Shown piece after piece: positions 1-21,968 of a stretch of 21,968 nucleotides of DNA (the first letter of the stretch is position 1; each line of letters opens with the position of its first letter). Position numbers and translations under genes: made by a program. The notes under the pieces were generated by a model. It made no database searches. It had not been told where the DNA came from and saw nothing but the letters and a program-made list of their open reading frames with translations. This DNA is from a bacterium. Its GTDB lineage: Bacteria > Hinthialibacterota > Hinthialibacteria > Hinthialibacterales > Hinthialibacteraceae. The stretch is taken from NCBI GenBank assembly GCA_041946805.1, contig JBHGBC010000098.1, positions 1-21,968 of the forward strand, given 5' to 3'.

Positions 1-68
1 GGACGTTCAACGAGGTGGTGCTGACCTACGATAAAACAACATCGATAGCGAATTGGGAAGTATTTTAG
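1..68 (+). CDS. 3' end of a gene cut by the window edge, probably secreted; ends ...TFNEVVLTYDKTTSIANWEVF*
   Basis: Frame from nt 3 is open to TAG at 66-68. Its C-terminus resembles those of the next two ORFs. Not in the ORF track. Confidence 0.65.
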   Translation, partial: TFNEVVLTYDKTTSIANWEVF

Positions 69-229
69 ATGGCTTTTGCACTTCGGGGCAATAAAAATAT
101 ATAGCAAGGAAGAAAAACATTGAGTAAACATATAGGATCGATTGCTTTCATTCTTACTGTTTCTTTAGTGGTCCAGAGAATCGAATAAGACAGCTCATAT
201 ACGGCGAACTACTGAAACGGGAGGATAGG

Positions 230-2188
230 ATGATGAAACATCTCCTTTCGGTTTTGTTTTTCGTGCCATTTGTTCTACCGGTATATGGTGCCGATGTCCC
301 GCTTCACCCCGGCACGGTCGTTCGCTTTGCCACGGTTGAAGAAGGGCGGGCGATTCTCGGCACCCTAGATGACTATGCACGGAACGTGAGTGCTTTTGAA
401 CTACAAGCCATCATGGGAAGCCAGAATCCTGTCTCGGTAGAGCAGTTTTTAGAATTTAGTGCTAAGGGAGTGGAGCCATGGGATGACACGCTGATTGCCG
501 AGACTACAGTCAGGATCAAGAGAGCGGCGTGCATGTTGGAAAAACTCGATTTGAATCTGCCGGAGGTCATTTATTGGATTAGAACGGAAGGAGGTTGGTG
601 TACACGGCAAAACGCGATAATTGGCGATAGCTGCAACGAATGGATCTTCGTTCACGAGCTCTTTCACATTTTCAGCCGCTACAATCCCGCCATTCGGGAC
701 AAGCTCTATTCCATTCTCGGTTATCATCCTTGCGGCGCGCCGATCAAGTATCCGGATTCGGTTGTAAGAATAACCAATCCCGACGCGCCGGTGACCGAGC
801 ATTACATCACGGTGAGTTATCGAGGCGAGCCACTCGCGGTCGCTCCCATCTATTATTCTAACAGTGAAACATACAAAGGCGGAGGTCTCTTCGATTATAT
901 CCAATATGGCCTCATGGCGGTCGAGGAGTCGAGCGAAGGATGGAAGTATAAATTGGTGAACGGTGAACCGCTGATTTTAAAAGAGAGCGATGTGGAAGGA
1001 TACTGGGAACAAGTCGGGAGGAATACCGATTACGATATTCATCCCGAAGAGAGAATGGCGGAGAACTTCAATATTCTATGCTCTGGGCGGCCTGGACATT
1101 ACTGGAACCTGCCAATGCCCCGTATTATAGAAGAGATGGATGCCTTGCTTGCGAAACCACGCGAATACCCCGAGGTTGTCACGGAGCCGCTCAGAGAATT
1201 CACCGACTCGCTCCCGTGGATTCAGACAATGCAATTTTCAGCGAATGATTCTGAAATTCTGACCTGCTCCTCTCTTGTTAATCCAGCAGGAGAAGCGAAA
1301 ATCACCCGATGGGACACGGAATCCGGCCAGCGGCTCGATACCTTTTCGGTTGACCGCTGGGATTCTATTGGATTTTCCCCTCATGGCAAGTATCTATTGC
1401 ATGTGATTGAGGGAGATATTACGATATGGGATATCGAAAATCAACACCCCTTGTACACTCTCCAGCACCCAGAAATCAATGTGAGTGGGCGACTAGAAAT
1501 ATTATATATTGAACCCTCTTGGGCTTTCTCACCCGATGAAACAAAAATGGCGATTTATTGGCGGTACGGGATCGGTTATGAGTCAGCTGGCGTCGTGCAC
1601 GGAACCACCAGCGGCACTACTGAGACGGCATTAAGGGATATGGTTACTGGATTAGAGCTGATGACTTTCCCAACAGACGATTCGGTTTATACACCACCCG
1701 TTTATACACCCGATTGTTCTCAAGTATTGATTGGCGGTTGCTTATACAACATTACAACCGGGCGCGAAGTGAAAAGATTTGAACTGTGGCCATATCCGGA
1801 GGTGTTCTCTCCCGATGGTGCCCGGTTTCTATCGACGGTATTTGTGGCGTTCTTCATCTCCCCTAGAGGAAGCGTACAATTGTCGGACGTTGCTACTAGC
1901 GAAGAGCTGCGCTCTTTCGCCTTTGTATATGGGTCTCATCCTTCGGCCCAGTTTTCGCCGGATGGAGAATTAATAGTAACTACGGACAGATATACGGTGA
2001 GCATCTGGAACAAAACCGGCGAAAAGGAAATCAGAGTGTTGCAGCATCCAAAAGAATCTTGTAATGCCATCTTTTCTTCAGATAGCAATTACATCCTAAC
2101 CAGCTGCGAGGATGGAATTGTGCGGCTGTGGAACATTCAAAACCTGGCCGGCACATCGAATGTAAGTGAGTTCATGCTGTATAGGTGA
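230..2188 (+). CDS. Secreted protein: N-terminal HExxH zincin-like domain plus C-terminal WD40/beta-propeller repeats
   Basis: GGAGG RBS just upstream; signal peptide MKHLLSVLFFVPFVLPVYG; FVHELFH and downstream IHPEERMAENF; repeated FSPDG..., I(T/S)IWD and DGIVRLWN WD40-type motifs. Confidence 0.8.
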   Translation: MMKHLLSVLFFVPFVLPVYGADVPLHPGTVVRFATVEEGRAILGTLDDYARNVSAFELQAIMGSQNPVSVEQFLEFSAKGVEPWDDTLIAETTVRIKRAACMLEKLDLNLPEVIYWIRTEGGWCTRQNAIIGDSCNEWIFVHELFHIFSRYNPAIRDKLYSILGYHPCGAPIKYPDSVVRITNPDAPVTEHYITVSYRGEPLAVAPIYYSNSETYKGGGLFDYIQYGLMAVEESSEGWKYKLVNGEPLILKESDVEGYWEQVGRNTDYDIHPEERMAENFNILCSGRPGHYWNLPMPRIIEEMDALLAKPREYPEVVTEPLREFTDSLPWIQTMQFSANDSEILTCSSLVNPAGEAKITRWDTESGQRLDTFSVDRWDSIGFSPHGKYLLHVIEGDITIWDIENQHPLYTLQHPEINVSGRLEILYIEPSWAFSPDETKMAIYWRYGIGYESAGVVHGTTSGTTETALRDMVTGLELMTFPTDDSVYTPPVYTPDCSQVLIGGCLYNITTGREVKRFELWPYPEVFSPDGARFLSTVFVAFFISPRGSVQLSDVATSEELRSFAFVYGSHPSAQFSPDGELIVTTDRYTVSIWNKTGEKEIRVLQHPKESCNAIFSSDSNYILTSCEDGIVRLWNIQNLAGTSNVSEFMLYR

Positions 2189-2235
2189 ATCATACAAGGA
2201 TCCAAAATAGAAATATATTTGAAAGGAATCCGATC

Positions 2236-4401
2236 ATGAAAAAGTACGTTGTCATTCTGCTTGCCGCCATGATATTTACGTTTCAAGCGGGGTGTGCGAA
2301 GATCATTTATGTATCCCAAACGGCCACCGGCAATCAAAGCGGTGAGGATTGGAATAACGCGTGCGCCAGCATCACCCAGGCGCTGACGGCCGCCAAAAAA
2401 GATCCGGATCTGAAGACCGAGATCTGGGTCGCCGCGGGGCAATATCGCGAAACCATTGCGATGAGAAATAAGGTTAAAATCTTTGGCGGCTTCAGCGGGA
2501 CCGAAAGCAACCAAGAGGACCGGAATTGGCTAGACCATGTTACCATCATCGATGGAACCGGGCTGGAGTCATCCACTGTCTCGGCGGTTGGCATTGGGGA
2601 AGCCGATTCGCAAGGATATATCACCGAATTGAACGGATTTACGATCCAAGGTTCATCCAAGAGCGGCATTTACTGCTCGAATGCCTCCCCCAACATCCTG
2701 AATTGCATCATCACTGCGAATGCCGCCCCGGAGGGAGGTGGAATCTACTGCGACCGTTCCTCTCCCCTCATCAGTTTTTGCGCCATCCTGCACAACACGG
2801 CGGAGAAAGGCGCGGGCGTGTATTGCAACCAATCCTCGCCGCGGATCACCAAAAGCGTCTTGGCCATGAACACAGCAACATCCGGGGGAGGGCTGTACTG
2901 CCAGAATCAATCGTTCCCGGGGCTGATCAATTGCACCCTGGCGGACAACGCCGGCAGCGGAATCGAGTGTGGATCAAGCGCCTGGGTGCGATTGCTCAAC
3001 TGCATCGTGTGGAATCCGGGGATTCAGATCGCGGGGGAGAATGCCGCGTCCTCGCGGGTGGAATACACCTGTCTCAGGAATGGTTGGGCGGGTTTAGGCA
3101 ACATCGCCGAGGATCCCTTGTTTGTGAATGACCAAACCGGGGACTATCACCTGCAGCCGGTTTCCCCCTGCGTCGACGCCGGCCATCCGGATCCGCTATG
3201 GAATGATGAAAAATTGCCTCCCGGATTGGGAAGCGCCCGCTGTGACATGGGCGCGTATGGAGGTACCGGCATGGCCGGCCTCCCGCTTCTCTTCACGGAT
3301 TCGGGCATCCTCCATGTCCGGGCGGACGCCGCGCCGGGCGGAAACGGCTCGTCCTGGGAAACCGCCCTGCCCTCCATTAATGCGGCCATCGCGTTGCAGA
3401 ATTACGGAGAAATTTGGGTTGCGCAAGGCCGGTATCATGAATCGGTCCAGTTGAAATCCGACGTGGCTGTCTATGGAGGATTTGCGGGGAGTGAAAAATC
3501 CCGCGACGCCCGCGATTGGTTGGCCAATGAAACTATTATCGATGCCTCCGGCTTGGAAAATTCCGCCGTGGTGGGCGCCAACCGCGCCCTGCTGGACGGC
3601 TTCACCGTGACGGGAGGAAATGAATCCCGAATCAAGTGCACCGAAACGTCTCCCACGGTGATGCACTGCACGATTACCAGCTCGGCATCCCTGACGAACG
3701 GAAGCGGTGTGCTTTGCGAACGATCGTCTCCCTTGTTTAGTTATTGCATCATTGCGGAGAATCATGTGAAAGAATTGGAGGGTGGTGGAGTACAATGCTC
3801 CGGGCTTGGTTCTCCGAAGTTTCTCAACTGCGTAATCGAAGACAACTCAGCCACTAAGGGAGGCGGGATTCATTGCTTTGCCGCCACAACGCCCCTGTTC
3901 ATGAATTGTATTATCGCCCGGAATACCGCCACGGAGAAAATGGATAATGAGCCCAGCGGAGGCGGAATGCATTTTGTGGTTGAACCGCCGACTTTGATCA
4001 ACTGCGTCATCACCGGGAACCACGGTACGGGAATTGTTGTAGTGGACGATAAGATCACCATTATAAATAGCATCATATGGAATAATTCGGATAAGGCGAT
4101 TTTCGTTGGCGAGAATATGCAGGAGAAAGCGAGGGTCAGCTATAGCTGCATCGAGGGAGGCTGGCCCGGCGAGGGCAACATTGATGCCGATCCCTTGTTC
4201 ATGGATCCGGAAAACGGCGATTACCATCTTCAAAACGGTTCTCCGTGCATCGATGCCGGGCTCGTGGCGAAGGCGCCCAACGAGGACGTGGAAGGCCGCG
4301 GCCGCCCGGGGAGCGACGGATTGGTGGACATGGGCGCGTATGAATCGATGCCGGAATACAGCGCCATGGTGTACGTAACGGATTGGGAGATGCATGATTG
4401 A
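2236..4401 (+). CDS. Secreted right-handed parallel beta-helix protein with two tandem modules (pectin-lyase-like; choice-of-anchor-Q-like ends)
   Basis: ATG 2236 follows GAAAGGA and gives a signal peptide (MKKYVVILLAAMIFTFQAGCA). Each module starts (Y/H)V...G..W..A, contains GGGIYC/NCII repeats and ends DPLF...DYHL..SPCxDAG...DMGAY. Confidence 0.85.
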   Translation: MKKYVVILLAAMIFTFQAGCAKIIYVSQTATGNQSGEDWNNACASITQALTAAKKDPDLKTEIWVAAGQYRETIAMRNKVKIFGGFSGTESNQEDRNWLDHVTIIDGTGLESSTVSAVGIGEADSQGYITELNGFTIQGSSKSGIYCSNASPNILNCIITANAAPEGGGIYCDRSSPLISFCAILHNTAEKGAGVYCNQSSPRITKSVLAMNTATSGGGLYCQNQSFPGLINCTLADNAGSGIECGSSAWVRLLNCIVWNPGIQIAGENAASSRVEYTCLRNGWAGLGNIAEDPLFVNDQTGDYHLQPVSPCVDAGHPDPLWNDEKLPPGLGSARCDMGAYGGTGMAGLPLLFTDSGILHVRADAAPGGNGSSWETALPSINAAIALQNYGEIWVAQGRYHESVQLKSDVAVYGGFAGSEKSRDARDWLANETIIDASGLENSAVVGANRALLDGFTVTGGNESRIKCTETSPTVMHCTITSSASLTNGSGVLCERSSPLFSYCIIAENHVKELEGGGVQCSGLGSPKFLNCVIEDNSATKGGGIHCFAATTPLFMNCIIARNTATEKMDNEPSGGGMHFVVEPPTLINCVITGNHGTGIVVVDDKITIINSIIWNNSDKAIFVGENMQEKARVSYSCIEGGWPGEGNIDADPLFMDPENGDYHLQNGSPCIDAGLVAKAPNEDVEGRGRPGSDGLVDMGAYESMPEYSAMVYVTDWEMHD

Positions 4402-4494
4402 ATGATTGAAATAGGTACATCGGGCCAGAATGGACTGGTTTTCCCGACGGCGCGATCCTTTCCCATCGAACGGACCGGAGAGAGTCACTCCCAA

Positions 4495-4532
4495 TTTCCC
4501 CTTCCCCCGGGAGCCGGCTCGGGGGAGGGAAA
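4495..4532. terminator. Strong intergenic hairpin (terminator or REP-like)
   Basis: TTTCCCCTTCCCCCGGG...CTCGGGGGAGGGAAA imperfect inverted repeat ~95 nt after the beta-helix gene; no clear U-tract. Confidence 0.4.
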
Positions 4533-4696
4533 GCCCTATGCCTCCCGGGCGGCTCCCAAATGACTCCTATATCCAAGCGGATCAATGAGTTGAGTTCCCT
4601 TCCAGGGAAAGTGTTCCAGCAGCCTAGGATTTCCATCCTGGGCCAAGGCTTTTTCGGAATATTTCGGCCGGTTCTTACCTATTTTACGCCGTTGTG

Positions 4697-4724
4697 TTGA
4701 CGTTGACCCCGGGTTTCCTATAAT
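4697..4724 (+). promoter_or_regulatory. Sigma70-type promoter for pilC
   Basis: TTGACG (4697-4702), 16 nt spacer, TATAAT (4719-4724). Confidence 0.65.
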
Positions 4725-4780
4725 ATTAAAGTACAAGAGAAAGCAGGGCCGAGTTCTGTTTGTTGGACGGGAGCATCCAT

Positions 4781-6031
4781 ATGCCAACGTATTCGTATAA
4801 AGCGCTGGACAAGGGCGGGAGAGAAATCAAGGGATCGATCGAGGCCACGGGCGAGGAGGCGGTCGTCGAGCGGTTGCGCAGCATGGGGTATTACGTCACC
4901 CAGGTGAGCCGCTCGCGGGCGGGAGTCGGCCAGGTCGACATCATGGACATGCCGATCGTCCGGGGATTCCAGAAACTCATTTCCCGCGGGAAAGTCAAAC
5001 TCAAGCACATCTCCGCCTTTTCCCGGCAGTTGGCCACGCTGATCGGCGCGGGCCTGCCGCTATTGCGCAGCCTCCAGATTTTACAAGAGCAAGTGGAAGA
5101 CAAAAACCTGAAGGAAGCGGTGATCGGCATCACGGAATCGGTCGAAGGCGGCAGCACGCTTTCGGAGGCGATGGCCAAATATCCCAAGATCTTCAACCGC
5201 CTCTACGTCAACATGATCAAGGCGGGCGAGATCGGTGGCGCGCTCGAGCAGGTTTTGGACCGTCTGGCCCTCTTCCAGGAAAAGGCGCAGGCCGTGCGCT
5301 CGAAGGTCAAGGGGGCGATGTGGTACCCCGCGGTGGTTATCACCATCGCCATGACGGTCGTGACCATCATTTTGATCTTCGTGGTACCCAAGTTCGCCGA
5401 CATGTTCAAGGGGCTGGGTTCGGAACTGCCCTGGCTCACCCAGAAACTGGTGGACTTCAGCGACAACCTAGTGATTTACTGGTACATTCCCGCGTTGATC
5501 ATTGTCGCCATCATCGTGCTCTTGAAATTGACCGCCAAATCCAGCCAAGGGCGCTACATTCTGGACCGGATCAAACTGCGGATGCCGGTCTTCGGCGGCA
5601 TTATTCAGAAATCCGCCATCGCCCGGTTCGCCCGGACCTTCGGAACGCTGCTGGATACGGGCGTTCCCATCCTCCAGACCCTGCTCATTGTCAAGGACAC
5701 GTCCGGCAACGAGGTGATCTCGCGCGCGATGGTGGACATCCACGCCTCCATCCGCGACGGCGACACGGTTTCGGAGCCGATGAAAAACTTCTCCATCTTC
5801 CCGCCGCTGGTCGTGCACATGATCGCCGTCGGGGAGGAAACCGGCGCGCTGGACAAGATGCTGATCAAGGTGGCGGAAGCGTACGAACGCGAGGTGGATG
5901 ACGCCGTCGACGGCTTGGCGAAGCTGATCGAGCCGCTGCTCATCGTGATGCTGGGCGGCATCATCGGAACCGTCGTCGTCGCCTTGTACCTGCCGATCTT
6001 CAGCATCACCAACGCGATGGGCAAAAAATAG
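4781..6031 (+). CDS. pilC: Type IV pilus / type II secretion inner-membrane platform protein (PilC/GspF family)
   Basis: MPTYSYKALD start; FSRQLATLIGAGLPL, MIKAGEIGGAL, FARTFGTLLDTGVPIL, MIAVGEETGALDKML and LIEPLLIVMLG...ALYLPIF motifs. Confidence 0.93.
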   Translation: MPTYSYKALDKGGREIKGSIEATGEEAVVERLRSMGYYVTQVSRSRAGVGQVDIMDMPIVRGFQKLISRGKVKLKHISAFSRQLATLIGAGLPLLRSLQILQEQVEDKNLKEAVIGITESVEGGSTLSEAMAKYPKIFNRLYVNMIKAGEIGGALEQVLDRLALFQEKAQAVRSKVKGAMWYPAVVITIAMTVVTIILIFVVPKFADMFKGLGSELPWLTQKLVDFSDNLVIYWYIPALIIVAIIVLLKLTAKSSQGRYILDRIKLRMPVFGGIIQKSAIARFARTFGTLLDTGVPILQTLLIVKDTSGNEVISRAMVDIHASIRDGDTVSEPMKNFSIFPPLVVHMIAVGEETGALDKMLIKVAEAYEREVDDAVDGLAKLIEPLLIVMLGGIIGTVVVALYLPIFSITNAMGKK

Positions 6032-6064
6032 CCCAACGTCTCACCCTATTTCCTGCCGATTCAC

Positions 6065-6100
6065 ACCCCCGCGGGAGCCAAGGTCCGGCGGGGTTTTTTT
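6065..6100 (+). terminator. Rho-independent terminator after pilC
   Basis: ACCCCCGCGG...CCGGCGGGG stem followed by a T7 tract. Confidence 0.75.
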
Positions 6101-6217
6101 ATAGCCATCCCAAAGTAAGGGCAAGATGAAGATTGTTCCACGGCGTCTTTTATCTATCTATCTGACTTACAATTACTTATGCCTGATGATGAAGCGGGGT
6201 GAGGAGTGGAAAAATTG

Positions 6218-6246
6218 TTGACAAAAATCGTATGATCTGAAATAAT
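6218..6246 (+). promoter_or_regulatory. Candidate sigma70 promoter for the FGE-fold gene
   Basis: TTGACA (6218-6223), 17 nt spacer, AATAAT (6241-6246). Confidence 0.45.
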
Positions 6247-6386
6247 CCTGATGCTCTAATACCCTAATGCCCGATGCATACCCGCATGGATGAGAATTTA
6301 TCCATGGAGGAGCGCCTTTTCAGAGGGGTTTCACGTGCCTCTGCCTTCCTAACATTTTTTTATTTTTTAAATGATATCGGAGGAAG

Positions 6387-7883
<1,497 letters not shown>

Positions 7884-8021
7884 GTCTTGGATTTCTCGAG
7901 GCTGGAACGGTCAACCGTGGTGTTCAGGGTAGGACAGCTCCCGGAAAATCTCATCCCCCAAAAAAACGGGGCAGAACCTGTTGATCAGGATCTGCCCCGG
8001 GGGGAATGCATGGATTTCGAA

Positions 8022-8471
8022 TCAGCGGACGAAGTGAATCTTGACCGGCCTGAGTGGGGTCTGTTCATTTTTGGGCAGCAGGATGGTCAGCACGCCGTTC
8101 GAGAAGCAGCATCGGACTTCGCCGGCTTTGACCGGCGCGGGCAGGGCGATACCTCGCAAGAAAGGGCCGGATCCTTTTTCGGTGACCGCCGCGGCCGCTC
8201 CAGTGCTGTCCGTTGTCCACTGTTTGCGTCCGGAGATGGTGACGTTGCGCTCCTCCACGGCCACGTCGACGCCTTCGGGATCGATGCCGGGCAATTGGGC
8301 GTCCACAATGAAATGGGAGGCGTCTTCGTAGATATCCACCGCGGGGCTCCAGGACGAATCCATGGCGGTGGTCGCCTCGTAGGGACTCAGTTTAGGAATC
8401 TGGGCCAAAGAAAGCCGGCCGGCTTCCGGCCCTCCGCAAGGCGATCGATGGATCGGAGGAGTGGTAAACAT
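8022..8471 (-). CDS. Small heat-shock protein (Hsp20/alpha-crystallin family)
   Basis: WSPAVDIYE, LPGIDPEGVDV, VTISG, FLRGIALP and NGVLTILLPK motifs plus a C-terminal VKI motif. ATG at 8471 has an AAGGAG RBS, so it is preferred over the TTG at 8492. Confidence 0.88.
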   Translation of the reverse strand: MFTTPPIHRSPCGGPEAGRLSLAQIPKLSPYEATTAMDSSWSPAVDIYEDASHFIVDAQLPGIDPEGVDVAVEERNVTISGRKQWTTDSTGAAAAVTEKGSGPFLRGIALPAPVKAGEVRCCFSNGVLTILLPKNEQTPLRPVKIHFVR

Positions 8472-8707
8472 GAGATTCTCCTTTGCTTCCAATCAGTACT
8501 CAGTTAAACGTCCGGGCCGGGATGAAGTAATCCTGAGCCGGTAACAACGTGACGCGCCGGGTGACTCGAAGACCAGAAATTCGAACTGTCCTCATTTTCT
8601 TAAACTCGACCAAATTCCTAAATTATTGAACGTCTCTCAATAAATTGTAGGAATAATATTGCTCCATGTCATGTGAAATCGGTCGGAAATAGGTTGCCAT
8701 TAAAATT

Positions 8708-8724
8708 AGCAATATTTGGGCCAA
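8708..8724 (-). promoter_or_regulatory. Candidate sigma54 (-24/-12) promoter facing the Hsp20 gene
   Basis: Minus strand reads TTGGCCCAAATATTGCT, i.e. GG-N10-GC with the TGGC and TTGC flanks, in an AT-rich tract. Confidence 0.5.
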
Positions 8725-9008
8725 AATAATATTGAATCGGCGGAAGGAAAATATTTCGTATCGGCGTACTCCGTGGGGAGTGGTAAGTCGTTGAATTGCG
8801 GTTGATTGAGACAAAATGGCCCGTTTGGGATCGAATTGGCGCAGGATTGACAGATTCGTGTTTTGCGGATGAAATTCTCTATTCTGGATTCTTTCCGCTT
8901 CGATTCATTCCTAAATTGGAATCCAAGAAACACACCCGGTCCCGTGCGGGAGACGATTCCGGCCGCGCCGGGAGGGAGAGTCCATGGGCGGCGGCCGGGA
9001 TGACCGCC

Positions 9009-9036
9009 TTGACTGCGGGTCCATCCGAGTTATGCT
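9009..9036 (+). promoter_or_regulatory. Candidate sigma70 promoter of the rpmH operon
   Basis: TTGACT, 16 nt spacer, TATGCT, ~50 nt upstream of rpmH. Confidence 0.5.
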
Positions 9037-9088
9037 TGGAGATGCTCTAAATCTCTTAAAAAACTAGAATAAAGTACGATAAGGGACG

Positions 9089-9250
9089 ATGAAACGAACC
9101 TATCAACCCAGTAACATCAAGCGGATACGGACACATGGCTTTCGGGCCCGGATGAAAACGCGCGGCGGCCGCGATGTGCTGCGCCGCCGCCGGTTCAAGG
9201 GGAGACACTGCTTGACGGTGTCGGAATCCATGGGTTTGAAGATGCTGTAA
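9089..9250 (+). CDS. rpmH: 50S ribosomal protein L34 (53 aa)
   Basis: Translated by hand (below the ORF-track cutoff): [53 protein letters not shown]; lies directly upstream of rnpA. Confidence 0.97.
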
Positions 9251-9354
9251 AGCGGATCGTACCCGGGAGTCGGCCTGCGCCGGGCGCGCCGTGGACTATG
9301 CTTGTGCGCGCCGGGATGGGCGGATAGTAATGGGATCCGGCGGAAGCGACGATT

Positions 9355-9705
9355 TTGGATGAACGGTTTCGCCCAACGGAGCACTTGCGTAAGAAAACCG
9401 AGATCACAGCGGTTTTACGGCAGCCCGGCCGTCAGGGGACGTATTGCGTCCTGCATGTGCTTCCCTGCGGCCGGCCTTATTCCCGGTTGGGATTGGTTGT
9501 GAGCCGGGCGGCGGGTCCGGCGGTGTCGCGCAATCGGGCCAAGCGGCGGATCCGCGAAATTTTCCGCCGCGTGAAAGGCCGTTTTACCCGGACGGCCGAC
9601 CTGGTTATCCGGGCCAGGCGGACGATCAGCGAAGCGACCTACGGGCAACTGGCGGCCGACATCACCGGTTTAATGATACGGGAACATCTTTTGGAAAAGC
9701 AGTGA
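9355..9705 (+). CDS. rnpA: Ribonuclease P protein component
   Basis: RLGLVVSR and AVSRNRAKRRIRE (RNR motif), DLVIRAR; TTG start bounded by an in-frame TAA at 9328-9330; synteny. Confidence 0.95.
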   Translation: MDERFRPTEHLRKKTEITAVLRQPGRQGTYCVLHVLPCGRPYSRLGLVVSRAAGPAVSRNRAKRRIREIFRRVKGRFTRTADLVIRARRTISEATYGQLAADITGLMIREHLLEKQ

Positions 9706-9783
9706 GCCTGCCATCCATAAAGGGATTATTCCGGAGGATGTTTACCTCATCCGGCCGGAGTGGAAGCGGGCGGCGGAGAAAAC

Positions 9784-10059
9784 GTGGCGGAAAGCACGCG
9801 CGGATTGTGTTCCATGCCGGCGCGGGTGGTGATGGCCTTCCTGCGAGGCTATCACCGCTGGATCTCTCCCTATTTACTTCCGGCGTGCCGGTTTTATCCC
9901 ACCTGTTCCGTTTACGCGGTGGAAGCGATTGGCTCCCATGGATTGATCAAAGGGGGATATCTCGCTCTCAAACGGTTGATGAAATGTCATCCCTTCCACC
10001 CGGGCGGCGTGGATTTCCCGCCGAAGCCTTCCGCGGAGAAGGACCGGCCCCGGCCGTAA
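9784..10059 (+). CDS. yidD: Membrane protein insertion efficiency factor YidD
   Basis: ISP...[15 protein letters not shown]...[15 protein letters not shown]; start uncertain (9760, 9784 or 9814). Confidence 0.93.
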
Positions 10060-10089
10060 CGGCTGTTCATTCATGCATGTGGCGGTTTC

Positions 10090-12009
10090 ATGGATACAGA
10101 AAAACGACTGGCTTTATGCTTCGCGTTGTCCATGCTGATCATCCTGGCGTTCAGCTGGTTTAACGCCCAAAAACTGTCCGAACAACGGAAAGCCCAGGAG
10201 ACGTCCGCTCCCGCCGAAGTCCAGGGGACCGCCGGTGAGATCATTTCCGGAGCCACGGCCGGCGCCACGCCTTTTCCGGAACGGGAGGAGCCGGCGGCGC
10301 GGCCGGGAGAGGCCACCGCGGCGGTTTCATCATGGGGATGGCTTCCCTGGCAGGCGGAGGGGGGAGCCGCTCGGGAGGTGGTCGTCGAAAGCGGCCTGTA
10401 CCGCGTGACGTTCAGCACCCGCGGCGCCGTGCCAGTATCCTGGCAACTGATCCAGTATCCGGAATTGCTTTCCGACCCGCGTTATCTCCGCCTGCAAAGC
10501 ACCCGCGGCCCGGTGTACCTGCAGCAAAAAGCCCAGTTGGAACTAAGCCGCCTCGAAGCGCACGGGGACGGCAAGCCTCATTACGTGGATGCGATCGATC
10601 CCCATTTCGAGCCGGGCGAGGTGGGCCTCGTGATCCGGTGGGGCCGGGCGGGGACGGACGCGTCGTTGCTGTATGACGCGCCGTCGGATCATTACACGGT
10701 CACGGATCCGGCGGGAACCGAAGTGCGGTTCAGCCTGGAATCAAAGGGGGTGAGACTGGAGAAAATCTATCGATTCTATCCCGGGAGTTATCATCTGGAT
10801 TTTGAAATCCGCATCGCCAATCAAAGCGGTCAACCGATACCTTATGATCAGGATGGATTTTATGACGTGGTCTGGTTGGGCGGATTCGGATTTCCTTCTT
10901 TCCGTTGGGATGCCCAAAACAGCATTTATATCCAGCAGGAAGGATCGATTCTCACCGAACCGGCCACGTCCCTGCTGACGGAGTTGCAAAACGCGGGTAC
11001 GCCGTATCTGCGTGAATACGGTCCGGAATCTCCCACTCAGTTGTTGACCGGAAAACCGGCCGGCTGGGCGGGGGTGGGCGAGAAATATTTTCTGGCCGCC
11101 CTGGTTCCCCACACCCCCACGCGTCTGGCGCTGAAGGGGGTCTCATTCCCGAAGAAAAGCGAAGCCCAGGCCATCTACAAGCCGCACGCGGGGGTCCGCA
11201 TGACGATGGCGCCCATTCTGAATGGGGCCGTGTATTCAGACAAATACACTGTGTATGTCGGCTCCATGGACGAAGACAGCCTGGCGAAAGCCCAGGCGGG
11301 ATTGGAGGATGCGCGCCAGATTTTCCTGCGCCGGATCGTCGGCCCCATCGCCAATCTGATGCTGCGGTTTCTGCAGGGACTGTACGCCATCGTCCCCAAC
11401 TACGGGGTGGTGATCATTTTGCTGACCGTGATCATCAAACTGCTGATGCTGCCCATGTATCACAAGCAGATCCGCTCGATGAAAAAAATGCAGGCGTTGC
11501 AGCCCCAGATCAACGACCTCAAAAACCGGTACAAGGACGATCCCCAGAAGCTGCAAAAAGAGCAGATGGAACTGTTCAAAAAGCACAAGGTCAATCCCCT
11601 CTCGGGGTGCCTGATGATGCTTACCACGGTTCCCATATTCATCGCCTTGTACGCCACCTTCGCCATGGCGGTGGAGCTGCGGGGAGCACCGTTCGTCGGC
11701 TGGATTCGCGACTTGTCCGCGCCTGACGGAGCGTTTTTCCTCCCCCTCGGTTCGACCATCTTCACCGTAAACATTCTGCCCATCGCCTATTCGGTGCTGA
11801 TGCTGTGGAGTTCCAGCCAGCAGAAGGTGGAAGGCCCCAATGCGGCGATGATGAAAATCTTCCCCCTGATTTTCGTCTTCTTCTTCTGGTCGATCGCCTC
11901 GGGGGTCATATTGTATTTCGTCATCAGCATTTTCATCGACGTCGTCCAACGCTTAGCAATGGAGAAATTCAGCCCGGATCCGGTTCCCGCGGGCGGGAAA
12001 GACAAATAA
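10090..12009 (+). CDS. yidC: Membrane protein insertase YidC
   Basis: N-terminal TM, large periplasmic domain, NYGVVIILLTVIIKLL, SMKKMQALQP, KVNPLSGCL, ELRGAPFVGWIRDLSAPD and SGVILY motifs. Confidence 0.97.
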   Translation: MDTEKRLALCFALSMLIILAFSWFNAQKLSEQRKAQETSAPAEVQGTAGEIISGATAGATPFPEREEPAARPGEATAAVSSWGWLPWQAEGGAAREVVVESGLYRVTFSTRGAVPVSWQLIQYPELLSDPRYLRLQSTRGPVYLQQKAQLELSRLEAHGDGKPHYVDAIDPHFEPGEVGLVIRWGRAGTDASLLYDAPSDHYTVTDPAGTEVRFSLESKGVRLEKIYRFYPGSYHLDFEIRIANQSGQPIPYDQDGFYDVVWLGGFGFPSFRWDAQNSIYIQQEGSILTEPATSLLTELQNAGTPYLREYGPESPTQLLTGKPAGWAGVGEKYFLAALVPHTPTRLALKGVSFPKKSEAQAIYKPHAGVRMTMAPILNGAVYSDKYTVYVGSMDEDSLAKAQAGLEDARQIFLRRIVGPIANLMLRFLQGLYAIVPNYGVVIILLTVIIKLLMLPMYHKQIRSMKKMQALQPQINDLKNRYKDDPQKLQKEQMELFKKHKVNPLSGCLMMLTTVPIFIALYATFAMAVELRGAPFVGWIRDLSAPDGAFFLPLGSTIFTVNILPIAYSVLMLWSSSQQKVEGPNAAMMKIFPLIFVFFFWSIASGVILYFVISIFIDVVQRLAMEKFSPDPVPAGGKDK

Positions 12010-12141
12010 ACACCCCTTTCGCGGCGTTTTCCCGCGACTGAACGTTACCCGGCCGCCCGCCACGATCCCCTCCGCCGCCATCACGCGGCGCGGGCACGGC
12101 CGGGCGCCTGGACCGCATCCGGGTCAGATGGAGGAAACCCT

Positions 12142-12978
12142 ATGAAAGAAGTGATCGGTAAAGGCAAATCATTGGACCTGGCGACCGAGGACGCCTTAAA
12201 ACAACTCAACGCGGAACGGCAGGAGGTGGAAGTGGAACCCCTGGCGACCGGCTCGCGCGGCTTTTTGGGCATCGGCGCCCGGCCGGCCCAGGTGCGGGTG
12301 ACCTTGCGCCCGGACAACCGCATCCGCACTAACGTGTTCCTGCGCAACATCCTCGGGCACATGGGCATCACCACTTCCGTGCAAATCCAGGAGGAGGGCG
12401 AGACCATCACCATCACCCTGGGCGAGGAGGCGGCCACGCTCATTGGCCATCGCGGCCAGACGCTGGATTCCCTGCAATACCTGATCGCCCGGTACCTCAA
12501 CGAAGACAAGGAAGAATGGCGTAAGGTGGTGGTGGACATCGACAACTACCGCGACCGGCGGGAAGAGAACCTCAAGGCCATGGCCGAGCGCATGGCCGAG
12601 CAGGTCATCCGCAGCAAGCGGGACCTGCGGACCGAACCACTCACCGCGCCCGAACGGCGGATCATTCACATGACGCTGAAGGAAAACGCCGCCGTAACCA
12701 CGTTCAGCGTGGGCGAGGGAATGCGCAAGCGAGTGGTCATCACTTCCGCCGAGAAGTCGTCCGAATCGCCGCGCCGGTACAATCCACGCCGGGGCGGGCG
12801 GGGTGGCGGTCAGTCGGGCGAACGGCGTCCGGGAGGCGGGCGCGGGCCGGGGGGCGGTGGACGCCGGAGCGGCCAGCCCGAGGGACGAAGCAATTCCGTC
12901 AACCGCCGGGGCGGACGGAGCCGCCGGGGTGGAGGCGAGGGCCGCCGTTCCGAGCCAAGGCCGCAGAGCGAGGCTTAG
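12142..12978 (+). CDS. jag: RNA-binding protein Jag/EloR/KhpB (Jag_N, KH, R3H) with an R/G-rich tail
   Basis: GKSLDLA...GFLGIG (Jag_N), LIGHRGQTLDSLQYL (KH GxxG), ERRIIH (R3H); follows yidC. Confidence 0.94.
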   Translation: MKEVIGKGKSLDLATEDALKQLNAERQEVEVEPLATGSRGFLGIGARPAQVRVTLRPDNRIRTNVFLRNILGHMGITTSVQIQEEGETITITLGEEAATLIGHRGQTLDSLQYLIARYLNEDKEEWRKVVVDIDNYRDRREENLKAMAERMAEQVIRSKRDLRTEPLTAPERRIIHMTLKENAAVTTFSVGEGMRKRVVITSAEKSSESPRRYNPRRGGRGGGQSGERRPGGGRGPGGGGRRSGQPEGRSNSVNRRGGRSRRGGGEGRRSEPRPQSEA

Positions 12979-13008
12979 CCGGCCGGGAATCGTAGCAACT
13001 TTCCGTAT

Positions 13009-13051
13009 TCCGGGCGCGGGATGAGGTCCTGTACCGCGCCCGGATTTTTTT
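13009..13051 (+). terminator. Rho-independent terminator of the rpmH-jag operon
   Basis: TCCGGGCGCGG (13009-13019) pairs with CCGCGCCCGGA (13034-13044), followed by T7. Confidence 0.85.
13034..13050 (+). repeat. 17-bp direct repeat, left copy (CCGCGCCCGGATTTTTT)
   Basis: Identical to 13962-13978; the two copies bracket the PIN toxin-antitoxin pair. Confidence 0.8.
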
Positions 13052-13134
13052 CTTTCCTTACCTGCAACAACACTATATAGTATTACTGGGGGGTGATTGC
13101 TGAAACAAGGAAATGGAAGGCTGGAGGTTTTCTC

Positions 13135-13395
13135 ATGGTACCGGAACTTACGATTCAGGAAAAATTGGATTATTTAGTCAAAACGACCGGCCTGGGGACG
13201 AGGGATGTAATCGCGGATGCATTGGAACAAGGTATAACTGAACTCTACCGGCGTCAGATCAAATCCGCCTATTTGAATGATGCCATTAACCGCAACGAAG
13301 CCCTGGACCGGCTGGGGGAGGAATTCGTGGCCGAGATCGATTACGCACGGGAATCCATAAAACGCGACGTACTTTGGGGGCTGCGGCGTGAATAA
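13135..13395 (+). CDS. Small helical protein, putative antitoxin of the downstream PIN gene
   Basis: GGAGG RBS before ATG 13135; 86 aa; overlaps the start of the PIN gene by 8 nt; near-palindrome AACACTATATAGTATT at 13069-13084 upstream. Confidence 0.65.
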   Translation: MVPELTIQEKLDYLVKTTGLGTRDVIADALEQGITELYRRQIKSAYLNDAINRNEALDRLGEEFVAEIDYARESIKRDVLWGLRRE

Positions 13396-13890
13396 TGTGG
13401 CCTTAGCTGATACAGGACCCTTGCTTCATCTGGTGGAAATTCAACAAGAGTCATTACTTTCCATTTTTCCGATCGTGTACGTCACAACGGAAATCGAAGC
13501 GGAACTGCTCCGCCTCGGTGTGCTCGCGCTGATTCGGAAAGTACTCTCCTCCAATCTGCATATTATGCAATTGGCTTCTCATGTCCTCCCTGTACATTCC
13601 CAAGAAGGAAATACAATGCGATTACCACCGGCGGATCGGAGTGTGATAATTCTGGCAAACCAAATCAAACCAGATATCCTTTTATGCGATGATCTGTTTC
13701 TCCGGCGTATTTGGAAACCATAGGTTATCAGGCAACCGGTAGTGTAGGGATTTTGATACGAGCCTTCCAGATGCAATCTATTTCCAAACCAGAACTTCAG
13801 ACACACCTGAACCGTCTTTTTAATGTCAGCAGTCTGTATCTCAGCCGGGAGTTTTTCACATACGTGTGCGGCATGGTGGAGAATCTGTGA
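13388..13890 (+). pseudogene. PIN-domain (DUF3368/COG2405-like) nuclease, frameshifted near 13709
   Basis: ALADTGPLLHL, ADRSVIILA and LLCDDLFLRR in the first frame (stop 13723). The expected C-terminus LETIGYQATGSVGILIRAFQ...SLYLSREFF...VENL* continues in another frame to TGA 13890. Confidence 0.8.
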
Positions 13891-13961
13891 GAATACAGTA
13901 TTGTCTTAAATTCACCAATTTTTATTGCTGCTGTATGAATTCGGTGATGTCTCAGGCGGTT

Positions 13962-13978
13962 CCGCGCCCGGATTTTTT
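13962..13978 (+). repeat. 17-bp direct repeat, right copy
   Basis: CCGCGCCCGGATTTTTT; this copy lacks the upstream complementary arm present at the left copy. Confidence 0.8.
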
Positions 13979-14114
13979 ATGGCGGAGCGGAATCCGCGTC
14001 TCGCGGGAATACCGTTTTCCCGGCCCGATGCCCCCCGTGGGTTCTGAAAACTACTTCCTTTGGGACGCGCAGGCGTAGTACAATTAGAATGGACAAGAGG
14101 GGGAGATCGCGATC

Positions 14115-14429
14115 ATGCTCATGCTCATTGTTCTTGTCTTTGTCCATGTGAAGCCGGATTGTATCGAATCCTTCAAATCCGCCAGCATCGAAAACGCGCG
14201 GAACAGCCTTCGCGAAGCGGGGATTGCCCGGTTCGATGTGATCCAGCAATCCGATGATCCCGCCCGGTTTGTGCTCGTGGAGGTCTACCGCGATCCGGAC
14301 GCGCCCGCCCGGCATAAGGCATCCGCCCATTACCAGGTCTGGCGGGATGCCGTGGAACCGATGATGGCGGAGCCTCGCCAGAGCGTAAAGTTCCAGCCGG
14401 TTTTTCCCGATGATGAGGGGTGGAAATAA
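14115..14429 (+). CDS. Antibiotic biosynthesis monooxygenase (ABM; LsrG/YgiN-like) family protein
   Basis: VHVKP...[22 protein letters not shown] and [14 protein letters not shown] motifs; GAGGGGGAG RBS. Confidence 0.88.
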
Positions 14430-14480
14430 GAGTGCGGCCGGTATAGCCGGCGGAGTGGGGCGTCCCGTGAGCGGGGAGGA

Positions 14481-14537
14481 AGAAGTGACGTCATTTCTCT
14501 ATTCCCATTGACAAATCAAATTTTAATTTGCCATAAT
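14481..14537 (+). promoter_or_regulatory. Sigma70 promoter with two operator-like palindromes
   Basis: TTGACA (14508-14513), 18 nt spacer, TG-c-CATAAT (-10 at 14532-14537); palindromes AGAAGTGACGTCATTTCT (14481-14498) and CAAATCAAA-T-TTTAATTTG (14512-14530). Confidence 0.55.
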
Positions 14538-14626
14538 AAATGCGATTGAGGTCAGCCATGGAATTCCTGGGGCGGTTCGGTTGACGAAACCGATCTTAGG
14601 GCACGGAGTATAACAAGGAGCGGCCG

Positions 14627-15577
14627 ATGGGTTTGGAATCATCCTTTCAGGAATCCTTGCAAAAAACCCTCTTCTCCGAGTACGTCCGTAAACATCCCGA
14701 TGTGGACCAGGACCAACTGGCCGCCCGGTATGTCAACGGCCGGATCGCGATCGACACCATCGCCAACATTTTCCAAGACGCGCAGGTGCGGCGCAAATTC
14801 GTCGAAGTCCAGAAATCCCAAAAAAAGGTGTTCGCGCAGCATCTGGAGGAATTTCTCTGTGTGGACGAAAATGAGCGGCACGCGGCCTGCTTGAAGTCGG
14901 TCAAACATTCCAGCCGGATCATTGATTATTTGTTCCAATCCCGCTATGCCGGATTCGATCTGATCAAAAAAACGGAGCACTTGACCTACTTACGGAAAAA
15001 GGAGCGGATTTGCGTTACCAACGCCAAGGACATCATCGAAAGCAAACGGAAACTGGCGAATCTCGTGGAGTGCCAGGACCGCAAAACGTCGTTGATCCAA
15101 ACCCTGATCGGAGAATATCTGGAGGCGTCGCTCAACCAGCTCAAGAGCCAGGTCTCGGTTCTGGAGCGTGAGATCGATCTGGGAAATCAATATTCGAATT
15201 ATGTAAAGAAATTTCTGCAGGACAACATGGAGAATCTCTCCCATCACCTGGAACCGAAATACGTCAAGGCGATCGCCAAGATTCATGCCATCTTGGCGCA
15301 GAAGGAGATCGACATCCTGAATATCGCCAAGATCACCCCCGGCCAGTTGAACGAGACGTTGAACCAGTTCACCAGTCAGTTGGATGACAAATTCGAAAAA
15401 CTGGACGCGCTCAAAAACGTCATCACCATCGTGGAATCGGTGGTGGAAAAAATTCGGCAGAAACAAGCCGCCGTTCCGGAAGATCGATCTTCCAAAGAAG
15501 ACGCGCCGGAATCGGGTGAACGCGGACGCCGGATGGTCTTCGCCACCAAGATCCTCCACAAATTCAAGTCCCGCTGA
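14627..15577 (+). CDS. Hypothetical cytoplasmic protein, alpha-helical/coiled-coil
   Basis: AAGGAG RBS; 316 aa rich in K/E/Q/L with heptad-like stretches; codon usage like the core genes; no family recognised. Confidence 0.8.
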   Translation: MGLESSFQESLQKTLFSEYVRKHPDVDQDQLAARYVNGRIAIDTIANIFQDAQVRRKFVEVQKSQKKVFAQHLEEFLCVDENERHAACLKSVKHSSRIIDYLFQSRYAGFDLIKKTEHLTYLRKKERICVTNAKDIIESKRKLANLVECQDRKTSLIQTLIGEYLEASLNQLKSQVSVLEREIDLGNQYSNYVKKFLQDNMENLSHHLEPKYVKAIAKIHAILAQKEIDILNIAKITPGQLNETLNQFTSQLDDKFEKLDALKNVITIVESVVEKIRQKQAAVPEDRSSKEDAPESGERGRRMVFATKILHKFKSR

Positions 15578-15611
15578 GTGGTTGCGGCTCGCGAGGTCCT
15601 TCTCCCCCGGC

Positions 15612-15839
15612 GCGCGGGGTGAAATGAATGAGGATAGTGATTTGGATTTATTAGTGATCATGCCGGATGGAACCCATCGGCGAAGAACGGCAGGAACCTT
15701 GTATATGAAATTATCGGATGTCCCTGTACCTATTGATTTTACCGTGTCCACAGAATCAGACTTGCGAAAACATGGGGAGAATTAAAGCCTGATTTATTAT
15801 CCCGCCCTGAGAGAGGGAATAGAGATTTATGCGACCTAA
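15612..15839 (+). pseudogene. Minimal nucleotidyltransferase (MNT) antitoxin remnant
   Basis: ARGEMNEDSDLDLLVIM...VPIDFTVST.SDLRKHGEN*SLIYYPALREGIEIYAT*. The N-terminal LFGS part is missing and there is an internal TAA at 15783-15785. Confidence 0.75.
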
Positions 15840-15912
15840 TTTTGGAAGTCCGGAACACGGGTTACTTTATGCCAAAAGCGACTTGGCTATGGCCAGTCCA
15901 CCCCATTCATGA
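15829..15912 (+). pseudogene. N-terminal fragment of a HEPN-domain gene
   Basis: MRPNFGSPEHGLLYAKSDLAMASPPHS* overlaps the MNT stop and resembles the HEPN N-terminal helix (WLxxAxxDLxxA); truncated next to the convergent GH89 stop. Confidence 0.55.
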
Positions 15913-15931
15913 TTCTCCATTCTCTTCGCTT

Positions 15932-18142
15932 CTATTTCCAAATTTTCCCGTGATACTTCTCGAACATATTCCGGGCGATCGCCACGGTGTCGCCTTTGGG
16001 GGCGGCGGGATAGGCCTCGGTTTTCCGGGTCCATTGTTCCTCCAGCCGCTGTAAATCATCGAGGAGCGCTGCTTCATCCAGCGGCTTGTCTTCCAGTAAG
16101 GATTGACGCAGCCGGTCGAAGAACAATTGCCAGCTGGGCCAGTATAATTCGGTCAGCAGGCCGGACCATTCCTTGCCGGCGTAATCGTGAATACTGGATT
16201 TCCGGTCTCCCCATGAAGTGAGGATATTGCGGGCGTTCCATTCGAAAAGGCGCTTTTCCGTGTCGTTCGCTCCCCAGCGTTTGGCGTCTTCCAGCCACGC
16301 GCCCAGCAGGAATTCCGGCCGGGAGGCCAGCAGTTGATCCAGGTCACGGATCAGGTCCACCCATTCGCGCGATGCGGACTCCAGGGCTTTGGAATCCTTG
16401 GCCTGATAGGCGGCCATGATTTTCGCGTGCAGTCCCCGGGTGAGGTTGGCGAGCGCCTGCCGGGTGACATTCGCCAGATCGTAGCGATACGTGTCAACAG
16501 CGCCTAACGCATCGGCGCATTGGAGCAAATGTTCCCAGGCCTGTTCAAACGAAGCCCGGTCGTAAGGCCAGTCCGGGTTCGACTCCCTGCCGAGGCTGGG
16601 GCGGGTGATCAGGAGAGAGTTGCCAAATGTCCCGCTATAGGCAGTTTTCAATAACAATTGCCATGCTTCCCGGGCTTCTGGAACCGGGCGGCCGTAGCGG
16701 CGAATCGCGTATTGGCTGATCCACTCATCCAGGTTGACCGGCCCGGAGCGCCAGATCATTTCGGACATCAGATCGAAGACCACGGGATTGTAATCCAATC
16801 CCTCGTGGATGATCCCGATGCCCGACAACCTTCCGTGTTGGGGATCCTTCATCGCGGCCCAGAGATCGTCGTTGATCTTGGCCAGCGGGCCGCTCAGGCG
16901 AACGGTATTCCCGAAGCTGGGCAGGATACACCAAACCCAGGGCTTGCCGTAAAAGGCTTCCGTCTGGTTCCAGACCGGCGCGACATCGCAAAAAAGGTCG
17001 AGCAGGATCATGCGGTCGTTGGGCACGCCGCCCAGAAACGCCCGGGATTGCGGAGGCTGCCAGAACTTGGCGTTGTTATAGAAGATCCATCCCTGCATCA
17101 CCCAAAGGGCTTGCGGATCGGCCGCGGTCATGGTCTCGGACAACGAGCGGCCCATGTCGCGCAGGAAGGCAGGATCGTTGCTGGGCGGCGACATTTCGAT
17201 GAAGGTGTCCGCCGCGTAGAGATGATCGGTCCCCAGTTCCCGGTTCTGGATGTCCAGATAGAGTTTCCCCACGCGTTGAAACAATGGGTCAAGAGGATCC
17301 ACAAAAAAGGTCTCCCACTCGATCCAGCGGATTGAGTGCAGTTTGGCATCGGGGAATTTTTTCTGGACCGCTGGGGGGACATGGCCGGTGAAGCCCTGCA
17401 GCACCGGGGTCATGCCCAGTTCCCGTTCGCGCGCCAGGATCTTCTTCTGCAGATCCAGGTGCGCGTCGATCCAGCCTTGGGGCAGGGGGCCTCCCCACCC
17501 ATCCAGGCATCCCATCCAGCCGAAGGGCAGGTAGGGAGGACCGGCCAGGAATTCGGTGACGGCTTTCCCGGATAGGCCCAGTTCGCTGAGCACTTTTTGC
17601 CAGATGGCCTCCTGCCCGGTCACCGCCAGGGGCATGTTGTATCCGTTCAGCGCCAGCCAGTCGATCATCCGTTCCCACTGCGCCCAGTCCCACCAAGGCA
17701 AGGAATAACCGAAGCAGCAATAGTTGAAAAAGTAGCGGTACTGGTGCGGGGTAACCTGGCGGATTTTGTTTTCCACCACGGGTAACTGATCAGGCAGGTT
17801 GATTTGCATGCCGTTCCAAGTCACATCGGCGTGGCCGTAGTTTTTCAAGTACCAGTTCAGCGCCGAGCAAATTGCCACGCCGTTTGTTCCACGCAATACG
17901 ATCCGGCCGTCCCGGCTTTCGATTTCGAACGCGTCCCGCCCGTTGTCCGGGGGAATCGCCTCGAACACGAATTGTCCGGCTTTTTCGGGGATGAGCCGCG
18001 CGAGCACGCCCTGGGCCGCCTGGATGGAGGCGGCCGCGGACGGATTCGAGGCGGCCGCGCCCAGGGATGGGGCGGGGCTAAAAATCAATCCGGCGGTAAG
18101 AAGAAAGCCAACGAGCCGAATGGAAATTGATATGTGGATCAT
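15932..18142 (-). CDS. Secreted alpha-N-acetylglucosaminidase (GH89, NAGLU family)
   Basis: YRYFFNYCCFGYS, WERMIDWLALNGYNMPLA, WMGCLDGWGGPLP, RELGMTPVLQGFTGHVP, DTFIE and IHEG (positions of the two catalytic Glu), HDYAGKEWSGL. ATG 18142 has a GGAG RBS and gives a signal peptide; the 18418 start in the track looks over-extended. Confidence 0.93.
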   Translation of the reverse strand: MIHISISIRLVGFLLTAGLIFSPAPSLGAAASNPSAAASIQAAQGVLARLIPEKAGQFVFEAIPPDNGRDAFEIESRDGRIVLRGTNGVAICSALNWYLKNYGHADVTWNGMQINLPDQLPVVENKIRQVTPHQYRYFFNYCCFGYSLPWWDWAQWERMIDWLALNGYNMPLAVTGQEAIWQKVLSELGLSGKAVTEFLAGPPYLPFGWMGCLDGWGGPLPQGWIDAHLDLQKKILARERELGMTPVLQGFTGHVPPAVQKKFPDAKLHSIRWIEWETFFVDPLDPLFQRVGKLYLDIQNRELGTDHLYAADTFIEMSPPSNDPAFLRDMGRSLSETMTAADPQALWVMQGWIFYNNAKFWQPPQSRAFLGGVPNDRMILLDLFCDVAPVWNQTEAFYGKPWVWCILPSFGNTVRLSGPLAKINDDLWAAMKDPQHGRLSGIGIIHEGLDYNPVVFDLMSEMIWRSGPVNLDEWISQYAIRRYGRPVPEAREAWQLLLKTAYSGTFGNSLLITRPSLGRESNPDWPYDRASFEQAWEHLLQCADALGAVDTYRYDLANVTRQALANLTRGLHAKIMAAYQAKDSKALESASREWVDLIRDLDQLLASRPEFLLGAWLEDAKRWGANDTEKRLFEWNARNILTSWGDRKSSIHDYAGKEWSGLLTELYWPSWQLFFDRLRQSLLEDKPLDEAALLDDLQRLEEQWTRKTEAYPAAPKGDTVAIARNMFEKYHGKIWK

Positions 18143-18217
18143 GACCGGTCTCCAGGATCGAGGATGATCGTTCATCTTACGAAATCGCGCAGGAGAGTGG
18201 AACGGGAGTAGACTCGG

Positions 18218-18400
18218 ATGGCTGCTTTCATCAATTCCGGCGCCGGTTGGGATTTGTCCTGTATAACTCCCATTTGGTTCCGGCTGGTGACCTGGCAGTT
18301 CCTGTTTCTCCAGGTGGCTGGGGATGACGTTTATGTGGCGGATGGCCTGAAGGCGGCCAAAGAGGGCCGGAAGAGGCCGGGTGTGAAAAAACTGCACCAG
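18218..18400 (+). mobile_element. Short remnant of a DDE transposase (IS701/IS4-superfamily-like)
   Basis: WDLSCITPIWFRLV...VAGDDVYVADGLKAAKEGRKRPGVKKLHQ matches a DG.K..KEG+KMP.VK.LHQ transposase segment recalled from memory; no IS ends seen. Confidence 0.55.
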
Positions 18401-18654
18401 CCGCCCGCGAACCACCATCCCGTCTTTTCACGTTCCCCCCTCTTTTGCCCGGCCATCCAGGCTTGAACTGCCCGTTGCGCCACTACCGTCCGGACTACAA
18501 ATCTTACAAATGACATAAAGAGGCCAAGTCTAAGTCTTTATAGATATGCGCTCTATGGATTGATATATGAATAATAATGATAGATTATGTAATGTATAAT
18601 CTATTTTGTTGCAGATATACTGTAACTTTTTTTCACTTATTCTCATTTTTCCTA

Positions 18655-18684
18655 TTGACAAGACCGGTAAACCAGTGCTAATAT
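18655..18684 (+). promoter_or_regulatory. Candidate sigma70 promoter in a very AT-rich intergenic tract (~18530-18780)
   Basis: TTGACA, 18 nt spacer, TG-c-TAATAT. Confidence 0.45.
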
Positions 18685-18911
18685 TGGCTTTATTTAATTT
18701 CGTATATTTAAATAATTTTTGTTTATAATTATTATATACAAAGTCATATTTACAGACGAGCGTTGGATTGAATGTTTTAGTGAGTCACCGATGATTGATG
18801 AATTTCTTCGTTTGTTGATACGTTAACGAGACTTCGTATCACTCCGTCTTTCCCTGTTATCCGTATCTTGCACTGCTTTCCTATGGGTTGATGGCGAGTA
18901 GGGATGTTCCA

Positions 18912-19901
18912 ATGACTCGCATCCTTGGGAGAGGAAGGTGGATCCGCTACTCACCACGGCCGTGGGCGGCCGTGCTGGGTTTTCTCCTTCTTTTCCCGGC
19001 GGCGGGGCGGGTGCAAGAAATCACCGCCCCGTTGCCCCCAATCCCTGAAATGCGTCCCATCGAATTCGGCCTGAACCTCTCCACCCTGATCCTGGAAGAA
19101 ACCGGCACCGAGGGCGAATACCTTTCGCCGGAGACCGCCTCGTTCCGCCTGCTCAGCTGGATCGACGATTGGCGGGTCTCGTGCGTGGCCGAAGCGGCGG
19201 TTGGTCCGGAGGGAGAGACCATCCCGCCAACCCATTTTTACCTGCTCGGGGGCGCCAACGGCGCTTCCGCCAGCCTGGAGCAGCCGGTGGTGATCGCGGA
19301 AGGGGGGCCGTTGGAGGGCAAGCCGGTCGACGCCGCCTCTTTCCGGCTCTGCGCGCGGATCGATCCCCTGCAGCCGGCAGGCGAATACCGGGGAACCCTT
19401 CTGTTCTATATCGAGACCGGGCGGAAGGGCACGGTGATCACCGGCCCGTCGTTGCCCTTCATGTTTCAATGCCGCGAGTTCATCAAGGTGTGGGTGAGCG
19501 AGGACATGGCATTCGGGACCTGCCAGCCGGGGATCAACCAGCCGCGGGACCATATATCCCAGACCACGCCCAAGGTGACGGTGCTCACCAACCGCCGGGG
19601 CGTGAAAGTCCACGCCGAGATGACCGACCTGAGTTACGAAGAGGGACCCGGCGGCGGGGGCGGCCCGATCACCGGCTCGCAACTGGCGCTGGCCTACGGC
19701 GAAACCCCGGGTTTGGCGCGCGGCAACGCGGCTTCCGCCCCCTTGGGAGGAACGGCGATCGACTGGTACCCCTACCCGCGCTCGGGCGCTTGGCCCTTTT
19801 GCGACCGTTCGATTTACCTCGGCGGCAAGGTGAGCATCGACCTGCACAACTCCGCCGGATTTTACCGGGGCGTGATCTACGTGACGTGCGAGGCGGAATG
19901 A
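18912..19901 (+). CDS. Secreted two-domain beta-rich protein, putative pilus tip/minor subunit
   Basis: Signal-like N-terminus (WAAVLGFLLLFPAAG). Both halves end in a pilin-type terminal strand: IDPLQPAGEYRGTLLFYI and IDLHNSAGFYRGVIYVTC. Start uncertain (18888, 18891 or 18912). Confidence 0.6.
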   Translation: MTRILGRGRWIRYSPRPWAAVLGFLLLFPAAGRVQEITAPLPPIPEMRPIEFGLNLSTLILEETGTEGEYLSPETASFRLLSWIDDWRVSCVAEAAVGPEGETIPPTHFYLLGGANGASASLEQPVVIAEGGPLEGKPVDAASFRLCARIDPLQPAGEYRGTLLFYIETGRKGTVITGPSLPFMFQCREFIKVWVSEDMAFGTCQPGINQPRDHISQTTPKVTVLTNRRGVKVHAEMTDLSYEEGPGGGGGPITGSQLALAYGETPGLARGNAASAPLGGTAIDWYPYPRSGAWPFCDRSIYLGGKVSIDLHNSAGFYRGVIYVTCEAE

Positions 19902-19903
19902 TT

Positions 19904-20193
19904 CCAGGGGCAAAATGCCAGGGGCGAAGTGCCAGGGGCGGTGCCCCTGGCTAAGCTAAGGCCACCCCTTCGGGGTTCAAAAAATGAAATGAAGCCCTGG
20001 AAGGGCGCATTCTGATTAGCCAGGGGTAAAACCCCTGGCGAGGAGGAATGCCAAGGATTTTGAGGCCAGGGGTTGTACCCCTGGCTAACCTTGGGTCACC
20101 CCTCCGGGGTTCAAAAAATGAAATGAAGCCCTGGAAGGGCGCTTTCTGATTAGCCAGGGGCATCGCCCCTGGCGGGAGGAACGCCAAGGATTT
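19904..20193. repeat. REP/BIME-like palindromic array: two ~130-bp tandem units (19931-20060, 20065-20193) plus two partial CCAGGGGC copies
   Basis: Each unit has GCCAGGGG-N-CCCCTGGC twice, ACCCC-N3-GGGGT, TCAAAAAATGAAATGAA and GCCCTGGAAGGGC; period 133-134 nt. Confidence 0.85.
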
Positions 20194-20564
20194 GCAAGTC
20201 AGGAGAATCGCCCCGGGCGGAGGCCCCCTCCGGGGGATAAATACCAATGCCGTTTCCGGACCGTTGTTGCGCCGGGTAGGAAAATCGTTGGGAGCCGGTT
20301 GCAAGGGACGAACGTCCCCAAAGGTCCCGCTCCAGGAAAAAGGTCCAAAACCTGGGATGTTCCATGCGGAGCATCCGAACCATAGTCCGTTCCCCCGAAG
20401 ACCGGGGAACGATGCCGTTCGATCGCTCGAACACCGGACCTTATTTCTTGGAACTTGAAAACACGGGACTTGGGAAGAATTCGACCTGGAGCCCGCGAAG
20501 GGGAATACCCGTGGATCAAAGGAACAGGAAAGCGGTGAAAGGAGGTGAAAACGATACCCGAGAC

Positions 20565-20603
20565 AAAAAAACCGCCCGGAGAAAGGCTAGTTTCCCCGGA
20601 CGG
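20565..20603 (-). terminator. Rho-independent terminator on the minus strand
   Basis: Minus strand reads CCGTCCGGGGAAA-CTAGCC-TTTCTCCGGGCGG-T7. The two non-Watson-Crick positions are G-U on the minus strand but A-C on the plus strand. Confidence 0.75.
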
Positions 20604-20661
20604 CCGGCCGTGAGGCCAAGGCTCCGGAGGGCGCTGGTCGCGGACCCCATCCGAAGGCCTG

Positions 20662-20670
20662 TGCTACATT
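20662..20670 (+). promoter_or_regulatory. Candidate extended -10 promoter for the riboswitch-pilin transcript
   Basis: TG-c-TACATT, predicting +1 near 20677; lies within the inverted repeat GTGCT-N7-AGCAC (20661-20677); no good -35. Confidence 0.45.
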
Positions 20671-20713
20671 GAAGCACGAATCGCGTTCCGCGGCAACCAA
20701 GAAGTAATGCGAA

Positions 20714-20789
20714 CGTGGAGGCGACGATCCGCCGTCCCGAATGTGGTCATCTATGGGACGGCGGGGAGCCAGTGGTGAAACCGGCCGCG
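20714..20789 (+). ncRNA. Cyclic di-GMP-II riboswitch aptamer
   Basis: P1 CGTGG/CCGCG; unpaired A20719; P2 GGC/GCC; tandem GA/GA kink-turn (20726-27, 20766-67); P3 CCGCCGTCCC/GGGACGGCGG; loop TGGTCATC can pseudoknot with GGTGA-A-ACCG. The 3' segment GAGCCAGTGGTGAAACCGGCC fits the class II pattern GAGYYAGTRGTGMAACCGRCY. Confidence 0.85.
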
Positions 20790-20814
20790 CAATCCATGCG
20801 AAAGGAACACGATC

Positions 20815-21309
20815 ATGAAATACTTCATTCCCATGTTCGCACTGCTGGCGTTGTTTGCCGCGCCGGTGATTGTTGCAGATGATACTTCGGTAGCAATTAA
20901 CCTTACTGTTGATGAGGTAATGTATGCATATTTTGGAGATGGATCTGATATGGCTGATGTTGTTTTGGAATTTGATCCTCAAACGGGTTTTAAAGATCCG
21001 TATTCGGGAACACATGCAGATATCGATTTAACTGCTAAAGCGTATGCGAATGAAAATTTGGCAGTGACTTTCACTCTAACTAAACCAGAGGGTTCATCAG
21101 CACCAGGAACATGGACACTTAGTGTTTATAAAGATTATGGATATGGTTCGGGTTCCTGGGTAGTAGGAAACCCTAGTACTCATTATCAACCTCTAGGAGA
21201 AGATGAAAGAAATTATTCAATTGCGGTAGATATTGATATTCCTTTAAACACTCCTGCTTTTGTGACTACAACAGCTGGTACTTTAGTTATTACTTTTGCT
21301 GGATATTAA
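20815..21309 (+). CDS. Secreted 164-aa beta-rich protein, putative major pilin of a chaperone-assembled pilus
   Basis: GAAAGGA RBS; Sec signal peptide; mature N-terminus DDTSVAINLTVDE has alternating hydrophobic residues (donor-strand-like); ends AGTLVITFAGY; no Cys; no type IV prepilin G/FxxxE motif. Confidence 0.65.
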   Translation: MKYFIPMFALLALFAAPVIVADDTSVAINLTVDEVMYAYFGDGSDMADVVLEFDPQTGFKDPYSGTHADIDLTAKAYANENLAVTFTLTKPEGSSAPGTWTLSVYKDYGYGSGSWVVGNPSTHYQPLGEDERNYSIAVDIDIPLNTPAFVTTTAGTLVITFAGY

Positions 21310-21341
21310 AATAAACGATAAATATCTTTTTTATGTTATTA

Positions 21342-21375
21342 ATATCCGGGAAATATTTTTCCGGATATCTTTTTT
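21342..21375 (+). terminator. Terminator/stabilising hairpin between the pilin-like and chaperone-like genes
   Basis: ATATCCGGGAAA-TAT-TTTTCCGGATAT followed by C and T6. Confidence 0.65.
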
Positions 21376-21405
21376 AAGAGTTATCATAAATAGGTAATGA
21401 TAGAT

Positions 21406-21968
21406 ATGAAAAATAATTATATATACATTATAGTCTTTTATCTATTTGCTGTAATTGATTTTCCTCTACCTGTATATAGTCAAGGTTTTTTAATAAAACC
21501 GTTGAAAATCCATTGTTATCCTTATCCTGGTAGAATCATTGAAGAAAAACTTGTAATAAGAAATATATTATCGAATAAAAACATTATTGTTGATCTTAAT
21601 GTCAGTGATTTAACTCAAAATGATGAAGGTGCTTGGAAAATAATTGATTCCAATAATTCACCAGATAACAAATATTTATATTCGTGTAAAGACTGGATTT
21701 CATTAAATACGAATACCTTAGAAATCTCACCTTTAAACTCCGTTACGTTAAACATACGTATAAAAGTTCCTGCGAATAAATATGGATTTTATACAGCTTG
21801 TCTTCTTGCTCAAACAAGGAAAGAACCCAATGTAAAAGGCATTGCTGTTGTTATCAGATATCTGATTCCAATTTTAGTTGAAATTAAAGGTCCTGTTCTA
21901 AAAAAACAAATTGAAATAACAGATGCTAATATTAAAAATTTGGAATCTAATGATAAAATCAAATCAAA
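21406..21968 (+). CDS. Secreted Ig-fold protein, putative pilus assembly chaperone (PapD-like or DUF916-like); partial, runs off the window
   Basis: Not in the ORF track. Frame is open from ATG 21397/21406 to the end: MKNNYIYIIVFYLFAVIDFPLPVYSQGFLIKPLKIHC...PGRIIEEKLVIRN...SCKDWISLNTNTLEISPLNSVTLNIRIKVP...GFYTACLL...IRYLIPILVEIKG. Confidence 0.7.
   Translation, partial: MKNNYIYIIVFYLFAVIDFPLPVYSQGFLIKPLKIHCYPYPGRIIEEKLVIRNILSNKNIIVDLNVSDLTQNDEGAWKIIDSNNSPDNKYLYSCKDWISLNTNTLEISPLNSVTLNIRIKVPANKYGFYTACLLAQTRKEPNVKGIAVVIRYLIPILVEIKGPVLKKQIEITDANIKNLESNDKIKS

Follow-up and report, generated by a model that had tools for sequence, protein, structure and literature searches.

Three consecutive ORFs at the beginning of a 21,968-nucleotide contig stretch of a bacterium of the phylum Hinthialibacterota (this whole stretch is called the window here) end in similar short peptides. 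A sequence-only reading of this DNA had described these ends as a shared C-terminal motif and had suggested an export, surface-anchoring or docking tag. The locus raises the question of whether the tail is a genuine signal and, if so, what reads it. The features concerned are listed in Table 1.

Table 1. Positions of the tagged genes, their tails and the candidate reader (window positions unless a contig is named)
Feature	Position	Strand	Remarks
ORF1 fragment	3..68	+	21 aa and stop; C-terminal end of a gene truncated at the contig start
Tag 1, T-S-I-A-N-W-E-V-F	39..65	+	Stop immediately after; 20.8 bits
ORF2, 652 aa	230..2188	+	Predicted signal peptide, HExxH region, WD40 propeller, tag
Tag 2, S-N-V-S-E-F-M-L-Y	2156..2182	+	1 residue ahead of stop; 18.5 bits
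ORF3, 721 aa	2236..4401	+	Predicted signal peptide, right-handed beta-helix repeats, choice-of-anchor Q, tag
Choice-of-anchor Q domain, ORF3 residues 662-704	4219..4347	+	Stops 7 residues ahead of tag
Tag 3, V-Y-V-T-D-W-E-M-H	4369..4395	+	1 residue ahead of stop; weak member, 7.5 bits
Stand-alone PilC/GspF inner-membrane platform gene	4781..6031	+	PF00482, E 5e-63; adjoins tagged genes
Giant PilK/GspK-family pilin, 2152 aa	G000:C79:18073-24531		Last gene of H-I-J-K operon

Gene ends of the window

The three ends were found as described, namely ...TTSIANWEVF (ORF1), ...GTSNVSEFMLYR (ORF2) and ...MVYVTDWEMHD (ORF3), each followed by a stop. Contig C65 finishes with a gene end near-identical to that of the ORF1 fragment (169 nt aligned at 86% DNA identity). 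With the window contig left out of the training of the tag profile (see below), the ends of ORF1, ORF2 and ORF3 scored 18.9–19.8, 14.1–18.1 and 8.7–9.9 bits, respectively. ORF2 has the F variant of the tag, which makes up 8% of tags. The ORF3 tail is below the 10-bit cut-off, yet a score of at least 6 bits was reached by just 20 of 20548 internal controls. A homologue of ORF3 with 57% identity (P0025) has a similar end scoring 8.7 bits, while two others (P0030 and P0039) carry canonical tags of 20.6 and 23.7 bits.

Regarding the cargo domains that had been proposed, the WD40 propeller of ORF2 (PF00400, E 2.9e-10) and the beta-helix of ORF3 (PF13229, E 5e-29) were confirmed, but the 'zincin' of ORF2 amounts to an HExxH motif visible in the sequence at 653-667; this part had no match to any Pfam or NCBIfam family and is a putative zinc peptidase. 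The choice-of-anchor Q domain of ORF3 scored 51.9 bits against NF041518 (cut-off 25). Among 120 ORF3 homologues, six were annotated with a type IX secretion system (T9SS) C-terminal domain (CTD; PF18962) and six with a dockerin (PF00404). The FGE, GH89 and two pilin-like or unknown proteins of the window are without the tag, their called genes scoring negative, as had been noted for the FGE, GH89 and pilin-like proteins, and no other window ORF of at least 100 aa scored above 0 against the profile. The position of the PilC/GspF gene beside the tagged genes may be due to chance; its best NCBIfam models were those of type IV pilus (T4P) PilC, all below cut-off.

Genome-wide distribution of the tag

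A tag profile of 11 columns was built from the whole genome and used with a cut-off of at least 10 bits, on home-made gene calls. This detected 169 of 4753 gene ends compared to 2 of 20548 internal pseudo-ends and 8 of 51913 ends of uncalled ORFs, a genome-wide C-terminal enrichment as the sequence-only reading had anticipated. Cross-validation in halves gave 81 of 2381 and 77 of 2372 gene ends against 0 of 10284 and 1 of 10264 controls. The consensus is a nine-residue, W-centred T-x-[VI]-x-[DEGN]-W-x-[LVI]-[YFH], with W in 89% of tags, Y or F at W+3 in 71% and the Trp located 3 or 4 residues from the end in 164 of the 169. The tail described earlier is real, but the [WF]-[EM] positions of the consensus given for it are specific to the window. 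The linker preceding the tag is Pro/Thr-rich (T 2.4-fold, P 1.9-fold).

By a crude, home-made signal-peptide heuristic, 128 of 134 long tagged proteins looked secreted against 1183 of 2804 untagged ones, in line with the expected enrichment among signal-peptide proteins. The heuristic over-calls, as its figure of 42% among untagged proteins shows. A TM helix after the signal peptide was found in 1 of 136 tagged proteins versus 573 of 2842 others, and the tag ends at the stop, which agrees with the reported lack of a TM helix or basic tail. Clustering placed 156 tagged proteins in 82 sequence groups, 66 of which were singletons. Judging from their sequences, the approximately 170 tagged proteins are mostly unrelated and nearly all predicted to be exported.

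The tag was present in 34 of 35 Hinthialibacterota genomes, and 33 of 61 Sumerlaeota genomes had at least five tag hits above control. In other phyla sampled it was at background in 115 of 116 genomes, so the tag is lineage-specific as proposed in this respect, but the lineage spans at least two phyla. It is very improbable that the tail is a BAM beta-signal, a gene-shuffling remnant or chance, a reading largely refuted by the tag statistics. Its terminal aromatic residue and its occurrence on some fragments would suit such an origin; however, none of seven barrel-type C-termini carries the tag, the cargo is soluble, no barrel family was found among the 27 of 74 scanned tagged proteins with Pfam matches, and the tag extends over the many groups and two phyla mentioned with background elsewhere.

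No NCBIfam or Pfam model matched the tail in a scan of 23 members, in agreement with the earlier view that it differs from described sorting domains. No paper describing the tag was found in a literature search conducted mostly outside subscription journals, and the terms Sumerlae-, BRC1 and OLB16 are absent from the text of a sorting-signal preprint (10.1101/2023.06.07.544157).

Cargo and genomic neighbourhood

The Pfam scan of 74 tagged proteins detected seven with CBM9, six with LamG, three with CotH and two MtrC/MtrF-like multiheme cytochromes, with 47 having no match at 1e-6. The cargo domains thus appear to be of surface type and include MtrC-like cytochromes, CotH kinases and predicted lectins. 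In a few cases the tag is carried by a gene fragment or by what is probably a chimera. A possible tagged protein of the cytoplasm (C223:61-1392) is probably such a chimera, with a DnaX N-terminus fused at a contig start to a C-terminus that is 58% identical to a tagged secreted protein.

CotH and LamG are frequent among T9SS cargo. This, together with T9SS CTDs occupying the place of the tag on ORF3 homologues, three C25 peptidases in the genome and one PorV-family match (E 1.3e-10, below cut-off), would fit a minimal T9SS-like signal, or one for another outer-membrane translocon or anchor, read by a PorV-like barrel with C25 peptidases cutting or attaching the cargo. Against this, the SprA match is a 53-position fragment within an unrelated membrane protein, no tagged genes adjoin those for the C25 peptidases and the PorV-like protein, and the tag has 9 residues where the CTD is a folded domain of about 72 positions. 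GldM was found in none of five genomes and TIGR04183 not in G000, in searches in which the controls were also silent. On these results the T9SS reading is considered improbable.

Docking on a non-pilus scaffold (S-layer or cellulosome-like), or reading by a periplasmic chaperone, PDZ protein or protease, is only slightly less improbable. The free C-terminal position with its Pro/Thr-rich linker and the dockerins in the slot of the tag among ORF3 homologues are compatible with it, but it accounts for neither the K-family strand match nor the truncated K pilin described below.

A truncated giant pilin as candidate reader

The giant pilin of Table 1 (K) has an N-terminus without Glu5 and a profile match to the genome's Pfam-confirmed GspK at 92%. 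K-family genes were matched in all 35 genomes of the phylum (E<1e-60 in 26, weaker in 9), and the H-I-J-K order holds in G000 and in all six further genomes that were read, with broken or partial frames in G001 and G031. All 30 K orthologues fetched end at, or at most one residue from, the aligned Arg of the GspK 'DR', and in a structural model the C-terminal end of K is predicted to be a beta-hairpin. These alignments suggest that K ends at the penultimate strand and lacks the final strand of its sheet. A metagenome scan detected four close truncated relatives, other matches being mostly GspK-like with cis strands.

The structural match of a K fragment to solved GspK/XcpX was weak (Z 4.3-4.4, ranks 8-9), with ComEA-type HhH domains ranked higher; Foldseek of the fragment against the PDB returned nothing at E<=0.001, and a PDB sequence search with the K alignment gave no meaningful match. 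With hhalign, the match of the last 55-60 residues of K to GspK covered 26 columns with a probability of just 50%; the register of the two ends is therefore taken from MAFFT and visible motifs. A complex prediction for N- and C-terminal pieces of K as two chains with a 36-residue tagged tail scored 0.00, in a job unlike the calibration and with an uncertain fold of the partner, and so speaks neither for nor against binding.

The GspK paralogue continues for 14 residues beyond the end of K and finishes with I-x-x-W-K-V-x-R, the family end in this genome being P-P-x-I-x-x-W-K-V-x-R. This final strand has the spacing of the tag, with I/V at W-3, W, V/L at W+2, a hydrophobic residue at W+3 and the end at W+3/W+4. 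A reduced pattern, [VI]xxWx[VLIM]x(1,2) followed by the stop, which was picked after GspK had been seen, matched 110 of 169 tags and 19 of 29 GspK orthologues versus 8 of 4584 other gene ends and 9 of 19785 internal controls; one of these eight is GspK and several resemble weak tags. The full tag profile is negative on the GspK strand (-10.3), with differences at W-1, W+1 and W-5.

Proposed mechanism and its main rival

Published work on T4P tips provides a model for such a strand: PilK receives it in trans from the C-terminal ~10-12 residues of PilC/PilY1, the GspK strand being provided in cis (PMC13533445). It is proposed, with a probability of roughly 0.55, that the tail is a donor beta-strand that completes the truncated K pilin and that tagged proteins ride the tip of a type IV filament. 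A tagged protein, having a predicted Sec signal peptide and no membrane helix in its sequence, would fold in the periplasm, where its tail would complete the sheet of K. From the published PilC/PilY1 work it may be expected that this completed sheet is recognised by the I-J pair and that the filament then grows through the secretin with the cargo at its tip. The cargo could either stay as an interchangeable tip adhesin or enzyme on a retractile pilus or be released. If K stops one strand short and the tail is the donor strand, each tagged protein would be loadable onto the tip. Filament machinery is present in G000, with three PilT over cut-off, 12 PF00437 matches and 8 secretin matches. The evidence points to a K-family minor pilin at a filament tip and not to the beta-barrel, peptidase or scaffold that had been guessed as partner. 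The reading of the tail as an export, anchoring or docking tag is supported, and none of the outcomes that would have refuted it was seen.

The main rival holds that the filament machinery reads the tail but the truncated K does not: the tail would take the place of the cis strand in an ordinary GspK, or its target would be the I-J groove, the secretin or the expanded GspG-like pilins, with release of cargo as in type II secretion. MtrC-type proteins are type II secretion system (T2SS) cargo in Shewanella, and there are three GspK-containing T2SS-like operons in the genome. G000 also has 129 prepilins, most of them members of a single paralogous family with a GspG/EpsG-like fold (Z 8.2, rmsd 2.4, 95 aligned), and these are linked to tagged genes: of the 169 tagged genes, 37 had a pilin gene at most two genes away, against 95 of the 893 secreted genes without a tag (p 2e-4), a linkage that also suits the donor-strand reading. 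In Francisella, chitinases are reported to be secreted by T4P machinery (10.64898/2026.05.11.724269).

Sumerlaeota also favour this rival and speak against the truncated K as reader, as tags occur there alongside cis-strand K homologues only, among those found. Of 38 K homologues fetched, 30 were alignable and retain the cis last strand and 8 have long unrelated tails; all 25 from tag-rich genomes are among these 38, none of which is truncated (0/38, negative as far as searched). Seven more matches from tag-rich genomes comprised six cis-type strand ends and one short doubtful ORF, and two further K genes were likewise not truncated. A Sumerlaeota paralogue may have been missed, given that the short HMM detected K genes in just 5 of 12 and 5 of 13 genomes.

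However, counts of pilins and tags correlated weakly (per-Mb rho 0.29, p 0.09, in 35 Hinthialibacterota; -0.02 within the family of the window; rho 0.29, p 0.02, in 61 Sumerlaeota, where some genomes have 46-130 pilins and 0-3 tag hits), which lowered the expanded pilins as partner. The rival also gives no account of the conserved truncation of K, and overall it is considered unlikely, though ahead of the scaffold and T9SS readings.

The donor-strand reading may be extended, with somewhat less than even odds, to a system in which the PilY1 donor strand has become a general-purpose linear address label in Hinthialibacterota. A single giant K would take any of 100-200 folded cargoes, namely lectins, enzymes or multiheme cytochromes, and approximately 100 interchangeable GspG-like pilins would form the shaft of a plug-and-play type IV filament display or secretion system with a portable nine-residue signal. 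A strand of the pilus-tip-donor kind would then lie on about 3.5% of all genes in a phylum that has no cultured members. In type II secretion the signals are conformational and poorly defined; if the proposal is true, a short portable signal would carry proteins in folded form through a secretin, sequence alone would reveal the surface proteins of Hinthialibacterota and of many Sumerlaeota, candidate extracellular cytochromes included, and a nine-residue display tag could possibly be derived.

Comparison with known systems

LPXTG, PEP-CTERM, GlyGly-CTERM and MYXO-CTERM signals (10.1101/2023.06.07.544157) are likewise short, C-terminal and present in many copies on unrelated proteins. The tripartite CTERM signals differ in having a TM helix and a basic cluster; the tag has neither and ends at the stop. 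The T9SS type A CTD (TIGR04183/PF18962) also labels proteins for export at their C-terminus, lacks a TM helix, occurs on many Sec proteins that are unrelated to one another and fills the slot of the tag in ORF3 homologues, but is a folded domain of ~70 residues needing SprA/PorKLMN/PorV/PorU; PF18962 matched none of 74 full tagged proteins at 1e-6. The cis strand of T2SS GspK/XcpX (PDB 3CI0, 5VTM) has the spacing of the tag but is the pilin's own, and T2SS cargo needs no strand addition (PMC13533445).

The closest likeness is to the C-beta tails of PilC/PilY1/MshQ, which complete PilK/PilX at T4aP tips (PMC13533445, PMC13711793, PMC13190605) and share ~10 terminal residues, a conserved Trp, a hydrophobic W+3 and an end at W+3/W+4; in PilC2 these are W1498, I1501 and the end at 1502 (PMC13711793). 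Common to both systems are a secreted carrier without a membrane anchor, a K-family partner (here a candidate one, in Hinthialibacterota) without Glu5 or last strand in an H-I-J-K operon and retractile T4aP machinery (PilB, PilC, PilT, secretin). After the Trp, however, the tag reads x-L-Y and PilY1 R-E-hydrophobic, and K has ~2150 aa, unlike the K of the PilC/PilY1 system. The tagged genes are scattered, with none adjoining the K operon in 7 regions read, whereas the PilY1 carrier gene lies in or beside the minor-pilin operon.

PF05567 (the PilY1 propeller) matched in 0 of 35 genomes, where the controls were silent as well, and in 0 of 74 tagged proteins; the latter result and the diverse domains indicate that the majority of carriers are proteins other than PilY1. 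The strand addition described for pilus tips in 2026 concerns one to three dedicated adhesins in each genome, and myxobacteria have two PilY1 on average (PMC13190605). Here, approximately 170 carriers of at least 82 sequence groups take the place of 1-3 PilY1 paralogues, and no precedent for one acceptor of ~170 donors was found in the literature searched. What is new is a candidate reader for the tag, the truncated K pilin, as suggested by the sequences.

Occurrence of the tag and its carriers

Re-reading of the window (contig C314 of genome G000, 6.7 Mb and 97% complete) bore out as stated the three C-termini described in the sequence-only reading. Each ends in a nine-residue tail of a W-centred consensus, hereafter the tag, with profile scores of 20.8, 18.5 and 7.5 bits; the third lies below the cut-off but is supported by clear tags in its homologues. 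In G000, genes were called with a home-made gene caller and the tag was scored with an iterated profile. T-x-[VI]-x-[DEGN]-W-x-[LVI]-[YFH] was found to end 169 of 4753 genes, at most one residue from the stop in 164 of them; the controls gave 2 hits in 20548 internal pseudo-ends and 8 hits in 51913 ends of uncalled ORFs, so that C-terminal enrichment holds genome-wide. Contig-wise cross-validation gave tags in 81 of 2381 and 77 of 2372 gene ends, with 0 of 10284 and 1 of 10264 in the controls. The tag is real.

For complete proteins 250 aa or longer, a crude signal-peptide test was passed by 128 of 134 tagged and 1183 of 2804 untagged proteins, the enrichment proposed for the motif; five of the six tagged misses have a signal peptide on visual inspection, and the sixth is probably a chimera. 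An additional membrane helix was found in 1 of 136 tagged versus 573 of 2842 untagged proteins, in agreement with the claim that no such helix accompanies the motif. With tails removed, 156 tagged proteins formed 82 BLAST groups (66 singletons), which extends the unrelated cargo claimed for the window to the whole genome. In a non-random sample of 74 tagged proteins picked by contig clustering, 27 had a Pfam match at 1e-6, including seven CBM9, six LamG, three CotH, two MtrC/MtrF-like multiheme cytochromes and single others. The export or surface reading was upheld, with nearly all long carriers passing the signal-peptide test, and the tag is very probably (about 0.85) a label for surface export or display.

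Relation to known sorting signals

ORF3, the third tagged window ORF (721-aa beta-helix protein), has a choice-of-anchor Q domain followed by the tag. Among its 120 homologues listed, the tag scored at least 7 bits in eight, query counted, while a T9SS CTD was annotated on six and a dockerin on six; the tag thus sits in a sorting-signal slot. None of 23 tails scanned matched an NCBIfam or Pfam model. Beta-helix homologues of other lineages (P0056, P0059, P0065, P0117, P0123, P0130, P0132 and P0143) share another short C-terminal motif, [YF]-L-P-[LV]-[IV]-x-[RK].

Less probably, the tag could instead be read by T9SS-type parts, which are patchy in G000: one PorV-like barrel (under the cut-off) and three C25 peptidases are present, but convincing SprA or GldM was not found. 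No clear T9SS core was seen with the C25/PorV-like genes.

Features of the window and of genome G000 (unprefixed positions are those of the window)
Feature	Position	Description
Giant K gene	G000:C79:18073-24531	2152 aa; within H-I-J-K operon; lacks Glu5; ends ...RTLETVYER
H-I-J-K operon (L020)	G000:C79:14172-25933	I, J and K pilins (505, 444, 2152 aa) much enlarged by Asp-rich DxDxDG-like repeats, which probably bind calcium, judging from sequence
Lone pilC/gspF	4781-6031	Outside pilus operons; 380 bp past third tagged gene
rpmH-rnpA-yidD-yidC-jag	9089-12978	yidC named by NCBIfam; the others presumed, recognised from sequence
Small gene pair	13093-13723	Toxin-antitoxin-like; second gene presumably PIN-like by motif
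Short ORF	~15590-15785	Nucleotidyltransferase-like
Three consecutive genes	18888-21966	+ strand; 337, 164, >190 aa; signal-peptide-like starts; untagged; last has weak WxLIP_PGBD match (E 5e-5); overall similar to a chaperone-usher/WxL-like surface cluster
DnaX fusion	G000:C223:61-1392	DnaX N-terminus in-frame with C-terminal 200 aa of tagged secreted protein (58% to C296 gene); at contig start; probably mis-assembly
Tagged multiheme cytochromes	G000:C242:238-8361 (L160); C5:1636-2862	Three, with 9, 10 and 7 CxxCH; MtrC/MtrF-like domains in two; those on C242 lie on either side of small cytochrome genes and a barrel-like gene, a layout suggestive of a conduit for extracellular electron transfer
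C25/PorV-like loci	G000:C259:5788-38088 (L007, L008); C251:31144-36558; C289:1380-16013	Three large secreted C25 (gingipain/PorU-like) peptidases (1281, 1812, 4885 aa); PorV-like barrel; three adjacent 1000-1600 aa proteins, no Pfam hit in the two scanned
GspG-like pilin (example)	L151:89-577	One of ~115 paralogues (also L165)

Distribution across genomes

The tag was searched as a DNA pattern against its reversed control, and clearly exceeded it in 34 of the 35 Hinthialibacterota genomes. Sampling of 116 genomes outside this phylum gave at most seven hits in 115; the remaining one, with 14 versus 1 control, belongs to Sumerlaeota, where 33 of 61 genomes had at least five hits above control and 15 at most one. 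The lineage to which the motif was proposed to be specific spans at least two phyla.

A truncated K pilin as candidate reader

The sheet of PilK is described as completed in trans by the last ~10-12 residues of PilC/PilY1, with T2SS GspK providing the equivalent strand in cis (PMC13533445). The defining features of the tail are a conserved Trp and, further towards the end, a hydrophobic residue (W1498, I1501, end 1502; PMC13711793). The Pfam-confirmed GspK on C16 of G000 ends ...KEIYAILDR-GISPPGIRVWKVTR, continuing past 'DR', whereas in all 30 giant K orthologues fetched the stop lies at or within one residue of the Arg aligned to it. Giant K was matched in every one of the 35 Hinthialibacterota genomes, with the same H-I-J-K order in six further genomes read. 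Its C-terminal region gave a 92% profile match to GspK, and its last 262 residues are predicted to close with a beta-hairpin (pLDDT 63); its structural similarity to the solved GspK and XcpX was weak (Z 4.3 and 4.4, rmsd 2.5 and 2.7, 68 and 70 aligned). In the extra strand of GspK, W-3 is I in 66%, the Trp itself is present in 83%, W+2 is V in 72% and W+3 is hydrophobic; at the equivalent positions the tag has V/I (88%), W (89%), L/V/I (83%) and Y/F (71%). A reduced pattern, picked post hoc with the GspK end already known, matched 19 of 29 GspK orthologues versus 8 hits among 4584 other gene ends and 9 among 19785 internal controls; the full tag profile scores the GspK strand negatively.

By analogy, the best mechanism would be putative docking of the tag on truncated K by strand addition, for which the odds are judged slightly better than even; some type IV filament route for the tagged proteins is probable. 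G000 carries three PilT, several assembly ATPases and eight secretin matches. PF05567 (PilY1) had no matches in the 35 genomes, its controls being silent too, and no tagged genes adjoined K in the K-operon regions read. Downstream of K in G000 lies the gene of a conserved 429-aa secreted protein without Pfam hit, with similar genes in G012, G003 and G023.

Among 38 Sumerlaeota K homologues fetched, truncated K was absent: all 30 that align retain their last strand in cis, among them every one of the 25 from tag-rich genomes, and the other eight, all from tag-poor genomes, have long unrelated C-terminal tails. Additional Sumerlaeota K matches likewise lacked truncation. A cis-strand K in tag-rich Sumerlaeota weakens the case for truncated K in Hinthialibacterota too; the Sumerlaeota reader may be a missed paralogue, strand exchange or something else. 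By family, K homologues are longer in tag-poor Sumerlaeota (917-1080 aa frames; L298, L300-L303, L305, L306, L309) and end in a short cis strand in tag-rich ones. No precedent for one acceptor with ~170 donors was found in the literature searched; myxobacteria are reported to have two PilY1 on average (PMC13190605).

The expanded pilins were also considered as readers. G000 has 129-139 prepilin genes, most from one paralogous family with a GspG/EpsG-like fold (Z 8.2), and pilin pattern hits range from 27 to 207 per genome across the phylum. A pilin lies within two genes of 37 of 169 tagged genes, as against 95 of 893 control genes (p 2e-4), but pilin and tag counts correlate weakly across genomes, which makes these pilins less likely as the reader; they are more likely shaft subunits. 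The GspG-like paralogues (~190 aa, scattered singly) are identical at the N-terminus and share a conserved motif at the C-terminus, Y-x-x-[ST]-N-G-x-x-S-x-G-D-I, and comparable expansions occur in 35 of 35 Hinthialibacterota and 61 of 61 Sumerlaeota genomes searched.

Comparison with known systems

No description of the tag was found in the paper listings and opening parts of abstracts searched. The words 'secretion' and 'C-terminal' are absent from the available text of PMC9324843, and the portion available of a sorting-signal preprint (10.1101/2023.06.07.544157) mentions neither Hinthialibacterota nor Sumerlaeota. The enlarged PilX described in cyanobacteria carries a cis strand (PMC13759059), a solution different from a tag with truncated K. 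The tag is proposed, by analogy, to work like the PilC/PilY1 C-beta tail; however, it is kept apart from such tails because most of its carriers are not PilY1 proteins and their genes are not operon-linked.

Follow-up and report, generated by a model that had tools for sequence, protein, structure and literature searches.

Chaperone-usher type assembly of surface fibres requires no ATPase, secretins are known conduits for folded proteins in T2SS, and pilotin genes often follow the secretin gene. The Elr/WxL pilus, known from Enterococcus faecalis and other members of Bacillota, uses the chaperone ElrE (DUF916/DUF3324, 'WxLIP') and WxL pilins (PDB 9i1y and 9i25) and is reported to be confined to Bacillota, and the same preprint describes parallel pairing with the subunit's C-terminal strand for ElrE as well as for chaperone-usher chaperones (bioRxiv 10.64898/2026.10.17.759780). 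A class II c-di-GMP riboswitch, Cdi2_4, is described upstream of the type IV pilus locus of Clostridioides difficile (bioRxiv 10.1101/2021.02.19.431970).

The window analyzed here is the whole of contig C314, a stretch of 21,968 nt on which all coordinates are counted. ORF calling placed three secreted beta-rich proteins, P1, P2 and P3, on its + strand (Table 1), in agreement with the co-oriented triplet claimed in the original prediction. There they had been read as tip, major subunit and chaperone of a divergent pilus or WxL/DUF916-like surface fibre; the chaperone and riboswitch parts of this reading were borne out, the fold of P2 argues weakly for a pilin, and the tip assignment draws on ESM Atlas neighbours. 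A riboswitch, a pilin-like gene and a gene for a doubled chaperone, followed in related loci by a gene for a secretin and not an usher, point to an undescribed route of fibre building. We consider it probable that the window contains the front end of a surface-fibre gene cluster in which the subunit undergoes donor-strand complementation with the chaperone, a dedicated secretin replaces the usher and a c-di-GMP-II riboswitch gates the main subunit.

Table 1. Features at the 3' end of the window, in positions of the full contig.
Feature	Position	Strand	Details
Sigma-70-like promoter match	18655..18684	+	TTGACA, 18 nt, TAATAT, with TG before the second hexamer; consensus match only, in AT-rich spacer upstream of P1
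P1, secreted two-domain protein, candidate tip or adhesin subunit	18912..19901	+	ATG at 18912 gives 329 aa; ORF opens at 18888 (18888..19901, 337 aa)
Tandem pair of palindromic REP-like units	19931..20218	.	P1-P2 spacer; 2 copies of ~134 nt each, 88% alike
Class II c-di-GMP riboswitch aptamer	20708..20795	+	RF01786; 19 nt before the P2 start codon
P2, secreted pilin-like subunit	20815..21309	+	164 aa; signal peptide residues 1-21; mature N-terminus DDTSVAINLTV; C-terminal strand TTTAGTLVITFAG
Hairpin and T-run, candidate partial terminator	21342..21376	+	12-pair stem at 21342-21368 with 4 G-C pairs, then CTTTTTT
P3, N-terminal 190 aa of a tandem PapD-like/WxLIP-like periplasmic chaperone of ~560 aa	21397..21968	+	Runs off the contig at its 3' end (ORF 21397..21966)

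Putative subunit genes and the secretin-linked neighbourhood in relatives

As had been predicted, P1 contains two strands of the type AG.Y.G followed by hydrophobic residues, PAGEYRGTLLFYIE and SAGFYRGVIYVTCEAE, one closing each domain. Both are conserved in the two homologues of P1, which occupy the same position in the related loci L011 and L012 (27-31% identity; BLASTP E 1e-13 and 5e-20), and the L011 homologue additionally gave a weak DUF4402 match (E 0.0075). The nearest neighbours of the P1 model (pLDDT 0.75) in the ESM Atlas, which serve as a lead only, were two-domain SCPU proteins of 344 aa (TM 0.61-0.63). The two-domain form expected of a tip subunit was found, and the role itself is suggested by these neighbours. 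The promoter match upstream of P1 agrees with the consensus in 10 of 12 hexamer positions, and the region contains 12 promoter-like sites compared to 4.7 ± 1.9 in shuffled sequences; the G+C content at 18501-19000 is 0.374.

P2 is a sequence orphan that found only itself among 1.84e9 representatives. The top Foldseek hits of its AF2 model (pLDDT 72.4) were almost all donor-strand pilins, with CfaB, FimG, the pilin domain of PapG and CsuA/B as the best (E 6.5e-5 to 3e-3, TM ~0.4), while VIA-align gave no match to the model at Z 8 and a best value of 7.4, which lies inside the stated background of the tool. SCPU, DUF4402, DUF1120 and Fimbrial were the nearest named clusters in the ESM Atlas. The proposal that P2 is a donor-strand major pilin is weakly supported by these fold comparisons. 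P2 and 22 small subunits matched no Pfam family, WxL included, at E <= 0.1 beyond chance-level rows, and WxL chains were not listed among the weak fold matches of the P2 model. The 22 aligned subunits have in common an N-terminal strand of alternating hydrophobic residues, an invariant Asn and, at the C-terminus, a G.Y.G.h.h.h strand; the subunits are beta-rich, carry ordinary Sec signal peptides and are encoded by 1 to 4 genes per locus. The terminator postulated after P2 is present as a hairpin with a T-run and is real sequence, but terminator-like sites in the same scan (7, compared to 5.0 ± 2.2 in shuffles) do not exceed chance.

The original prediction saw no usher in the window and suggested a search for an usher-like beta-barrel beyond it as well as a survey of homologous neighbourhoods. 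The survey did link an outer-membrane protein to the P3 gene, but this protein is a secretin. In all 20 of the 20 related loci its gene comes directly downstream of the P3 gene; in one locus two subunit genes separate them. A small lipoprotein gene comes next in 19 of these loci, the contig of the twentieth ending inside the secretin. The secretin of the relatives carries Secretin, Secretin_N, N0 and STN domains (PF00263 in L011, E 8.7e-37). No usher (PF00577) was detected in four genomes (G000, G017, G019 and G028; 82-97% complete), and none of 75 flanking ORFs from 11 loci matched a T2SS/type IV pilus ATPase, platform protein, prepilin peptidase, usher or PapD. The hosts of the related loci, which belong to the small phylum of the window's organism and to Planctomycetota or are one alphaproteobacterium and one Desulfuromonadales MAG, are all diderm. 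Roseinatronobacter bogoriensis DSM 18756 (locus L030) is a carrier that can be cultivated. Neither the other 314 contigs of the 96.8%-complete genome nor the metagenome contigs contained the family's secretin, its lipoprotein or the C-terminus of P3; other contigs of the genome encode only secretins of 23-27% identity, and the single T2SS-F gene of the window (4760-6031) sits 13 kb away, surrounded by unrelated genes. Because the rest of the cluster was not found in the genome, we extrapolate the link to a secretin in this organism from relatives of ~30-36% identity. To our knowledge, no secretin has otherwise been described without an inner-membrane machine. The proposed secretin would have to be gated without one, which counts against our main reading.

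Linkage and chaperone evidence would fit equally well with a minimal secretin-dependent secretion system that builds no pilus. P3 would then be a holdase or adaptor that keeps P2-type proteins export-competent and passes them to the secretin, and the products would be released or surface-bound monomers or small oligomers, e.g. adhesins or matrix proteins at high c-di-GMP. The weak likeness of P2 to pilins, the varying number of subunit genes and the ability of secretins to pass folded proteins are consistent with such a system, which also dispenses with the polymerisation that we infer for a fibre. We nevertheless regard it as rather unlikely, because the N-terminal strand shared by the 22 subunits and the predicted parallel pairing with the chaperone (see below) look like the two halves of donor-strand exchange, an incomplete Ig fold needs completing once the chaperone departs, and the two-domain P1-type proteins resemble tip subunits. 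A fibre remains our preferred reading of the subunit genes.

The doubled chaperone and its predicted complex with P2

Since the window is the whole contig, P3 is cut at its 3' end, and what is left comprises a signal peptide, the whole of Ig-like domain 1 and the initial strand of domain 2. The motifs to which the original prediction had drawn attention in this protein, SC..W, P....G.Y and R-[FY]-L-I-P, are invariant or near-invariant columns in an alignment of 25 family members. P3 matched PF06030 (WxLIP_PGBD) with 23.7 bits, under the cut-off of 27.3 (E 5.4e-5); 11 of the 25 members gave sub-threshold matches at E <= 0.01, with a best E of 5.4e-5. For PF11797 (DUF3324), neither this genome nor the P3 relatives that were scanned, full-length ones among them, gave a match, and PF00345 (PapD_N) had none at E <= 0.01 in the whole genome G000 or in Pfam scans of P3 and 25 relatives.

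The AF2 model of the L012 homologue of P3, built from 25 sequences (pLDDT 85.5), consists of four beta-sandwich domains and has beta strands at its C-terminal end, where the sole helix spans 4 residues (565-568). Its module 1 (residues 43-307) best matched the Enterococcus WxLIP protein 9i1y_A (Z 15.2, rmsd 5.0, 237 of 267 residues aligned; WxLIP matches to the first two domains reached Z 15.2 and 14.8) and also resembled CsuC (Z 11.7; residues 43-300) and CfaA (Z 11.3). Module 2 (residues 311-549) best matched Caf1M (Z 13.0, 185 of 212 residues), followed by SfaE (12.7), FimC (12.4) and PapD (11.5). The interpretation of P3 as a chaperone with two tandem PapD-like modules is well supported by these models. 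A chaperone had been anticipated as the third protein; its fold was recovered in the full-length homologue, but the single chaperone of the prediction has to be corrected to a doubled protein of ~560 aa.

We know of no other chaperone of the PapD/WxLIP kind that is doubled to four domains. This singularity could indicate that P3 is instead a structural multi-Ig protein, as a periplasmic or surface part of the secretin complex or of an envelope structure, with the small proteins as unrelated secreted partners and the likeness to chaperones as mere shared Ig-like architecture. Tandem Ig-like domains are common, P3 lacks sequence-level family membership, and ciliary ASH/PapD-like domain proteins occupied the top Foldseek rows for the whole L012-homologue model. 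Such a role appears clearly improbable, since both halves align across whole two-domain chaperones at Z 13-15, many pilus chaperones fill the match list, and the most conserved motif of the family, R-[FY]-L-I-P, borders on the strand with which P2 is predicted to pair and shares part of it.

This pairing was predicted when P2 and the P3 domain present in the window were modelled as a complex, as the original prediction had suggested. The complex scored 0.65 in three runs, and the highest of 3 controls 0.02; at least 61% of contacts agreed between the runs, and the partner pLDDT was at least 67. In the predicted complex, P3 strand 146-158 (VKGIAVVIRYLIP) is paired in parallel with the C-terminal P2 strand 151-163 (TTTAGTLVITFAG), with the lowest-error contacts at 149:156, 151:157, 153:159 and 155:161. 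In the calibration of the tool, 116 of 157 solved complexes but just 2 of 215 mismatched pairs attained that mark, counts that hold only roughly here because our own alignment was used. The predicted geometry is that of donor-strand complementation; such a score could stem from solved complexes of chaperones with subunits that the model remembers, and it indicates likeness rather than binding.

The riboswitch and the G+C junction

The class II c-di-GMP aptamer claimed before P2 was recovered by the covariance model RF01786 with 60.3 bits (gathering score 53.5, E 2.1e-11, model positions 1-84 of 84); the 6.7 Mb genome contains no second match. Its position directly upstream of the first small subunit gene is conserved in all six loci of the small phylum (window, L011, L012, L013, L014 and G031:C88), with tandem aptamers in L012 (3 copies) and L013 (2 copies), while an aptamer was found in 0 of 16 loci from other phyla. 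With Rfam's model, copies in relatives scored below the Rfam cut-off (39.4 and 31.4 bits); with model R1, from whose building L013 and L014 were left out, the aptamers of these two loci reached 51.7-58.9 bits. In the printed alignments of the same two loci, the loop GGUCACG is changed to GGUCGCC together with a change of CGUGA to GGCGA, which we read as covariation of the pseudoknot. Among five related aptamers, 87.5% of cells in the inner helix are paired, with lower values in slid controls, and changes on both sides occur in 4 of its 8 pairs. Counted over the five sequences, such double-sided changes affect 7 of 22 pairs, a number reached by 0 of 500 shuffles, so that compensatory changes support the helices; RNA helix P1 is poorly aligned (40% of cells paired). 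The fold of the P2 leader is not distinctive (z -1.61).

The P1 gene is located upstream of the aptamer and separated from it by a spacer of ~800 nt rich in repeats, so that only P2 and the genes after it can be riboswitch-controlled. The proposed c-di-GMP control of the module can thus hold for P2 and what follows, but not for P1. The REP-like unit in the spacer gave 21 blastn rows on 15 contigs; apart from C314, 14 contigs account for 17 of the rows; at the pair, contig depth climbs to 99 and Logan contigs break.

Just past the signal peptide of P2, the G+C content drops from about 0.6 to about 0.3; the aptamer has a value of 0.66 and P3, within ~700 nt, one of 0.27. A single 1,940-nt Logan contig covers 20113-21968 with 0 differences and at even depth (13.5, compared to 16.3 next door), and L012 has a similar trough (0.54 in the P1 homologue, 0.39 and 0.35 in the subunits, 0.28 in the P3 homologue). 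The junction inside P2 is real. Assembly or binning could have joined an AT-rich tail of another organism, from ~20870 onwards, to the GC-rich contig and so have linked the riboswitch falsely to the pilin and chaperone genes, as the steep drop at a contig end of a MAG with 4.2% contamination, the lowest G+C of all contig ends in the genome and the missing rest of the cluster might suggest, but this is very improbable given that the contig of a second assembler spans the junction (probably from the same sample, so that only the assembler is independent), that the junction falls within an intact reading frame in which the signal peptide as well as the mature N-terminus match those of relatives, and that L012, from another genus, shares gene order, aptamer position and G+C trough.

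Proposed pathway and comparison with known systems

In the reading that we favour and consider fairly likely, the locus encodes a c-di-GMP-switched, chaperone-assisted fibre that is exported via a secretin; we infer polymerisation, the link to a secretin in the window's own genome and the direction in which the switch works. The aptamer in the P2 leader would bind c-di-GMP, as expected from its family membership, and would probably act on translation initiation, because the gap to the AUG is so short and contains no terminator; by analogy to the type IV pilus switch of C. difficile, the ligand might turn expression on. P2, which has a signal peptide, would be exported by Sec. Once it is in the periplasm, PapD-like module 1 of P3 would donate strand 146-158 to the C-terminal strand of P2 in the predicted parallel arrangement. 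The N-terminal strand of mature P2 may then be inserted into the next subunit for polymerisation, with P1, a two-domain relative with a putative promoter of its own, as putative tip or adhesin. Since the window's contig ends inside P3, passage of the fibre through the outer membrane by the cluster's secretin, with help of the small lipoprotein, is projected from the relatives. The hairpin past P2 would allow an excess of subunit over chaperone.

More tentatively, and with a confidence that falls somewhat short of probable, we propose a previously undescribed 'chaperone-secretin' pathway of diderms, in which a doubled PapD/WxLIP-like periplasmic chaperone primes incomplete-Ig subunits to undergo donor-strand exchange and a stand-alone secretin with a small lipoprotein serves as exit, without usher, ATPase or inner-membrane platform. 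If true, diderms would thereby have the counterpart to the Gram-positive WxL/Elr pilus that has so far been missing from them, and in the window's phylum the pathway would be tied directly to c-di-GMP by single or tandem class II riboswitches.

With T2SS, type IV pili and Tad systems, the related loci share the domain set of the secretin and the small lipoprotein gene after it, a candidate for a pilotin-like protein. In contrast to these systems, the flanking ORFs include no ATPase, platform protein or prepilin peptidase, and the subunits with their Sec signal peptides and beta-rich folds do not have the helices of type IV pilins. The likeness to chaperone-usher systems (the archaic and alternative Csu and CFA/I, and Caf1; PDB 6fq0, 4y2o and 4b0m) lies in the two-domain PapD-like fold of both P3 halves (Z 11-13), the best Foldseek hits of the P2 model, the two-domain form and SCPU neighbours of P1, and the hairpin after the subunit gene. 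The locus differs in the absence of an usher from the four genomes and of a PapD_N sequence match, in the tandem arrangement of two chaperone modules in one chain, and in the secretin and lipoprotein that take the usher's place in the operons of relatives.

The first two domains of P3 are most similar to WxLIP, including the sub-threshold PF06030 match, and the Elr/WxL pilus is also resembled by the N-terminal amphipathic strand of the small subunits and by the predicted chaperone strand that runs in parallel with the subunit's C-terminal strand, as described for ElrE (bioRxiv 10.64898/2026.10.17.759780). Here, however, the hosts are diderms instead of Bacillota, a predicted second PapD-like module stands where the other chaperone has a C-terminal membrane helix, DUF916 stays below the cut-off, PF11797 and WxL matches are lacking, and a secretin and a lipoprotein are linked in the loci of relatives. 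With Cdi2_4, the locus shares a class II aptamer straight before the gene of the major fibre subunit, which would tie fibre output to c-di-GMP. It differs in the type of fibre and the phylum, in the 19-nt distance from aptamer to start codon with no terminator between, which makes translational control likelier here, and in the two or three tandem aptamers of its relatives.

Layout and integrity of the contig end

The original prediction of three secreted, co-oriented ORFs accompanied by an aptamer and a hairpin was borne out by ORF calling, Rfam and a hairpin scan. P1 (candidate tip), P2 (pilin-like subunit) and P3 (chaperone candidate) occupy the last 3 kb of the window, match no NCBIfam family and have no paralogues in the genome (315 contigs, 96.8% complete, 4.2% contamination), of which the window is one entire contig. 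The single Rfam family found in the whole window was the class II c-di-GMP riboswitch aptamer (60.3 bits versus a cut-off of 53.5), which is the sole copy in the genome. The 12-pair hairpin with T-run after P2 is not above chance, as many such sites being returned from shuffled sequence by the same scan. On the minus strand, some 100 nt ahead of the aptamer, there is a strong hairpin resembling a terminator (15 pairs, 8 of them G-C, then TTTTTGT), with no convincing minus-strand gene to its right. P1 and P2 are separated by a spacer of about 800 nt containing two REP-like units, whose cores of about 50 nt are present again on 14 other contigs of the genome; at these units the depth of the contig peaks at 99 and the Logan contigs are interrupted. 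The remaining contig is ordinary.

Since the G+C content drops from 0.66 in P1 and the aptamer through 0.51 (signal peptide of P2) and 0.375 (mature P2) to a low of 0.27 for P3 (genome mean 0.584), a chimeric join was considered. It was rejected on three grounds: a 1,940-nt contig of an independent assembler (probable source run) spans 20113-21968 with 0 differences, at a depth of 13.5 versus 16.3 for neighbouring sequence; the junction falls within the intact P2 ORF, both sides of which resemble relatives; and the same trough occurs in L012, the closest related locus, from another genus (P1 homologue 0.54, subunits 0.39 and 0.35, P3 homologue 0.28). The secretin fragment of L012 is back to a host-like 0.475, and the related locus L011 has no trough. 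A second, unrelated run from a different study contained two P3 gene fragments of 151 nt each, differing at 1 and 2 positions (21605-21932), and nothing of the GC-rich part 19800-21604. We treat the junction inside P2 as real; the trough is restricted to the subunit and chaperone genes, with host-like G+C in P1 and the aptamer.

Coordinates of features in the window and in related loci (L0xx) or genomes (G0xx)
Feature	Sequence	Position	Strand	Remark
T2SS-F-like gene	window	4760-6031		lone
YidC, Jag/KhpB-like protein, weak Gam match	window	10090-12009, 12142-12978, 14627-15577		Gam E 1.4e-5
NAGLU-family alpha-N-acetylglucosaminidase	window	15932-18418	-
P1	window	18888/18912-19901	+	337 or 329 aa, signal peptide
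REP-like units	window	19931-20218		two in tandem, palindromic, ~134 nt each
Terminator-like hairpin	window	20570-20605	-
Class II c-di-GMP aptamer (RF01786)	window	20708-20795
P2	window	20815-21309	+	164 aa, signal peptide
G+C trough	window	20866-21968
Hairpin after P2	window	21342-21368
P3	window	21397-21966	+	190 aa, signal peptide, open at contig end
Head-to-tail aptamers	L012	8822-9077		three
Head-to-tail aptamers	L013	11278-11450	-	two
Head-to-tail aptamers	G017:C106	58402-58659	-	three
G+C trough	L012	9101-11827
Apparently disrupted cluster	L012 (G017)	11828-16270
Secretin pieces	L012 (G017)	15436-15849, 16026-16274, 16271-16828
FG-GAP proteins/neighbours	L011	2056-5223
FG-GAP proteins/neighbours	L013	2577-6407	-
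FG-GAP proteins/neighbours	L036	17729-18982
FG-GAP proteins/neighbours	L037	18001-19239

Fold comparison of P3 and its putative subunits

The P3 fragment of the window aligns to the first domain of a family whose full-length members have about 550–600 aa, and carries the family's conserved columns. No PDB sequence matched the family profile at E ≤ 1, and relatives became visible only by fold comparison. PF06030 (DUF916) was matched below threshold by P3 of the window (E 5.4e-5, 23.7 versus 27.3 bits) and at E ≤ 0.01 by 11 of 25 P3 relatives. An AlphaFold2 model of the L012 homologue, built from a 25-sequence alignment (pLDDT 85.5), has four beta-sandwich domains. Foldseek listed the WxL-interacting protein (WxLIP) of Enterococcus faecium among many Ig-repeat proteins, and re-alignment ranked it first (9i1y_A, Z 15.2, rmsd 5.0, 237/267 residues, model residues 43-307), with Z 14.8 for the WxL-bound form 9i25_C. 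The same half matched the archaic/alternative chaperones CsuC (Z 11.7) and CfaA (Z 11.3), while residues 311-549 matched Caf1M (Z 13.0, 185/212) as well as SfaE, YadV, FimC, SafB and PapD (Z 11.5-13). Judged from these fold matches and the sub-threshold PF06030 score, P3 looks like a soluble periplasmic relative of the chaperone of WxL pili (Elr/WxLIP), fused to a second, classical-type chaperone module. According to the Elr report, the Elr chaperone primes WxL pilins via donor-strand complementation and the system is confined to Bacillota (10.64898/2026.10.17.759780).

P2 is an orphan, as phmmer over 1.84 billion representatives returned only P2 itself. Across related loci, 22 small proteins can be aligned at 15–25% identity; common to them are a single invariant Asn, a strand of alternating hydrophobic residues at the N-terminus and a G.Y.G-hydrophobic strand at the C-terminus. 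They match no Pfam family, one of the 22 giving a weak match to DUF4402. With the P2 model derived from this alignment (pLDDT 72.4), Foldseek returned six matches at E ≤ 0.001, of which five were CfaB chains and the sixth came from a type 1 pilus complex with the FimD usher. Weaker ones were to the PapG pilin domain, FimG, CsuA/B, PapE, CS17, CS20, archaeal threads, bundling pili and TasA, with TM values of ~0.4 throughout. A wide VIA-align search with the same model gave no chain at Z ≥ 8, the best value of 7.4 being within the tool's stated background. Neighbours in the ESM Atlas, which agree with the Foldseek picture but which we regard as leads only, were SCPU, DUF4402, DUF1120 and Fimbrial proteins for P2 and 344-aa two-domain SCPU proteins (TM 0.61-0.63) for P1. 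On these models, P2 as a donor-strand subunit is plausible but weakly shown, and P1 as tip subunit is a lead.

Complex prediction with residues 29-190 of P3 (22-row alignment) and mature P2 (residues 22-164) scored 0.65, 0.65 and 0.66 in three runs versus 0.00, 0.02 and 0.00 in three controls. Calibration of the tool placed 116 of 157 solved complexes at or above this mark, against 2 of 215 mismatched pairs; these figures are rough here because our own alignment was supplied. The runs share at least 61% of contacts, with a partner pLDDT of at least 67, and the confident predicted interface pairs P3 146-158 (VKGIAVVIRYLIP) with P2 151-163 (TTTAGTLVITFAG). The paired positions increase together (149:156, 151:157, 153:159, 155:161), indicating that the predicted strands are parallel. 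In the Elr paper (10.64898/2026.10.17.759780) and the chaperone-usher literature, this is the geometry by which a chaperone complements the last strand of a subunit. The pass may stem from resemblance to solved complexes and supports likeness rather than binding as such.

The secretin cassette and its riboswitch in related loci

P3 matches were detected in 4 of 41 related genomes and in 5 of 35 genomes of the phylum Hinthialibacterota, and seven matching proteins were retrieved from a 5.8-billion-cluster collection, where the search was limited by its word index. A pattern scan of one-genome-per-species contigs gave at least 16 loci, a lower bound on cassette loci. Most belong to Planctomycetota; one Desulfuromonadales MAG and one isolate, Roseinatronobacter bogoriensis DSM 18756 (L030), are also among them. 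All 20 related loci have a secretin after the P3 gene, and 19 of them then have a lipoprotein of about 125 aa; the contig of the 20th ends within the secretin. In L011 the secretin carries N0, STN and Secretin_N domains besides its match to PF00263 (E 8.7e-37). Ahead of P3 there are between one and four genes for small, secreted, beta-rich proteins; in L030 such genes lie on both its sides. P1 homologues (27–31% identity, both AG.Y.G strands kept) are present only in L011 and L012; two more distant phylum loci encode 336- and 362-aa proteins at this position with no detectable P1 similarity (E 0.18 for the 336-aa protein of L013).

Secretin length varies, with 449–572 aa in this phylum and in L024, L025, L026 and L030, and 1,137–1,283 aa, including an N-terminal extension of about 700 aa, in most Planctomycetota loci (L023, L027-L029, L031-L037). 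The cluster of genome G017 appears disrupted, with about 3.6 kb of other ORFs, one of them Thr/Pro-rich, between the chaperone and a secretin in pieces. Flanks differ among loci, ClpB following the cluster in four. Large proteins with FG-GAP repeats, of which one also has a VWA domain, are seen repeatedly beside clusters. Among the regulators encoded nearby, L011 has a response regulator as well as an ECF sigma factor, and both L013 and L027 have sigma-54 activators.

None of the 20 related loci scanned with Rfam at the gathering threshold gave an RF01786 match; copies in loci of the phylum surfaced with E-value thresholds or with R1, a covariance model from five related copies (window, L011 and three from L012). 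With the Rfam model, sub-threshold copies at the equivalent position score 31.4 bits in L011 and 39.4 bits in L012. Outside its training set, R1 recovered copies in L014 (56.4 bits) and L013 (58.9 and 51.7 bits), each lying shortly ahead of the first gene for a small subunit. Tandem copies escaped the default filters, and single-copy status was checked with filters off for the window, L012, L013 and L014. Aptamer matches occur in 6 of 35 phylum genomes, including all five with the P3 family. One genome (G031) has an aptamer ahead of a 250-aa subunit adjoining a P3 fragment, and of the 21 matches in G017 several precede other proteins with signal peptides, of 430–490 aa or more. Seven of 22 helix pairs changed on both sides, a level reached in 0 of 500 shuffles. 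The 16 loci of other phyla, including L030, contained no aptamer (Rfam at gathering, R1 at E ≤ 1, default filters). The riboswitch is a lineage-specific addition to the cassette.

Riboswitch control had been proposed for the module; it could apply to P2, directly before which the aptamer lies, and to what follows P2, but not to P1, which is upstream of the aptamer. The spacers between aptamer and AUG are short (19 nt in the window and about 24, 33 and 38 nt in L012, L011 and L013) and leave little room for a terminator, from which we infer that control would be translational. The P2 leader showed no distinctive alternative structure (z -1.61) from which an ON or OFF sign could be read. By analogy to the Clostridioides difficile switch Cdi2_4 (10.1101/2021.02.19.431970), our guess is that the ligand would turn P2 expression on.

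A putative chaperone–secretin assembly line

We consider it probable that the window contains the leading part of a donor-strand fibre system gated by c-di-GMP and assisted by a chaperone. In relatives, the outer-membrane component of this system would be the secretin with its small lipoprotein. For the genome of the window the secretin link is extrapolated from relatives, because the contig ends in P3 and the remainder was not found elsewhere: searched by tblastn with P3, secretin and lipoprotein sequences of the relatives, the other contigs yielded no lipoprotein and, as to secretins, nothing closer than 23–27% identity, and a metagenome contig collection gave no relative of P3 by which the cluster could be extended past 21968. 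In the main rival reading, which we regard as rather unlikely, the same small proteins are exported via the secretin but do not polymerise.

If the fibre reading is correct, secretins would be able to take part in an assembly process that is driven by chaperones and independent of energy, which would widen their known roles. The DUF916/WxLIP lineage, just described as restricted to Bacillota, would have diderm relatives fused to a classical PapD-like module, bearing on the origin of chaperone-usher and WxL pili. A donor-strand fibre would be under the control of a class II c-di-GMP riboswitch, with two or three tandem aptamers in relatives, and would offer a small system in which to test how a second messenger governs adhesion in little-studied soil phyla. 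R. bogoriensis DSM 18756 is a cultured carrier in which the assembly pathway could be tested at the bench. Among the literature matches listed on WxLIP, on secretins with donor-strand chaperones and on PapD-like proteins with pilotins, we found no description of such a chaperone-secretin cassette.

Membership in the classical chaperone-usher class was rejected, as no usher (PF00577) was found in this genome or in the related genomes G017, G019 and G028 and no PapD_N match in this genome. Assignment to the Elr/WxL system was likewise rejected, with DUF916 below the cut-off, no DUF3324 with membrane helix and no WxL domain. From known secretin machines the loci differ in lacking their ATPase and platform: in a screen of flanking ORFs (180 aa or longer, 11 loci), 0 of 75 matched a T2SS/T4P ATPase, platform protein, prepilin peptidase, usher or PapD. 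The 75 were what remained of 115 candidates after removal of 40, namely the ORFs for P3, the secretin, P1-like proteins and subunits along with some that overlap these. In its principle of assembly, the proposed system would work like chaperone-usher and Elr pili.

Follow-up and report, generated by a model that had tools for sequence, protein, structure and literature searches.

A c-di-GMP-II riboswitch candidate whose predicted switch helix lies within codons 6 to 9 of the gene that it precedes

The locus and its aptamer

The DNA analysed here, called the window throughout, is the whole stretch of 21,968 nucleotides of contig JBHGBC010000098.1 (NCBI GenBank assembly GCA_041946805.1), from a bacterium of the Hinthialibacteraceae. 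Near its 3′ end, on the plus strand, lies an aptamer of the c-di-GMP-II class (20714..20789), followed by a Shine-Dalgarno (SD)-like purine run (20800..20807), a first ORF of 164 amino acids (20815..21309) and, 3′ of this ORF, a terminator-like hairpin (21342..21368). A second plus-strand ORF (21397..21968) is cut by the contig end and has a weak match to WxLIP_PGBD (E 5.4e-5) that falls below the cut-off. The upstream neighbourhood holds three further elements. A GC-rich plus-strand ORF of 337 amino acids (18888-19901) has no Pfam or NCBIfam match, but by eye contains two segments that each close with a glycine-tyrosine strand, as the C-termini of aptamer-associated proteins do, and may be part of the same fibre system. 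Two palindromic repeat units (19901-20218), spaced 134 nt and 88% alike over 110 nt, are presumably REP-like; their long copies were found on the window contig only, and their weak Rfam matches lie far below the cut-off. Finally, at 20520-20605 a perfect SD-like GGAGGTGA has no evident ORF after it and precedes a minus-strand terminator-like hairpin of 15 pairs; together they may be what is left of a small gene, or belong to an antisense unit.

The protein encoded by the first ORF has a hydrophobic N-terminus, by eye a likely signal peptide, and a loose layout that is common to the proteins behind related aptamers (15-26% identity). A search among 5.8 billion proteins and 1.84 billion representatives returned the protein itself only, there was no Pfam or NCBIfam match of note, and in five relatives the best matches were either weak or extended over no more than the first 24-35 residues. 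Atlas suggests SCPU (score 0.92, 39% of members) and DUF4402, both below the bar for naming a family, and the structure models (pLDDT 35 and 45) were unusable and gave no Foldseek match. These weak leads suggest a protein that may be pilin-like. The GC3 of the ORF is 0.70 in codons 1-20 (yidC, 0.74) and 0.11-0.25 afterwards, a step after codon 20 that makes the remainder of the gene look acquired, and the riboswitch with the signal-peptide codons native.

A first-pass annotation, made from the letters alone, had placed the element in the c-di-GMP-II class, with coordinates that all agree with the sequence, and covariance-model searches bear the assignment out. Positions 20708-20795 match RF01786 with 60.3 bits (E 2.1e-11; gathering score 53.5), which is the one match that Rfam lists for the window at gathering score; two overlapping matches from the same clan score lower, and the variant models do not outscore it. 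Specifically, the sequence can be read as; 1) P1 (20714-18/20785-89); 2) P2 (20720-22/20768-70); 3) P3 (20729-38/20755-64); 4) a pseudoknot (20747-51/20774-78); and, 5) a kink-turn, recognised by its sequence motif only. Across 22 aptamers of the lineage P2, P3 and the pseudoknot are 94% paired, 14 of the 19 pairs have changed on both sides, and none of 500 shuffles reached a covariation as high. Compensatory changes had been claimed for both P2 and the pseudoknot of the window. The pseudoknot does carry them (G-C to U-A and C-G to U.G against the Rfam consensus), whereas the G-C, G-C, C-G form of P2 is identical to that consensus and so not unusual.

In the structure 3Q3Z the first P2 pair is A14-U60 and the ligand contacts A69, A70 and G73 (PMC13715770). 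Counted from the first P2 pair, A20771, A20779, A20780 and G20783 of the window are the equivalents of A61, A69, A70 and G73, and with the last three of them at the contact positions, and the first as the ceiling adenine, the pocket is canonical, which rules out a ligand-specificity variant as far as sequence can tell. Nor does the element belong to the c-di-GMP-II-GAG or -GCG variants, whose names we take to denote an altered pocket triad, since RF01786 is the best match of the clan and the triad reads A, A, G. The first P2 pair of the window is G-C, unlike the A-U of the solved structures, and this is the engineered change that shifts cGAMP affinities about threefold (PMC13715770), but being also the Rfam consensus it is no sign of a specificity variant. 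An A.G pair sits atop P1, as in the B. halodurans RNA (PMC13715770). Judged in this way the aptamer is an ordinary RF01786 member, and it would be expected to bind c-di-GMP.

Both the Rfam model and the lineage model find this single copy in the genome (6.7 Mb, 97% complete), and three DNA read runs held no strain variants across the riboswitch. The genome encodes one protein that reads by eye as REC-PAS-GGDEF-EAL, with GGDEF and EAL motifs both intact; co-occurrence of riboswitch and GGDEF gene is uninformative as evidence, because 34 of the 35 genomes of the class have the full domain. The one that lacks a full GGDEF match (at E<=1e-25), G001, is the only other genome of the genus (98% complete), and it has no aptamer match.

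P1 ends at 20789 and the SD-like run starts at 20800, in agreement with the spacing first described, and the absence of a terminator from this interval is likewise borne out; the plus strand from 20790 to 20815 holds no terminator-like site, which rules out an intrinsic-terminator riboswitch and sets the window apart from RF01786 and 3Q3Z. Searching the assembly by motif for a 16S 3′ end gave chance matches only.

Predicted pairing of the P1 strand with codons 6 to 9

When the fold is extended to 20845, a predicted helix emerges that involves one strand of the aptamer itself. The predicted switch strand (20705..20718, plus strand) comprises a 5′ extension (20705-20713) and the P1 5′ strand (20714-20718), and positions 20708-20718 of it pair with a target in the coding sequence (20831..20841), which is +17 to +27 of the ORF, or codons 6-9. 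All 11 of 11 pairs can form, ten of them Watson-Crick and one G.U (shuffle p 0.001), and an equal helix from +17 to +27 to anywhere in -130 to -60 was found for 1 of 1563 control genes of the same genome. As both helices need the same five bases (20714-20718), the +17 helix excludes P1. It lies 14-24 nt beyond the point at which the first-pass annotation stopped, inside the coding sequence, and in the fold prediction it adjoins a 5-bp start-codon hairpin (20815..20828, plus strand). Native-looking codons 1-20 would be expected if the control element extends into codon 9.

To place this helix among related aptamers, several searches were combined. RF01786 matched 7 of 61 genomes at E<=0.001, three of these above the cut-off, and the model built from the 22 lineage aptamers matched 6 of the 35 genomes of the class, including that of the window, with 22 matches in one genome (G017) alone. 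Pattern scans added at least 121 genome and at least 120 metagenome stretches; the scan pattern was derived from the lineage of the window, so that the family is not sampled at random and most clostridial members are absent. After removal of duplicates there were 213 aptamers among the matches listed, of which the 106 with a start codon and an SD word within about 70 nt were analysed and 107 dropped. Four new aptamers with a near ORF came from R1 searches of 75, 132 and 151 genomes. No locus was added by pattern searches of 168 and 401 genomes, none of 32 viral pattern matches held an aptamer, and a strict pattern had no match in metagenomes.

In a first test the duplex of the switch strand was significant in 18 of 93 homologs, ten of which reached the lowest attainable value, p 0.005. 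When 79 registers were then scanned in the 106 aptamers, duplexes with 10 or more of 11 pairs (7 or more of them Watson-Crick) stood at only two places, -22 to -20 (7 loci) and +17 (4 loci, against 0.13 expected from swaps). With 11 of 11 pairs required, only -20 and +17 remain, with three loci each; both peaks persist at other thresholds, and with 9 of 11 required many registers show a scatter of 1-3 loci. The four +17 loci are that of the window, two from metagenomes (L237 and L265) and L305, from genome G270, which is in the same phylum as G063, a genome whose locus is labelled Candidatus Latescibacterota. L305 was found after the +17 register had been noticed in the other three and is one of the four new aptamers with a near ORF; the threshold of 7 Watson-Crick pairs was chosen after it had been seen, and at 8 or more it drops out.

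Within the four loci 43 of 44 pairs are kept, against 18-52% on sliding by 1-3 columns. Two columns have changed on both sides in a compensatory manner and five on one side, a modest covariation that a column-shuffle control reaches in 25 of 500 trials. For three of the four coding targets the own leader is the best duplex partner, the exception being L305. The proteins of L237, L265 and L305 are 18-23% identical to that of the window, and the second ORF of the window is homologous to the second gene behind L305 (22% identity, E 3e-12); with this gene shared, the +17 layout may have arisen once, among what are four related loci only. Weaker helices to +6 to +24 occur at two loci of G017 (L004, p 0.022; L009, p 0.035).

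At the other peak the same strand has a different partner. In L056, L123 (two), L164, L171, L015 and L016, and also in L002, L081, L136, L142 and L179, the P1 5′ strand and its extension cover the SD itself, at about -20, a layout that occurs in Halanaerobiales-type genomes and in the class of the window.

The survey gave other observations on the family. G017, of the same family as the window genome, carries among its 22 matches two triplets and a doublet arranged back-to-back with no platform between (C38:19821-20076, C106:58402-58656, C18:33777-33950 and others), most of them ahead of genes whose products are likely exported; tandem c-di-GMP-II arrays as such are known, with 59 doublets and 9 triplets reported in the accessible part of PMC9481103. 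At L015 a triple aptamer precedes a gene that ends after 47 codons, and behind this gene comes an ORF of 316 amino acids that is transposase-like by eye. Moreover, 22 of the 213 aptamers among the matches listed have no G at or beside position 73, and many of these lack A70 as well (among them L005, L006, L010-L014, L017, L020, L022, L023, L266, L301, L068, L295, L067, L075, L076, L188, L209 and L291). Besides the class of the window, they occur at loci with the labels Acidimicrobiaceae and Saccharibacteria; all have the same form of the pseudoknot 3′ strand, and those that were scored lie below the Rfam cut-off. By sequence they are candidates for a pocket variant, possibly with another ligand, or are possibly degenerate. 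A role of their CCUCC-like 3′ strand as an anti-SD was rejected, as the shift is small (median -6.7 against -5.3 kcal/mol; 17 against 89 loci).

Direction of control and competing explanations

We propose, with moderate confidence, that the P1 5′ strand toggles between P1 and the 11-pair helix with codons 6-9, and that c-di-GMP likely switches on, through this element, the translation of an exported, likely pilin-type protein. In the ligand-free RNA, +17 to +27 would be taken up by 20708-20718, P1 would be broken, and the SD and start codon would be closed in a junction beside the start-codon hairpin, leading to poor loading of the 30S subunit. If c-di-GMP is bound during transcription, P1 would keep 20714-20718, at most the part from +22 onward would stay paired, and initiation could proceed. 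The free fold is predicted to lie about 10-15 kcal/mol below the bound fold, in calculations that include neither pseudoknot nor tertiary energy, and the switch would therefore have to be kinetic; the ligand would need to be in place before the polymerase reaches +17 to +27, some 40-50 nt beyond the point at which P1 is completed. Formation of the helix in cells is inferred, as is the binding of c-di-GMP.

The earlier claim of a translational ON switch stands as regards control at the level of translation, and its direction is probable, with models that divide according to footprint and constraint. With the pseudoknot strand protected in both states, ligand cuts the predicted cost of opening the initiation site by 0.8-1.2 kcal/mol for footprints that end at or before +16 and by 5.9-7.6 kcal/mol for those that reach +18 or beyond. 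If this strand is allowed to mispair, the calculation for the window gives OFF with a footprint of -18 to +13 (6.7 free against 9.4 bound) and ON only when the footprint is -18 to +20. For L265 hardly any switching is predicted (0.0-0.7), and among the SD-type aptamers 4 of the 12 modelled compute near zero or negative. In short, the effect that the P1-exclusive +17 helix has on the SD depends on the footprint and varies with the folding model. The boundary matters, since the accessible part of PMC7549644 puts the 30S toeprint about 15 nt downstream of the start codon, so that +17 may fall outside it.

Three lines of evidence favour ON. The same strand covers the SD itself in seven sister loci, class II switches in C. 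difficile turn on pili and adhesins (as stated in the available part of PMC11477304), and the +17 helix of both L237 and L265 is directly adjoined by a hairpin between the SD and +10 to +16 (ranks 3 and 17 of 106), at the place where the window has its 5-bp start-codon hairpin. On this combination of modelling and analogy c-di-GMP likely turns translation on.

The same helix could act with the opposite sign, either by serving, when ligand-free, as a ‘starting block’ at the 30S leading edge or by pulling the coding strand off the SD, so that c-di-GMP would turn translation off. We consider this unlikely, though a serious rival. It would account for a register of exactly +17 in all four loci, just past the toeprint, and stem-loops near +20 do activate initiation in E. 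coli fepA and bamA, going by the accessible portions of PMC12692685 and PMC7769764. In RNAs ending at 20845, moreover, the SD of the window is predicted to be more accessible free (0.66) than bound (0.26-0.42), and the unconstrained model gives OFF for the shorter footprint. Set against these points are the sister layout, which places the same strand on the SD and so fits ON, the pseudoknot-protected model, which gives ON, and the nature of the fepA element, a local stem-loop and not a long-range helix. The SD hairpin of L237 and L265 abutting the +17 helix would also repress, although its equivalents rank only 45 in L305 and 71 in the window.

The mechanism of the first-pass annotation differs in the helix itself. 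In it the SD and the P1 3′ strand are taken up together by a far leader (20680..20694, plus strand), a capture that ligand loosens to turn expression on. The complementarity is real, with 9 of 10 positions of 20680-20689 matching 20804-20813; that to the P1 3′ strand also exists (20690-20694), but C20689 had been counted in both helices and can serve only one. The leader/SD duplex is stronger than shuffles (p 0.005, in a post hoc test; p 0.009 and 0.057 with partners swapped one way and the other), ranks first in this among 93 loci, and is in the minimum free energy fold of 20677-20835. A candidate extended -10 element just upstream (TGn-TACATT, 20662..20670, plus strand) would start transcription near 20677. 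The promoter had been claimed from this motif, which is indeed present and whose general form TGnTAnnnT occurs 211 times sense against 125 times antisense upstream of 1548 genes of the genome, but the consensus scan did not list it and no -35 match accompanies it.

The leader helix does not, however, compete with P1, because it closes around the whole aptamer. In RNA ending at 20825 it is predicted to form with a probability of 0.98 in the free state and 1.0 once the aptamer is fixed, and P1 and the leader helix together reach -37.0 kcal/mol, against -40.2 kcal/mol for the fold with the anti-P1 part that had been taken as the OFF state. In RNA extended to 20845 the probability becomes 0.0 free and 0.03-0.75 bound, and once codons 6-10 are present removal of the leader leaves the predicted opening costs unchanged. 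Among homologs the duplex is at about chance level (3 of 93 at p<=0.05; significant on both swaps in 1 of 106), which rules out a far-leader anti-SD as a family trait, and the other +17 loci do without it (L237, p 0.96; L265, p 0.42; L305, outside the top 8 of 106). The far leader thus looks particular to the window locus, its complementarity to the SD is probably not the switch, and it is possibly a transient or auxiliary lock. Even in softer forms, with the SD locked only until the coding strand (20814-20835) has been made, or with the leader pairing as a second helix, in pseudoknot fashion across the +17 helix, we regard the model as improbable. The earlier reading was right on class, probably right on direction and likely wrong on which helix switches.

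Equally doubtful is a role for the +17 helix after initiation or in RNA stability (as a ribonuclease substrate, in Rho loading, or in an aptamer reset by the first ribosome), or an element that is a relic before a newly acquired AT-rich gene; the helix does sit where the first elongating ribosome must unwind it, the fall in GC3 from 0.70 to 0.11-0.25 suggests a recent join, and the closest relative, G001, has neither aptamer match nor full GGDEF domain, but aptamer and +17 helix are both intact in the window and its genome has an intact GGDEF-EAL protein.

Relation to known platforms and meaning

The preferred reading, a toggle of the P1 5′ strand between P1 and codons 6-9, can be compared with three known systems. 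With the C. difficile class II switches the window shares the aptamer class, a position before a possible pilus-type gene and the expected ON direction; those switches are ON and stand before pilus and adhesin genes, but act on transcription or, in Cdi2_1, on translation through splicing of a group I intron (accessible part of PMC11477304), and the window has neither a terminator before the gene nor a visible intron. With riboswitches that sequester the ribosome binding site (RBS), and with the seven SD-targeting c-di-GMP-II loci, it would share a P1 5′ strand that swaps P1 for a downstream partner near the start codon. Translational platforms are said to ‘almost invariably contain’ the RBS (available part of PMC10907184), whereas the predicted partner in the window, +17 to +27, lies downstream of both SD and start codon. 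Like the stem-loops of fepA and bamA, the predicted helix stands at the 3′ edge of the initiation footprint, within the coding sequence, but theirs are local hairpins broken by sRNAs (accessible portions of PMC12692685 and PMC7769764) and that of the window would be a long-range helix broken by a ligand-binding aptamer.

A full-text literature search, which covered mostly listings and the starts of abstracts and a minority of the subscription papers, returned no description of a c-di-GMP-II platform that pairs P1 with coding sequence. The available part of PMC12667848 does not mention c-di-GMP, and those of PMC5737381 and PMC12697547 hold nothing specific on such a platform. The platform would appear to be a new form, with a predicted switch helix in the coding sequence at a fixed +17, kept in four diverged loci.

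A more far-reaching possibility, which we put forward only tentatively, is that this is a natural riboswitch whose switching helix lies wholly within the coding sequence, fixed at +17, which is the leading edge of the initiating ribosome, where its formation or removal would gate initiation at the mRNA entry channel, as a block or a starting block, without covering the SD, and would tie the signal-peptide codons to the aptamer so that both travel as one cassette before exchangeable surface proteins. Translational riboswitches are expected to hide or expose the RBS, and searches for platforms usually cover the stretch from aptamer to start codon. If the +17 helix is the switch, the c-di-GMP-II platform reaches into codons 6-9, and a direct translational mode would be added to a class that has been described mainly as terminator-based. 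The locus would also offer a natural system, tunable by ligand, in which to ask whether initiation is blocked or helped by a helix at +17, and a codon-level constraint on the signal peptide would be explained.
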